Source: Adineta vaga (lineage: Eukaryota > Animalia > Rotifera). Taken from it: 64,000 nt of DNA. The translations under genes were made by a program, and so were the position numbers. Below the pieces are notes generated by a model that saw only the letters and a list, made by a program, of their open reading frames with translations, did no database searches and was not told the origin of the DNA. Every line of letters starts with the position of its first letter. Within the stretch, counting starts at the first letter, position 1. The DNA lies in the NCBI GenBank assembly GCA_021613535.1, contig CP075492.1:13516001-13580000 (forward strand). Reading direction: 5' to 3'. Below, one piece after another: positions 1 to 64,000 of the stretch.

Positions 1-206
1 GTTGTATAAAACGAGAGAGAAACACAAAACGATTCACATGTTTTATTTCTATTCTTTATTTCTCCTCTAAGGACATACACAATAATACATCAAAATATAA
101 GTATGTTTGTTTTTCATTACAAGACATTTGTATTAAGAAAATGGACACAATCATACACACATCATAGTTACATTTATTCATCCTTCTTTTCATAAGAAAT
201 TTTAAG

Positions 207-804
207 TTATTGACGACGACGATTAACGCCAGGCAATGGTAACCATTCGTTATTTTGTGGTACATAAGATTGTCCAATATAAGCTTGATTACTGTAAGGA
301 TATTGACCACCTAAACCTGATGAACTATATTGTCCAGTACCATAAGCATTAAATGCATTTGGATAAGCATAACTTGGTGCATTATAGCCAAATTCTAAAT
401 GAAAAAAGTTACTTTTAAACAAGAAGACAACCTATTTATCACATACGATAATCATATGGATATTGTGGAGGTCCAGGTACAAACCAATTATTACCAATTG
501 GTTGTAAATTGCTTCCTACAAAGAAATTTTGTTAATGTATAAATACAAAAAAAAGATAAGGATAACCTAAACCGAATAGACCCAGATTATAACGTATGTT
601 CGAATAACCACCAATTCCAGATCCATAATAAGCACTTGATCGTACATCTTGCCGCCGTTTTCGATATGATTTACTCTCAATAACTGAAATAAGTATCAAG
701 TTTTTTTAATTTTAACATCAAACAAAAATCTTAATCAATTTTAATAACTTACCCACAACAGAAATTATCAGTAGAAATACAATCACCTTGAATAAAGACA
801 TCAT
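207..804 (-). CDS. Small secreted Gly/Tyr-rich protein (4 exons) with signal peptide and RKRR cleavage site
   Basis: Manual splicing at GT-AG sites gives MMSLFKVIVFLLIISVV-VIESKSYRKRRQDVRSSAYYGSGIGGYS...EFGYNAPSYAYPNAFNAYGTGQY...RRRQ*. The last exon is ORF 207..422. Confidence 0.7.
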
Positions 805-1836
805 ATGTATATGTTCTCTATGATTATGAGACGATTGTAATCAATATACTTATATGTATATGTATATACATGTATTTATTAAAATAGCTTATTCGGCTTA
901 ATCGATACGTTCTCTCTTTTAGTACCATGAAAAGGAATCATTGTAAATTTTTTTTTCTTTCTTTCTTTTGAATATAAGGAGTATTATAGTCACAGAAGAA
1001 GAGAATAATATTGAAAATTGCCTTGAATATGATGCCATACTTACATGAAGTATACGTAACTATCAAGGTGAATATTCTACATTCTGTAAGGAACATATCT
1101 GTATATATATTTTATAGTAGCACGTCCTTTATTGAGTAAAGTAAAGAAGTAAAAATATGGTGTAGATTTATTTAATAATATTCATGAAAATAAAAATAAA
1201 ATGAAAACAAGAGAAATATTGTTAATTAATATGAAATGACGAAAGAATATTATCTTATTGAAATAGATGAGAATTTTACTGTCGAACAGAAAGTTTAGTC
1301 ATAATGTTTCTGTGTATCAAAGATAGTATATATCAATAGTAAACAAATTTTGTATTAAAAATAAGACACTTCATGAAATTTTCAACTTCAAACAAGAATA
1401 GTGAAGCACAAACATCGAAATATTTTAATTAGAATCAGTAAAAGGTGCATGAAATAGTGAAAAGCAATAATCTTCTCACAACATGATCGCTGTTATAACT
1501 ACGTTTCCTATTGATTATACAGACGTACAAACATATCAACATGGCTAAATATATTGCTTCATCAGTAAAATAGATTCATGTATAAATGATAATGATTTTA
1601 TTTTACTGATAGTCAAATAAGTACTTCACTTGAATTATGCTCGTTACAATAACATTGTAAATAGCTAGGAAGAATGAATAAAATCAATCATATCTATTAT
1701 CTCTATCTACATTCTAAAAAAAACATTTCTGTTTATACACACAATATCATATTTTAAATCTAAACGTTAGATGAACAGACATTAACATTATCGTCCATAA
1801 TATTTATGTGTGAAACAGCATTTGCTGTTGACACAG

Positions 1837-3277
1837 TTACTGCTGTGCCGATGGTTTCAAATACCAATCTTCGATAGGTAATGTACCTAGATCTCTAACC
1901 ATATGCCACATCAATATAATCCATATTAAACCAAACAAGAGGCAAACACCTATTTCGATTGAATATGCATAAGCTTTAGGTAACCATTCTGCAATGTACA
2001 ATACCAATGTTGACGATAAAGCATGTCCAAGATTGTATAATGTTGCTAATAAAGTCATATAAGTACCACCAATGCGTGGTTCACTAATACGAGCAAAAAA
2101 TCCAATGATTGATACTGTCATCAAGTAGACGAATAATTCATTTAGACAAAATAACACGATTAGGATAGGGTAAAAAAATGATGTCTGTAAAAGTTGCGGT
2201 GTGAAGAAGATGTAAATGGCCAAAATGAGACATGCAACTAAACGTGGAATATATCCTCTTGTGAACCATATCAGAGGACGACGTGTTTTACTTAAGCATA
2301 CAGGTGCCAGAAGTCGAGCTAGAATTAAGGGTATATTCACAAGAGCAAGTGTATCACGAGTGATACCGTATCTACAGAGAAAGACGATGTAATCTTGAAT
2401 ATATTCAAATTAAGAGAAAAAAAGAAATTTACCCTAATAATGTTAAATCTGTCATAAAATTAGTAGCAGCAAAGCCAATACTAAATGTTACTGTAATCAA
2501 AATTAATTTTTGCATACATCGTTTTTTTAATAGTTTTAATATATCCAAATAAGTTTCTAAGATTTTCAATTTTGCTTCCGGTTCATTTTTATAATTTGTA
2601 TCTGTTATTTTATTTGATTGTTTCTCATAAAATGACATGATTAGAAGTAAAATACTGACCACGAGAAATAGTATGGCCCAGAAAATTGTAAATTGTCGAA
2701 GAGAAAACAACCCATACGATTGGTTAGGTAATGAAAGAGGGCTACGAATATATTTGTTAGTAAAATTCGATGATTCAAATATCATTAATATTGTTGAACC
2801 AATAAATATTCCGAATGTTTGTCCAATAATTTGACATGTTGATGCCCATTGTGGATTGATATCATTAAATAATGAAACAGCCCAACCATCAACAACAATA
2901 TCTTGACTAGATATGAGAAAATATAAGACGAAGAAAACGCTTGTCAATGCAACAGCACGTAAATTAATTAATAGAGATTCCAAATAAAATGCTAAGATGA
3001 ACAGAATAATGCCGATGAAAAATTGAATTGGTATCAACCATGTTTGATGACGACCAAATCGACGGCTATAAACAGAATCCATTACAGGTGCCCATAGAAT
3101 TTTAAAACTGTATGGATATGAAACCCAACTAAAGGTTCCTTGTTCCTTCCATGATGCTTTGTACGAAGCAAGATACAATGGTATTGATTTTGCGAAACCT
3201 TGAATAAAGCCTTGTAAAAGATAAAGTATACAAACAATTGAAATATGCCATAGCAATACAATTCGTGTCGAAAACAT
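1837..3277 (-). CDS. SLC33A1: Acetyl-CoA transporter 1-like MFS permease (AmpG/SLC33A1 family)
   Basis: Motifs LYLLQG, SWVSYPYSFKILWAPVMDSVY, SQDIVVDGWA and RISEPRIGGTYMTLLATLYNLG. One intron at ~2372-2431 joins ORFs 2429..3301 and 1837..2340. The start codon is uncertain. Confidence 0.85.
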
Positions 3278-3687
3278 TTCATAAAGAATGATCTGTAACA
3301 ATTACACATTTCGTGACTTCATTTTATGTATATTAATAAGTGTTAAAGCCGACGGCGATGCAGAACGGGAAAAGAAAAAAAATCACATTGATCATATTGA
3401 ACACAATCTTGAAAAATATGAAAAGGTCAATCATGATTCACGATATTTACTCTTCTGCGATTGATTGATTCTTTTCACTTTATTCCCTCTGTTTACTTTG
3501 AGTCATAGAGTTATAGTTTGTAAGAATAGATTTCTTTATGCACATAAAATATTGATAATGAATAAACTGTTTTCATCACCACTATATCGTTCGTTCTATT
3601 TCTCTGACTCATAGATAATATAAAGTGTGGCCGTTTGTTTTTAACTACGATATAAACAAAGAAAAGTGTTTTTATACTCTGGTGTAA

Positions 3688-4358
3688 ATGTTTCATCAGT
3701 ATACTTCGAAAGATTTTGATTTCGTACCAATGAAATCAATTCCAATCAATTCTGAACGTTATTATCTGCTAAAGGATTGGATTTCATCAATGACTGATTC
3801 TGAAGATAATGAGAATGGATGTGATTTTTGGACATGGATTGAAAATAATAATGAATTATCTAAATCAGATTCAACGAATTTACTTAATACATTTTTTCTG
3901 TTTCTTTCCAATGATCGAAATCGTGTTATCGCTACAGGATCGATCGTCAGCGATGATCGAGATATGGGAAAGAAATTACAATTAGAAGATGGTATATGGA
4001 TTGGAGGAGTGAATGTCCATCGAGATTTTCGTGGAAAATCAATTGGAACAATTTTCGTTGAATATCTTGATAATTATATTCAACAAACAATCGATAAAGA
4101 TACTATGGTTTATCTATTCACCAATAATACTCAAGCGAAACGAATCTACAAACGGTATCAGTTTCAATCGAAAGGATTTATTCATGATGAGTCAATCAAT
4201 ACACAACAAAATGAATCGGTAAGCAAACATATATATATATATATACATACGAAGAAAGGATATATATATTTAATCAATGAATGTTAATTTAATAGGATGA
4301 ATTGAACGAACTTTTTGCCAAATGCTATCGAGCAGGAACATATGTTGGCAATCAATAA
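3688..4358 (+). CDS. GNAT-family N-acetyltransferase
   Basis: Acetyl-CoA motif A VNVHRDFRGKSIG, plus VYLFTNN..AKRIYKRYQF. Intron 4219-4295 leads to the final exon DELNELFAKCYRAGTYVGNQ*. Confidence 0.8.
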
Positions 4359-4524
4359 GAAAACTGTTTTCTTTAATAGACTTGTATCATCAGTTCAACA
4401 CACGAGTTAATTATATAATTATTATTTCGAAAATTATGCTTTTTCTATTCCTATTATGTTACATATCTAACATAAAAAAGTGTACTATAACAAAAAAAAA
4501 ACAACAACAACAGTAACTAAAAAG

Positions 4525-5283
4525 CTATTCATCATAGTAGCCACAATGTTCACAAGGTGAAGTAATACCATAAGTACCTATGATAAATTTTATATGTATA
4601 ATTTAAAAATATGTAACAGAGAATCTTACTTACATTTATTACATTTTCTACAATGCCATTCTCTCCAATCTCTACATTTTTGACATGTAGTACAATGCCA
4701 TTCCGAATCATCTTCCAAAATATCATTTCGACAAAATGAATAATAAAATTCTGATCCTCCTTGTGATAGAAGCATTTGAAGAAATGATTGAATAAGAGGT
4801 GTTCGTTCATCTTTAGCAGTTCGTCTCCATTCTCTTGTCCATTCTTGGAATTGTTCATCATTCAAACATATTTCTCGATAACTAAAATCAAATCAAATAT
4901 GAAAGAATGAATCCATCAATATGTATATATTACTTCGGATTTCGTCAAATATGTCGAACTAATGCATAACGATCGATTTTTGTTAATTCATCAAGATTTT
5001 TTGTTTTCCTTGCAAGCCATTTAGTAGAACATGGATGAGCAGCAGATTTTACATTTTCACCGAAGAAAAATTCCAAATGATTGAAAATATTCTGACATGA
5101 ATTACCACATTGACATAATGAACTGCATCGATGACCATATTTAAAACAAGGACACGAACGTTGTAAACAATCTGTTGTACAGCTACAATGATCTCTTTGA
5201 TCGTCATCGCCAAGACATAGTTCTGATGTTTTATCAATGATTATATCTTCACTTGTATTTTGTTGATCATTTTCATTTGACAT
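4525..5283 (-). CDS. Cys-rich protein (CXC/tesmin-like N-terminal motif, C-terminal WHC-repeat zinc-binding region) with an in-frame TGA
   Basis: [27 protein letters not shown] and [31 protein letters not shown]. Three exons splice in frame, but a TGA at 4945-4947 precedes the first donor. Confidence 0.6.
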
Positions 5284-5844
5284 AGTGGTAGAGAGTTTAA
5301 TATTCAATTTTGTTATCTACTTATCTTAACGTATTGAAAAGAATTAACGAAGAAACGATTCTTCTTGGGATATTTAAATTCGTAGAACATAGATGACCAA
5401 TCAGAAAATTTGTAGTTTCTTTGTTTTCTTTTATTTAAAAATTCTCAATCGCGACCAAATAAAATATTTCGATAGAAGGAGGACGCTATGAATTGATCTA
5501 TAAATTCAGATTCTGAAATGCGCATAGAAGATTCTACTGAAACCTAGTATTTCATCAATGATGAGCACGAAAAATCAAATGATTACTATTAGAATTGGTT
5601 CAGTTGAAAAACATTGGTTAATATTTGAGCTAACAGATATGTTATTCATATCTTGTCGCGGTACATTTATTAGGATACTATATTAATTAAAAATGTTAGA
5701 ATTACAAAAAAAAGAGTATTAAAGTTTTCATCATGGTTATGTATGTCGAGTTTGTCTACTTTCTATGAGATATTCTCTGAAAATATTATTTTCATGGGTT
5801 ATATACGAAGAACTAAAAATATGTCTATAAGAAACTAGGCTTGT

Positions 5845-6891
5845 TCAGCTACAACGTGGTTCGTTTGCTTCCACCGCTGCCGATATTGCTTGATTGTATT
5901 TTTCAGGATTTGAATCAAGACAACTTCCTGCTTCTAATCATATTTAAAAACAGTGAATGAATGGAGGTAAAAAATCAGAGAACATACCAGCATCAACTAC
6001 ATGACCACGCTCCGGTTGGTCTATGAGATCAACGATTATTTTCAAAACGTCGGCTAAGGACATTTGTACATAGTTTTTTCCCGCGTCCAGTAAAACAGTA
6101 CAAATCCTACCTGGAAATGAAGTGAAACAAAGTATGATCATATATATCTTAAACAAATCTGAGCACATTTAATAATATCTATGACTATGAAATCTATAAG
6201 ATTTTCTTTGCCTCATTATTGTAATACTCGGGTAATCTTAACTTTGATATGAATGGCATATTTTCATATCAATCCCACTCTCTTCCTCATCTACTCCCTA
6301 GCTGTTTCGAATATTCAAAGTCTTGACATTTTCACATTTTTACTTTCGATCTCAGTTGGAGAAATCGCATATTCGCATCTGTATGATAACAAATAATATA
6401 AAAACCTGACATTGGAGTGAAACCACTTATCCTCACGATCTCAACGTTAGCTTCTTCTAACTCTACATATGTAGTCGCAGTCATCCACATCCTGAAGACA
6501 AACAGTCTTCATTATATATTAGAGATAAAACTGACTTGATTAGATTCTACTCACCATCTTTATCAATATTTGGATGACGAAGTTGAATTTTCATATACAC
6601 TTCTGGTGGCTCATGGGGATATCCGTATGGCACCCGTAATTCTATTCTGAGACCTCGTCCTCCGAAAGGTTCAGTAGATGGATATATTAATCCAGTGATG
6701 GTTATAAATTGCGTTGATTGATTCGCGACACTGTTATTGCTACGTGAGTCAGATGGAGTATCATCATCTGAATCTTGCATAGAACAATTATCTAATTTAA
6801 ATATTTTCGACGTTGAAAAAGTACTTGCAGCCCAGTTTCTGAGATCCATATAATGTGTCCAAAGACGTTTAGCGTTATAAACACTCGCCAT
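5845..6891 (-). CDS. Ubiquitin-conjugating enzyme E2 (UBC fold), 3 exons
   Basis: PYGYPHEPPEV...HPNIDKDG|RICTVLL restores the HPN motif and catalytic Cys across a ~440-bp intron. Last exon EAGSCLDSNPEKYNQAI...*. Confidence 0.8.
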
Positions 6892-7299
6892 TGAATGTAC
6901 GACCAAACGTATTACAGTATCTATAAAAAAAAAAGGAAATTTACAACAATATTTTGTAACCTATAAAAGCAATAGATTTCAACTTAAAATGAACTTGTGA
7001 ATTGCTTCTTTTCGGCAAGTAGTTTTAGTTTCGCCTTTCTGAGAAATAGAAAAATGAAAATGAAAATTTGCTCAATTTTCGAAGCTGACACGAAATGAAG
7101 AAAAAACAAACCATACTTAGAACTGATTTTGTGCGAGTATGTCCGATGTTTTTCTCTCTCGCTCAAAATAAATTTCATGATGATCTTGCAAACAGGATTG
7201 TTGATGCAAATTATAGCCTTTCAAAAGAACGAAAAGGAAATAGAGAATGCAGAATGTAACCTGATTATATTCGAGTATGAATACGAATAGAATTTTGGA

Positions 7300-8143
7300 A
7301 TAAATAATATAGCGGAGATGCCCGCTGCAAATAGAACACAATTTACTTTTTCCATCTACAATTGTGCTTTTGTCACCACCTACTGGACCTCTCCGTTGGT
7401 ATTTACCCGTCATGTATCAAAAAACTCTCACACTCTCCTCTCCTGCCCTGCCTTAGCTGCTGTAATCCTTCAGATCGCCACTCAGAGCGAGTTACCTGTC
7501 TTCCACACGTCTTTCTCCTCCGTACTGAAACCCTCCTACTCCTATATCCCTTTTCACGTCATGCATCAGGTCTTTTTTTCAGAACTTTCCGCATCTCTTT
7601 ATTAGTTCTTTCCTACTGGTCTTGTCTCGCTATGCATACGACATACAGCTCTGTTCTTTTCAAAATGCACTCCTACCGTCCCGCTGCAACTCCAGTCCCT
7701 CGGTAGATCTGTTTATTCTCAGACGCTAGCTGCAAGTCATTCTCTAATTTATACACTTCACTTCGACGCCATACAGTTAGAGTAGTAAATTCACTCTAGA
7801 TTCAGTTTTTTTGAGAACCCAACCCAAGCATTGAAGTGGTCCATCCTGGATGCAGATAACAACGCTCCAACTCCTCGTTGACTATTCTAATTCCATGTCG
7901 ACCTTCCTGTGGATCTAAAGAAGCATTATGGAAAGTTTGGTGAGGTTATCTATCACGGAACTGCCTGGGTGAAATTTCACCCACGCTCCTCACCCCCACT
8001 CCCCAATGACCATTCTAACCCCACGTCGACCTGTCCTGGGACCTAAGGAAGCATCGTGGAAAGTTTGGTGATCGTGGCTATTACAGCGACTGAATGCATA
8101 GCGAATAAACAGACAAACAAACTTTCTTCTTTATGTATATAGA
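7300..8143 (-). mobile_element. Non-autonomous Helitron-like element (5' end at 8143; 3' end unresolved)
   Basis: The minus strand reads A|TCTATATACATAAAGAAGAAAGTTTGTTTGTCTGTTTATTCGCTATGCAT, the TC start plus GTTT microsatellite typical of Lep1-like Helitrons. The region is GC-richer than its flanks. A hairpin AGCGG..CCGCT lies at 7311-7326, but there is no clean CTRR end. Confidence 0.55.
7879..8071. repeat. Diverged direct repeat of ~65 bp (7879-7943 and 8007-8071)
   Basis: Both copies contain tgac.attctaa..cca.gtcgacct..c.t.gga.ctaa.gaagcat..tggaaagtttggtga. Confidence 0.85.
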
Positions 8144-8207
8144 TTAGGCAAAAAGAGAGGTGAATAGAAATACAAAAGAATATACAATACTTTATGGTAA
8201 GTATAAG

Positions 8208-8918
8208 TCAGTTTGAGAAGGTTCTAAACCCTCTCCTTTGATAAGTATTGCAGCGATTGCTTGTTGCAATCAATCCGTTTGTACCTTCAAGTTGATCCAG
8301 ATTATCACGAAAATCAGGTTGTACGAAATATGTTTCAGTCTGTTGAAGGTTTGGTTTCATTTTTTCTCGTCTATTAGCCTCTATTTCCAATTTTTGGGCA
8401 TGTTCAAGACATTTTAAAGCATGACGCGGTTCATCGACTGATAAAAAGATTTTTCCTCGTTCAATGAAATATTTAGAAATATCTCGCGTAAGTCGAACTA
8501 ACAAATTGGTATGAAAGTTAAACATTTTTATTAATTTGATGTAATGATCTGCCCAATCCACATGTAATCCAATATTATGGGCATATATGTAAATGTCGTG
8601 TACGTAAGGATATTCTTGAGCAATCATTGGTACAAGACAGCGACCCACTGAACCCGAGCAGATGACAAAAACTTTTTCATCTTTGTGGTTTGCTATTTCA
8701 CGTAAAGCATCATCAATAGTACGAACGACTGCGAGTGGGACCTTATCCGAACGTAGTTTTTCTATGTCGTCGTTCAAAATTGCCATATCAATTGGATCTG
8801 GTTGTCTCTTCGGTGTGCCAGTAGATGCTTCATTGAATTCATCTTGCATGGATTGATAACTGTCATTATTTTCAAAACTAACATCACACCAGACAATAAA
8901 TATCGACAAAATACTCAT
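8208..8918 (-). CDS. Receiver-like alpha/beta domain protein of the type found N-terminal to bdelloid TPR/ADP-ribosyltransferase proteins
   Basis: IFIVWCD...KVFVICSGSVGRCLVP...IYIYAHNIGLHVDWA..Y...IKMFNFHTNLL pattern, followed by a TPR-like helix pair. Family assignment is from recollection. Confidence 0.55.
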   Translation of the reverse strand: MSILSIFIVWCDVSFENNDSYQSMQDEFNEASTGTPKRQPDPIDMAILNDDIEKLRSDKVPLAVVRTIDDALREIANHKDEKVFVICSGSVGRCLVPMIAQEYPYVHDIYIYAHNIGLHVDWADHYIKLIKMFNFHTNLLVRLTRDISKYFIERGKIFLSVDEPRHALKCLEHAQKLEIEANRREKMKPNLQQTETYFVQPDFRDNLDQLEGTNGLIATSNRCNTYQRRGFRTFSN

Positions 8919-10274
8919 TGTGTTCTATGTGTTTTGAGAATAAATGCACACTATGTCTCACTGTAATATCTATTTGCTTATTGTTCGACGACCGCAGGAA
9001 AAATAGAAAAAAATCAGATGAAGAACGCAAAAAAGTTATTTTTATACTAATAGATACGACATGCGGATCATTTCTATTCTCTAAGAGAGAACAGACTTGC
9101 AACTCAATAAAGCATCATGTTGGTTTTCTATTTGCAATAAAGTTTTACGAAAGCATCGAATCACGCCAAGTCATAAAATGAGAAAAATATATATTTACGT
9201 ATATAGTTTTACCTGCGAGGATACGATTAAATGAAAATGAATTAAGTAATAAACTGTATCACTTCAGTTTAAGTAGACATTCTTACTCTTACCCTTCTTA
9301 TTAACGCAAAACTTTTGTAACATTGTCTACCGTTATACGAGATGAATTGGTATACTTTCATTCTGATCAAATAATCATCATTTATTATTAATTTTGTACC
9401 TTCTTTTTACCAAAATCATATCCAGATAAACGATATTGTACATTTTATATTTACGCATTGGAATTGAAGTAATGATTATGGAAGTATTCTTTTGGGCATC
9501 GTGTCACTTTCATGTTTCACCCAATATTTATACTGCGTATTTTCTCTCAAACTAAAAATATCGTTGAACTCAATAAATTCTATTATTTATTTGACAAATA
9601 ATTTACGTTTTGTAGAGTTCGAATATTCATCTGATTCAAGTAAAACAAAAATAAGTCTATTTTACTTGTTTTTATATCAAGTTACAGGTAGCAATAAATA
9701 AAAGACGGTAATTTAATATGAAACAAATATTGTCATCATAGTATTTTCAAAATAAATCGTAGAAGAAACATGTTTTTTCTTGTTAAACAGGATGAAAATC
9801 AAGAGTTCCGATCACTATGAATTATTTCATTTTAAAATCGATCTATAAAGACTTTTCAAACAGGCGTTTACGCGTGCTGTGAAATCGCCAGTTTTATTCA
9901 TCCTAGTATGAATCTCCGAGCCACAGTTGTCGACTGATGTGTCTGCCTAGAACCGCACTATAGTTTCCTCAATTGTTCAATAAAAATACCTTCAGGAGAC
10001 CGCGAGAGAAAAAAGAAAGACGTAGGTACGTAAAGAAATGAGTATAAATGGTTCTTTATCAAACTTTTACGAAGAAACTAAAAGAAAGAAAAACATATAA
10101 TTGACTATTTCAATCCGTTTTTTTTAAATGACAAAGAAAAAAATCGAGTTTAAAACAGTATAGTCGAAGACTTATCTTCTAAAAATATCGATCATAAATT
10201 TCTTGAACAGGCAATCAATCAAGCAGAATCATTCAACTTTTTATCAATTGATTTATATACACACAATATAGGAG

Positions 10275-10626
10275 TTATTTGTGAATTACTACAAAATGCT
10301 GATGATGGTAATAGTTGTACTCTTTATTGAAAAAATGAAGAAGTTGAATAGCTTGTTGGTTCTGTTCGCGAAGCACTCTCTTCAGAACTTTGTAAAAGAA
10401 ATCCATCACGTGTATACCAGCGAATAGCATCTTCTGAAACATATGTCTGATTAAACTCATCAACTACTTGTTGTATAGAAGGATTATCTTTATAAAGAAT
10501 ACGATATTCCTCAACAAATTTTTCTTTACAAGTTCGTGTAGGTTGAACTTCTTCTATAGCACGCATCAAGTGAATGTACCAATCTGTTACATATGAATAA
10601 GTATTCGATGTTGATCTGTCCACCAT
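10275..10626 (-). pseudogene. Frameshifted fragment of an ART-associated helical domain (AIxWYTRD-FLYKxLNxxLR family)
   Basis: EFNQTYVSEDAIRWYTRDG continues as FLYKVLKRVLREQN if one base is removed from the A-run at 10394-10397. No ART catalytic part follows. Confidence 0.6.
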
Positions 10627-11509
10627 TATGGACGCGCTTTATTAATGGAGGTAATTCATTTATCGAATTTGACTGAAAAATCGTAGAGTGAATACTTTTC
10701 GAAAGAGTCGAGAAGAGTTCGTTTAAGTCTTGAAATGGACCACGAAGCTACAGAAGTCAAATAATAAGAGTTATACTCTAAAAACGATGATTGATATTAC
10801 TTTAGGACATTTTACAAGTAATTGCGTATCGATATTCTTTTCGTTCGTATAATGATAAACATAAATTGAACGAATTTGATCCGAGTTGAACAATTGATCA
10901 GTATGATTGCCAAAAGCAATTGAATTTATAATGAGAAAGATATTTTATTCATTTGTATCTCTTATATCATCGAGATGCTGTGATATTTTTCGAAAATAAT
11001 CAATAATTCCACTAAAGATCGATCGACGAGTAGAATGTTTCTTACAAGATACTCTTTCAGGTTCTTTAAGATGACATTTTCCTTTGCTAATATGAATAGT
11101 AATCATAGAATTAATACAATTTTTCGAATTTAAACATGAGCAAAAGGTAAATTATCAGAGCATATCGCCATCTATTGGTAAGTAAGGTGTATAAAGGTAT
11201 GTCAAGCAATAATTGAGGTTCTTATCCACCTATAGATGAGATATGAGAACATAAAACCTTGATAAGTATTAACGTGAAAAACGTCCATTGTGTTGCTCCA
11301 CTAGTCAGGAGTTCTTTCGGGTGCGAGGATACCGATCAATGTTTGTTAAATTGTGTCATTTATACACTCTCGATCATAGTTGGAAAGAAAACAACGATCA
11401 GCAGAATGAAAAAATAGAAGTAAAATGCAACAGTAATCGTCCACAAAAGTTGCAAAATGACATGATTCATTAAGCTCGTAAAGATGGTTTTTGCTTCCTT
11501 TCAGATTCT

Positions 11510-12700
11510 ATGCAACTTATATTTGCTGATTATCCAGTCCCATTTGAAATTACGAAATCCTTATTTCTAGCTGGTCCATCACCACGTGATATTCATAGTC
11601 TTGACTGGCGACACGAAGCTCTCCACTGTCTTAGTACATTTGATGGCACTGTTTTTATTCCAATTCCTGAACATCAATTCCATGCTAAAAATAGGGATGA
11701 ACGTGTAAATGCAGCTTCTTGGACCTATGATAATCAAATTGCATGGGAATGTGAATGTCGTCATGTTGCTGATTTGATTGTTTTTTGGATTCCTCGTGAT
11801 GTGAAAGGCGGAATGCCAGGATTTACAACAAATATTGAATTTGGTGAAGATCTCCATTCGGGAAAGATTGTCTATGGACGTCCAGACAATGCTGAAAAAT
11901 GTCGATATTTAGATAAACGTATGGAAGAACTTCAACTACCTATATTCACTTCTTTGACTGATACACTTCAACATGCAACGACTTTATTGGGTGATGGTGC
12001 TCATCGAAAACATGGCGAAGTCTATGTTCCATTGTTTATTTGGAAAACGCATCAATTTCAGTCATGGTATTCAAATCTAAAACTAGCTGGAAATCGTTTA
12101 GAAAAGGCGAAAGTATTACATCATGTTGAATTGAAACCTTCCAAACATGTATTTTCCTACATTTTATGGGTTAAAATTTGGATCGAAGAAGAAAATCGTT
12201 ATAAAGAAAATGAATTCGTTTTTGCTCGTCGAGATATTAGTACAGTTGTAGCTTATTATCGAGCGGACGATGATAATGATATTAAGATTGCTATAGTTAA
12301 AGAATTTCGTAGTCCTGTAAATAATCCAGATGGTTTTGTTTACGAATTACCTGGTGGAAGTGCTGCTCTACCAACTGAAATTGATCCACAAGTTAACGCA
12401 CAACATGAATTGGAAGAAGAAGTCGGTTTAGTAATTAATGATTTATCACGTTTTCAATATCTCGGACGACGACAATTAGCTGCTACACTTTCATCCCATC
12501 AAGCCGAACTCTACAGTATCGAATTGACAAAGGAAGAGTACGAATGTATTTTAGATAACGAAAAAAATGTAAAAACATTCGGCGTTAGTGAAGATAGTGA
12601 AAAGACCTATGTACAAATGATTAGTATTTCACAATTACGAGACAGTTTTCTAGATTTCTCTATGCTTGGAATGATTTACCAAGCATTATATTTAAAATGA
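11510..12700 (+). CDS. Nucleoside 2-deoxyribosyltransferase-like (Nuc_deoxyri_tr2/DRHyd) domain fused to a NUDIX hydrolase; intronless, bacterial-type
   Basis: N-terminal LFLAGPSPR..DWR..VFIP..NQIAWE..ADLIVFWIPRD..MPGFTTNIEFG. C-terminal IVKEFRSP..ELPGGS..AQHELEEEVGL (Nudix box). Confidence 0.85.
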   Translation: MQLIFADYPVPFEITKSLFLAGPSPRDIHSLDWRHEALHCLSTFDGTVFIPIPEHQFHAKNRDERVNAASWTYDNQIAWECECRHVADLIVFWIPRDVKGGMPGFTTNIEFGEDLHSGKIVYGRPDNAEKCRYLDKRMEELQLPIFTSLTDTLQHATTLLGDGAHRKHGEVYVPLFIWKTHQFQSWYSNLKLAGNRLEKAKVLHHVELKPSKHVFSYILWVKIWIEEENRYKENEFVFARRDISTVVAYYRADDDNDIKIAIVKEFRSPVNNPDGFVYELPGGSAALPTEIDPQVNAQHELEEEVGLVINDLSRFQYLGRRQLAATLSSHQAELYSIELTKEEYECILDNEKNVKTFGVSEDSEKTYVQMISISQLRDSFLDFSMLGMIYQALYLK

Positions 12701-13061
12701 TAAAAGTTTCAGTAAAATATTTCGTTAGTAATTATCACTTGATTGTTGAAGATGAGCTGAAACCTTTTCTGAAAATATCACATATACACATTATTCTTTG
12801 TTACTGAAATTTTTATCTTAGCTCAAGATCGGTTTTGAAATGAACAATAAAGGTGCTCGCCTAGTTCCAACTGCTTATTCGATATCGATTCAAGACACTG
12901 AAACGTATGTATGATTATCTAAATGAATAAATCCGATATTCAGAAAAAGAGTCCATATATTCTTGCTTTTGGTTTACATCAAACTATTTTTATTTCATAA
13001 ATGAAAATACGACAAATATGATTACAAGACCTGACAACATTCATTAAAATGAAAATATTAG

Positions 13062-14033
13062 TTATTGGATTGGCTGATGAGAAGCTGGTAGTCCTTCAAT
13101 TGTGACTGGATGGATTCCACGGTCACCATGAATACGAAATATTTTTTTGAGGATTAAAATAAGTTCTTTTCGATAAACTTGAGCTGACAGAATATATAAG
13201 AAAAATGGTGTTATAAATGTTAAATAAAAAGGAGTTTTAAATAAAATATATAGGAAATAAAACATTAGTGTCGATCGAAATGGAATTGGTAGAATAAGTA
13301 TAAAAAATATGATACAAAACGGTAAATTTAATAGAATTTGTACTGTTACTTGAATAATAAGCATTCGTGCTAATTGTTTTTCACTTGGACGAAATCGAAA
13401 AGCAGCTGCATGATTTCGACTTGATTGACGTATATTATAAATTGTTAAGAAACCAAATATAATCATCAAACAAGGTGCTAGAATCACATAGATGATCACT
13501 TCCAAAACAAGATATACTTGATTTAAAAGAATTTCTGGATCACTTGTACATTGAATACCAAAAGTATCTTTTATATCAAATGATATCGCATTTCCGACGA
13601 TAAATATTCCGACTGCGAGTATCATAATCACTGTTGCCTTTTGTGCGGTTCGAACATTACTCCATGTTCGCCGTCGAGCATCCAATGAACTTGAAAAATA
13701 GCGATCAATTGAAGCGAGTACTAACATATAGACAGACAAAAAGGGACAGAAATTGAGAATATAAGTAATTAATTTACATAGAAAACGTGAATAAAGAGCA
13801 GTATCAATTTGATAACCATCTACTAATAGATTGTATGTTATACCAATAGTTGCATGAAATATATTATTAATTGACATTGTTATTAAATAAAAAGAGCATC
13901 CGTAATTTTTCAAATTTCTTCTTGTTAATACGATTACATTTAATGAATTCGTAACGACATCTAAAACTATTATAATTGGATACACTATTCGTCCTAGCTG
14001 TTGAACAGTCGTTGCTATCCATGAGTAACTCAT
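13062..14033 (-). CDS. Class A (rhodopsin-like) orphan GPCR
   Basis: Seven hydrophobic segments, CKL in TM3, ASIDRY, and PFFLYILSAQVYRKEL. Confidence 0.85.
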   Translation of the reverse strand: MSYSWIATTVQQLGRIVYPIIIVLDVVTNSLNVIVLTRRNLKNYGCSFYLITMSINNIFHATIGITYNLLVDGYQIDTALYSRFLCKLITYILNFCPFLSVYMLVLASIDRYFSSSLDARRRTWSNVRTAQKATVIMILAVGIFIVGNAISFDIKDTFGIQCTSDPEILLNQVYLVLEVIIYVILAPCLMIIFGFLTIYNIRQSSRNHAAAFRFRPSEKQLARMLIIQVTVQILLNLPFCIIFFILILPIPFRSTLMFYFLYILFKTPFYLTFITPFFLYILSAQVYRKELILILKKIFRIHGDRGIHPVTIEGLPASHQPIQ

Positions 14034-15248
14034 CTGAATGTTCTCTCCTTTAACAAAATATTTGATATGCACATACTAGTAGTTTTTCAACATAAAGTTA
14101 ATCTTGAAGTAGGGATTTTTCTAAGCAGGTCATTTCGTCTCCGTTGTATACTGAATTCCAATTAACTCAAAATCTTTCTATATGATTAATTTTTTTGTGT
14201 CTACGGAAATTTATTTTAATGAAAAAATTATCGTTTGCACTGACAAAAGAAAAGATTTATCAGTTGATTGTTTTCTAGTTAGAGTTAATCTTGAATTGAA
14301 GTTCTCTCAAAATGCATTTCATGTTTCAAGCTTTGCACTCTAATCCGTCGCTGGAAATTAATTTGTTAACAAAACCATTACTGTCACGTTATATTTAAAA
14401 ACTAAGTAACATTTTTACGCAGTAAAATCTATTTTTAATAGATAAACACTTTCAAACATGATTCTATTCATAGTTATCAATGGGATGTCAAGAAAAGTTG
14501 ACCGTTTAGTGCAAATATTATTAATTCATTGTATTGTGAATAAATATAGGTAGATATAGAAATATTCGTTTGTACTTTATGTATCAGCAATATTTTGATG
14601 ACTATGTCTATATTTCTCTCTTTATTAATACTCAATGAAACGTTACATAGTTCGTCTTGTTATTTCATAATTGGATAAAACAGAAAATAGTGAAGTAATT
14701 TAACTAGACATTCAAAAATAAACGATATAAATAAATTTCAATTGTAAAATTCATAGTTTTCTTTCTTTTAGCTATAGTTTGAAGATATAAGATGATTTTT
14801 AGAAATCCGATGGACATCTAAATTGTTGTACAAGAACGAATTGATAGTAGGTATGACTCATAGATCGAGTTTTATATACATCTAATGTTGTTACTGAAGA
14901 AGGTACAGAATATTTTGAGTAAATTGTGTAGTTCTGATTCTGGTTGGGCATCACTGCTAAGTTCAAATTATTCAAAAGACGAAATTAAACAATTTAGTGA
15001 AGATATGTGCATGGCGTTAATATATGTCATCGAAATGTTCTTTCTCGTCTCCAATGGTAAGTCTAGCACAACTTTGAGAATTAGCACTAGCACTTGTTTT
15101 TCTCACATCTTCTTATGTATCGAGTGATCTGATTAGAACTTAGATAAGTTTTCTGTATAAATCAATTACACAAAAAAGAACAAAAAATGTGCGATATTTT
15201 GACATATTTAATAAATAAAAATAATGTCTTATAATTGTATAGTATTTC

Positions 15249-17374
15249 TCAATTATCGATACTATTCAAAGAAGACGATGAGATAATTCTATTGTTGTAA
15301 AAAAATTCAATATGATTTTTCTTCTTCAATAATCGATGAGGTTTGACTTGTGCTGGATTAACACGATCGGTAACTAATTCTTTGTGAAGAAAAGTAGAAA
15401 ATGTTCCACTTTGAACAAGAATACAAATCAAAGAATCAAGTTTGCCAGCAGTATGAGAAGTATTATAAACACCATGTGCTTTACGCAATTGTTCTTCGAC
15501 TTCAATAGAGACGTTTCCTTGAAATTTATCATCAATGTTACTGTCTTGTTCCGTAATCAATTCTACAAATATGATATATTTTGGTGGCGAAGTATCCAAT
15601 TTTGAATAGGCAGTAAAATCACATATTCGAGCATGAAATCCATTTTCTTTCCATTGATGAACTGCTCCTTCGAGTGCATTTAACAAATGTTGTTCAGTTG
15701 TTTTTTCTCCATTGATATCAAGAAGATTTCCTGCACGATAAGCAACGGAAACGAGAGGAATTCGAGGAATTTCCTGTGGTTCTGCTGGTAATGGAACTAA
15801 ATCATCGGCTCGACTAAGAAATCTTGTACAGTCAAGTACGTCGCCCATACGATAACGAATCAAACCTGCTTCAGTTGTACAAACTAATTCATATCGATGA
15901 CCTGGTTCGATTTCTGAAAGAAGTAAAGTTTTCGGTTGAGCCTAAAACTCAGAATAATAAAGGAAAGACGATACATTGAAGAAAATAGACTCATTTTACT
16001 TGATGCATATCTTCTTCTTTAATAAATTCAAAGAAAGCAGATGTTGGCGATAAGATATATTCATCTGTATAAATACTTGCTATAGATCCAAAAAGCCCTT
16101 CACTTGAAATATAGAAATTCATGTTAATTAACGGTAATTCTTTTCCACAATAAAATTCGAGTTTTTCTTTATAAATAGCAAACGATCCTCCAATTGCTGT
16201 AGATACGTAAATCAATGAAGGCCATAAACGATGAAGAAGGCCAGATATATCTGTTTTCAAACATTCTTGTTTGATAAATTCTGCTCGTTCTATTCGATAT
16301 GTTGCATCGCCATATTCGATCGTCACTTCTTTCAATGCTTGATTTAATTTTGCTCGTAAATTGGAATCAGATATAGTGTCACGAACTAAAGAACTTTGAT
16401 TGAAATTACTCGTTGCAATACAACAACTCATTTCTTCAAAATATTTTTCAATGATTTTGATGGTATGAAGACATATTGAAGCAAATGCAACCATATAGCA
16501 ATATAGATCAGGAATTGCTAATGCAAAGACGAGTTGAACAAATATAGTTGTTTCAAAACCGATAATACTTTCAATTAAATCGATTGATAGAACACTACTA
16601 GTTGATATAATAAATCGAAGTCCAGGCATGGATGGTGCGCCTGAAATGAATTCGCTTAGCGGACCGATTGGAGTACCATCGTGTGCTCTTTGAAAAGTGG
16701 ACGCTTTTTTACCAACATACAATTGAAATGTTCGCCTTTCGGGTGAAGGATACGGCGAAGAAAGCGAACTCCAAATAACGTCTATTGCAGCATGTGTCAA
16801 TGGTCTCACATCTTTTATCATTGAAGAATGTATCGGAAGAAATTTCATCTTTCCCGTCGTACCAGAACTTGTTGCATAATAAATAGTTTTCATAGGCGAA
16901 AGTAGATTCTTTGTTCCATGTTCAACCATACGATTAATATATTCTCGAAAATCTTCATATGTTGTTAGGAACATTTGCTCGAAATTCATCGACTGATGTA
17001 TATCCTTTGTCATCACTGCGTAAAGACGAAGGACGATGTGAAGATAAATATGATATAGATCGATCGACAAAGAATTGAGATGAATAATTTTGTTGAAGAA
17101 TTCTACCTAATAAATCATTATTTATTTTCTGCAATTGACAGAGATAATTATGATAGTATGAATGAAATACATTCCCTTTAGTTCCATGATAATTTGGATC
17201 AATGATTCGCTTTCGAATTTGAATACGAAGAAATCTTTTAAAATGTCGTTTGAGAGCAGAAAAGAATGAAATAATAGAAATGATTGAAATGATAATTAGT
17301 ATGCTCACAGCTGACAAACAATAGAGAATAGATTGTTCTCGTAATGAAGAAATGTTTGAAATTATGGATCCCAT
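15249..17374 (-). pseudogene. GH3-family acyl-adenylating amido-ligase with a frameshift at ~16966 (pseudogene or assembly error)
   Basis: GH3 motifs TSSGTTGKMKFLP, FYISSEG and YELVCTTEAGLIRYRMGD. Intron at ~15941-15999. SVDEFRANVP / LTTYEDFREYI is split across two frames. The N-terminus has a hydrophobic segment. Confidence 0.8.
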
Positions 17375-17779
17375 ATTGTGTTGATGAAAACTGTGTGACA
17401 CTACGCAATGACTGTTATCTGATATTTACACAGGTATTATATGATCTAGTTGATGTTTTTATTTCTAGAGATATCATTTTCGAAAGACTTTGTTCTTCAT
17501 CAAACTATTGTTGATATCGCATAGTATAAAAGTTAAATTCAATAGAGCATACTAAGCACATCTTAATTAACTATTTATCAATGTTGTCATCTTCTCTGCA
17601 TGAAATGCACTTGTTTGTAACTGAACTATTTCAAATGTAGTTTGATGACAAATGACTTTTGCGCATATCCGGACAATCAAGACCTGGTATTGTTTAGAAA
17701 ATATATTCACATATATATATCAGAAAATGAGAAAAAACACACGTCATATTTCTTTTACATCGTCTAGAAAACATTGAAC

Positions 17780-18903
17780 ATGTCAAATATCAGTGCATTT
17801 AGATATTTTAATAATCAATATAATCAAATTGTTCCACCGATTGTATTTATTTTTGGTCTGATTGGAAATCTTTTGAATTTATTGATATTTAGTCGTCGTA
17901 CATTCCGAAATAATCCTTGTACAATGTATTTTTTTATTTTATCAATAGCACATTTCAATAATCTAACTTTTGGTTTATTCGTCAATTATCTTGGTGATGC
18001 TCATCGTATTGATATTTTAACAACGACAATGTTCTTTTGTCGATTTCGTTTTTTTATATTACATTCTTCACTTGCATTATCATCATGGGTAATTGTTTTA
18101 GCTGGGATCGATCGATTCTGTATCAGTTCTCGACATGCGAATCGACGACAATTTAGTACTTTGAAAAATGCACGACTCGCAGCGATGATCGCTACAATGA
18201 TTTGTTGTATCATTTATAGTCATGTTCTTATTCTATTTACAATAGAACAAACACCGACTGGTCCAATGTGTTATGCTCAATCAGGAACGTATCGTGTGTT
18301 TTATGATTTCCTATTTTTAGCAACATTCAGTTTTACTCCACCTATTATAATGATTATCGTTGGTTTAGCAACATTTCATAATATTCTTCAAGTCCGAAGT
18401 GTGATTAATCCGCAAATCACGGCATCAACATCAAATCATAGTCTCCATTTACAGAAGAAAGATCGTCAATATTTAAAAATGTTATTAATACAATTAGCAT
18501 TTACAGTTAGTTTAACATTACCAATTGCAATTCAAAAACTTTATGCAACATTTACACAAAATCAAGTAAAAAGTGCCAGTCAATTAGAAGTTGAGAGTTT
18601 TGCAGCACAAGCTGTTCGAACATTAACACAAATCAATAGTTGTTTGAGTTTTTATTTGTAAGAAACATAAAGTGAAATAATATAGGGATTCATTGTCTAT
18701 TTTCTTTCTCGAATAGATACACTTTGTCAGGCACCATATTTCGACGTGAATTAATCGTGATAATGATCAAACTGATTAAATTTATTTTTGGAGTAAATAG
18801 TTGCATCTATCAACAATTACAACGAACAATTCGACCTACATCGACAAATCATACGATGATGATTGGAAGGCATACAATTGATGCTACAATACATCACAAA
18901 TAA
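17780..18903 (+). CDS. Class A orphan GPCR (2 exons)
   Basis: GLIGNLLN, FCRFR, AGIDRF. Intron ~18658-18716 gives SFYLYTLSGTIFRREL...HHK*. Confidence 0.85.
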
Positions 18904-19310
18904 CATTAAATCTTCGAAAGAAATTTTTTTACAATGCTCGTTTAACATATTTCATTTTATTTTAATTATTTCTACATTCATAATGCTTTAGATGTTGTTC
19001 ATGTGTGAAATCTATTTTTAATCAAAGAATAACGAAACCATTGAAATATTCATAGGATCAACTAACAGCAGATATCTGTTCTTTCAAACCTATCCTACCA
19101 CTTGTCTTTATGTGTATATAGATAGCTAGGTCAATCGTTTTTTCTTTTATTTCATTCAAAATAATCATCATAAGGATCCTCGTTACAAAGCTCATGTAGA
19201 AGATGAATATTTGTAATCTTGTTTGTGCGTATGGACGTAGTATATGGTAAGTGAAGATCCAAAGTATTTTCTTCTTCATGTCCTTTATTGATTTTTCTGA
19301 ATTTTCTATT

Positions 19311-20273
19311 CTAAATCGGTTGAATTGGATTTGCGTTTTGTCTAAAAAAGATTCGGTTTTTGACCGTTTGTCGGAATCGATTTGATGAGAATAGAAAGAC
19401 ATAGAAACTTCCCTAAACGTAAATCAAAACAATATATATGCATTCAATTCTTCAATGGCAAAATCTACATACGATATAGTAAAAATAAGTCAGCAAAGTA
19501 ACGACAGTTGTTGCAAAAGTTTCTTTTAATTGTTGATCGGCACTTTTAATAATATAACTTGTAATCAAACGATAAATACTATTAATAGAATAAGGAATAA
19601 TACTAAAAGTAATCAATACAATTTGAAATAAAGTCATTCGTAATAGTTGACGATCTGCATGTTGTTGAACAGGCGCACGTGTTCGACGAATATTTCGATA
19701 AGTCAAAGCACTAAATGTAATCGTTACTATCACTGGAATAATAACAATAATTATCGTCACATATACTGTACTATATACAGCATAAATTGGATTTGTAGAT
19801 GCACATCTTGTTGGTGTAATATTATAGAAAATAGGACCAAATATTCCATGAATACACCAAAAAATACTTGCAATAAACACTAATCGATATGTCCATTTGA
19901 TATTACTACAAAGACGAAGATTAACATTTCTTGATGTAACAAAAAATTGATCAATCATCGCTAAACATGAACATGTGAACGATATTGGACTTAAAGAACC
20001 AGCAAAAAATGCACGCGTTTTACACCAAATGATTGATGTACGTGTCAGATCAATACCATAATGAGCAGAAACAATACGAGTAATTAAATTGATTAATATA
20101 TAAAGAGTATTGTCTATTGAAATGATTAGAAAGTAAAATGTACATGGTGTTAAACGATAAGTACGTATACTGGAAAATATGAAAATATTTATACCATTAC
20201 CAATTACACCTGTCAGGAGAAAAAAACAACCACTAAATATAGTAAGTTGTTCACCGATTTCTTGTAATGACAT
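19311..20273 (-). CDS. Class A orphan GPCR (2 exons)
   Basis: GVIGNGIN, WCKTR, AMIDQF. The spliced last exon reads GSFYVFLFSSNRFRQTVK...PIQPI*. Confidence 0.85.
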
Positions 20274-20693
20274 AAAACCTTTTTTTATTGATCTATGCTA
20301 AAGAATACATGTGAATTTCTAGTTCTTATAACTGAATGATGTTAAGTTATATAATATCATTTCTAATTGTATCTTCGTTATAAAAATTTTTAACAAGTGA
20401 TGATATATGAGGAAGTATTTTTAACGATGCATTCAATTAAAAATAATATAATCATGCTAAAGTGACTTTGTTTTTAGTAGCTAATGATTATATTTGCTTT
20501 CAAAGCAGTTTCTGCACTGGTATAATTTATTTTAAAAAAATGTTTCTATTCCACTATCGTTCTTTCAATTTCACATGAAATGTCTAGCATATAGCAACTA
20601 TGATGAAGTTTGTTGTCTTAATTTTTATTTTTCAAACATGGAAAAGATAGTTTGTGAAATGATAAAATATTTAAAAAAAAGAAGTTTCTTCAT

Positions 20694-21873
20694 TTAATTT
20701 CTTGTTGTTTCAGATAATGTATAAACTAATTTTTCTGCTGAAACTTTGTTTTCCATCATTTGTTTGAATCCATTTTCAACTCCGTTCAATCCACCTGATA
20801 TGTTGGTTACTTTATTTGGTTTGAGTAGACCTTGAGGTAATAAAACATCAGTTAATGCTTTATAAAATTTTTCAGCAAATGCTTTATCTTGTGGGCTTTC
20901 TTCATATTCCAAACCAAAGACATGAATATGTCGTCCAAAGATTGTATACATCATAATAGAATGTTCTTTAATAGTTGATGGTATTTCACTGGATAAACCA
21001 GGTAGAATAGTAGCAACTTGAGCATTATTACCTGTTAATGCAGCACACACTTGTTTGATGGTTTCTTTTTCCGATATACAATCAATAGCATAAGATAAAT
21101 TATCTTTTGCAGCTTGTTTGACCAGTGAGATGACATTTGCATCTTTATAATCGAAACAAACATCAGCACCTAATTCTTTTAAATAATCATGGCGAGCTTT
21201 TGATGCCGTTGTGATAACAAAACAGCCAGCTGCTTTAGCTAATTGAATTGCATATTGACCAACGCTTGTACTACCAGCCCAAACAAGACAAGGTACTTCG
21301 GCCTTAGCGGGTGGAAATGGTAATTTCATTTCATGAAATAAACAGAGAGCTGCAGTAACTGAAGCAAGTGGAATAGTCGATGCTGCTTCAGGAGACATTG
21401 TCGATGGATAACGAAAGACAAGTGAAGCTTCTTGAACAACATATTCGGAATAAGCACCACGAACATTAAGTTCAGCATCTTGACCACCATGTACACAGCC
21501 AACTACACGTTCACCTTTTTTATAATTACCTAAGAAGAAAAAAAAATAAACAATCAATTTAATGGAAATAGATATCTATTAAATTATGATACTAACCAAT
21601 AGCTTCGTTACCAACTTCAACAACTTCACCAGCAAAATCACAACCAACAATGGATCCTACTTTAGCTAAGTCAAGATGAACATGTTTCCAATCAGTTGGA
21701 TTTTGAGCAACATGAGTCACTTTAATTAAAAGTTCTTTTGGACCATATTTAGGTAACTGAATCATTAAATACGAAGTTATATCATATTCGATAGAAAAAA
21801 AATGTCATGTACTTACGTCGAGCTCTTCAACAACAAGTTTCTTATTTTCACGAACAACAAGTGCGACTGGCAT
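20694..21873 (-). CDS. MDR-superfamily trans-enoyl-reductase-like protein (fungal ToxD/LovC-type), 3 exons
   Basis: AQNPTDWK, GCDFAGEV, GAYSEY, LVWAGSTSVGQYAIQLA, LGADVCFDY and KVSAEKLV. Confidence 0.85.
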
Positions 21874-22886
21874 GATTAGAATCTAAACGAGAAAAATAAA
21901 GTGAAGAAAACACAAGCAACTGCTTGCCCTTTTATATCTGTCGCTAAATATACTTTTTCTTTTTCTCCTTCGTCATCATGACACGATCGAATAATTGTTT
22001 TTTTTTCGTTCTGTCTATTTTGTTTCTTGACCTCTTCATTTAACTCCACGTGGAAACATATATGTGGTGAAAATCGACGAATCTTGAGAACATCTACATT
22101 TGTACGAAATGCATTCTGAAATATTTCCACTAAGAGTATCGATATAACTGATTTCTATTTCTTATGACTTATTACACTTTTCTATATTCTATCAATTTTT
22201 ATTATTAATTAGATATTTAAAGAGAAATCGAACAGTGGTTATTTGGTAAACTAGATTTTCTTTTTTCCTAACATAAGCACAGAATAGAAACGATGTCGAA
22301 ATACGCTATTCGACTTCTACAATCAGTCACTCTTATTAGTAAATATTATTTAATACCAATATGACATTGCGTGTTTTTGGTAATCTTGTGAATATCAGTA
22401 TTTTTCTCGACGTTTACCTGGAATTAATGAATGTTCATGTCTATTTTATTGTTATTTCATTTGTCCGTCTCATGGTTTTTGATATTTGATTGATGGATGA
22501 TAACATCATCCAACGTCATTCTTCGTAGTCAGATTAATTTTAAACACCTATTGCGTCGAACAAAGTTCGTTTATCTTTTATTCAAATCTTTATATTTATT
22601 ATTTCTATATAGTTGATAATCTTATCTACACACATTGTACAGTAAGTTTCAAATTCTTATTTTTGTTTATAAAATCGATATATGATTGTAGATTACATTT
22701 TATTCTTATATACATTGGCATCAAAAGAATTTCGAAAAAGTTCATTTAAATATATCCGCATCGTTCTTTAATTTTCAATCATTTAAATGTGAAAATTGAA
22801 GGGTAATAGAAGAGAAAGATAGTTGTGTGTAGATGATTCATATACACGAATAATATTGAGTGTGAGAATCAAATATCAGGAAAACA

Positions 22887-23894
22887 TTATTTAACAGCAG
22901 CAGGTTTCTTTGTTTTCTGCTTTTTTGTTCGTTGTGATTTGTTTGCTGCAGGTGCTGGTAATGATTGACAAATCTTGACATATTTTAGTTGATTCTCGTC
23001 CTCTAATGTAGAATATGTTTCGATTAAATATTTTTGTGACGGTCTATTCGATTGATAAATGGGTATGGAATAAATGAAAATATGTTGATTGTAATAACGA
23101 AATACAATCTTATTATGTTTTGGCATTGATGAACAAGGAAAAAGAGAGTCTGCTTCTTTAGTAAAACAAAGATACACACATGAAGGTGACTCTTGTTTCT
23201 TTTCAATATTCGTTTTATTTTTAATACATGAAATGTTATTCGAGTTGATATATAAACGCCAATTATGTGTAGTCGTACATTTATATGGACCGTGAGCTTT
23301 TCGTTCATTTCGATTTGATTCTATTTTCCATTTGGCTTTGTCGCATTTTGTCTTCTTATTCGTTCTCGTGCCCGGTCACTACGCTTCTTTTGTCGATATT
23401 CAAATCGTGAACGTTTCTGCTGTCGATATAGTTGCTGAATAGATGGATAATAATGCTGATATTTTAGTTTTTGACGGATATATCTTAGTATAGGTTTTGA
23501 TTTCTTCAATTTTGTATTGAATGCATAGCATTTTCTCTGCTTAATTTTTTTCTTTTTTATTCTAGTAGTCAATCTAGAACTTGCAACAAAAGTTTGAATT
23601 GATCTTTTATTTCCTGTTGATTTCTGTTTGTTTCGGAAAGCCGTAACATCTTGATGTAAAAACAAATGAACGCGAACCATATTATCTTTGTTAGCAGTTG
23701 TAACATATAAATGTTCATCTTTAAGAATGTATGTACGTATGACAAACGGTAGTGTTTGTAGTCTTTGGCAAACGTTTAAATAGTATTTTTTCCATCGTTG
23801 AGGTTGGGATAATATAATAACGATTTACAAGTTATACCAATAGGATTATGAACTGAAATCTTTACCTTCTGTTTCTTTGACTGTCGCTTTGGCA
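22887..23894 (-). pseudogene. Degenerate Lys/Arg-rich coding region split over three frames
   Basis: ORFs 23321..23680, 23024..23308 and 22887..23177 abut on the same strand. A short upstream exon MPKRQSKKQK|gtaaag lies near 23894. No family recognised. Confidence 0.3.
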
Positions 23895-24735
23895 TAACTT
23901 TAAAGAAAAAGTGTGATGGAGAAATGAAGATGTAAATAAATATTATATAAGTTACAATATAAAAACTGCATTCATTCTTAGTTTCGAAATTCGAAGTTTT
24001 AGCAAGAAAACAAATAAATAAGAGAATGATTGTTTATTGGATAAACTGATAACCAGTTGGAATTTCAGTATGCGGGAAGAGGTCATTAGACCCCAGACAG
24101 ACAGAAAAGTGAATTATCGATAAAGAACTCGATAAAAACAAACAATTTAATATACTATAAGATGAATAACCACAATATATGCTCGAATGATACAAAATCC
24201 AAAAGTGTTACACATGCGAAGATTAATATCCAGATAAATATGAATATATGCTAATAATATCATTAGAATTGTATGACATGTTTTATCCACAGTGATAGTT
24301 AATAGATAAACAATATAGTATAAGGAGAAATGGTTTTATTCAAAGAAGTAAGATTCATCTTTTTTAATGATTATGTTAATAAGTTTGTTGTTAATGAATA
24401 TCTCATGCACAAGAATTCTTATCGAGCAAATGATACCAGTAGTTTCCTGACTATTCGTCAGAGAATAGAACTATGCACTGGAAATATAATTATTGTTTAA
24501 TCAGTGGTACATGCACCAAACGAATCAGAGATCAAATGATCGCACATAGCAATTGTTTTTCTTGATATTTGCGCATTATACTTAATTGGATGATGTGTGC
24601 GTACTTAGACAACAATGATCTTTTTAATTGTTATATTTGGAAAAGAAAGATTTACAAAGTGTATGAATTATTCAATATTTCATACAATCTCTCAACTATC
24701 TAGCATATATTGTACACGATTATTATTAAATCAAT

Positions 24736-25524
24736 TTAAGAGTGAGTAGATAAGTTTCTTCGATAAGTTTCTAATTCGTGTCTTCTTCCTTGAAAATCTT
24801 TTACGATGTATTTTTCTGCTTGTTGCCGTAACCATAATCTTTCATTATGATGTTTTAAGATTTTCTTGAAAATAATAACACTCAAAACAATTCCAACAAA
24901 TATACCGATAATAGCACAAACAACAACCATAATTACAACTGCAAGAAAAACTGCATTTGGACTATCGGTATTACTTTTTGAATGATTATTTCTATTGCTA
25001 CCACCGAAGCTAGGTGTGCTAATATTACTGCCAACACAAAAGATGATAATTAAAGCAATAAAACCAATTATTGCTAACAGCAAAATAAAAGCACTTAGAT
25101 AATAAACAGCAAATCCATGAATAAATTTTGGATAAAGATTTTTGATATTCTCACTATTTTTATCCCATAATTTTAAAAGACTACCTAAACCAACGATAAT
25201 TGTTTGAATCAATAAAATAATTACTAATAAATCACGAAGAACATATAAATGATATTTAATAAGTCGTTCTCTTTCAGCTTTCGGATCACCAACAACAGTT
25301 TCAATAATATATTTAAATTGACATAAATCACAATATTTAAAAGCTTTTCCATTTGCGTTTCCTGATCGCCAATGATTCAGACAATTTCGATGCACATACG
25401 CCAAAGTACCAGTACATAAACATGGACTAATCATATCATTCGTATTTTCTGTATCTAAACATATTCGACATTGTTTAACATGATCATCAGTCGATCGTAA
25501 TTCTGACACATCAATAACCGACAT
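24736..25524 (-). CDS. RING-CH (RINGv/MARCH-type) membrane E3 ubiquitin ligase
   Basis: CRICLD..SPCLCTGT..YVHRNCLNHW..CDLC (C4HC3) followed by three transmembrane segments. Intronless. Confidence 0.85.
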   Translation of the reverse strand: MSVIDVSELRSTDDHVKQCRICLDTENTNDMISPCLCTGTLAYVHRNCLNHWRSGNANGKAFKYCDLCQFKYIIETVVGDPKAERERLIKYHLYVLRDLLVIILLIQTIIVGLGSLLKLWDKNSENIKNLYPKFIHGFAVYYLSAFILLLAIIGFIALIIIFCVGSNISTPSFGGSNRNNHSKSNTDSPNAVFLAVVIMVVVCAIIGIFVGIVLSVIIFKKILKHHNERLWLRQQAEKYIVKDFQGRRHELETYRRNLSTHS

Positions 25525-26302
25525 CGATTTGATTCTACTATAATATTGAAAGAAGGACAGTAGAATTCGTATATATATCTTTCACAATTCAAAAAATATT
25601 TATAAAAATAAAATTTTTGCATCATGGTTTTTTTCTCCTTCTCTTTTCTGTAATGCCGTGCAATGCATCATAATTGGCATTATTGAGAAGAAAGAGAAAA
25701 AGAACATGATTCTTTCTTACGACTCACGTATGAGTAACTGATGAAGTGCTGCAAGCACACTTTTTTCTTCAATATGACGTGTGTACGATTGAGAGTTTAA
25801 TGCATTCACACATTTTGAATTTTATACATGGAAAGAACAAAAACACTCTTTTGCGTTTCAACGCGTCTGCTTTTAACCGACAGATTATTAAATGAATATA
25901 CATATGTTTGTTCTGAATTAGGCATTGATTTATAAAATTTCATAGATAAAATAATGTACTCACACATAATATGTATCCGATAAGCTGAATTTAACGAAAC
26001 GCAAAATGGTATATCAAACTTTTGCAATTAAAAGTAGAGTGAATTCGAACGAAGATGATTGTCATCATTACTACATCAATAAATACAAGTAGAAGAAAAG
26101 TTAATTTTTATTTCGTCAATTAGTATGAGTTGTACTTCTGATACTATTAGACCAGCAATGACGAGTATTCGGTCAAGTAATTATTTGATAGTAATGATTA
26201 GCGATTAAAGGTCATGCATTAAATCTTCAAGATAAAAAGCAGTTCGATGAGAAAGTTAATCTTAACGAGAATAATTCAATGCTTAACTATGTTTTACAAC
26301 GG

Positions 26303-26679
26303 ATGAAAGGTGGCTCGAAAGTTGTTGATATCGATACTCAACGTGCAGCAATCTTAGTCGATTTACCAAGTAAGTTAGATAAAATACCAATAAATGGTGA
26401 AAAAAAGAATGTTTCATAGCAATATTTGTTCAATGTGAGTATAAATTCAAATGTTTAGTCTGTTCAAAAATATTAAATTATCAAGAATTTTTTGTTAAAT
26501 GATCATTTTTATAAGAATTTCTTCTAATTTATATCTATTTAGCATATCAATTAGTACCAAGTGGTCATAATAAGAATTTAAAAATTCCCAATCGTCCAGT
26601 TTGTCGAAAATATAAAGTATGTGGTGCAAAAGATGATCGATGTAGATTTCATACATGCCCATCATGTGGACAGACATAA
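26303..26679 (+). CDS. Putative small protein with a Cys/His-rich C-terminus (upstream exons uncertain)
   Basis: MKGGSKVVDIDTQRAAILVDLP|TYQLVPSG..PVCRKYKVCGAKDDRCRFHTCPSCGQT* splices in phase (gtaagt...ttag). Confidence 0.35.
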
Positions 26680-26925
26680 TCAAACAAGATTATACAAATT
26701 TTCCAAGAATTGATCAAAAAGAATAGAAATATTCGAAATATTTTTTCTTTATGTCAATATAATATATCAGCGAATCCAGCTTGTTGACTCCTGTGATTCT
26801 TCTCTACACACAATAAAAATAAAAACAAACAACAATCACATATATTTAAGGATAAATCTCATTTTTTTTATTTCAATAAAGAATCGATTTTTTCAACAAG
26901 ATTTATAAATTCAAATTAGCAGTTT

Positions 26926-29900
26926 TTAATCTTCGATCATTTTATCTTCACAATCTTTTATTTTGTCAATTACTTCTTTCCAATAATCATCTGCAATACT
27001 ATTTTCTCGTAACATATTATCACGTTCTTCGAATTTATTTTGTGTTGATTCAGTTAAATTCCATCTTTCATCTGATGTATTCGATAGTTGTTGTTTGAAT
27101 AGGTCAAGTTTTGTCTCATCAGTTGATTCTATAAGACAAAAAGAAAAGAAAAGAAAAGAAAAGATTTCAAGCATCACATTCGTACCATTAACATATATCT
27201 GTTCTAATAATTGCCCTTCTGTATTGGATAATGGTATTTTACTACTTCGACGTAAAATTGTAAAACTAAATGCAGCTCCTTTGTTTGAATAGTTCATAAA
27301 ATGAATTGATTTGCCTTTATTTTTCATACGACAGAAATCATGTAGATTAACTGAATATTCATTTCGATCTTTGACAATATCTGGAGTTCCAGCATACATA
27401 TCGAAAGCTAAAGCAACGAATTGTTTTTCATAACATTTTAAAGGACGATCTAATAGAATTGTTTGAACACCTCGTTGACCTTGATAAATATGATTTGTTG
27501 GAAGTATGTATTCATCAACTACAAGAAATTTATTTGGATTATCTTTTTCATTTGCTAAAAGATAAAGAATAATCGAAGGATTGGATATTCGAGGAGGTGA
27601 ATGAAAATTAATTGTCACAGAATTGATAAAACCTTTTCGAAGAATACGATCAACACCATTGAAAACAACCATATTAAATAGATTTGAATCAATCTTCATG
27701 ATTTCATTATCATCATGAATACCATAAGTCGTTTCTAGAAGAAAAGAATTATCGTACTCATTCTTTGAAAGAAAAGATGGTCTTACTTAAAGTTTTCGGA
27801 AGATATCTTCTGATTAAAGTATACAATGGATAAGCAATATAAATAAAGACATTCAATGGTGGTGGTAAGAATGTTTTTTTATTATATTCTGTAACCAAAC
27901 GAAAACGATGATATGCCCAAGATTCATGTGCACTATCATGAACTTTTTGAATTGTTACACTAAATATCGAAGTATATTCTTTCATACCTTGCAATGAATT
28001 CGTATGACAAAAACTTACTTGAAAAGTGCAACTAATACATTAAGAAGTAAAAAACTTGCAACTGAAACGAAGAAGATCGTTAATAACAATGCTACGACTC
28101 CATATGCATCATCATCAACTAAAAACAACTATAGATGTAAACGATACGAGCATGTTCATTCAAATCTTACTTCCAACTTTTTCATTATTGAAATAATATG
28201 ACGTTTCTAACGTAATCTCTCCATATACTTTCCAAACACTCCAATCAAGAATATTTCTTATAATTCTCCAATTCCATAAATTCGAACCATTATTTAATAG
28301 ATCAAAATCGTCGGATGATTGCTGATGATCACTTTTACGTTTCCAATAAACTTGATGTTTTGTTGTAATCAATGCGAATGATGTAACTGAATAAGCAACC
28401 AAGAATACCATGATAAAATAGATGAAAAATAGTAGATCTTTCATCTAAATCTATCCAAATACAGACAATAAATATTGATAAATGAACACTTACAGTATTA
28501 AATATCATTAATAATTTCGGTCCAAGTCGTTCAAATGCAAAGAATACATGTAAAAGACGGATATACCACAGAAATAGATCAATACACATAGTTATTCTAA
28601 ACGAATGAAAAATTTTTTTTTTCTATCGTGAAATTTCCTACGAGATTACTTTGAAATCATAAAAGCTTGTTCTGTAGCAATAAATCTTGTTATAAATGCT
28701 ACAAGATAAATCAAACTCGCAACTAAATCCATAATATTCCATTTATCCTGTAGAAAATAATCTCGAACAATATGTCGACTTCCATTTTTCTGCTGTTCTT
28801 TCCAATGATGCACAAACTAAAAAGAAACATGAAGTGCAAGAAAATACATTTCAAAATTATTTACTTCATTTCCTTCCTCAAAAATTAAACTCCAAATAAG
28901 AATATGGAGAAAGATTTCTGCTGTTGGAATTGCCAAATTTTTATAACCACTACGTTGACCACCATTGTTATTGATGGGAAAATAATCAACTAGTAACACA
29001 TAACTGAATAAGGTAAGGAATAAGATATAAAATACCTGAAAGAAAAAAAGGACTACAATAAGATTATGTATTGATAAGATTAGTTACGATGTTATAGAAA
29101 AATCGAACGATTGCTCGACCACGATAGAATTCTTTGAATCTATAGATAATTCTTGCACTCCATCCAATCACATGACGTTTTTTTTCCCATGTACTGCAAT
29201 ACAAACAAGTAATATACATATATATCTAAGAAAATCATTTTAATTTACTTCAATTGTCTTTGATCTGATATAATGAATTTCGATAGAGCTTGGATAGGAA
29301 TTAAAATTGGTACAAAACACATAATAAAAATCTAAAAAGCAAGTAACAAATTTTGTATTCAATATGAAAACTTACTAAAGAACTAATCCAAAAGATTCGT
29401 TGATCATATTCATTCAAATAACCATACCATTGTTGATCAAGATATCGTTGAACAGTTTTTGTTGTTAAGAACGTTCGACTATTGATCTCTTGAGCAATTT
29501 GTAATGGATCTTTATTGAAATAGATTGGTGATTTTTTCGTTAAAATATTCAAAGCAAATTGTTCATTTTCAGCAAAACACATATCAATAATCATCGATGC
29601 ATGAGTTTCAAATTCTCTACAAGAAGATTTATTTTCTTTCTCAATTCGAAATCAAATTCACATACTTTTGTTTAGCAAAAAAATTAATTCGTTCTTCATG
29701 TTTAATTGTTAGTTGTGCTGCTTGATGATAAACTTTGCTTGCCAATAAAGCAGCTATAGTTGTATTCTATATAGTATAGATGTAAAATTGGATTTTCGAT
29801 GAATATCGATACTTACCGAAGATCTCGAACAGAGATATGTAACCATTTTATGATGTTTGAAAAACAATGACCAAAGGAATAGATCTCGGAAAAATGCTAT

Positions 29901-32888
29901 GAGAAATTGAAGAGAATAGAAACAAAAATGAATGTGTCTATTTACTTGGAACTGGATCAATGGTGAAACTAATGGCTACACCTAATTGACTGTTAACTTT
30001 AAATTGTATGGGTTGTTTTGCAGCAGTAGGTGATCGATTGATAATTTGATTAAGATTGATTGAATGTTGATTTCTTTGTGGTATAGCACATGGAAAACCG
30101 GTTTGAGGTGTAAATCCAATCGCAATATATTGTCCACTAGTCACAAATATTTGTTTTTCTATTGTTTTATATTGATGAATATCTGAGAATATAGTTGGTA
30201 CTAATCGTAGTTGACATTTATGAACGATTAAAAATGAATTGAGATCATCGGTTGGTGATATTAAATAACAAACAAGTGATCTGTTTGAAAGTAAAAGCTT
30301 TGTACTATCAAAACGAATTGAAATAGTATTTAGAAACCCATTGATTTGAATCATATCAATAGCATTAAAAACACAAACTGCATGTTCGAAATGACTTTCA
30401 AGATTTGTTGAGAGATTTTCATCATCAAGAAGACCATATTTTACAGCTAAATTAGAATTAAACTTAAAGAATTCGTTTACTAAATCAATCTTACTTGAAC
30501 TATCTCCCTTAAATGAAGAAAAAAAATAAAACAATATAGTTGATATTACTCTATTTTCAATCAACCGAAAAAAAAACAAGTTTTACCCAATTGAGTGAAA
30601 CATCTTGTGTAACATTCAAATAATCTTCATAAAAATATGTCTTATCAAATCTACTCCAATTAAATGATTCTTCTCTTCGATGCATATTTTCTAATATATG
30701 TTGAGAATAAGGTAATACATCTGTTTCCTAATCATAGATTCGAAAAAATCAATCATTTAAATAAAAATATCCTTTCGTTTGCTTACATCTTGATAAAGTT
30801 TTTCCAATAGATTCAATCGTGGTAATCTATCGAATGAAGCACCATATTCAATCAATAGATCAGCACAACGAATATTATTCATACGAATTGAATCACGTAA
30901 TGCTTGATCAAGTTCTAGATCCTAATTTTTGCCGAAAGATACAAATGATCATTATATTGAAGCATAATTACTTACTGTCCATTGAAAAATTGTTTTATCT
31001 GTAAGAATATTTCGTTGAATTCGATCGAATTTATTCCAAGCCATTGCTAATTTCAGTTCTGTAATTCGTTGTTTTCCTTCATTTTGAATTAATTTTGCTG
31101 CTAGAAGAAGATGAATCATTAATATCAAAACAGAGGAAGAAAAAACAACAACCAGATTACCATTGAAAAGAGCATGTAAAATTGCGTCATCTAATTTTTG
31201 TTCACCTTCTTCAGTGTAAAATTGAAAGATTAAAATAAGAAAATAACCTTCACGAGAAGTTAATTGTTGAATAAATTGTTCTAAATTTGTATGATTCAGA
31301 ACGGGATGATGTCTTGATGTTGAACGTAGTCGATTTGCACTAAAATATCAATGAAAATTTTCATTGTTTATTTGTATCTATTTAGTTTATCTCGATTTAC
31401 AAAGGTTCAAATTTTGATGAAGCTCGATTATATATTTCTAATGAACGTTGTTCACCATATTTAGTCGATTGATTTCCATATAAATATCGATATTCTCGTG
31501 CAATTTCATCTGCTGCACGACCAGTACCCTATTTAAATTAAAAACAAATCTCATTCAAGTAGATGTAAGTTCAATTTTACTTCAATAACAATGACAGGTG
31601 TTCCTTGTTGTAATGTATAACAAACGGTAAGAACTGACGAAGCTCCACCATTTGCTAATATTTGAACGATTGGAATATCATAAACTTAAATAATCGATTA
31701 AAAAAGAAAAAGAAAAAATGAACTTATTTTATGACATTGATTTACTTTCACTGATAGTATGTTCAATTTCAGTACGTGGTTTTATTGTTAAATCTGCTCG
31801 ACAATTAACACTTGTAGAAAATTCAGTTGGAATTGATTCGACATTTTCACCGAGCATATCATCGAGAAGAATAAAATGTGTGTGATTAGGATCAAGTGGA
31901 CAACTGTTTTCGTTTGATGACGGTGTTCGAATACGATAAACTTTTGGTGTTTGTTCAATTTGTATATTTTGCCATAGGGTTGTTTTCGATTGGAAATTTC
32001 GAGGTATATGAGTAAGAGTTGATGTGATACATTCAAAATTTGTATTATCAGAAGATAAAACATGTTCAAAAGATTTTAAACTAGTTGTCGGATGTACTGA
32101 AATAATGCTTGGTTCCGATAATTGCTTAGCGAGATATTGATGATCTTAATGAAAGGACTTCAAACAAACTCTATTCGATTGAATAAAATAACATCCTACC
32201 TGTTGTGTAGTACCAACTTCCAATACCAATACATTGCACTTTTGAAGGCGTTTTTGTATTTTTATATCGACGTTTATCAACAGCATCGCCAACTTCTTTC
32301 ATTACACCAGCATATGTTCCACCAGTAATAATCCATGCATCTGAAATTGCATGAAAAAGAATTAAGTGATATAAACTGTATATTTTTTTACCTGTTGTCA
32401 CAGCAGCAGCAATAAGGCCACGTTGAAATGCATTTCGTGCTCGTGGTGTTGATAATTTAAATAGATGTGCACCACCTGTGACAGAAATAATCAATTGTGG
32501 TGATGGTAATTTCCAACCATAACGCATTAGATTAACAACTGATTCGGCAAGTTTTTTGCTTCGTAGATGATTTTCATTAAATTCAGTAGTTGTTAAATGA
32601 TCATTTGAATCAATTCTTTCATAAAATTCTAATGAATCCAACTTTCGAAACAATGAAGAAAACGTTGCTTTAGAATCATTGATCATCGGTGTAAATGGTA
32701 CACGAATATACTAAATGTAGAAGAAATATATAACGATCAGTTAAATAACTCGTTAATGTACTTTTGAACGACGATCATTTTCAGCAAATAAAATATCACC
32801 AAAATCTTTGATTCTAAATGAAATTAAAGCTCAATCTTTTACAATGCTCAAAAAAAACCTACGGTAAATCCATATTTTCTGTATTCAT
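26926..32888 (-). CDS. TRPM-like cation channel (many exons) with a SLOG/LSDAT N-terminus and two copies of an extra domain
   Basis: FGDILF..KYIR, WKLPSPQLIISVTGGA, AWIITGGTYAGVMKEVG, LDPNHTHFILLD, GTPVIVI-GTGRAAD, RDLFLWS, DKWNIMD, WYIRLLHVF..LGPKLLMI, and the TRP box WAYHRF..FLPPPLN. Confidence 0.9.
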
Positions 32889-33350
32889 TATTATCAATGA
32901 AACTTCTACACTTATGGTCTGTATTGTCAAACTTCAACGAATGCAAAGAATTTGTTGAAATCATTTCTTGCAAAATATAATATTGAATCTAGATATCAAC
33001 ATCTTTCCGTTTTGTTCAGAGAGAAGTTTTTATGAATAATCGTTCTTTGGTGAGATGCGGAAGTCAAACAGATGAAGAAAAAATAATCTCTAACATGTAT
33101 ATCTTTCCACGGAAACGTCGCATTTCCTCACACAAGAAAGAACTATGTACTTTTATTTTATAAAATGATGATCGAGATCATACATGTATTCTGGTTCAGA
33201 GTGAAGATCATATATCTACCTTCCCACTCTTATCAATACCTAATTAAATTACTTCATTAACAAAACATGTATACTTTTATACGTTTTTATTTGTTAGATG
33301 ACAAAGTTAACATGTATCAATCAAAAAAAAAGATAAGCACGAATGTATCT

Positions 33351-33864
33351 TCATTTATGAAGTGCTTTTCTAATATTATTCAGAAATTCTTCTAATGATA
33401 GTTGTCCATCACCATTATCATCAAACATGTGACACATTTGTTGAAATGAAATACCCCATATACGTTCACCAGCTAACGTAATACCACGTTGTGCTTCTTG
33501 ATGTGATATAAATCCATCTTTATTTCTATCGACTTCATTGAATGCTTCTGTTAATTCAGCAATAACAAGAGGATTATCAAATGTACCCGTTTCTGCATGC
33601 ATAAATTCTTTAAAATGATCAAATGTAATCCATCCTGTATTACCACTTAATTGTCTAATATAAGTATCGATAGCTGCACTACGAAAACCTTGAAGAGATT
33701 CACTATCAAATACTAAACGTCGAAAATCTTCTGTTGAGATTCTTCCCGTTTTTTCTAGAAATAAAGAGATCAAATAGTTTATTTTAATCATAATTTAACT
33801 AACTTGTATCGATATTATTGAATTCTCGTTGAAGGTATTTGTCGTCTAAAGGGTACTTTGCCAT
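33351..33864 (-). CDS. Calmodulin-like EF-hand protein (2 exons)
   Basis: EF loops DTKKTGRISTED, DRNKDGFISHQE and DDNGDGQLSLEE. First exon MAKYPLDDKYLQREFNNIDT. Confidence 0.85.
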
Positions 33865-34671
33865 TCGTGCTTATCTAGCTCTCAATAAAACGTTTGAAAA
33901 AAAAAGCTCGTACAACAAAAAAGAAGAAAAATCCAAAAGAAAACAGAACGAAAAAATCCAACATTATACGCATTCATATATGTTAAAAATACACGTCAAT
34001 AAAGTATGAAAAACAAAAAGAAAGGTATACATATTACTCACGGTTACCTTCGCTTTCAACGATTTCAACATTGACGAAAAGAAAAAGATGTCGATATAAA
34101 TCTCAATATTAAAAAAAATATAGATTATAGAAAGATTCATCCAATAATTAGAGAACATAATTTTACGACAAAATGTTATTTAAGAAATAAAATGATTGAG
34201 TGATAAAACCATCTCGATGGTAAGAATGGCAAGGTTGATACATCTTCTTCACCCACAGCGCCATTGTTCTTTATAAGAGTCATACAAATATTTAACTCTT
34301 ACATCAAACTATCATATTCGTGGATATAATATAATTACAATAATCAATTGTTCTATTGATTTTTGGGGGACATTTTATATATTATTGTTATTCAATGAGA
34401 AATGGTCGTCTTTGTGTATTTATGAAACTAATTATAATAGATTTCAGTTGAGCTGAAACATCATCTCAATACATGTTCATTCATCAACAACTTTCAAACT
34501 GATGACGATACAATTATCGTGTCTGTTCGCTATGCATTCGATTACCAGGTCGACAACATATTTTAAGTAGCTGAAAAAACATTTATTTTTTGAAAATTAA
34601 AACGTGGAAAGAAAACAAATATGAGTCAAGCGCTTTTTGTGCGATATCAAATATTCAGAACTAGAAGCAAA

Positions 34672-35571
34672 TCATATAAATGGTATCGATTGATACACTG
34701 GGTTGGCAGCTGGTGCTCTAGTAACATGTCCAATACTGATTCTCCAAAAGTCTAACAATTGGGTAACAATCATGCAACAAGCCAAAACATCGATAATCGT
34801 TTGTGATAGATTCCATGTATTAGCTTCTTCATCTAATCGTGCAAACATCGGAAAACTTACAATAAAATAAATACCATAAAACATTGAACCATATGCATAC
34901 ATTGCATATCGATCAGGAATATCATAGTAAGGAAAATGTTGAATAGTAAATGTTTCTAAGAAAGCCACAATATAGCTGACTATAATCACGATAATTCCAA
35001 CATAAAAATACCGTATTTTGCCTTTTGTTGGCATACGACGCCATACTAATCTCATCATAATCGATGATAGAACATGATAGAGATGAAAGTAAGAATGTGT
35101 GATCAAATATAACGCAAATGGTACATCATTGAGACGATGTGCTTTGAATGTGTACGTAGCATGTAGAACAACATAGAAATAGTGTGTCCAGAAATAATTA
35201 GCTATCCATGAGAAAATTCCTATATAAAGATTTGCCTTTGTTGTATAACGGCGAGAAATAGGAAGATGTGAAGAGAGAAAAACTTTTGGAAAAAGGACAG
35301 GAAATATAGTTGGAAAGATGAATAATAATAATCCAAGAGTAAGATAATGATAAGGTGTAAATGTTTCAAACCATTGTGAATAGACTATATAGAATAAGAT
35401 GCTAATCCAAATAAGTGACCATAATAAAAAGAATTGTTCAGCACGAGCTTTCTCGGGATTAGAAGAAAATATTGTTGAATTTGGTACAGTATAGGAATCG
35501 ATTGGTTTTCGTTGTATATTATTGTTTGATAAAGATCTTCTCTTGGAAAGACTAATTGTACGTTGTACCAT
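34672..35571 (-). CDS. CPI1: Cycloeucalenol cycloisomerase (cyclopropyl-sterol isomerase)-like, intronless
   Basis: SSNPEKARAEQFFL, KANLYIGIFSWIANYFWTHYFY, RLNDVP, FLETFTI.HFPYY and GSMFYGIYFIVSFPMF match plant CPI1 conserved blocks as recalled. Confidence 0.85.
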   Translation of the reverse strand: MVQRTISLSKRRSLSNNNIQRKPIDSYTVPNSTIFSSNPEKARAEQFFLLWSLIWISILFYIVYSQWFETFTPYHYLTLGLLLFIFPTIFPVLFPKVFLSSHLPISRRYTTKANLYIGIFSWIANYFWTHYFYVVLHATYTFKAHRLNDVPFALYLITHSYFHLYHVLSSIMMRLVWRRMPTKGKIRYFYVGIIVIIVSYIVAFLETFTIQHFPYYDIPDRYAMYAYGSMFYGIYFIVSFPMFARLDEEANTWNLSQTIIDVLACCMIVTQLLDFWRISIGHVTRAPAANPVYQSIPFI

Positions 35572-35778
35572 GTTTCTTTTTTGTTACCGAAATAAACTGC
35601 ACACACACTTCAATATCATTGCTTTTTTTCTATCTTCAAACAATAAGCGAGCGTTCTATGTTGATGTTGGTCATACCATCAGCTTCTTATCTAACAACAC
35701 AGTTTAAATTATAAATATACTATCATATCTTCTACTTTCTTTCTTTTTCATATTAAACTACATAAAGCAAGAATACTT

Positions 35779-36836
35779 ATGAGTAGTATTCCAGTGATTG
35801 ACATATCTCCCTTATTATGTTCATCGAATGAACAATCAAAACTCGATGTATCTCAAGCAATTCGTCATGCTTGTGAAACAGTAGGATTTTTTCAATTGAT
35901 TGGTCATGGTATCGAGAAACAAATGTTTGATGATATGATTAAAGAAGCTTGCCGGTTTTTTTCACAATCATCCGAAGAAAAACAACATTATGCTGTACAT
36001 AAATGGAATCCATCCAATTCTAATACCTATCGAGGGTATTTTCCGTCATCAGTAAATGGAAAAGAAGGTCTAGATCTATCTTCACCATATCTTGATCCCG
36101 AACATGAACTAGTGAAAAAAGGTGATCCTCTACATGAATTAAATCGTTGGTCAATGAATGAAATATTAATTCAATATTGGGATCACATGTGTGAGTAAAA
36201 ATTAATCTTTTTAAAACAATAATATTATTTCATAGAAGAAAAATGCAAAACTGTGTTTTTTTTCTAGGGCGTATTGCAATTGAACTTTTACGTGCTATAG
36301 CACGTGGATTTAATTTGGATGTATCCTATTTTGACAAGTACCTTGATGACCGTTCAACTGGTGGTGCTGGAACTGTTTCGACTTTTCGACTTAATTTTTA
36401 TCCTCACTTAGATAATCCTACACCTGCAGCAAGAGGTGCTGATGATGATGAACCACTGTCATGTGAAGAACATTTTGATGGATGTTTACTGACACTTCTT
36501 TATCAACATGAAGTCGGTGGTTTACAAATTCAATTAGCAAATGGAACCTGGTTGGATGTACCTGTAGTTCCTTGTGCTTTAGTAGTAAATACCGGTAAAT
36601 GTTTAGAACAATGGACAAATGGATGTTTGAAAGCTGTAAAACATCGAGTGAAATTATTAAAAGAAGAACGTCTTTCCATTCCATTCTTCTTGGAACCTTC
36701 ATTTTCCTCATTGATTGTGCCACTATCAACTGCATGCGATACACCGAAATATGAACCAATCAGTTATGGACAATTTATTGCAGAAAGTAATAAAAAATTC
36801 AAAGAGTATCAACGTGGTGAAAACAAATTTTCATAA
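35779..36836 (+). CDS. Isopenicillin N synthase-like Fe(II) oxygenase (DIOX_N + 2OG-FeII_Oxy)
   Basis: IPVIDISPL, ACETVGFFQLIGHG, Fe triad HFD...H (KHRV) and RLS motif. Intron 36191-36267. Confidence 0.85.
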
Positions 36837-37319
36837 AAGTATGATTTCTACATATTTATTCTGCATTGAAAATAGTTATTTCTAATAAAATATATAAGCG
36901 CAAACGTTTACAATATGACGATTCTATGTCAAGGAAAAAAAAAGTAATCTATAACATATTATCTATAAACAAAACTAACTTTTTGTAAAAAATTTTGAAG
37001 ATAATTATAACGCACTTCAAAACGTTTTCTTTTTTTTGTCTGATTATTATTCTTACGACATGTTGACTATGAGACATTAGTTTCGTAGTAACAATTCAGA
37101 ATGATTCGCAAGTTATAGTAAAGAAAGATAATAATTGAAAAGATATCGGAGAAATAAAACTACTGAAGTGTTTGAGTTTGTTATATTTTCATGAGATGTA
37201 ACTCTTTAACAGGTTTCTCTTCAGATGCATTCATCTCGAGAGTTTACTTAACTTTTAAACAATTATGGTTGACAACAATGATCCAAATCATGTATGATTG
37301 ACCGATATTTAACTTTATC

Positions 37320-37720
37320 CATATGTTCAATAGGTGGTTGATCACGGAATGCAACAACTGTAGCTGATTCTTCGTCTGGTTCAGCAAGATTTACATCATC
37401 TACTCTTTATTCACTACTGGATATATTTATGTATTAGGTAACGACTACTATTGTTGGTTCATCTATGGATGTGCCTATGGTAACACATCCACATATCTTA
37501 GTACTCCTTATGATGTATCTACGTTGTTGACAGTGACAATGGTTTCTTCGGTTCTCTATTCACTTAATTCTATTTCAGTAATTCCTATTTTGAATAATTA
37601 TTACGAGTAATTTATGTTCATAGCTACTTGATATAGTACATACGTTGATACAAGTGCTTCAAAGATAGTGTATGTTTTAGATACAAAGAATCATCGTATT
37701 CAAAAATTTCCTGTTTTATG
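37320..37720 (+). pseudogene. Degraded NHL-repeat remnant
   Basis: The fragment VYVLDTKNHRIQKF at ~37668-37710 and an LSTPYDV-like fragment; the frames are broken. Confidence 0.4.
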
Positions 37721-38031
37721 TAGTAAATTTTACAAATACATTCAAGTTATAAATAACTGTTAGTTGATGACATTTTAGAACTATCGACCGTAAGCAGAAT
37801 AGGAATAACTATGACAACAACGTCACTTTTTAGCTCAACAGTATTACAACAGAAGGATTTTGTTTCCATCATAGTGACGAGCAAAATATATCAATAATCT
37901 AATATTTATTTCAAACAATGAATTACGAGATATTTTCTTTTAAATAAAAAGTTTTATATTCTTGCGTTTTATCTAATGCAACATATCCTTGTATTACATT
38001 AGAAATTTATCTTGAAAAGAAAGAATAAATT

Positions 38032-39659
38032 ATGGCACAAAGTAGTCATGAACGTATTCAAGACATACCGTGTCGAACGAATGTTGTTTCTCCAATAATA
38101 GAACAACAAAATCAACGTCGCAAATCATTTACAACACGTCAAAATATTCGTGATGTCTGTGGATTGATTTTTATTCCTGGTATGATTGGTATACTTACAA
38201 TAGCAATAGCTATTGTTCAACTTCATATTGCAAGTCGGCAACGTCAACAAGATTTAACCATTGCCGAAGCTAATCGATTGAACAGTTTGATGATTGCAAA
38301 TTATACAAGAGAACAAGATCTTTTAATTGCTAATACTCTTCGATGGGATACTATTTTTGCTGGTTATGTTGATGATATATCATCTATCATAGATGGATCA
38401 AATTTCTCTTTTGATACTAGTGATTATTTTATGAGTTCAATAATTCGTGCTAAAACAATGACTGCCGGTCGACAATTAGATACAATACGAAAAACATACT
38501 TAATTCAATTTCTTTACGAACTTAAAGCAATACTTTCTCATCATAATCCAATCGATCTTACAGGTCTGGAATTGAACAATATTGACTTAAGTATGTCAAT
38601 ACTTACTAGCAAACAAGGTTCTTCTCTCGCAGGTTTATCATTAACTGGAGTTTCTCTTATTAAATCTTCATTTATTGCCCGAGAACTTACGGATGCAAAT
38701 TTTACTGGAAGTAATTTACAAGGAGCTAATTTTCGATATGCTTCGCTTCATAATGTTTCATTTCGTATGTCGATTTTTCCGGTAGTGATCTACTTGGATC
38801 ATCTATTACTGATGAACAATTACAGAAGGCATACTCAATATTTGGTGCCATTTTACCAAATAAGACCTTCGGTATTCATTCAAATTTGTTAAAAAATGGA
38901 AATGCAGAGGAAGCATCAGTATGTATTGACGGACAGGTCCAATCTATTGATCATGGTGATTGGAATATTACTCCATCTGATAGTATTGGTGTAACTATAA
39001 TCAATAAAACAGTAGCTGAACTTGCAGCACAACGTTGGTTACAATTGTAGGAAGTATGTTTTTTTTAGATCAACTGATAAAAATGAGGCTTTTTATTGAA
39101 TATTTTAGCAACTTAAAATTGATGTAGAACACTTCGATATTATCGGTAATCATTTTTGGAACGTCAAACAATGTTCATTTGTAATGAACAGTCATTATAA
39201 ACACGCATCCATCTCTCAATTAATTGATATTCCGAAGCAGTATCATGAAACAACAACAACAACTAGTACATCATATTCATGGTTTATATCATTATTTTGT
39301 GGTATATTTCAAAATCAAGCAAATATAAGTATCACATTGAATGAGTTGAACAGTCAAAATCAAACATTAAGCATTCACAATTTTGGTGGGTATTCATAGA
39401 GTTGCATCAATTATTCAATTTTATTTTTATTTTAGTGTTACCTTATCAAGGTAATTGGTTAGGATATCGTTCATACAATGAAAACAGTACATATGCATTA
39501 TTTAAACTTGAGTTTTATAACTTAAATTTTATTAATACAAATAGTTCAACATTAAATAATCAAACTTATGATGATGCGATTGCATTCTGTGATAATATTC
39601 ATTTATCGTTAGAACTATCGTCGGTTGTTCTGTCGGTTATGTCCATTCGAATGCTATAA
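38032..39659 (+). pseudogene. TM + pentapeptide-repeat protein gene with a frameshift (~38766) and an in-frame TAG (39048-39050)
   Basis: TM helix, IIRAKTMTAGRQLD..LIQFLYE and repeats ANFTGSNLQGANFRYASL. The sequence continues in another frame as VDFSGSDLLGSSITDEQL..ILPN..NLLKNGNAE. Later exons correspond to ORFs 39184 and 39402. Confidence 0.7.
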
Positions 39660-39789
39660 TATTTCTCTAAAGAACGTTTTCATCACTTTGCCTATAGCGA
39701 CAATGAATGTTTATTTTTCCTAGTCATTTTTTAAGTTCTAATGAATGTAATAAAAAATATTTAAATGAGTATTTAGTTTTGTGCTTCGT

Positions 39790-40684
39790 CTTTTCTCAGC
39801 AATAAACCATAAGGTCAAATTGCAGTTGGATCAACAGTTCGCCATCCATGACCTTCTTTAACACAGCTAGTATGAATTGAATATGATTTTGGTCGTATTC
39901 GGCGTTGAAAAACGACACAATAAATTTCAATTTGATCATTCGTTGTTACCGAGAACGGTGTTGTATACTGAGAGGATACGATTCACCTTCCGCATTACTA
40001 TTACAAAGCCATGCATTACTGCGTCGCTGTTCTTGAGGGATACCTGGTGCCGCATAATCAAGATTATATCGATATATCGAAGCATTTTACTTTGTTTTAA
40101 TCGAGATTGAACCATACTCTATCATAGAGAATAAAGAAAATAGTTGATACCCTACTTGTAAATTATCTGCTAATCGTTTTGTTTCAGTTGCATCTGGAAG
40201 CGTTAAACCAAGTTTAACAGTCGATGTGCCAACTTCTCTTCTAGATTTCTCTACTAAAAATACTCGAACATAAGTATTTACACATCCCTATACTTTAGCA
40301 ATAGCTGTAGAAAAGTTAACTATACAATTTTCCATAGTATCAGGCGAACGAGTTAGATCTTTGTTATAATCTAAGCCAACATTCAAACAAATCAGTTGCT
40401 AACAAATGTACACTGCCCATATTAGCAATGCAACAAGCCATTTGTTCCGTTGCTGCACGATAACAGGCAACGGTATGATATTGTTCTTTATTAGGGACAC
40501 CATGTGGATAAATAATGCCTTTCATTGCTGTAGCAAAAGCAGATTTCGCTCGAGAATTTGCTGTTTTAGCTCCCTGATGTTTTGTTGGTGGTTTGGGATT
40601 TTGGCCCATCAATAGAGCAGTTTTGTATAGAAAATCCTCTGCATCTTCGTCATCACTCTGATTGTTTCTATGAGAATACGCCAT
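39790..40684 (-). pseudogene. Remnant of a PARP-like/NEURL4-C-terminal-type ADP-ribosyltransferase gene with an internally deleted catalytic core
   Basis: Fragments RYNLDY..EQRR, WLCNSNAEGE and YTTPF..IYCVVFQRRIRP..WRTVDPTAI*PYG. The expected W.VAYHGT segment is absent, and there are several stops and frameshifts. Confidence 0.55.
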
Positions 40685-41352
40685 ACTATTTCGTTGATTT
40701 ACAAGAGGAAATGATTTCACCTGTTTGGAATTGTTGATGAAAATGCTGTCTGAATTCTCATAGACATTTTGCATTAAAACGTTTTTATTTTTGTTTGCAC
40801 ATTTTGAATACTTCGTTTCGTCGAGATATGTGAATGTGTAATGTTTTTCTTCAAAATTTTCAGTTACATAAGATCATCTGAATGTACCATTGAAAAAATA
40901 TTAGACAAGGATGAACTGATTTTTGATCGAACTTATCTATTTGAAAGAATTTTTGTATGCCTATACTTTTGTAGTTTTACTATTTTCAAATAAAGATTCT
41001 GCAGGTCACAAAATAAAAATTAATGACTTGATAAATGCAAGTCATATGGACTTTTATTGCTCACAGTAAGATATATATACTTCATTTTATGAAGACTCTA
41101 TATTGATTTTGAAAAAAGTACATTCATAAAAAAAACTGTATCCTCGTTTGTTGTCCATTCATAGAGCAAAATACAAAGATCAAACTGATAGAACTGAAAA
41201 ACCTTTGATGATTGATAACTAATAATAGATTTTATAAAGTTGTCCTGAAAGTCATAATCAGCTAATAAAATAGATCAAATGAGACTATGTCATGCTATTC
41301 ATATATAATTCAGATCTCTTTTTTCTTCCATAAATAAAGAAAATTATCAAAA

Positions 41353-44300
41353 ATGACAGATGCAGGAACAAACTTCGAACAACAACAAAGTTTACTCAGT
41401 GCTCTCGGACAACAAGAGTGCTCTATATCATCGTGAATATCATTGATAATTGAAATTATGATCGTAATATTTATTTTTTGAAATTGTCTTAGGAGATGGT
41501 ACCAACACATATATTCAATACTACAAACACGAAATCTTTGGATTATTCTATTATTAGTCATTACAATTACTGGTATTGGAATGGCTTTCATCCCTCGATA
41601 TAATCAAAATCGAGAAGTTGAACGTATCGATCAAGATCAACGTAAGTTTTGTACTATAGTATAGTATATTATAATTGATTCACGTAAACAATAGGCGGAT
41701 CATCGAAATGGAATTCGAATGGAAATTATGCACCAAAAATTTATTCTTCACAAAAACAGTCGAATTCTAACTATTACAATAAACAAGATCGTCGACATTC
41801 TCCTATGTCCTCTTTCATGAGACAAGTAATGATTTGATCTACTTATTGGCATGATTATGTCTTGTCTTCTTTTGTTTTAAGAAACAAAAATCAAACCGAC
41901 CTGAAAGTGTTGGTCATATGAATATTTATATAAAAAAATTCATCGAAGATGATGATGATGATGGAGCATCACTAGAGCGTCTTCGTTTTCCTGTTGCTCG
42001 ATATGATCGACGTCAATTTCGTATATTTCATTTTAAGTTAGCACTTGTTTGTCATATAGATACAGTGAAACCTCTCTAACTGGGCACCTCTCTAACAAGG
42101 GCACCTCGCTTAAATGGGCGCTCGGTGGACCGCCCGATTAGTTTTCCATGAGAATGAACCTCTCTTACAAGGGCACCTCGGAACTCTGGGCAGTGGGCAC
42201 TGGTTTTGGTCCTCATAATACGTCTTAACCTCTCTTATATGGGCACATGTGATTCGTGTTCCAATCAAAGCATAATTCTTTTATCACTTGCCGTCCTTTG
42301 TTGTTCCTTCAATGGGAATAAAATTTCCGTCCAAATCGAACATGAAAAGTTATCGTCTATTCATACGAAAGTCTGAATTAAATTAAGAATACAGTATAAA
42401 GAGTGGTGTAGTGAGTTGTTCCTGGCTGACATAACATTCAAATGGCCTCTCATAATCATCTATCTCTTGAAAAGAAGATCATGTTGATCAACGACTATGC
42501 TGATGGAGCTGGAGTCTCACAGCGCACGTTATGTGTTAGGTACCAAATATCGAAGGGTGCTGTTTACAACATTCTACAACGAAAAGACGAATATAAATCC
42601 GATTTTCAAATGAATGCAAACAAAGGTGTTAAACGAAAACTTCAAGACGAATCAGGACAAAAGATCGACGAAGAAGTATTCTCATGGTTTGTGAGACAAC
42701 GATCAAAGAATATTCCAATATCTGGACCATTGATACAAGAAAAGGCACGAGAAGTTTCAGAATCGATTGGGATTTTGCCAGGGTAAGTGTGACATTTTGA
42801 AACTGTTTCGCTGTTATTCTCATTATTTATTTTAGAACCTTCAAAGCGTCGAATGGATGGCTAGAGAAATTTAAAAATCGTCATGCGATAGTGTTTCGTG
42901 CACTATCTGGAGAAAGTGCAAGCGTCGATCCGGTTACCGTAGAGGAGTGGAAGAAAAGATTGCCCATTTTGCTCGATTCGTATTCAATGGACAATGTCTA
43001 CAATGCTGACGAAACTGGCTTATTTTTCAAGTTGTTACCTGAAAGATCTATGGTCTTGTCAAAAGATTCATGCAAGGGTGGGAAGCGTTCGAAAGAACGC
43101 TACACAGTACTTTTATGTTCTAATTGGTCAGGTACACATAAGTTGAAGCCATTAGTTATTGGTGAGTATGAATCTTTGATTATTATGAGTCATCATTTTT
43201 ATTCCTTTCACAGGAAAGAGTCGTCAACCACGATGTTTCAAAAATGTTAACATTAATAAATTATCTATCATTTGGAAATGGAATCGCACTGCATGGATGA
43301 ATGCTTCTATCTTCACAGATTGGATCAATTCAATCAATACTCAAATGCAAAAAGAGAAACGGTATGTATAGCTTTCATAAAAACTATTTTAATCGTTGTC
43401 GTTTTTTATCAAATCAATAGTAAAATGTAAAATCCTTATTTACTCTTCATTTTAGAAAGATCTTGCTTTTTCTCGACAATGCTCCTGTGCATCCAGTTGA
43501 TTTAAAACTATCCAATATTACAATGATATTCTTTCCTCCAAACACTACTAGTAAAGTACAGCCACTTGATCAAGGAATTATTCGTGCATTTAAAGTATAT
43601 TACCGAAGTCGATTAGTGAAACATATTATCAGTAGCTGTACATTAGCATCTTCGCTTGATGAAGTAGTGATTACCGCACTGGATGCTATTCACTGGATCG
43701 AGGCGGCTTGGAAAAATGTAACCGAGTCGACTATTCGTAATACATTTCACACGGCTGGTTTCAAACATCGTAATCTGTCTGATACAGTTGAAGATGTCGA
43801 AGAAGAAATTAGTGAAGTTAGCGACAATGAACTATTTAAGAAACTGGACACTCTTCTTTCGCATCTCGGAGTTGATGGTCCTCAATTATCGGCAACTCAA
43901 TATGTGATGATTGATGATGAAATTCCTGTCTTTAATGAGTGGGAGGACAGTCCAGAAGTTTTCTCAATTACGGAAGACAATGAACAAGATCAAGAAGAAA
44001 ATGAAGATGAAGCTATTCTAGAAGAACCGCCATCAATTGTGGATGCGCTTGAAATGATTCGAAAACTACATTTACTTGTGTCTGTTCGTCAACCGGAGCT
44101 TCATGAACTAGTAAGCGAGTTAGAGTCGAAATTGACTGACACTTATATTGATTCAAAAAGCAGTAAACAAAGTTCTATTACAGATTTTTTTTCACGAGTT
44201 TGATTGTAAATACAGAAATTAATTTATTTGTTTAAATAAAGAAAAAATGACTTTGTATCGAAATTAGAATAAAGGGTAGTTTATGTAACCTAACAACATA

Positions 44301-46958
44301 TCAACCATATTAGTTTTCTACTGATCTTTGTGTATATGTGTATACCAAACAAATTTTCAACGCGTAGGAAGGTGAACCTCTCTAAACAGGGCACCTCGGT
44401 TAAGTGGGCAGTTTGGGACTGTCCCATTAGTGCCCATTTAAGGGAGGTTCTACTGTAGTTGTTTTCTTCTAGATTTCAAAGGTCCTTTTACAACTTTCAT
44501 GCCATCGATTCCGATTGTTGCTGATCCATTCACTCGTCAAACTCTTATCTATGCATCAGTTGGAGGTACGACTATTTGCTCAATCAAATCATTCATTATC
44601 GAGATTATTTTAGTGTATATTTTACCACCATTAGTCAATTCTTACGGCAAACTCTATTCTGTCGCTGAACTTATTGCATTCGGTTATGCTAGTTTAGTTA
44701 GTACAGGTGTTCCACCAAACAGTTTTATTGATATGAGATCCTACTATCGTCCTATACCAAGTTAGTTCTCTTTGTCAACGTTCATGTCATATTGAAAATC
44801 ATTCAATTCTAGTCATTGGGAAAAATATACCAACAATAAACACTTCCACGAATAGATTTACTGGAAGTTTTCATACAAATTTTGGTTATTTCCAGACACC
44901 GGATGAAATAGAAGACTCCAATGATCGTGACTATAGCGATAATTATCAAAATGATCGAACTGATTATCGACCATCGTCATATTTTTACAATAGAAATCAT
45001 CATCGACGGCGACCATCCAATCGAAGTAAGTAAACAACGAGTATTCACCATTGAACATGATATATTATATGTAACATGATCAAATCTTGAGATAATTATT
45101 TTCTAAGAAGGTCCATCACAAACAAAAACATCGTCAACGCAACGATCTACTACTACATCTACATCGACGATAGGTAGTTATCACACGAGCACTCGTTTTT
45201 TAAAAATCGTAAAAAAATGATATAAAATATCAAATATATTTAGCAACAACTCGAGCATACAATGATGGCGAAGTTCATCTAACGTTAATTATCGATACAT
45301 TTCGTCCGTATTCAACCTCGGATAAACCAATTGTTTCAGCTAATTATTCATATCCTGGTCCATTGATTGAAGCTTACGAAAATGATACATTGATTATTCG
45401 AGTCATCAATCGACTTAATGTTCCTTCAACAATGCATTGGCACGGAATTCGTCAAATCAATACTCCGGATATGGATGGTGCTGTAGGTGTTACACAATGT
45501 GCTATACCACCTAATCATGAATTAATTTACAAGTTCAAAGCTAATCCAGTAGGAACGTTTTGGTATCATGGACATCTACTTGAACAATACACGGATGGAT
45601 TATATGGACCATTGATTATTCGTCAACGCGATCAACCAAATACTCTATCATATGATAGTGAACACATATTGATGATTGCAGATTGGTATAATAATCGTGC
45701 TCACACTGAATTACTTCCTTGGTATATCAACTCAAATAATCCTGATGGTGTTGAACCAGTTCCAGATGCTATTGTGGTTAATGGAAAGTTTACTCAATCA
45801 TTATTCATATCCTTATCAGGTTCAACTAAAATTCTATTTCGAATTATCAATAGTGCATCATTTTCAATGTATACAGTTTCAGTCGATGGTCTACCATTAC
45901 ATATTGTTGAAGTAGATTCAACAACTACTTCACCTTATACAGTTAGTACATTTAATATTAATGTTGCTCAACGTGTTTCATTTTATATCGATACGAATGA
46001 ACTACATCCAATGTACACTTTATCGAATGCATCATTAACTAATTCATTATTTATGCGAATTCAAGCTATGCTTTCAATGTATCCTGTCGATATTCTCAAC
46101 TATATTCCTCCATATGAACGGCAACGTTATCCATATCCAACATTTTTTAATCCGTTATATCTTCTAATTTTATCACTTGATTCGAATAATTCGACACCAA
46201 CATATTCAGCTAGCGATGCAACACCTACAGTAACAAATAATACGACAACATTAGACACAAATCTTTTAGATGCTCGACCATTACATAGAAATCAGAATGG
46301 AATTCCAGTTGCAACTCACTATTTAAATCTTGTCATTGTATTTGATTTAGGTACTGATGGCGTCAATCATCCATATTTAAATAATGTTACATATACTTCC
46401 GATGCTAATTATATGCATATGAGACCTAATCCAAAGAAGGGAATAACTTCAGATCTATATCAACCATTATTACATCAGATGGCTGAAAAACCGAACGAGT
46501 TACTTATTCCATTACCACGTATTGAAGATAATAATCAACTACCAACAATTCAAAGTGATAAAAATGGCCATTATTTAGTACCATATAAGGCAGTTGTTGA
46601 TATATTTTTGAATAATACCGATGGTGGTGAACATCCGTTCCATTTGCATGGCCATAATTTTTGGATTATCGCAACATCCGATTATCCTGATGCAGGAAAC
46701 TTATATCTCAACGATTATCTTCAACGAGATACTGTTAGTATACCTGCATCAGGTTGGGCAAAAATTCGCTTTGTAGCTGATAATCCCGGTGCTTGGTTCT
46801 TTCATTGTCATATAGAATGGCATATGTCAGCAGGATTAGCTTTAGTTTTTCTTGTTTCGCCCGAACAATTACTCACTAATGGTTATACGATTACACCGGA
46901 ACAAAAACAGCTATGTCAAGCATTAAAACAATTTAATACAAATAATAAAATGAACTAA
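41353..46958 (+). CDS. Multicopper oxidase (laccase-like) with a long multi-exon N-terminal extension containing a signal-anchor helix
   Basis: Copper motifs HWHG, WYHGH, HPFHLHGH and HCHIEWHMSAGL lie in one large exon (45244-46958). Eight upstream exons from ATG 41353 splice in phase, across the transposon-bearing intron. Confidence 0.8.
42063..44455 (+). mobile_element. Full-length pogo/Tigger DNA transposon inserted in a laccase intron
   Basis: TA target duplication at 42061-62 and 44456-57. Imperfect TIRs CAGTGAAACCTCTCTAACTGGGCAC / CAGTAGAACCTCCCTTAAATGGGCAC. Subterminal AACCTCTC..GGGCAC repeats. Confidence 0.95.
42442..44203 (+). CDS. pogo/Tigger transposase (CENP-B-type HTH + DDE_1, DD30D), 4 exons
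   Basis: FKASNGWLEKFKNRH, NADETG, LFLDNA and QPLDQG. Three GT-AG introns (~42783-42835, ~43162-43213, ~43362-43455) restore an uninterrupted frame. Confidence 0.92.
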
Positions 46959-48610
46959 TTTATTTTAAAAATATTTATCTTTTATATTATTTCCATATCT
47001 TAAATATACAAATATCGAAATCGTTTGCTCTATAGATTAACATTATTGGCACATACATATTTTATGCTTTCATTCAGAACCATACATAAATATTCACTTG
47101 TCAGAGAAAGCATAAGCTACTTGAATGATTCTACGTTTGAACTTTACCATTGATATGACAATGCTTTCCGTGTTCTCGCTTTGTATACATTATACTTATG
47201 AATTTCACTAATGACTAAATTTTCTCTACATCAGATAATCACAGTAGTGAGGAGCTTAATTTAATCAAGTATTATGATCAGACAATATCACAATTCTAAA
47301 TTTTCAGACTAAATGACGATATGATAAATACAGCAGAGTTAATCGAGTAGTGAGCTATGAATTAAAAGGTATTAGTGCTACAATAAATATAGTAAAGTTT
47401 TATTCTAAAGAATCTTTCGCACTTCTTGAAGTCTATCGATCATATCACGAAAGCGAGTTGAATTCTCTTTCATACTCACGGCAGCATGCGCTTCCACCTG
47501 CTGACGAGCTTCTTCCGCGATATGTCCGATTCAATAGGTGCTGATTTAAATCTGCAATGTAGAAAAAATTTTGACAACCTTCGCATCGTAAAACACCAAT
47601 AGGCTTAGTTCATGTCACATAAGTTATTGCTACGGCCTTTGACATTTGTGTGTGTTTCAAAATGTTCGTTATCGTCAATAACGATGCCATTCTTTCCAAA
47701 CAACATACTTATGAATAATTCTATGTTGGAAAAAACGTTATACTTTTTTAATAATGACAGAATTGAAGAAGAACAAAGAAAAAGAAACCTATTGTCGCAT
47801 GAAATTGTTGAAAGCACGCGCCACTATTTACTTAATATATCATATTCATAGTATAAACAGGGATTGCTTTTACACTAGAGATGTCCATTACCTCTAAAAT
47901 TGCGCAAAAAACTATGCCATGTCACTTTGCCTCTTAGCTGCTGCAAAGTTCGAGACCATCTTAACAGTGAAGGTCCGGACGAAGATATTGTACTTATATA
48001 CGTAATCGGTATATTTAACTTGTCTCAAAGAGACATCTTTTTATATCTTCATCTAAGTTATTAACTGTTATTTTTTCATTTGAAAAATACAATAGTAGAA
48101 ATGGAAACGCTATAGATACAACTAATTTGGACTAGCAATCATATTGTTTCGCATACAACTATTTACATATCGGAGATTACTTCTTTTCAATAAGAATAAA
48201 AAACTCAGTTGCAACCTAAAATAGGCTGACCTTCCGATTTTCTGGTTATATCCGTCAAGACATTGTATTAAACTAGAAATATGAGTTCCTCTTTAATTTC
48301 TATCAATTTGTTCATACACATTAACTTTGTCAATTTCATGATTAGATCATAAATACAGTAAGGATGTGTATGAGCATAAAAGTATTTTTTTTATAGAATT
48401 CAGAGTTGAAGTTGAAAGGTTTATTGCATGTTAATAATCATTCATCCTATGATTAATGTTTTTATGATACTCTTTTTACGATTCAGATGTTTTGCACTGA
48501 AGAGAGAAGCTTCAATGACGCATGAATGTCCTTTTTCTCAACATTGTCGATGCTATAAAATGAGTCGATATATACGTTAGATTAACTTTTCTTAGAATAA
48601 CGAAAGTAAA

Positions 48611-49066
48611 ATGATAGTTCATCATAAAATAATATTATTCGGTTTTCTATTAAGTAAATTGTATGAGAATATAATGTACATATTCAATGATTTATACGAT
48701 TATTTTAGTTTTCAATGTGCAAGTGATTAATAGTCTGGACTGTTTCGTGTGCGCACTTTGCAATGAACCATTCAATGAAAACAATGCTAATATAACAACG
48801 GTTCCTGATAATGGAGGTTTCTCTTGTTTTGTAAGATTGCTTTTCCTTGTTACGATTCATATAAATTTTCATTCAAAAAAAAATAGAAAAGCAAAGTCGC
48901 TACTATAGTGGCACGAGGTGCAATAACAAACTGCAAATCATCAAGTCTTCTCAATAATGGTGTATGGTGTTGCGAATCAAATAGGTGTAATACTGCTACA
49001 AGAGTAATATTAACAGATATATCTATTTTCAGCATGATTTTAATGGTTATTAAACCGTTCTTTTAA
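48611..49066 (+). CDS. Small Ly6/uPAR (three-finger)-like, probably GPI-anchored protein (3 exons)
   Basis: Signal peptide, LDCFVCALCNEPF..SCF|KSK..VARG...C..WCCESNRCN and a hydrophobic tail. Confidence 0.75.
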
Positions 49067-49225
49067 ATTTATCTTTATTCTTTTTTTCTCTGTACGTTAC
49101 TATCATCAACAATAAATTCAATCTTTAAATATATTCTTTATGTTGTATTTTATCTCGACATGTGCGAGAGTATTTGCATAAGATATGCGTATTATTGCAC
49201 AATGTAACTTAACATACACAGTAAA

Positions 49226-49560
49226 ATGGTTATTTTTCGTCACGTAATATGGATTTGTCTTCTAATTGAGTATATTGAATAATAACATCTAAGATTGTTT
49301 TAGTGTTGAATATAGAGTTGAGTAATGGTTTGGATTGCTACGTATGCGTAAATTGCAATGATCGATTCAATAAAAATGATCCTACTATACAGATACAAAC
49401 AACCAACCAACAGCTCAAATGCTGGATGCATGATAAGAAAGGTTTTCTCCTTGAAAATATTGATATTAATTCTGACGAAATAGAAAAAGAAAGCTTGCTT
49501 CAATGTCAATCGAACTGTAATGGATACTTGCAAACGCGTTGGTGAACGATATGCGTAGGA
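49226..49560 (+). pseudogene. Tandem Ly6-like paralog with damaged splice donors
   Basis: LDCYVCVNCNDRF..KCW parallels the upstream gene. The donor positions read ttgagt and atgcat instead of gt, and the CCxxxxCN end is missing. Confidence 0.55.
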
Positions 49561-50140
49561 ACGATGAGCACAAGGCTGTTTACATCCATAATATTCACGA
49601 AAACAAAACAAATCATTAAAAATATGAATCAACATGAATAGAGGAACATATCCATGCTGTTTTTTCTCGATTTTTGCCCATACCCTCATGCTCTTGTGTG
49701 CTCATCTGTTCTTGTACTCGTCGTTCCGATTGCCATTATTACGAACAAGAAATAGTCCATTAAAATCTGGTAAATAAATCTTTAACGATCATCAATACAT
49801 GCGTTTGTCTGTTTTGTAGACGAGTAATTATAATGTCACTGTCAACAAAAATACAGTCAATTGATAGAGAAATTTAATCAACTATCCAAATATATGTTAT
49901 AACTTTGAAATATAATAAATATAGCTTATGCATGTAGATTTTAGATTTATTTCCAGAAAAAAAGAATTGGAATATGAAACAGTGTTACATATAGTGCAAA
50001 GATAGTTTGAAAGAAAAAATACGAATTATCATACAATACATAAGAACAATACCACAAATGTGAATAATTCATTGCTTACACCTGCTCATCGTACTTTTAT
50101 ATACACAAATCAACAGTAATGCAAGTATAGTCAGTGTTCG

Positions 50141-50732
50141 TCAAACTTCGTGTTGAATGCTTGACGAACACATTTTTTTCTTAAAAGCGTAAGTGAGAAT
50201 GAGAAATAATATAATAAGAAAAATAAGTGTGCAAACGCCAAATAATGGTAAGGCAATCACTTGACTAGATGATCCAGTCCAACGTATATCATACTTATCA
50301 TTTGAAAATACAAAGCAACGTTGTCGAGAACCGATCTAATAAAAACATAGATATTATATGATTAAATTAATATCAATTGATACTCACTGGATAAGATGTT
50401 AAACTATTTTTATAAGCTAAATAATAGTTACTGAATGGTTCTCGAATATCAGCTAAATATTCTGTGGCATTTAAATCCATAGAACGCACATTTAACGTCC
50501 ATACAGTGTCGTATGATGATTGACTTGAGTGTTGTCCACAACAGTGCTTTGACACAACCGAACTATTAACAATAACACACGATGTTTCTTTATAGGAATT
50601 CCAAAGAATATTGTGCAGATTGATATACACCGCTGAATAAAGCACAACAGCTAGAAATATGCTACACCAGAAATTCACACATAAACTAGCATTGCATCGA
50701 TGTGTTCGATCGACGGAAGATGTCCGATGCAT
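50141..50732 (-). CDS. Two-TM membrane protein with a Cys-containing extracellular loop (topology like BK-channel beta subunits)
   Basis: TM1, YKETSCVIVNS..CC loop, then the spliced exon YP|IGSRQRCFV..IRW and TM2, ending QHEV*. Confidence 0.6.
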
Positions 50733-51082
50733 CCCAAGATTTTGCTTATTTTCGATGGAAATGATGACTAAAAGAGAGTACTGAGAAATAGAGTGGATAG
50801 AATATAGTACTGACCGACTGACCGATGCATGACCTTTTCTCTGACCTAATGTGTTCGTTACTATTGGTTAATTTATGAAAATGATAGAAGCATTCTCAGT
50901 TTGGAAATAGGTCAAATAATTTGATTCGTCTATTGGACTACGAAAAACTACCTGCAGAGAAAGTCAAAATTTTCTCTCTTCTGACCATGCGTGTTTTTCG
51001 CGATAAAACATCGAGAAGAACATAGAAACAAAACAAATGTCAGTCATAGTATTCGAGTGCGTTACATGTGCACTAATTCAAT

Positions 51083-52662
51083 ATGTTTTCATCAACCTTT
51101 GCAGCTGTAATTTTCTTTCTGATATTATTCTATTATTACGTTAAACGAGTTTATTTTACATTATATGGACCAATTCCTGGTTTATCACCACAATTTCTTC
51201 TTGGAAATTTATTTCAAACAGGTGTGATCGGAAAAAATCGTTCGTTTAATGAAATATTTCTTGATTTAAAATCTAGATTTGGTGATGTATTTCAATATTG
51301 GCTTGGTCCAACACGTATCATTGTTATTAGTCAGTTTGAAGATGTTCAACATATTTATTCTCATCGACACATCTATGATCAAGGAGATATATTTACAGAA
51401 AAAATCAGTCTTGTTAATCCATATGCAATTCTTTGTCTCAAAGGTATTTCAATATTTCATTGAGTTCTTATTGAAAATCAACAAAAAGATGTCTTATTTT
51501 TATAGGATCTGCATTTAAACGGCATAGTAGTATTGTAACGCCATTATTTCGTCGTTATAAAGTAAATGCATATCTCGATACAATAAATGATTGTACAGAT
51601 AAATTATTAAGTCGTTGGAAAAATTCGAATGATGAGTCGAATAAAATTCATTTAAATATGATTGAACAATGTCAACAATTATTACTTTCTATATTTGGTT
51701 TTGTTGCATTTGAATATGATTTACAAACACTTGATGATCAATATAATTATCAAAGAAATGAATTGACAGAAGCATTTCATATTCACCTTGGTGCAGCAGT
51801 ATATGCAATTCAATTACCAATGATTCTCGCCAAACTTTATCTATTAAATCCGACATATCGACGAGCAAAAACAATCATCGATCGATATTTAAATGAAATG
51901 ATTGAACAAGAACTACGTGAAACATCAGACATGCGAACAGCACGAAAGAAAACAAGTTTAATTGCTTCATTAGTGGCTTCCTTACAACAAGATGAAAGCA
52001 TTGAAGAAAAGAAATCAGAAGAAGATAAGAAAGGTCTTTCACGAGCGGAAGTTATTGGAGAAATGCTTTCATTTCTTTCAGCTGGTTATAGTACAACATC
52101 AACATCTCTTGTTTGGTTTATATTTTTTATTAGTAAATATCCAACGATTCAAAAGAAATTAAAAGATGAACTTCTCCAATATGAACAACAATATCTTTCA
52201 ATTGAACAGCTTGATTCATTAGTATATTTAGATTGTGTTTTAAAAGAATTATTTCGTTTTATACCACCTGTTCCTGGAACTGTTCGAACATTAGTTACGA
52301 ATGATCAATTACCTTCCACAGGTTTTCATTTATATAAAGGTGAACAAATTTTTATTTCATTTTATGGTTTAAATCGTGATGCACGTTATTGTCCAGGATC
52401 AATCGATCCAAATCAATTTTATCCTGAACGATTTTTAAATAAAATGGATGAGAAAAATAAGATCGATTCAACTACATTTGGTGGAGGTCATCGACAATGT
52501 ATTGGACAAGATTTTGCAAGACTCGAATTAAAGGCTATCTGTAGTCGGCTGATGCAGCATGTTACGTTTGGTGATGGAGGAGAACAAATTAATGCTGGAG
52601 GATACAAACAAACAGATACAATTTTACCGAAAAATATTGCTGTCACCATAACATTTGATTAG
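51083..52662 (+). CDS. Cytochrome P450
   Basis: N-terminal anchor, GPIPG, I-helix AGYSTT, ELFR (ExxR), PERF and heme motif FGGGHRQCIG. Intron 51444-51505. Confidence 0.92.
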
Positions 52663-53586
52663 GAACCTTTATTTTCATAAAAAATAGCCAGATGTTTTTT
52701 AATTTTTTCTTTATTTTTGTTAACATTTAAAAGGAAAAATTCGAAAATTGACTCATTACTTTTTCCGTATTTGTGACAAGCATAGTTCTTAATTAGAGAA
52801 ATATTCTAGTTGCAACTTTGCGTGTTGTATTCAACATATGAGCAGCAGTATTATTTCCTATTTGAAGCATTGCAAATGTTACTATCATTTTAATAAAGTT
52901 TACTTCCCATATATATCTAAACGATCGAAAATGCAAGTTTTGTTTTTCATGACTTTTGAAATAATGATAATATTACAAGTTTAATACTTCATGGTGTTCA
53001 ATCACATTCTAATTACTTTATTGAATATGAATTATAAAGTTATAATTCGTAGTATTCTATTTATTATCCGATTATTTCAGTAATTGTTTGATAGACGAAA
53101 GATTATTTATTCTTCACATGTTCAAGTTTTTGATGAAAATATCTCAATGAAGGACGATATCTTATCTGAATTTGTTCGATTGTCTTCAAAGTGTTATTAT
53201 TTGTTTACATTTGACTAAATAATGTATATATTTTACATCTCCTATATATCCGCTTTCAGCAAACCACTACAATATGTGTATATGCTTCGAAAAATTGTTT
53301 TACTATATCTCAGAGGTTCTTGGAGTTCGACCATTATTGTTTCTTTAAGAAAAATTGAGGGTGGTATAATAGAATCCGCAATAGAAATTATTCTATGAGG
53401 TTTATTCCCTTGACTTGTTCTTTTATTAAACGTTGGAAATTAACAGAAGTATCATAGAATGGTAAGTGTTACATTTATATTCGATTCTCATGAAATACAA
53501 TCAGATAGAATATAATTATGTGTCTCGATGATATTTATTCGGTTTATTTTACATAAATTTATAAAATTATACTATTGTTTTCATAA

Positions 53587-54703
53587 ATGAAAAAGTTGGA
53601 ATCGAGCATTTTGTTCGTTATTCTGTTCATAAGTGAGTTAAAGCAATGTAAAAAAGTATTTCATAATAATTTCTATGAACTTTAGGTATTCAGTCGAACA
53701 ATGCATCACCTATAACAGCTGATCAATTGAAAGCAATTATGCCTCGATGGTCTCGTCCAGAATATTTAGACTATATGAACAGTGCTATGACCGAAGGTGA
53801 AATCAATACATGCGCTAGACAAGCTGCTTTTCTCGCTCAAGTCGCACTCGAAAGTGGACAACTCGTTTACATGGAGGAATTGGCTAGTGGTGAGAACTAT
53901 GAAGGTCGACGTGATCTAGGAAACACTCAACCAGGCGATGGAAAGAAGTTTAAAGGACGTGGACCTCTTCAATTGACCGGTCGTGTTAATTATCTAGCTG
54001 CTGGTTTAGCACTTGGTCTTGATCTGGAAACAAATCCTGAGCAAGTTGCAACACCATCTGTTGCTTTTCGAACGTCTGTATGGTTTTGGAACAATCGTAA
54101 ACTCAATTCTCTTGCTGATCAAAATACACTTGCTGCTTTTCAACAAATATCGAGAAAAATAAATGGCATTCCACCAAATCACGAAGCCGACAGAGAAAAG
54201 TATTGGGAAACGGCAGCAAACACTATGGGTTGTACATCAGTAACATAAACTACTGTATGTACTATTTCCGTAGTTTTATCATCAGTATATTCGCATAAGT
54301 TTTTAATTTTTAGTCATCATCAACATCTAGACGTGTTTCAACTATCACAGCCCCACCCAAAACATTACCATCGAGAACAACACCCAGTACTACAATTCCC
54401 ATTGTATCAACAACATCAATTGAAACAACAGTACCAACTGTGACAACGGTGCCAGTCGTCACATCCACATCTATTGTGACTGATCCACCCATAGTAACAG
54501 ATCCACCTGTTGTGAACAATCCACCCACAGTAACAGATCCTTCAATAGAAGATCCAGAACCGGTAGATCCAGAAACTCCGTCGTATGAGGATGGGGATGT
54601 TGGTGGCACAGATTACGACGAGCGTAAGCGTCGAAGACGTCATATTATTATTGTGAGTGGAGAAAAGCTAGCTAAAGATGCTGCACAAAAGTTCGTTCAA
54701 TAA
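53587..54703 (+). CDS. Secreted GH19 chitinase/endolysin-like hydrolase with a Thr/Pro-rich tail (3 exons)
   Basis: Signal exon MKKLESSILFVILFI, then AAFLAQVALESG, EELASG..YEGRRDLGNTQPGDG.KFKGRGPLQLTGRVNY, WFW and KING. The third exon carries TDPP repeats and RKRRRR. Confidence 0.88.
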
Positions 54704-55687
54704 ATTGAAAAGTAAATCTGAATAAAGAGCTTACAAATATTAAATAAGCATTAAATTTTCTATCGCATTTTGTTAATCTGGATGAAATAAAAAATAAACT
54801 TAAGAAATACATAGTTTATTAAGCGTAGCAAAATCGTGTTTTGAAAACTAACACAATCAATGCGCGGAAATTAGAGAAACAAATAAGATTTTATGAAATT
54901 CTAATTCATTTATTAACATTATTTTATCCTACATGATTGTAAAGAGATACACACAAGGAAAGTGGATGATCGAACACTGCTATCAGAAACTGCCGATAAA
55001 CACGCCGAAAGATTTTCTTATGAAAAAAAAGATTCTCCCAATAACATCGTACAATCTATTTTGTGCTTAATCCACAAAAATCAAACGAAGAGAATTGCGA
55101 TATTACAAAAGAAAGAGTATGTTGTTAATGACTATACTGATGTGATAGTCTCTCGTATGAGGGGATGTATAACAATTCTAACCATCGAACAGATCGTAGG
55201 CCGAATGAATAATTAAACGAGACTCAGGTCACGTCAAAGAATCCTACCCGGAATGGACTGTATAAAAATGAATAATGATGAATATAAATGGAGGGAGAGT
55301 AATATGTGATGATATGAGTGTTTTATTCGATGAAATAACATTCGACAGACAGAAAAGAAAGAAAACACATACAGAAGTTAGCGTCATGGTGCGACATCTT
55401 ATGACGCAAATCACCGTTATGATGTCGTATACATGATCATATAATGAATCATGATTATAACTGTAGTTCCTACCGACATTATTTACATTCTTGACGATTC
55501 GAATAGCAAGTTTCATCTTGCAGAAAGGGAAGAAAAACAAATAATGATATTGGTACATTGATAGTGAATCATAATGACGTTTTGCTTCTCTGCCTTTTTC
55601 GAGTGGTACATACGTAGACTATAAAATTGTGTGACTCGGATTATATTCCTAAATTTCAAACACATTACATTATCGTTAACAATATCA

Positions 55688-56753
55688 ATGGGCGCAGGCG
55701 AAAGTGCAGCTATACAAGTAAATTTTAATCGACCAAGTTCTTGCTTTTGTGTTGGTGAACAAGTACTTGGAACTGTTTGCTTTACCAATGTACGTGATAA
55801 CATGAAAGTTGATGAAATGTTTATTGAACTTATTGGGGAACTTGGATATACAACGCAAGAAACTCGTTCTACGACTGATTCAAATGGAAATTCCAGTTCC
55901 GAAAGTTATACTGCTTATCATCACATACCATTTTCAACTCTTCGTATGCCTTTAACTCAATCTAAAGATGGAACAGTAAGATTCTTTTCATTAAACTATT
56001 GAGAACTATCTATTATCGATGGTATAGTACAACAATATGGCTATTGGTCGTGGTACATATACATGGCCTTTTGAATTTCATCTTCCTCAAGATTTACCAC
56101 CATCATCAAGTCCGAATTCGATTGCATATCCTCATATCAAATATTATGTTCGAATGGTTGTTGACCGACCATGGTATAAACCGAATATGTGGAAAACTTG
56201 TCCTCTCACAATCTTTCCTCAGTCAACTATTTCTCAGCAGATAAATGAATTGCAACAACCACTATTTTTTGGTGAACAAAATCGTAAACAACTACGTTTA
56301 GAAGGGTATCTCTATACCAGTAGTATTGTACCCGGTCAGTCGCTTTCTTTTCAATTTACTCTTTACAATCCTGAACGAACTACAATTAAAAAAATTAAAG
56401 CATCCTTCGTTCAATGTCGTCAAGCGAATCATGATTCACGACAAGATGTCATTATTTTTACTGATTTGCCCGGTTTGAACGAATTCAATGATACTAATTT
56501 ACAACGAAATTTCGAAATACCCGTTTCTTCCGATTATTTAACACCAACACATACATTTACTACATTATATCAGAATTACTCGTATTCTTTTGCTCTTCGT
56601 TATGAACTGAAACTAGAAGTAAGACCACATGGCGCTTTCACTAAATTTGAAATCAAATTGCCAGTTATTGTTCGAACAAGACCGATGGATATAGATCCCA
56701 TTTCTATGACAAATAATTCGCCACCGAGTTACAAGGAAGCAATGAACAATTGA
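55688..56753 (+). CDS. Alpha-arrestin (arrestin domain-containing protein)
   Basis: GTYTWPFEFHLPQDLPPS, IKYYVRMVVDRPW, LRYELKLEV, KLPVIV and a C-terminal PPSY motif. Intron ~55976-56026. Confidence 0.88.
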
Positions 56754-57368
56754 GCAATTAAACGTTCTTATTTTTTGAAACGAACTTATTTAAAAATAAA
56801 GCCTTTTTGCTAATTATTATTACAATAAGTTTGTCAAAGATAATCAAAAGAAAAGTTTCTTGCATAGTTTGAGTTGTATGCATCTTTTTTCTGCGAGAAT
56901 AAAAAACGTTTTATTGCATAACGACGGTTTTTGTTGATTAGAATTGATTTTGTTTTATGTTTCGCTGATGTAATACATTCAGAACGATTTATATGGCAAC
57001 TTAAAAATACATGAGCAAGTGTTATATCAATGGAGTTGAATAATGCTCATGATGGTGCAAAATGTTTTAGTTTTAATATTATAACATGATAGATAAAAGA
57101 TATACATTTCATTTTTCTATACAACAATGTAAATGTGTTTTGTTATTGTGCTGACAGAATAAAACAATCCACCGTTAAGATGATGTAAGCATTTGATAAG
57201 ACATAAAAAAGAATAATGCAAAACAATGTTCTTATATATTTAAGAAATGAAAACAAAATCGAATCGTTTCTCTTTGATTCCTTCAACAAATTAATTAATT
57301 ATAAGAAAAAAAGTAATTAGGATGTACCGATCCGTTTGTTCTAGATTTAAAAAAAAACTTTGAGTAAA

Positions 57369-58145
57369 ATGAATCATTTTATGGCGTTATTATACGTCAT
57401 GCTGATGACATTTCTTTATAGTATGGATGGCAGTAATATGGTTCCTGTTCCACCACAACCGAGTCAAGTATAGAGTTGAATCTTTCGAAAATCCAAATAA
57501 AAAAATCTGTTCATATTATAGTATACGACGTCTATTTTTTTAAATGGTAATCATGGCATGTACTATGCAGATACAACTGTTCAACGAGATCGAATGGATC
57601 TCGATGGTTCAGCAAATACTCTGATTACAGATTTCGAAAATTATCGACAATATCTTATCTCACCCGGTAATATTTCATATTTATCGATTCCTTTTTCCTT
57701 CAAGTATTTCATTTAATTGTAAAGGTAAATGTGAATGGACGATGGTGGGTCCAATATCACCATTATTGAGATTTCCAAGTTATAAATTTATCGGAAATGT
57801 TACATACGATGGTGCCTCATGCTATAAATGGAGTGGTTGTCATCAATACGAGGTAGGATAGAAAACATCAATATGACGAGTGTTGTAAGAGTTAATGTAC
57901 CTTTTATATAGGTTCCTCCCGCACCATTCTTCTATCATGCAACTGTAAACGAAAATATACCAAAAAATCTAAATCTATCTACAATTGATGTTAATATTCG
58001 ATTTACTAATTTTACATTTGGTCCTCCATCATCACCATTATTCGATCTTCCAAAGTCATGCGATCAAATCGAATTTCATCCAAAACATCATCCAATGTTA
58101 TCCTATAGAATGAAGAAGCATAGCAATGTAGAAGAATTCTGTTAA
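57369..58145 (+). CDS. Secreted ependymin-related (LolA-fold-like) protein, 4 exons; absent from the ORF track
   Basis: Spliced product: signal peptide, PVPPQPSQYT..GMYYAD....RDRMD..GKC..FIGNVTYDGASCYKW..FTNFTFGPPSSPLFDLPKSC. Confidence 0.7.
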
Positions 58146-58482
58146 TAACGATAAACCTTGATTCAAACGAAACTTTTCTTAAAACGTTTTTTCTTTTGAA
58201 ATATAATCATCGATGTGCATGTATATCCATTTACAGGTTCTCTAAAAACTATAGTCATGAATTACGCTTCAGACTTTGTTCGGAAGATCGAAATCAGATG
58301 AAAACAACTAGTTGTTTTTCGGTGACGAACACTGAAGATAAGATAATGAAAAACATAAGAAGATGACTAAACTATTTACTTCAGTATAAATATGAGAAAT
58401 GAAATGGTAGTTCTTGGTAAAAACAGACTAGAATCGTGATTATACGTAAGGCTTTCAGTTGAGTTTCTTTTTCAGATTTATT

Positions 58483-61214
58483 ATGAGCACATTGTTTAGC
58501 AACAAACGCTATCAGAATGGATCTGTATCTTCTACAAATTCAACGGAGACTGTGAATTCTCCGTCAGTCGGAAGAGAGAGTCCACTTCTCACTAGATCAT
58601 CGATTATTGGAGAAACAAACAAGAGTAATATGTCTGCTACTTCTCAACCTATTGAATCAAAACCAGACACTGAATCATCGCATGTAAAATATGATTATAC
58701 GTCTGCCTTCGCTTCATATGATGTATTAACAAACGGTTCTGCGACTAATGGACATGCATCATCTACCAGTTCAAAACAAGATTCAAAATCGATTGTTAGT
58801 GGTTCGAGATTACTTCCATCAGCGTTAGAATATTCTAATAAACAAGGAGGCGATTTAGCTGCAAAAGTATCAAAAGAAATTACAACTGATAAAGCAGAAG
58901 TGGTGAATATTATCGCTAATTATGCAATCGAACCATCCGAAATGTTGCATCTAGGTAGATTGAATCTTTTCACTAAGTACGATTAATTTGTTCATTCTAT
59001 TTTAGTTGACCGTTGGATACAACAATTGCTCAGTGAATTCCAACAGCAACGCGATCAATTCAAGCATCGATTAAGTGACAAATGGCAAAATGAAGAGCTA
59101 ACTAGTCTTAAATATGAAAATCATCATCAAACACGTAAGATTTATACAGCTTATCGAGAATTAGAACGAGCACGTAGTGTAACACTTTCACATGAATCAT
59201 TCAATGAATTAAATAATTTTTTACGAGATATTGATGACAGTGAAACAATCACCATGAAACAACGTTTTAATGACATTGCAAAAGATTATTCCAATATTGT
59301 TCAATATTTACAACTTATTGATAACGAAACGGGAATGAGTAACGATGATTATATCAATGATATAAGAAAAACTTTATCGAAATTAAAACAATTAAATAAT
59401 AAACAATCACATACAATTTGTATTATTGGATTAGAAAAAGCTGGAAAATCGACATTTACAAATGCATTACTTGGCTATGAACTCGTGCCCACAGCATCCG
59501 AGCGATGTACTCAAGTACGAACTGTATTAAAACCTCCACCGGATGACAGTGATCAATCATTATTTGCCACAATAAGATTTTATGATGACGATGAATTTCA
59601 CGTTCTCTATAACAAAATGGTAAAGAAAACAGACGAAACAGAAGATCAATTGAATGATCGTCGACATGGAGTAATTACTGCACGAGACGGTTTGAAAGCG
59701 GAATTTCCCGAGAAATATTTTCGTATCAACAATCGAAATGATATAGAAAGAGCACGTACAGAGATTGGTCGCGAATTAAATTATTACATTACTGGTGAAG
59801 TGTATGTTAATATCATAAAGGAAATTTCCATCTATACAGATCGTTTGCCAGGTAATTAATGATTATATTTGAATTGTTTTGTATTCTTTTCGTTCTTATA
59901 TTTATGTTAGGAAAAAATTATGAATTACTCGATGTTCCTGGTTTTGATTCACCCATAAAAGAACATCGTGAAGCTGGTTTAGAAGCGATCAGAACTGCCG
60001 ATGCTTTTGTCTTTCTTACCAATGGTCAACATCCGAATTTAACCGATCCGCAAGTTCGCCTTCTCAATGAAATCCATCAAAATCATTTCGAAGCTATGCA
60101 ACGCGCATTTGGCGTGATTACTAAACTTGATCTTTGTCAAACTCCATCGATCTATCAAGATCATTATGAAAAGGCAGTCAATGAATTAATCGAAAAGAAG
60201 TTCGTACCTGAGCATATTTTTGTAGCGTGTCCTCGAATAGAAATTATCGATAAGAATTCCGAAGAATATCGTGTTATTAATGACAAAATACGGAACTTTA
60301 GTAATGATTTACTTAATGGATTTGAACGAAGTAAAGAAGCATTAAATAAATTCATTGAATTTGAACTGCCAAAAACACATTTGAAACAATTACTTGAATT
60401 AGGACGAATGCGTTTACGTCAATCTGTTATAGAACGATTAAATCTAATCAAAGAAAAACATTTAATCCCAGATGATTTAACTGGTATATCAGTTGATGAA
60501 TATATAAAACGACAAAAAACTGAAAGTTGGGATGGAGTTTATGACTCGAGTGTTTTTCTACCGGCTTTTCAAGAAGTTAATCGTTGGCATACAACTGTTA
60601 TTACGAGGGAACGTGTAAAATTTATTGATGATGTTCGACAAACATTCTATGATGCTTTTCAGAAACTTACGAAACCATTTCTTAATTCAACGGAACAAAT
60701 CGAACAACAAATGTATCAAGCTTATAGCTATTCCAAACTTCAATTAAATCCACATCCAGTGGATAATACTGTTCGACAAGAATTATCTTTTCAATTAGAA
60801 AAAATTGTCGATGATACATCAAATATTTTAGCTAAACATTTCTATCATAAATATGTTTGTGGATTAGAAACTATTATCTATAATATTAGTCCATATTTGA
60901 AGGATCTATATCGAACAACTTTAACATTAGAAAAATGTACTCATGAAACTCATGCATTAGTTCTAAGAGTGTGTCGACCAATCATAACAGCGATATTACG
61001 ATATTCACATTTTGATCTGGCGGCGAAAATGAATGCAATCATTGAATTAATTTATATTGCACCAACAGTTGCATGCAATATCGCATATACTGCTGATAAA
61101 CATGGAAGTACTGGACTTGCTGGAATGGAAATACTTAAAGCAATCGATTTCTTAGAAAATAATCATGATATGACAACATGGATGATACGAAAAATTTTTA
61201 GTAAAAAGAATTAA
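58483..61214 (+). CDS. Dynamin-like large GTPase (Dynamin_N domain), 3 coding exons
   Basis: G1 GLEKAGKS, G2 PTASERCT, G3 DVPG and G4 TKLD. Ser-rich N-terminus and helical C-terminus. Introns ~58954-59004 and ~59852-59910. Confidence 0.85.
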
Positions 61215-62730
61215 ATTGAAATACATTTTGTGACATTTTATTATAATAAAACGATTCATCTTTGTAATATTTGTCATGAAGAAAGATATCTCTTACATAA
61301 ATTTTCAAGATTAGAATATCTCGTATCGTAGAAAAATAATCAATAAGATTTTAAAAGATAGTCTGTCAAAGACTAATATTCATTTCTTCGTTGGATGGAT
61401 CACATTGACAGATAAGGTCACCCATATGGGATATATCATTCTATTTACCAATGTTTCACATGTTAAATAAATTTTTATAATAAATTTTCTAGATTGAAAT
61501 GATATCAAATATGAATACGTTAAACGTCCGAGATGATTTCATATGTTTCACCGTTTCAAAATCGTAAAAGATATGCTGATAACAGATTTGTGTATCACGT
61601 AGAAAATGAATATTGATCAAAAGAACCAAGATTATAAATTTGTTCCAATATTCTTCTCATACCTACAGTATAGTTTGTAACTTAACTAGATAACTAAGAA
61701 TTTCAAAGAATTCCTATACAAATTACCAAAGTTTTATTCATATATTCTATGTAGCCTGAAAAAGAACGTTAACATGATTAAATGGTTATAATAGTAGTCA
61801 AATATCTGGAGAGTTTTCACCACCGAAGTGATGTGAAGAATATTATCGTTCGTGAATTCTCTGATCATGGAAGAAAGAAGTTTTTCGTTTGTTGATGAAT
61901 CAACGTAGACATGAAGAATGAACATATTCTAGTGCATGTATGATCAGGATTGTCGTATTCATATATTTTAATCCTTAATTAGTGAACATCGAATTGCAAG
62001 AAGTTATTTGATGAATATGAAATGATTGAATAATCATAACGAAAGATCTGTTTAATTATCTCTAGATATTGTGATTAAATATTTCATACTCTGCAGCTTT
62101 TTCGTAGATCACATAAACAATGGCTTGATAATAAGCACCTGTCATTCATCTATTCACTTCATTTACGAATATCAATTAATATACAGAAAGATGGGATGTA
62201 AATCACATAAGAACTGAATATTATATTCCCATTTATTGTCAATTTTATTACGAAAAACACTTATCTTGTTTATTGACCAGTTAAATATTCAACTTTTGTT
62301 AGCAATGGATGATTACATGTATAATGAATGATTTTCTACCAATGTGTTCATTCATATAATTTACTCTTATCAAATTAATCTTTCGTGATTTAATTGTATT
62401 ATTGAAGATTATATTGTAAATGTATTGTTACTATCACAACATCTACCAATTGTTTGATAACTTTCTATGATCAAATGAGACGAATGAAATGACACTGTTA
62501 GATAAATTCATGATTTCATGGCATATGAATAATGTTAACATCGAAAGCAAACACGTCCGTGACAATTGTTCTTTTCGATTATTTTGTAATTCTCTCATCT
62601 AGAGATACATGTCAATTGCTTTAGTAATAAATATATGGTAAGTAAATTAATCGTAGATAATTTATGAAAATTTTGAACATGTAAGTATATTTGATCTAAA
62701 TACAAATTGGTATTCCAATGCATTTATCTC

Positions 62731-63258
62731 TTACATTCCGGCAGGATACTTACACTTTAGATGTTTAATTTGTTTCTGTTGAGCATCAATTTGTTCTTGA
62801 AGTTGAACAAATAGAGGTCGAAAAATACTGAAAATACATTTTGTTAAATGATCATTAAGTTCATCTCGTAGTCCTGTCCATGCACATCTCATGTCATTAC
62901 ACGGACATGGTATAATGACTTTGGGACACAAACTATCAATATGATCATTGAAGTTAATTCGTTTCAGATTTGTTTCATTACAAATTTTACATTTAATACG
63001 AAGTTCATTAAGTTCCTCAATCAAAAAAGTGTCATCAATGGGAATTAAATTAGTTGTATCCAATAATGGTTGTTGACATGCAGGACATGATTGATTTTGT
63101 TTGATCAAATTTACAATGCAGAGACGACAAAAGATATGTTTCTTTGGTTGACAATCAGTTGATACAGGATCGACAAATGGACTTCTGCAAATTGAACATT
63201 CTAAACGATCATCTATGAATTCCTTATTCATATACACATAATTAATATCAGTTGCCAT
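62731..63258 (-). CDS. RING finger + TRAF-type zinc finger protein (3' exons unresolved)
   Basis: CSICRSPFVDPV..C..KHIFCRLC..SCPAC, then HIDSLCPK..IPC..CAWTGLRDELNDHLTKC and a coiled coil. Confidence 0.85.
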   Translation of the reverse strand: MATDINYVYMNKEFIDDRLECSICRSPFVDPVSTDCQPKKHIFCRLCIVNLIKQNQSCPACQQPLLDTTNLIPIDDTFLIEELNELRIKCKICNETNLKRINFNDHIDSLCPKVIIPCPCNDMRCAWTGLRDELNDHLTKCIFSIFRPLFVQLQEQIDAQQKQIKHLKCKYPAGM

Positions 63259-63739
63259 TAAGTTTGATAAAAAAAATATAATCTAAACAAATTTAAAATG
63301 ATATCAATGCTGAGTTGATGAGGATTCGAAACTTTTGTTGTTCTCGGAATATAGTCTAATGATGTTTGTCTTTATATTTTGATAAAGAAAGAATCTACGA
63401 GAAAGAAAAAAAAGAAAAGATAAGGATTGAATCGAATACATAAGACTAAAAATGAGTGTATGAATCATATAGAAATCTGTCCAACAGAGTATATAGAAAC
63501 TTGTATGCTTTACTCGTATACGAGAACTATTAACACAATGCATTACATACTTATCATACAAATGATAACAGCATAGAAAGAATGAGTAATTTCATATGAT
63601 TTAACAAAGTGGGAAGAAACATTCAAAGAATAAAATAAAGAATATCAAGTCATGATTTAGGTTTAAATTTTTTGTAATATCACCAGGATGTGAATCATTG
63701 ATGGGAATATGAAGGGTGTGGGTGTAAGTGTCTATCTTC

Positions 63740-63925
63740 TCTCAATCTTCATCCACACTCGTCACAATAATATCCATATGATTGTAATCGAGACACATTA
63801 TACTAGTTGAAATTTCATTATTAAAATCAGCGATAGTTACAGATCCCACACTGAAATCATTAGTATATGAAACTTTCAATCAATAAAAAATAGCTTAGAA
63901 TAATTGAATGTTCCTGAATATGTAA
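63740..63925 (-). pseudogene. Possible FG-GAP/VCBS-repeat remnant
   Basis: The minus strand encodes SVTIADFNN...NHMDIIVT, resembling the DFNxDxxxDI repeat, and is interrupted by stops. Confidence 0.35.
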
Positions 63926-64000
63926 TTTTAGACATATTTAGTATTGTTTTTCACTAAATATACATGTATATATATATATATAAATATTGAAAAAGATTAC

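What the first reader, a model, noticed from the sequence alone, without database searches (positions are those of the whole stretch)
27242..30507. TRPM-like channel with two copies of an unrecognised ~140-aa domain, one in place of the ligand-binding NUDT9-H tail
Seen: two segments of the channel align by eye. Copy 1 (~29960-30385, N-terminal cytosolic region just before RDLFLWS) reads VFNAIDMI..GFLNTISIRF..LVCYLI..NSFLIV..QYIAIGF..G.P....RNQHSINL..IQF....GVAISFTI. Copy 2 (~27255-27675, after the TRP box) reads VFNGVDRI..GFINSVTINF..IILYLL..NKFLVV..QFVALAF..G.P....RNEYSVNL..IHF....GAAFSFTI. Each copy sits in a single exon, and both exons end in a phase-1 intron four codons after SFTI, which points to exon duplication. 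Established: canonical TRPMs have no such insert, and TRPM2 carries NUDT9-H at the position of copy 2. Inference: a beta-rich sensor module may have been grafted twice onto the channel, giving a new gating mode.
Basis: partly seen in the sequence, partly recalled or inferred. Interest (0 to 1): 0.85.

Follow-up and report, generated by a model that had tools for sequence, protein, structure and literature searches.

The report
TRPM channel with twin lectin-like domains
A rotifer ion-channel gene of the TRPM family carries two copies of a folded beta-sandwich domain that no database names and no described TRPM channel has; bdelloid rotifers keep both copies, but what the domains do is untested.

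Summary
The minus-strand TRPM gene (about 32710 to 26926) has two single-exon segments, 29959-30441 and 27256-27732. They are 32% identical over 145 residues (BLASTP E 2e-15).

- **Fold:** both give confident all-beta models (pLDDT 91 and 96). Both have the same best structural match, the calcium-binding lectin-like domain of Cwp84 (Z 10.7 and 11.5). Phage tail domains, carbohydrate-binding modules and PHR domains follow.
- **Sequence family:** no match in Pfam or in PDB sequences. All named relatives come from bdelloid rotifers.
- **History:** a tree puts all N-side copies in one clade and all C-side copies in another, so one old duplication inside the gene is likely. A third clade lies outside TRPM genes.
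- **Selection:** dN/dS is 0.26 and 0.33 against orthologous metagenome contigs.
- **Position:** copy 1 sits just before the FFRDLFLWS helix. Copy 2 starts about 20 residues after the TRP region and precedes a conserved C-terminal helix, so it does not take the place of NUDT9-H.
- **RNA:** support is thin. One spliced pore-region contig and one contig over copy 2; none over copy 1.

The sensor role is inference. I class this as a new variant of a known kind. Earlier scan notes report other unusual TRPM genes in this genome, but not this domain.

The parts
32200..32710 (-). Two exons (32710-32392 and 32340-32200, with a 51-nt intron between) that encode the start of the SLOG / MHR1-2 region of the TRPM channel.
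   Evidence: Pfam PF18139 LSDAT_euk, E 1.1e-21. Splice sites were read from the sequence. tblastn to bdelloid TRPM proteins.
30587..31347 (-). MHR3-region exons (LKLAMAWNKFDRIQ..., LIEYGASFDRL..., ...DVSLNW). The last one ends at 30587, before the 79-nt intron that precedes copy 1.
   Evidence: tblastn of P0004 residues 311-444 and P0070 residues 335-473. P0004 aligns here to Nematostella TRPM2 up to about residue 495. Donor and acceptor read.
29946..30507 (-). Copy 1 exon (187 codons plus 1 base; acceptor phase 0, donor phase 1).
   Evidence: Open frame and splice sites. Best-but-one match in the genome to the family profile, E 2.1e-44.
29959..30441 (-). Copy 1 domain (N-type), from KYGLLDD to SFTI: a beta-sandwich of about 160 residues.
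   Evidence: BLASTP to copy 2, E 2e-15. AlphaFold2 pLDDT 91.3, pTM 0.88, all-beta. Cwp84 lectin-like domain Z 10.7, rmsd 3.0 over 138 residues. dN/dS 0.26 against L009.
29897..29945 (-). 49-nt phase-1 intron after copy 1.
   Evidence: GT..AG, with frame continuity into (T)FFRDLFLWS. An intron at the same place and phase occurs in the orthologous contig L009.
29817..29896 (-). Exon encoding (T)FFRDLFLWSLFFKHHKMVTYLCSRSS, the first helix after the insert (start of the MHR4 region).
   Evidence: Sequence. The equivalent P0004 segment aligns to 'LDVFLWAV' of Nematostella TRPM2 and 'RDLFLWAV' of TRPM5.
28019..29083 (-). Transmembrane exons S1-S6. They hold S3 'DKWNIMD', the pore 'VWKVYGE', and S6 'LLLNVLVALF'.
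   Evidence: Frame translations. tblastn to P0014, P0070 and P0004. The P0004 S5-TRP stretch aligns to Nematostella TRPM2 residues 1019-1128.
28445..28493 (-). 49-nt intron that is spliced out in an RNA-type contig.
   Evidence: Run X1, record 2, joins 28444 to 28494; the skipped ends CT..AC are GT..AG on the minus strand.
27787..27959 (-). TRP-helix exon (VTIQKVHDSAHESWAYHRFRLVTEYNKKTFLPPPLNVF...).
   Evidence: phmmer to zebrafish TRPM2 residues 1067-1111, E 0.0027. Splice sites.
27243..27734 (-). Copy 2 exon (phase 1 to phase 1) if the first donor (27243|27242) is used. It runs on to 27186 if the second donor is used.
   Evidence: Sequence. Best match in the genome to the family profile, E 3e-48. 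RNA-type contig 27223-27377.
27256..27732 (-). Copy 2 domain (C-type), from TTYGIHDD to SFTI.
   Evidence: AlphaFold2 pLDDT 96.3, pTM 0.91. Cwp84 lectin-like domain Z 11.5, rmsd 2.6 over 135 residues. dN/dS 0.33 against L008.
27186..27242 (-). 57-nt in-frame stretch that is either coding (19 codons) or the first part of a 114-nt intron. The second donor, AATG|GTACGA, sits at its end.
   Evidence: Both donors are phase 1. The second aligns with ATG|GTAC in L008. The X1 contig runs 20 nt into this stretch.
26926..27128 (-). Last exon, including the stop codon (26926-26928). It holds a conserved helix-like motif, F..RDNMLRE.SIA.DYW..I..IK, at about 26956-27033.
   Evidence: Alignment of 15 family tails. 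This is the most conserved DNA stretch between the window and L008. No PDB sequence match.

Best explanation
**What it is.** This is an intact, transcribed TRPM-type cation channel gene of a bdelloid rotifer. Two paralogous beta-sandwich domains of about 160 residues have been built into its cytosolic parts.

**What is shown:**
- The domain is a bdelloid-restricted sequence family with a galactose-binding-domain-like (lectin-like) fold.
- It occurs in non-channel proteins, singly or in tandem, and in one TRPM subfamily.
- In that subfamily, an N-type copy sits between the MHR3 region and the 'DLFLWS' helix. A C-type copy sits between the TRP region and a conserved C-terminal helix.
- The N-type and C-type copies are each monophyletic. 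One capture followed by one duplication inside the gene, before the sampled bdelloid genera split, is therefore the simplest history.
- Both copies are under purifying selection.

**What is inferred:**
- Copy 1 ends only about 6 residues before the DLFLWS helix. The conserved YG strand of copy 2 begins about 20 residues after the PPPLNVF stretch that follows the TRP helix.
- With tethers this short, I think both domains are rigidly coupled regulatory modules.
- They would bind a cytosolic ligand, ion, lipid or partner protein and pass that on to the TRP helix and gate, much as appended or inserted domains do in TRPM2 and other TRPM channels.
For: **Real and homologous:**
- BLASTP E 2e-15.
- Profile matches at E 3e-48 and 2e-44, against 2.6e-18 or weaker for the other five places in the genome.

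**Folded domains:**
- pLDDT 91.3 and 96.3.
- The two models independently give the same top structural match, Cwp84 lectin-like domain (Z 10.7 and 11.5). The same following set appears for both: phage tail and baseplate proteins, a PBCV-1 capsid protein, AcXE carbohydrate-binding module, PHR, CBM32/discoidin and IFT25.

**Part of a TRPM gene:**
- SLOG domain, E 1.1e-21.
- TRP exon matches TRPM2 residues 1067-1111.
- The orthologue P0004 matches Nematostella TRPM2 at E 1.7e-39, with both inserts unaligned.
- Splice phases are consistent.
- The spliced RNA contig and the contig over copy 2.
- The metagenome contig L009 carries MHR3 exons, copy 1, the same intron, and the FFRDLFFWS exon.

**Conserved:**
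- Gene models with both copies exist in Rotaria magnacalcarata and R. sordida. Single-copy fragments exist in Didymodactylos and Adineta steineri.
- dN/dS is 0.26 and 0.33.

**Duplication history:**
- The tree gives a TRPM clade (SH-aLRT 95). It splits into a C-type clade (93) with all 17 C-labelled rows and an N-type clade (91) with all 12 N-labelled rows. A separate non-TRPM clade has support 95.

**Not described:**
- No Pfam or PDB sequence match.
- No paper links TRPM with bdelloids.

**Cytosolic relatives act as binding modules:** the Cwp84 paper lists PHR, XRCC1-N and IFT25 as structural neighbours and reports a bound calcium ion (PMC4089489).
Against: - No functional data exist, and no ligand is indicated.
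- The nearly invariant residues are mostly core phenylalanines plus one Asp and one Gly, so no binding site can be named.
- I could not inspect model coordinates.
- RNA evidence does not cover copy 1, and expression looks low.
- Public gene models of the family are fragmentary. P0004 and P0026 lack transmembrane segments.
- The fold class is very common and says little about function.
- The tree supports (91-95 SH-aLRT, quick search) are good but not decisive.
Confidence: 0.55

Rival explanations
1. The two domains are structural only. They form an extra cytosolic ring or subunit interface that helps the tetramer assemble, perhaps making up for the very short C-terminal tail of this gene. They sense nothing.
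For: - The protein ends 9 residues after the conserved C-terminal motif (K57 of 66 in the last exon), and no coiled-coil-length tail follows in this gene.
- Conserved positions are mainly core residues.
- Beta-sandwich domains of this class often serve as scaffolds in phage tails and capsids.
Against: - Other family members do have long helical tails after the motif yet keep both domains, for example P0026 and P0060.
- Non-channel members of the family exist as free or tandem domains, which fits a binding module better.
Confidence: 0.22
2. The domains are recognition modules of an immune-type sensor channel. In this view bdelloids have diversified TRPM/SLOG channels as effectors, and the lectin-like domains recognise a foreign or danger-related molecule.
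For: - The genome holds many TRPM/SLOG genes: 64 exon-level matches.
- Earlier scan notes report TRPM genes fused to long LRR arrays or paired with TIR genes (I did not check these).
- The closest structural matches include phage receptor-binding and tail-tip proteins and a bacterial surface lectin-like domain.
- The non-TRPM paralogues look like surface proteins, with a membrane-anchor-like stretch and Thr/Ser-rich stretches.
Against: - There is only one such gene in this genome.
- Both copies show moderate purifying selection rather than the diversifying pattern expected of recognition domains.
- Both copies sit on cytosolic parts of the channel.
- Nothing here links the gene to infection.
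Confidence: 0.13
3. The segments are not part of the mature channel. They would be retained pseudo-exons, a nested gene, or gene-model artefacts.
For: - No RNA contig covers copy 1, and the contig over copy 2 is colinear with the genome, so it could be pre-mRNA or DNA carry-over.
- Public protein models are automated predictions.
Against: - Skipping copy 1 (phase 0 in, phase 1 out) would shift the frame of the downstream MHR4 and transmembrane exons.
- Both exons are open, with dN/dS 0.26-0.33.
- Placement and intron phase are the same in an independent environmental contig and across three genera.
Confidence: 0.04
4. The segments are diverged versions of a domain already known in TRPM channels, such as NUDT9-H or a piece of the MHR region.
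For: Copy 2 lies in the C-terminal cytosolic part, where TRPM2 and TRPM6/7 carry extra domains (from my own knowledge).
Against: - The models are all-beta jelly-roll sandwiches, and no Nudix or TRPM chain appears among the structural matches.
- No Pfam NUDIX or TRPM family hit on either exon at E up to 1.
- Alignments of the orthologue to 60 TRPM structures leave both segments unmatched.
Confidence: 0.02

Closest known systems
TRPM2 (including Nematostella TRPM2, PDB 6co7)
   Same: - It shares the SLOG/MHR N-terminus, the six-transmembrane core, the TRP helix and an S3 'WN..D' motif.
- It is the best solved-structure match of the orthologue P0004 (E 1.7e-39), and the window's TRP exon matches zebrafish TRPM2.
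- It also carries an extra cytosolic domain that controls gating (from my own knowledge).
   Different: - TRPM2's extra domain is a Nudix-fold NUDT9-H at the far C-terminus.
- Here there are two beta-sandwich domains: one inside the N-terminal region and one directly after the TRP region.
- No Nudix match was found.
Lectin-like domain of Clostridioides difficile Cwp84 (PDB 4ci7; Pfam PF18560)
   Same: - It is the best structural match of both copies: Z 10.7 (rmsd 3.0 over 138 residues) and Z 11.5 (rmsd 2.6 over 135 residues).
- It is the same beta-sandwich class.
- The protein language-model search also listed this Pfam family as a near cluster, score 0.88.
   Different: - Sequence identity is only 9-11%, and there is no Pfam match.
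- Cwp84's domain is extracellular, bacterial and calcium-bound, and its own function is unknown (PMC4089489).
- Whether the calcium ligands are kept here was not tested.
PHR domains (MYCBP2 and BTBD2; PDB 3gbw, 3hwj, 3no8) and IFT25
   Same: They are cytosolic animal members of the same fold class and act as protein-binding modules. Z is 6.0-7.5 for PHR and 6.4-6.7 for IFT25. PHR was also a near cluster in the language-model search.
   Different: The Z scores are in the range the tool itself calls common for unrelated beta-sandwiches. There is no sequence match, and these domains are not known in ion channels.
TRPM6 and TRPM7 channel-kinases, and the bdelloid TRPM-LRR fusions noted by this scan
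   Same: They are TRPM channels that have gained a foreign cytosolic domain.
   Different: There the added domain is a single C-terminal appendage (an alpha-kinase, from my own knowledge; LRR arrays according to earlier scan notes, which I did not check). Here it is a duplicated domain inserted at two internal sites.

Membership tests
TRPM channel family | N-terminal SLOG / MHR1-2 homology region | tested here: met
   PF18139 LSDAT_euk, E 1.1e-21, 77.9 bits against a cut-off of 25.7, on window 32174-32686.
TRPM channel family | TRP helix directly after S6 | tested here: met
   The exon 27790-27958 aligns to zebrafish TRPM2 residues 1067-1111, E 0.0027, including W.YHRF.L..EY and PPP.
TRPM channel family | Six-transmembrane core with pore helix and S6 gate | tested here: met
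   - Open exons at 29083-28019 hold the S3 'DKWNIMD', pore 'VWKVYGE' and S6 'LLLNVLVALF' motifs.
- They match the transmembrane parts of bdelloid TRPM proteins.
- The orthologue's S5-TRP stretch aligns to Nematostella TRPM2, E 7e-11.
- One S3-S4 exon alone gave no PDB match.
TRPM channel family | C-terminal rib helix and coiled-coil pole helix | tested here: inconclusive
   A conserved helix-like motif follows copy 2, but its profile matches no TRPM chain. In this gene the protein ends 9 residues after the motif.
TRPM2 subtype (NUDT9-H-bearing) | C-terminal Nudix-fold NUDT9-H domain | tested here: not met
   No Pfam family at E up to 1 on the whole C-terminal open frame 26929-27699. The copy 2 model is an all-beta sandwich.
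Cwp84-type lectin-like domain (PF18560) | Same beta-sandwich fold | tested here: met
   It is the top match for both models: Z 10.7 and 11.5 over 135-138 residues. Foldseek alone gave only weak rows, E 3.5e-3 or higher.
Cwp84-type lectin-like domain (PF18560) | Sequence match to the family model | tested here: not met
   None of the 50 aligned family members hits PF18560 at E up to 1.
Cwp84-type lectin-like domain (PF18560) | Bound calcium ion and its ligands | not testable with these tools
   The tools give no residue-level structural alignment and no model coordinates. The ligands are named in PMC4089489.
PHR domain (PF08005) | Sequence match to the family model | tested here: not met
   No hit. 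The only link is fold similarity, Z 6.0-7.5.

The most novel reading that the evidence does not exclude
The paired beta-sandwich domains form a new ligand-, calcium- or lipid-sensing unit that gates a TRPM channel through the TRP helix. That would be a gating mode with no counterpart in described TRP channels. It would have been built in bdelloid rotifers from a lineage-specific lectin-like domain that was captured from non-channel proteins and then duplicated within the gene.
Probability: 0.25. Interest if true: 0.75.

Novelty: new variant of a known kind. Interest (0 to 1): 0.55.

Why it matters
TRPM channels differ mainly in which cytosolic domain controls the gate: a Nudix domain in TRPM2, a kinase in TRPM6 and TRPM7, and ligand sites in the MHR region.

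This gene would be a natural example of a different solution. A lectin-like beta-sandwich has been inserted twice, at two sites next to the parts that move during gating.

If the domains bind something, they define a new input to a TRP channel. They would also show that these two loops tolerate whole-domain insertions, which is useful for channel engineering. They also define a domain family that has no Pfam model and, as far as these searches reach, occurs only in bdelloid rotifers.

If the domains are only scaffolds, the finding is a modest case of lineage-specific domain gain.

Tried and rejected
- **Do the two copies bind each other?** Complex prediction with copy 1 against copy 2 returned 'no answer' (ipSAE 0.00 in both runs, controls not folded). 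This counts neither for nor against binding.
- **Foldseek against the PDB:** only weak jelly-roll rows, E 3.5e-3 or higher, TM 0.5 or lower. The wider aligner was needed.
- **C-terminal tail:** a profile of the conserved tail against PDB sequences gave no TRPM match. My reading of that motif as the rib helix stays a guess from memory.
- **One transmembrane exon alone:** the S3-S4 exon gave no PDB match.
- **Non-TRPM paralogues:** Pfam found nothing on them (L003-L007). My impression that their neighbouring repeats resemble bacterial pre-peptidase C-terminal domains is unsupported, so I dropped it.
- **Origin by transfer from bacteria or phages:** I considered this because of the structural neighbours. 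No non-bdelloid sequence relative appeared among 1.8 billion representatives or in the second search. The only outsider, a fish rab44 protein at E 8.5e-4 with five short stretches, looks spurious.
- **Sponge and ribbon-worm look-alikes:** clusters came up by language-model features (0.95-0.96) and by shape (TM 0.70). They have no sequence-level support and could not be fetched.
- **A second TRPM paralogue with the domain in this genome:** I searched with the Adineta steineri protein and found none.
- **The 5' end of the gene:** it could not be closed with simple GT-AG choices.
- All searches used single exons by reference or database orthologues, so no full-length model or tetramer prediction was made.

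Full report
**Where and what.** The window is AT-rich eukaryotic DNA, about 30% G+C. It lies at C3:13516001-13580000 of a 100.8-Mb assembly in six contigs. Every named relative of the proteins studied here comes from bdelloid rotifers: Rotaria, Didymodactylos and Adineta. I did not test that.

**The gene.** A multi-exon TRPM-type channel gene runs on the minus strand from about 32710 to the stop codon at 26926-26928.
- Its first clear exons match the TRPM SLOG domain (PF18139, E 1.1e-21).
- The frame translations show the expected order: MHR3-like exons, the 'RDLFLWS' helix, S1-S6 with S3 'DKWNIMD', pore 'VWKVYGE' and S6 'LLLNVLVALF', then a TRP helix 'WAYHRFRLVTEY' followed by 'PPPLNVF'.
- The TRP exon alone matches zebrafish TRPM2 residues 1067-1111 (E 0.0027).
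- The Rotaria magnacalcarata orthologue P0004 matches Nematostella TRPM2 at E 1.7e-39, and some 60 other TRPM chains.
- I found no frameshift or in-frame stop in the exon chain as read from the frame translations and splice sites.
- The 5' end, the link between a probable ATG near 32961 and the 'YIRVPF' exon, remains unresolved.

**The observation.** The two segments are real and homologous.
- BLASTP of the two open frames gives 32% identity over 145 residues, E 2e-15.
A 'YG.LDD' strand about 20 residues before 'VFN..D.I' is conserved across the family and is a beta-strand in the models.
- The domain is therefore about 160 residues: 29959-30441 for copy 1 and 27256-27732 for copy 2.

**Exon structure.**
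- Copy 1 lies in one exon, 30507-29946, with a phase-0 acceptor.
- Its donor is phase 1, four codons after SFTI.
- The 49-nt intron then joins in frame to (T)FFRDLFLWS.
- Copy 2 lies in one exon that starts at 27734 in phase 1.
- A second phase-1 donor lies 57 nt further on, at 27186|27185. It would give a 57-nt intron and aligns with 'ATG|GTAC' in the orthologous contig L008.
- The 3' boundary of copy 2 is therefore open. The 5' phases of the two exons differ (0 against 1), so exon duplication is only partly mirrored in today's exon structure.

**RNA evidence.** One search for runs and one laying of contigs were allowed.
- A run guessed to be RNA (X1) has low-depth contigs on the gene.
- One contig joins 28444 to 28494 and skips 49 nt with GT..AG ends on the minus strand, so the gene is transcribed and spliced.
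- Another contig covers 27223-27377, inside copy 2, and runs 20 nt past the first candidate donor without a joint.
- No RNA-type contig covers copy 1.
- A DNA run covers everything.
- Inclusion of copy 1 in the transcript therefore rests on indirect evidence, set out next.

**Indirect evidence that both exons are coding parts of the channel.**
- Skipping copy 1 would shift the downstream frame.
- Two environmental contigs from related bdelloids carry the orthologous exons.
- L009 holds MHR3 exons, copy 1, a 52-nt intron at the same place and phase, and the start of 'FFRDLFFWS'.
- L008 holds copy 2 and the conserved tail.
- Nei-Gojobori estimates give dN 0.27 and dS 1.05 for copy 1 (ratio 0.26), and dN 0.32 and dS 0.97 for copy 2 (ratio 0.33). 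dS is near saturation, so the ratios are rough, but the constraint is clear.
- Gene models from R. magnacalcarata (P0004, P0026) and R. sordida (P0014, P0052) contain both copies around TRPM parts.
- Models from Didymodactylos and A. steineri contain one copy next to MHR or TRP parts.
- Many of these models are incomplete. P0004 and P0026, for example, lack transmembrane segments.

**What the domain is.**
- By sequence it is unnamed. There is no Pfam family at E up to 1 for either exon or for any of 50 aligned members, and no PDB sequence match.
- A two-sequence profile scored against 1.84 billion representative proteins found 62 hits.
- Every hit whose source I looked up was a bdelloid protein or an unnamed metagenome sequence.
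- The one exception was a fish rab44 protein at E 8.5e-4, which looks spurious.
- A 50-sequence profile search found nothing new outside that set.
- By structure it is not a new fold. AlphaFold2 with the family alignment gives all-beta models with pLDDT 91.3 (pTM 0.88) for copy 1 and 96.3 (pTM 0.91) for copy 2.
- Foldseek gave only weak rows.
- The next matches were phage Bxb1 tail tip and phi812 baseplate proteins, a PBCV-1 capsid protein, and the carbohydrate-binding modules of acetyl-xylan and polyvinyl-alcohol esterases (Z 7.7-11.1).
- PHR domains followed (Z 6.0-7.5), then CBM32, discoidin, neuropilin b1 and IFT25 (Z about 5-7).
- The Cwp84 paper describes that domain as a calcium-binding beta-sandwich of unknown function, whose neighbours include both sugar-binding modules and cytosolic protein-binding domains: PHR, XRCC1-N and IFT25 (PMC4089489).
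- I therefore place the fold in the galactose-binding-domain-like class. I treat membership of any named sequence family as not met.

**History of the domain.**
- In this genome the profile finds seven places: the two exons here and five elsewhere (L003-L007).
- None of the five lies beside TRPM-like frames in the 3.5 kb fetched.
- Two of them follow a membrane-anchor-like stretch and Thr/Ser-rich stretches.
- Didymodactylos has proteins made of two or three tandem copies only.
- A maximum-likelihood tree of 83 domain instances separates a non-TRPM clade (17 rows, SH-aLRT 95) from a TRPM clade (66 rows, 95).
- The TRPM clade splits into a clade holding all 17 rows I could label C-type (93) and a clade holding all 12 rows labelled N-type (91).
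- P0004's two domains group with the window's copy 1 and copy 2 respectively (nearest rows and starred sets), which identifies it as the orthologue.
- The simplest reading is one capture of the domain by a TRPM gene and one duplication inside the gene, both before the sampled bdelloid genera diverged. Expansion of that TRPM subfamily in Rotaria and Didymodactylos followed.
- This genome has many TRPM/SLOG genes (64 exon-level matches), but only this one carries the domain.

**Where the inserts sit.**
- In the alignment of P0004 to Nematostella TRPM2, the region up to about residue 495 (end of the MHR3 part) and the region from 'LDVFLWAV' onward are matched. Copy 1 fills the gap between them.
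- In the window, only 'DPVPTFF' separates the last strand of copy 1 from 'RDLFLWS'.
- The conserved 'YG' strand of copy 2 begins about 20 residues after 'PPPLNVF'.
- After copy 2 comes a variable linker and then the best-conserved stretch of the tail, 'F..RDNMLRE.SIA.DYW..I..IK'.
- From memory this motif resembles the TRPM rib helix, but its profile matches no solved TRPM chain, so I leave that as a guess.
- The protein ends 9 residues after the motif, and no long coiled-coil tail is present in this gene.
- Copy 2 is therefore an insertion between the TRP region and the C-terminal helix, not a replacement of NUDT9-H. No Nudix signal exists.

**How it most likely works.**
- Shown: two folded, conserved, selected domains sit at two fixed internal cytosolic sites of a TRPM channel.
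- Inferred: because the tethers to the MHR4 helix and to the TRP region are short, the domains are probably fixed parts of the cytosolic assembly, next to the elements that move on gating.
- Because free and tandem versions of the domain exist, and the fold class is typically a binding module, I think the most likely role is regulatory binding of a ligand, ion, lipid or partner protein that biases the gate.
- I give the whole statement 0.55. The anatomy and history alone deserve about 0.9, and the regulatory role about 0.35-0.4.
- The rivals are a purely structural role (0.22), an immune-type recognition role suggested by other unusual TRPM genes noted in this genome (0.13; earlier notes, unchecked), an artefact of annotation (0.04), and a diverged known TRPM domain (0.02).
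- A test of whether the two copies bind each other gave no verdict.

**Novelty and score.**
- I found no paper that links TRPM channels with bdelloid rotifers, and the public records carry no annotation for these segments.
- The channel is a known kind and the fold is a known class. The new elements are the sequence family and its double insertion into a TRPM channel.
- I rate it a new variant of a known kind, with interest 0.55. It is well documented and conserved, but has no functional lead yet.

**Rule-related notes.** Searches used single exons by reference or database orthologues.

Noticed in passing
window 33354-33794 (-): A 147-residue open frame with two EF-hand-like loops (DRNKDGFISHQE and DDNGDGQLSLEE) ends about 390 nt upstream of the probable start of the TRPM gene, on the same strand. 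A calcium-binding neighbour of a TRPM channel may be worth a look.
   Followed up: no
L003 (G000:C3:9168290-9168760, -) and L005 (G000:C3:9215999-9216469, +): Two paralogous genes 48 kb apart carry one copy of the domain. It comes after a membrane-anchor-like stretch, a Thr/Ser-rich stretch and another beta-rich open frame. No Pfam match. They look like surface proteins and belong to the non-TRPM side of the family.
   Followed up: partly
L004 (G000:C3:3740567-3741001, +): A divergent copy of the domain follows two repeats of a unit of about 190 residues (YGYLYANNISASDLSLNLLTSDDDGAGNMQFRF...). It resembles the 151-157-residue metagenome proteins P0055 and P0059, so those are probably rotifer sequences in environmental samples.
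   Followed up: partly
L006 (G000:C1:4187693-4188106, -): Two weakly matching copies of the domain lie about 0.9 kb apart, next to a seven-transmembrane-like open frame.
   Followed up: no
window 32711-32990 (-): The 5' end of the TRPM gene is unresolved. A mini-exon ending at 32762 (..FAENDRRSK) and the acceptor before YIRVPF at 32710 are clear and match orthologues. The link to the ATG near 32961 does not close in frame with an obvious GT-AG pair.
   Followed up: partly
window 26850-32800: A 2013 DNA run of the same species label differs from the window at about 1% of positions. This includes amino-acid changes in both domain exons: A>V, H>Y and I>T in copy 1, and I>L and M>T in copy 2. This is allelic or strain variation.
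   Followed up: partly
P0086 and P0087 (Rotaria sordida proteins): These gene models join a C-type copy of the domain to tetratricopeptide repeats. They may be a real fusion or a merged gene model.
   Followed up: no

Follow-up and report, generated by a model that had tools for sequence, protein, structure and literature searches.

In the reading that we favour, the rotifer Adineta vaga carries a horizontally acquired homologue of CPI1 (cycloeucalenol cycloisomerase) that works in an endogenous cycloartenol route, and the 2OG/Fe(II) oxygenase gene lying head to head with it would be a separate acquisition and an incidental neighbour. We put the probability of this joint reading at roughly 60%. 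CPI1 is a membrane enzyme; it opens the 9β,19-cyclopropane ring in sterol intermediates that derive from cycloartenol, and in plants it converts cycloeucalenol to obtusifoliol. In the textbook view animals cyclise oxidosqualene to lanosterol, and we know of no role for CPI1 in the lanosterol route. All positions given below refer to the window, i.e. the stretch of 64,000 nucleotides that was analysed.

Structure, identity and conservation of the CPI1 gene

The coding sequence of CPI1 occupies positions 34672-35571 of the minus strand as an intronless ORF of 299 aa with its ATG at 35571, and the list of open reading frames places it where the earlier note had it. That note had also described the gene as intronless and intact, which is confirmed by an RNA-derived contig (34529-35619) that is colinear with the genome across the entire ORF.

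Homology searches returned 233 matches to the protein at E<=0.001. The Adineta ricciae protein is 80% identical to it, and many of the JGI matches bear the name cycloeucalenol cycloisomerase. A Brassicaceae protein named 'Cycloeucalenol cycloisomerase' shows approximately 40% identity at 87% query coverage (E 3e-54), i.e. the match to the CPI1 family is significant. Searches against Pfam, NCBIfam and PDB gave zero matches. The family-conserved residues, defined as alignment columns with a conservation of at least 95% in 88 non-bdelloid homologues, are kept without exception (37 out of 37), and a Kyte-Doolittle hydropathy scan suggests at least 4 hydrophobic segments at positions resembling those of the plant protein. 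CPI1 orthologues are present in several bdelloid assemblies, and comparison with them gives dN/dS values of 0.08-0.13. Judged by these comparisons, the minus-strand gene is a full-length CPI1 homologue that is under purifying selection across bdelloids. It thus resembles plant CPI1 (EC 5.5.1.9; Arabidopsis CPI1) in belonging to the same family over its full length and probably in the pattern of hydrophobic segments. The difference is that the host is an animal, in which the ring-opening activity is putative.

Both genes of the pair are transcribed, as seen from RNA-derived contigs of two studies. The 3' UTR of CPI1 extends over 34568-34671 on the minus strand. The contig of run X2 stops at 34568 and carries there a loose T10 end, corresponding to poly(A) on the minus strand, and an AATAAA signal (34587-34582) sits 14 nt upstream of this junction. 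In other words, the CPI1 mRNA is polyadenylated. The CPI1 contig of run X1 is longer and extends to 34529.

Intronless genes with non-animal relatives are a classic signature of contamination, so CPI1 might be suspected of being a contaminant, an assembly artefact or a functionless decaying relic. The window is, however, part of A. vaga chromosome 3, a 20-Mb contig in a 6-contig assembly; its GC content is flat at about 30%, with the local GC of CPI1 equal to that of the flanks, and a metazoan TRPM channel gene (SLOG domain) lies 2 kb away. The polyadenylated mRNA with its AATAAA signal, the orthologues in several bdelloid assemblies, the dN/dS of about 0.1 with every conserved residue kept, and the spliced intron of the adjoining oxygenase gene all speak against such an explanation. 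The earlier note had considered that the contig might be a non-animal contaminant; it is not, and we regard the contaminant, artefact or relic explanation as refuted. We note that the region around CPI1 is gene-dense and rich in foreign-looking genes.

Sterol-pathway genes in the A. vaga genome

The genome contains a single, intronless oxidosqualene cyclase gene, I4U23_003470, and the enzyme is conserved across Adineta and Rotaria. It carries Y382/H448/I452 where human lanosterol synthase has T381/C449/V453. Among its best 114 relatives, one of which is an Acanthamoeba protein named cycloartenol synthase, the Y and the H are found in 114/114 and the I in 113/114. The mutations H477N and I481V shift Arabidopsis cycloartenol synthase (CAS) towards lanosterol (bioRxiv 10.64898/2026.05.26.727834). 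The pattern suggests a cyclase of the cycloartenol-synthase type, whose product is predicted from these three residues. The presence of a cycloartenol synthase in the same organism is a trait of the CPI1 family, and the cyclase residues of A. vaga match it.

Other candidate pathway members were found as well. There are four Sterol_MT_C loci (sterol C24-methyltransferases, SMTs), two SQS_PSY loci, ERG4/24-family loci and an ERG2-type isomerase. The CYP51 gene is intronless, and its product matches obtusifoliol 14α-demethylase (6q2c) with 457 bits and human CYP51 with 330 bits. As in plants, CPI1 thus co-occurs with a CAS-type cyclase, an SMT and an obtusifoliol-type CYP51. A comparison of the promoters of 12 sterol-pathway genes including CPI1 with those of 25 P450 controls yielded no shared motif that survives multiple testing, the top word being low-complexity (TTCTTTTTC-like).

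A search of the 100.8-Mb assembly for the canonical squalene epoxidase domain (PF08491) gave no match, even with the threshold relaxed to E 10; the family searches were six-frame searches, by which intron-rich genes can be missed. The de novo supply of oxidosqualene is therefore unproven. A flavin monooxygenase resembling MonCI/Lsd18 is encoded directly 3' of the cyclase gene, and it is an unproven candidate for the squalene epoxidase (the genome has 17 FAD_binding_3 matches). The alternative epoxidase AltSQE was also considered. After clustering of the 19 FA_hydroxylase matches, two groups were compared with the ESM Atlas: the first resembles fungal clusters of FA-hydroxylases and methylsterol monooxygenases, the second falls within a 'desaturase' cluster of rotifers plus bacteria, and neither could be called AltSQE.

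The endogenous route that we propose would start with squalene synthase, the candidate epoxidase and the CAS-type cyclase. The cyclase product would then pass through SMT, C4-demethylation and ring opening by CPI1, and obtusifoliol-type CYP51, a C14-reductase and the ERG2-type isomerase would follow. What we infer in this scheme is that CPI1 is active, what the cyclase produces, how the steps are ordered and where 2,3-oxidosqualene comes from.

The earlier note had instead suggested that the animal may convert dietary cyclopropyl sterols into usable ones. According to such an explanation a rotifer that makes no sterols would open cyclopropyl sterols from algae, plants or detritus with CPI1 and finish them with CYP51 and reductases. 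The lack of a detectable canonical squalene epoxidase in the assembly fits this explanation, as does the general knowledge that the bdelloid diet includes algae, yeast and detritus. However, a CAS-type cyclase conserved in Adineta and Rotaria would be pointless without oxidosqualene, the candidate epoxidase adjoins the cyclase, SQS-type genes are present, and cyclopropyl sterols are only minor intermediates in food organisms. Moreover, A. vaga has been grown in a defined, sterol-free medium composed of salts, sugars and three vitamins, in which bacteria were the sole other organisms (PMC12650600), which is circumstantial support for an endogenous route. We consider dietary salvage unlikely. 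The endogenous route fits CPI1 better because a CAS-type cyclase, SMTs, CYP51 and an ERG2-type isomerase are found in the same genome; with the first two and a CYP51 resembling obtusifoliol demethylase at hand, dietary conversion is not needed. As far as its gene content can tell, A. vaga thus probably synthesises the cyclopropyl sterol on which CPI1 acts.

Origin of the CPI1 gene

In the CPI1 tree the bdelloid sequences form a clade (support 100/98) that is nested inside a clade of eukaryote contigs (100/99) with GC contents of 49-64%. A second, separate clade holds plants, green algae, stramenopiles and amoebozoans. The description of the gene as plant-type in the earlier note is too narrow: the bdelloid CPI1 is not nested in plants and groups with GC-richer eukaryote contigs, i.e. 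it sits in a eukaryote clade separate from the plant/green-algal one. No named animal other than Adineta was found among the best 120 of the 233 matches.

The gene order in the relatives gives a donor-type link to other pathway members. CYP51 lies head to head with CPI1 in three contigs of the closest non-bdelloid relatives of CPI1, and the CYP51 proteins of those contigs are 55-58% identical to the A. vaga CYP51. Likewise, in a tree that was built without any animal lanosterol synthase, the sister of the bdelloid cyclase (SH-aLRT 100) is that of a eukaryote contig on which the cyclase gene lies head to head with an SMT gene. The idea that a CYP51-CPI1 pair was split in A. vaga by reciprocal retention of ohnologues on chromosomes 3 and 6 was discarded, as a tblastx comparison of 24 kb around CYP51 with the window gave zero matches.

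CPI1 would thus be a horizontally acquired gene that is now fully domesticated. The metagenome contigs that are its closest relatives may represent an unsampled lineage nearer to rotifers, in which case the transfer story changes and the function does not. We tentatively extend our reading, at somewhat less than even odds, to a complete cycloartenol pathway of foreign genes in bdelloids, in which a single eukaryotic lineage supplied the cyclase, CPI1 and CYP51, and a MonCI-like enzyme acts as a third kind of squalene epoxidase. The donor lineage would have carried the divergent pairs CYP51-CPI1 and SMT-cyclase.

The neighbouring oxygenase

The gene on the opposite strand spans 35779-36836 and encodes 326 aa with a single intron. 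Its first ORF (35779-36198, plus strand, ATG at 35779) is located as the earlier note stated. Exon 1 (35779-36190, plus strand, residues 1-138) encodes the DIOX_N domain (PF14226, E 3e-23). The intron (36191-36267, plus strand) is 77 nt long and has GTGAGT..AG boundaries. Exon 2 (36268-36836, plus strand) encodes the 2OG-FeII_Oxy domain (PF03171, E 6e-22) and ends with the stop codon at 36834-36836. The intron is skipped in the RNA-like runs X1, X2 and X4 of two studies and retained in the DNA-like run X9, and the way in which tblastn matches are split implies that A. steineri and Rotaria sordida have an intron in the same position. Across exon 2 the sequence agrees fully (100% identity) with the database protein P0121 (A. 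vaga I4U23_015162, 326 aa).

The earlier description of the protein as an IPNS-like oxygenase agrees with its two domains and with the iron triad (H206-x-D208 and H263) and the 2OG-binding motif (R272-x-S274). This architecture with its HxD...H triad and RxS is shared with the solved structures 6jyv ('iron/ascorbate oxidoreductase'), 9ovh (ethylene-forming enzyme) and 1bk0 (isopenicillin N synthase). A true isopenicillin N synthase was rejected, since 1bk0 scores 124 bits and is outranked by 6jyv (137 bits) and by the ethylene/succinate-forming enzyme (136 bits). Two differences from the known IPNS-family systems are that the top matches among solved structures are either uncharacterised or ethylene-forming and that the A. 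vaga gene has a eukaryotic intron.

The nearest database relatives of the oxygenase are bacterial proteins with the generic label 'IPNS family oxygenases'. Its nearest non-bdelloid relative (45% identity) lies on a compact, bacterial-looking contig beside sulfotransferase, P450 and SDR genes, and no sterol gene is found among the genes called there. More than 20 other matches to the oxygenase family are found in A. vaga. The earlier claim that both genes are of foreign type is upheld: the best 120 matches of CPI1 include no named animal other than bdelloids, and the nearest non-bdelloid relatives of the oxygenase look bacterial. The latter would be a bacterial-type 2OG/Fe(II) enzyme that was acquired separately from CPI1 and whose gene has gained an intron.

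The head-to-head arrangement

The spacing reported earlier can be read directly from the sequence: 207 bp (35572-35778, a region without strand assignment) separate the ATG at 35571 on the minus strand from that at 35779 on the plus strand. This intergenic region contains both 5' UTRs, and both promoters presumably lie within it. The CPI1 RNA contig extends to 35619 and the oxygenase RNA contigs begin at 35793, which leaves 35620-35792, at most 173 bp, uncovered by RNA contigs; the contig ends do not map transcription start sites. Trans-splicing was considered as a reason why the contigs share a start at 35793 and was dismissed, since the conserved N-terminus would then be lost and loose letters of a spliced leader were not found.

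With opposite orientation and 207 bp between the ATGs, the two genes have the form of a divergent pair. One could thus imagine a two-gene module in which one bidirectional promoter drives CPI1 and a 2OG oxygenase that acts on the same sterol, e.g. by hydroxylation or demethylation after ring opening. The short distance between the ATGs, the at most approximately 173 bp left uncovered between the transcripts and the occurrence of both transcripts in the same RNA runs (as assembled contigs, the depth of which is not quantitative) agree with such a module. On the other hand, the pairing is not conserved. No CPI1 was found within 6 kb on the upstream side of the A. steineri oxygenase or within 1.8 kb at the Rotaria sordida locus, and the oxygenase is absent from the 6 kb upstream of CPI1 in two bdelloid-like contigs (L007 and L011); most of the compared bdelloid loci are short, and the pairing was evaluated within 1.8-6 kb. 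Furthermore, the divergent partner of CPI1 in its closest non-bdelloid relatives is CYP51 and not a 2OG oxygenase, the nearest relative of the oxygenase has a bacterial-looking setting devoid of called sterol genes, the two genes are of different donor types, and the oxygenase family has more than 20 other matches in A. vaga. Short intergenic distances are probably to be expected in the compact A. vaga genome. A module of this kind is improbable.

The shared bidirectional promoter implied by the earlier note thus retains its divergent geometry and loses the support of synteny, since in four other bdelloid loci the two genes do not lie side by side. There is no support for shared regulation, because the nearest non-bdelloid relatives of the oxygenase look bacterial and because of this non-adjacency, and a common promoter with co-regulation is at best possible. 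Most likely the head-to-head arrangement is incidental and arose in the A. vaga lineage.

Relation to known sterol pathways

The cycloartenol route of Acanthamoeba, Naegleria and Dictyostelium offers a parallel, as these are non-photosynthetic eukaryotes that use cycloartenol synthase, CPI1 and CYP51. The A. vaga cyclase has the same Y/H/I residues as the Acanthamoeba cycloartenol synthase, and its CYP51 is closest to the solved structure 6q2c. Nevertheless, among the sampled sequences the bdelloid CPI1 is not sister to those of Protostelium and Acrasis, nor the cyclase to that of Acanthamoeba, and A. vaga differs further in that a canonical squalene epoxidase was not found.

Our literature search retrieved no paper linking CPI1 or cycloartenol synthesis to rotifers, and no bdelloid sterol chemistry tied to cycloartenol or CPI1. 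SMTs of annelids, sponges and rotifers had previously shown that animals can have a 'plant-like' sterol gene, so that rotifer SMTs, of which A. vaga has four loci, had already been reported; in annelids phytosterol synthesis is described as overlapping with the cholesterol pathway (bioRxiv 10.1101/2022.04.22.489198; PMC10692144). In these two papers cycloartenol appears as an assay substrate only, and CPI, cycloisomerase and a rotifer cycloartenol synthase do not appear (bioRxiv 10.1101/2022.04.22.489198; PMC10692144).

If our reading is true, bdelloid rotifers would be animals whose sterol pathway is of the plant/protist style and was probably obtained via gene transfer, and if the more tentative complete pathway also holds, they would be the first animals known to make sterols via cycloartenol. 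The absent squalene epoxidase could point to a new enzyme for squalene epoxidation. The finding would also bear on the debate as to whether 'plant' sterols and fossil steranes can derive from animals, and it would mean that horizontal transfer may rebuild whole pathways, beyond single genes.

Gene structures and transcription

The window lies on chromosome C3 (13,516,001-13,580,000) in a haploid Adineta vaga assembly (six contigs, 100.8 Mb). The GC content is about 30% across the whole window, with no step at CPI1 or at the oxygenase gene. CPI1 is a minus-strand ORF (34672-35571, 299 amino acids) present as a single copy in the assembly. The oxygenase is found on the plus strand as two ORFs (35779-36198 and 36243-36836) that are parts of one gene. 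The sequence reads as a 77 nt phase 1 intron running from the GTGAGT donor (36191) to the AG acceptor (36266-36267), which gives 326 codons, i.e. 412 nt of exon 1 and 566 nt of exon 2 before the stop; the database copy is I4U23_015162 [Adineta vaga]. The head-to-head layout reported in the earlier note is real, the ORFs being at the positions claimed.

Three RNA-like runs, which come from two studies, have contigs that skip exactly the segment 36191-36267 (GT..AG), and one DNA-like run reads through it. The skipping indicates that the former runs are RNA and that the oxygenase gene is expressed as a spliced transcript. One contig from these RNA runs spans CPI1 from 34529 to 35619, i.e. the full ORF and both UTRs, with no joint, which bears out the description of this gene as intronless and intact. 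A second CPI1 contig stops at 34568, where a loose T10 run corresponds to a minus-strand poly(A) tail, and this junction lies 14 nt past an AATAAA signal at 34587-34582. The stretch 35620-35792 between the two transcripts is covered by no RNA contig, and the contigs map no transcription starts or levels. We also note that 34 nt (AT..TT) within 36843-36878, in the oxygenase 3' UTR, are skipped in a contig of RNA run X4; an allelic indel is the probable cause, not an intron.

Identity and ancestry of CPI1

The CPI1 protein has no match in Pfam, NCBIfam or PDB. A word-indexed protein search gave 233 relatives, many of them named cycloeucalenol cycloisomerase, and the identity to the Brassicaceae CPI1 is 40%. 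Of the columns conserved at 95% or more in 88 non-bdelloid homologues, all 37 are retained. The dN/dS against two bdelloid orthologues is 0.08-0.13, an approximate value since dS is saturated. Judged by its sequence, the gene belongs to the CPI1 family as a new member from an animal.

In the maximum likelihood tree the nine bdelloid-like sequences form one clade (support 100/98), nested in a 23-sequence clade (100/99) whose other members are metagenome sequences. The fetched contigs of these metagenome sequences have a GC content of 49-64% and carry eukaryotic genes (e.g. dynein heavy chain, cofilin, protein kinase). The nearest named sequences, both long-branched, are from a chytrid (Thoreauomyces) and Paulinella. 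A separate clade (100/99) unites plants, green algae, a glaucophyte, stramenopiles, Protostelium and Acrasis, so the term "plant-type" used earlier fits the enzyme family, but not the ancestry of the gene.

In three of the closest eukaryote metagenome contigs (L081:6060-8924, L082:4174-8050 and L083:1275-4125; GC 49-64%), CPI1 diverges head-to-head from a P450 bearing the CYP51 helix-I signature. These CPI1 and CYP51 proteins (60-66% and 55-58% identity, respectively) are the closest non-bdelloid relatives of both A. vaga proteins.

The oxygenase and its neighbourhood

Homology was searched with exon 2 and thereafter with the 326-amino-acid database record that this search returned (P0121). 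The protein has DIOX_N and 2OG-FeII_Oxy domains, with H206-x-D208...H263 and R272-x-S274. The earlier note called it IPNS-like; among solved structures the best matches are an uncharacterised "iron/ascorbate oxidoreductase" and an ethylene-forming enzyme, and true IPNS scores lower. Orthologues occur in A. steineri and Rotaria sordida (74-76% identity, matches split at the same place), and the nearest non-bdelloid relatives are at 43-45% identity. One of these lies on a compact contig with HxlR, DsbA, SDR, sulfotransferase and P450 genes that looks bacterial. Chromosome 3 also carries two truncated copies of the gene, covering residues about 153-323 at 76% identity (C3:390647-391160 and C3:1787558-1788072), 0.39 and 1.79 Mb from the chromosome start. 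Distant family members are many in A. vaga, with one cluster at C1:0.28-0.49 Mb.

The 207 bp between the two start codons had suggested a shared bidirectional promoter and possible co-regulation of CPI1 and the oxygenase. Promoter elements may possibly be shared, but the loci compared give no support for a unit: CPI1 was not found within 6 kb upstream of the oxygenase in A. steineri or within 1.8 kb in Rotaria sordida, nor, on two further bdelloid-like contigs, was the oxygenase found within 6 kb upstream of CPI1. Moreover, the two genes differ in donor type, and the region has further foreign-looking intronless genes. These are a pentapeptide-repeat ORF (38032-38892, plus strand, 286 amino acids, with an N-terminal hydrophobic segment), a laccase-like multicopper oxidase (45363-46958, plus strand, an uninterrupted ORF of 531 amino acids with three multicopper-oxidase domains), which seems to be another foreign gene because it is intronless, and a cytochrome P450 ORF (51658-52662, plus strand, 334 amino acids, Pfam positions 148-434). 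The P450 set of A. vaga is very large and mostly intronless (107 six-frame matches). The C-terminal half of a DDE_1 transposase domain is also present (43463-44203, plus strand). A functional two-gene unit seems improbable, and incidental adjacency is the simplest reading of the layout.

Other sterol genes in the genome

The A. vaga genome has one oxidosqualene cyclase locus (intronless, 722 amino acids). Its residues Y382/H448/I452 align with T381/C449/V453 of human lanosterol synthase and correspond to Y410/H477/I481 of Arabidopsis cycloartenol synthase, in which H477N gives full and I481V partial conversion to lanosterol synthesis (bioRxiv 10.64898/2026.05.26.727834). Y/H/I is found in 113 of the 114 best full-length relatives and Y/H/V in the remaining one; this set includes every named protein of Adineta and Rotaria as well as one from Acanthamoeba that bears the name cycloartenol synthase. 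A quick tree places the bdelloid cyclases as sister group (SH-aLRT 100) to the cyclase of a eukaryote contig of 44% GC, the closest non-bdelloid relative (64% identity), which is head-to-head with a sterol methyltransferase (L086:5993-9875). This is the second paired sterol-gene arrangement seen in eukaryote contigs, besides CPI1-CYP51.

CYP51 (C6:8798179-8799480, L071:1459-2943, minus strand) is intronless and encodes 494 amino acids with an AGQHTS helix-I motif; it scores 457 bits against the solved obtusifoliol 14α-demethylase 6q2c vs. 330 bits against human CYP51. The EBP-type isomerase is the form used by animals and plants. It has no match anywhere in the A. vaga genome, and an intronless homologue of the ERG2/sigma-1-type isomerase is present (C1:2502943-2503608, L045, 292 bits). 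There are also two SQS_PSY loci, 15 ERG4/24 family matches, 19 FA_hydroxylase matches and four sterol methyltransferase (Sterol_MT_C) loci; rotifer sterol methyltransferases have already been published (PMC10692144; bioRxiv 10.1101/2022.04.22.489198).

A canonical squalene epoxidase (PF08491) was not found in the genome even at E 10. Immediately 3' of the cyclase (L002:1480-3657, chromosome 1) and on the same strand lies a flavin monooxygenase (L002:3-1244) in which a hydrophobic N-terminal stretch precedes a GxGxxG dinucleotide-binding motif. Among solved proteins it is closest to the polyether epoxidases MonCI and Lsd18/LasC, and we regard it as a candidate squalene epoxidase that could fill this gap.

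A probable cycloartenol route in a bdelloid

The library that we searched has no paper joining "cycloeucalenol" and "bdelloid", and none of the four under "cycloartenol" and "rotifer" ties cycloartenol synthesis to rotifers; "bdelloid" occurred in none of the twelve best-ranked papers for sterol terms, and the AltSQE literature does not mention rotifers.

In plants obtusifoliol is the product of CPI1, so that the CPI1 step is framed exactly by the cycloartenol-type cyclase before it and the obtusifoliol-type demethylase after it. The use of dietary cyclopropyl sterols proposed earlier, i.e. CPI1 acting on food-derived sterols, seems unlikely to us next to an endogenous route. A. vaga cultures supplied with salts, three sugars and three B vitamins, and with associated bacteria as the only other organisms, rose from 5 to about 357 individuals per mL (PMC12650600), which is circumstantial support for endogenous synthesis. 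With a probability of roughly 0.6, we suggest that CPI1 serves an endogenous cycloartenol-route sterol pathway in A. vaga.
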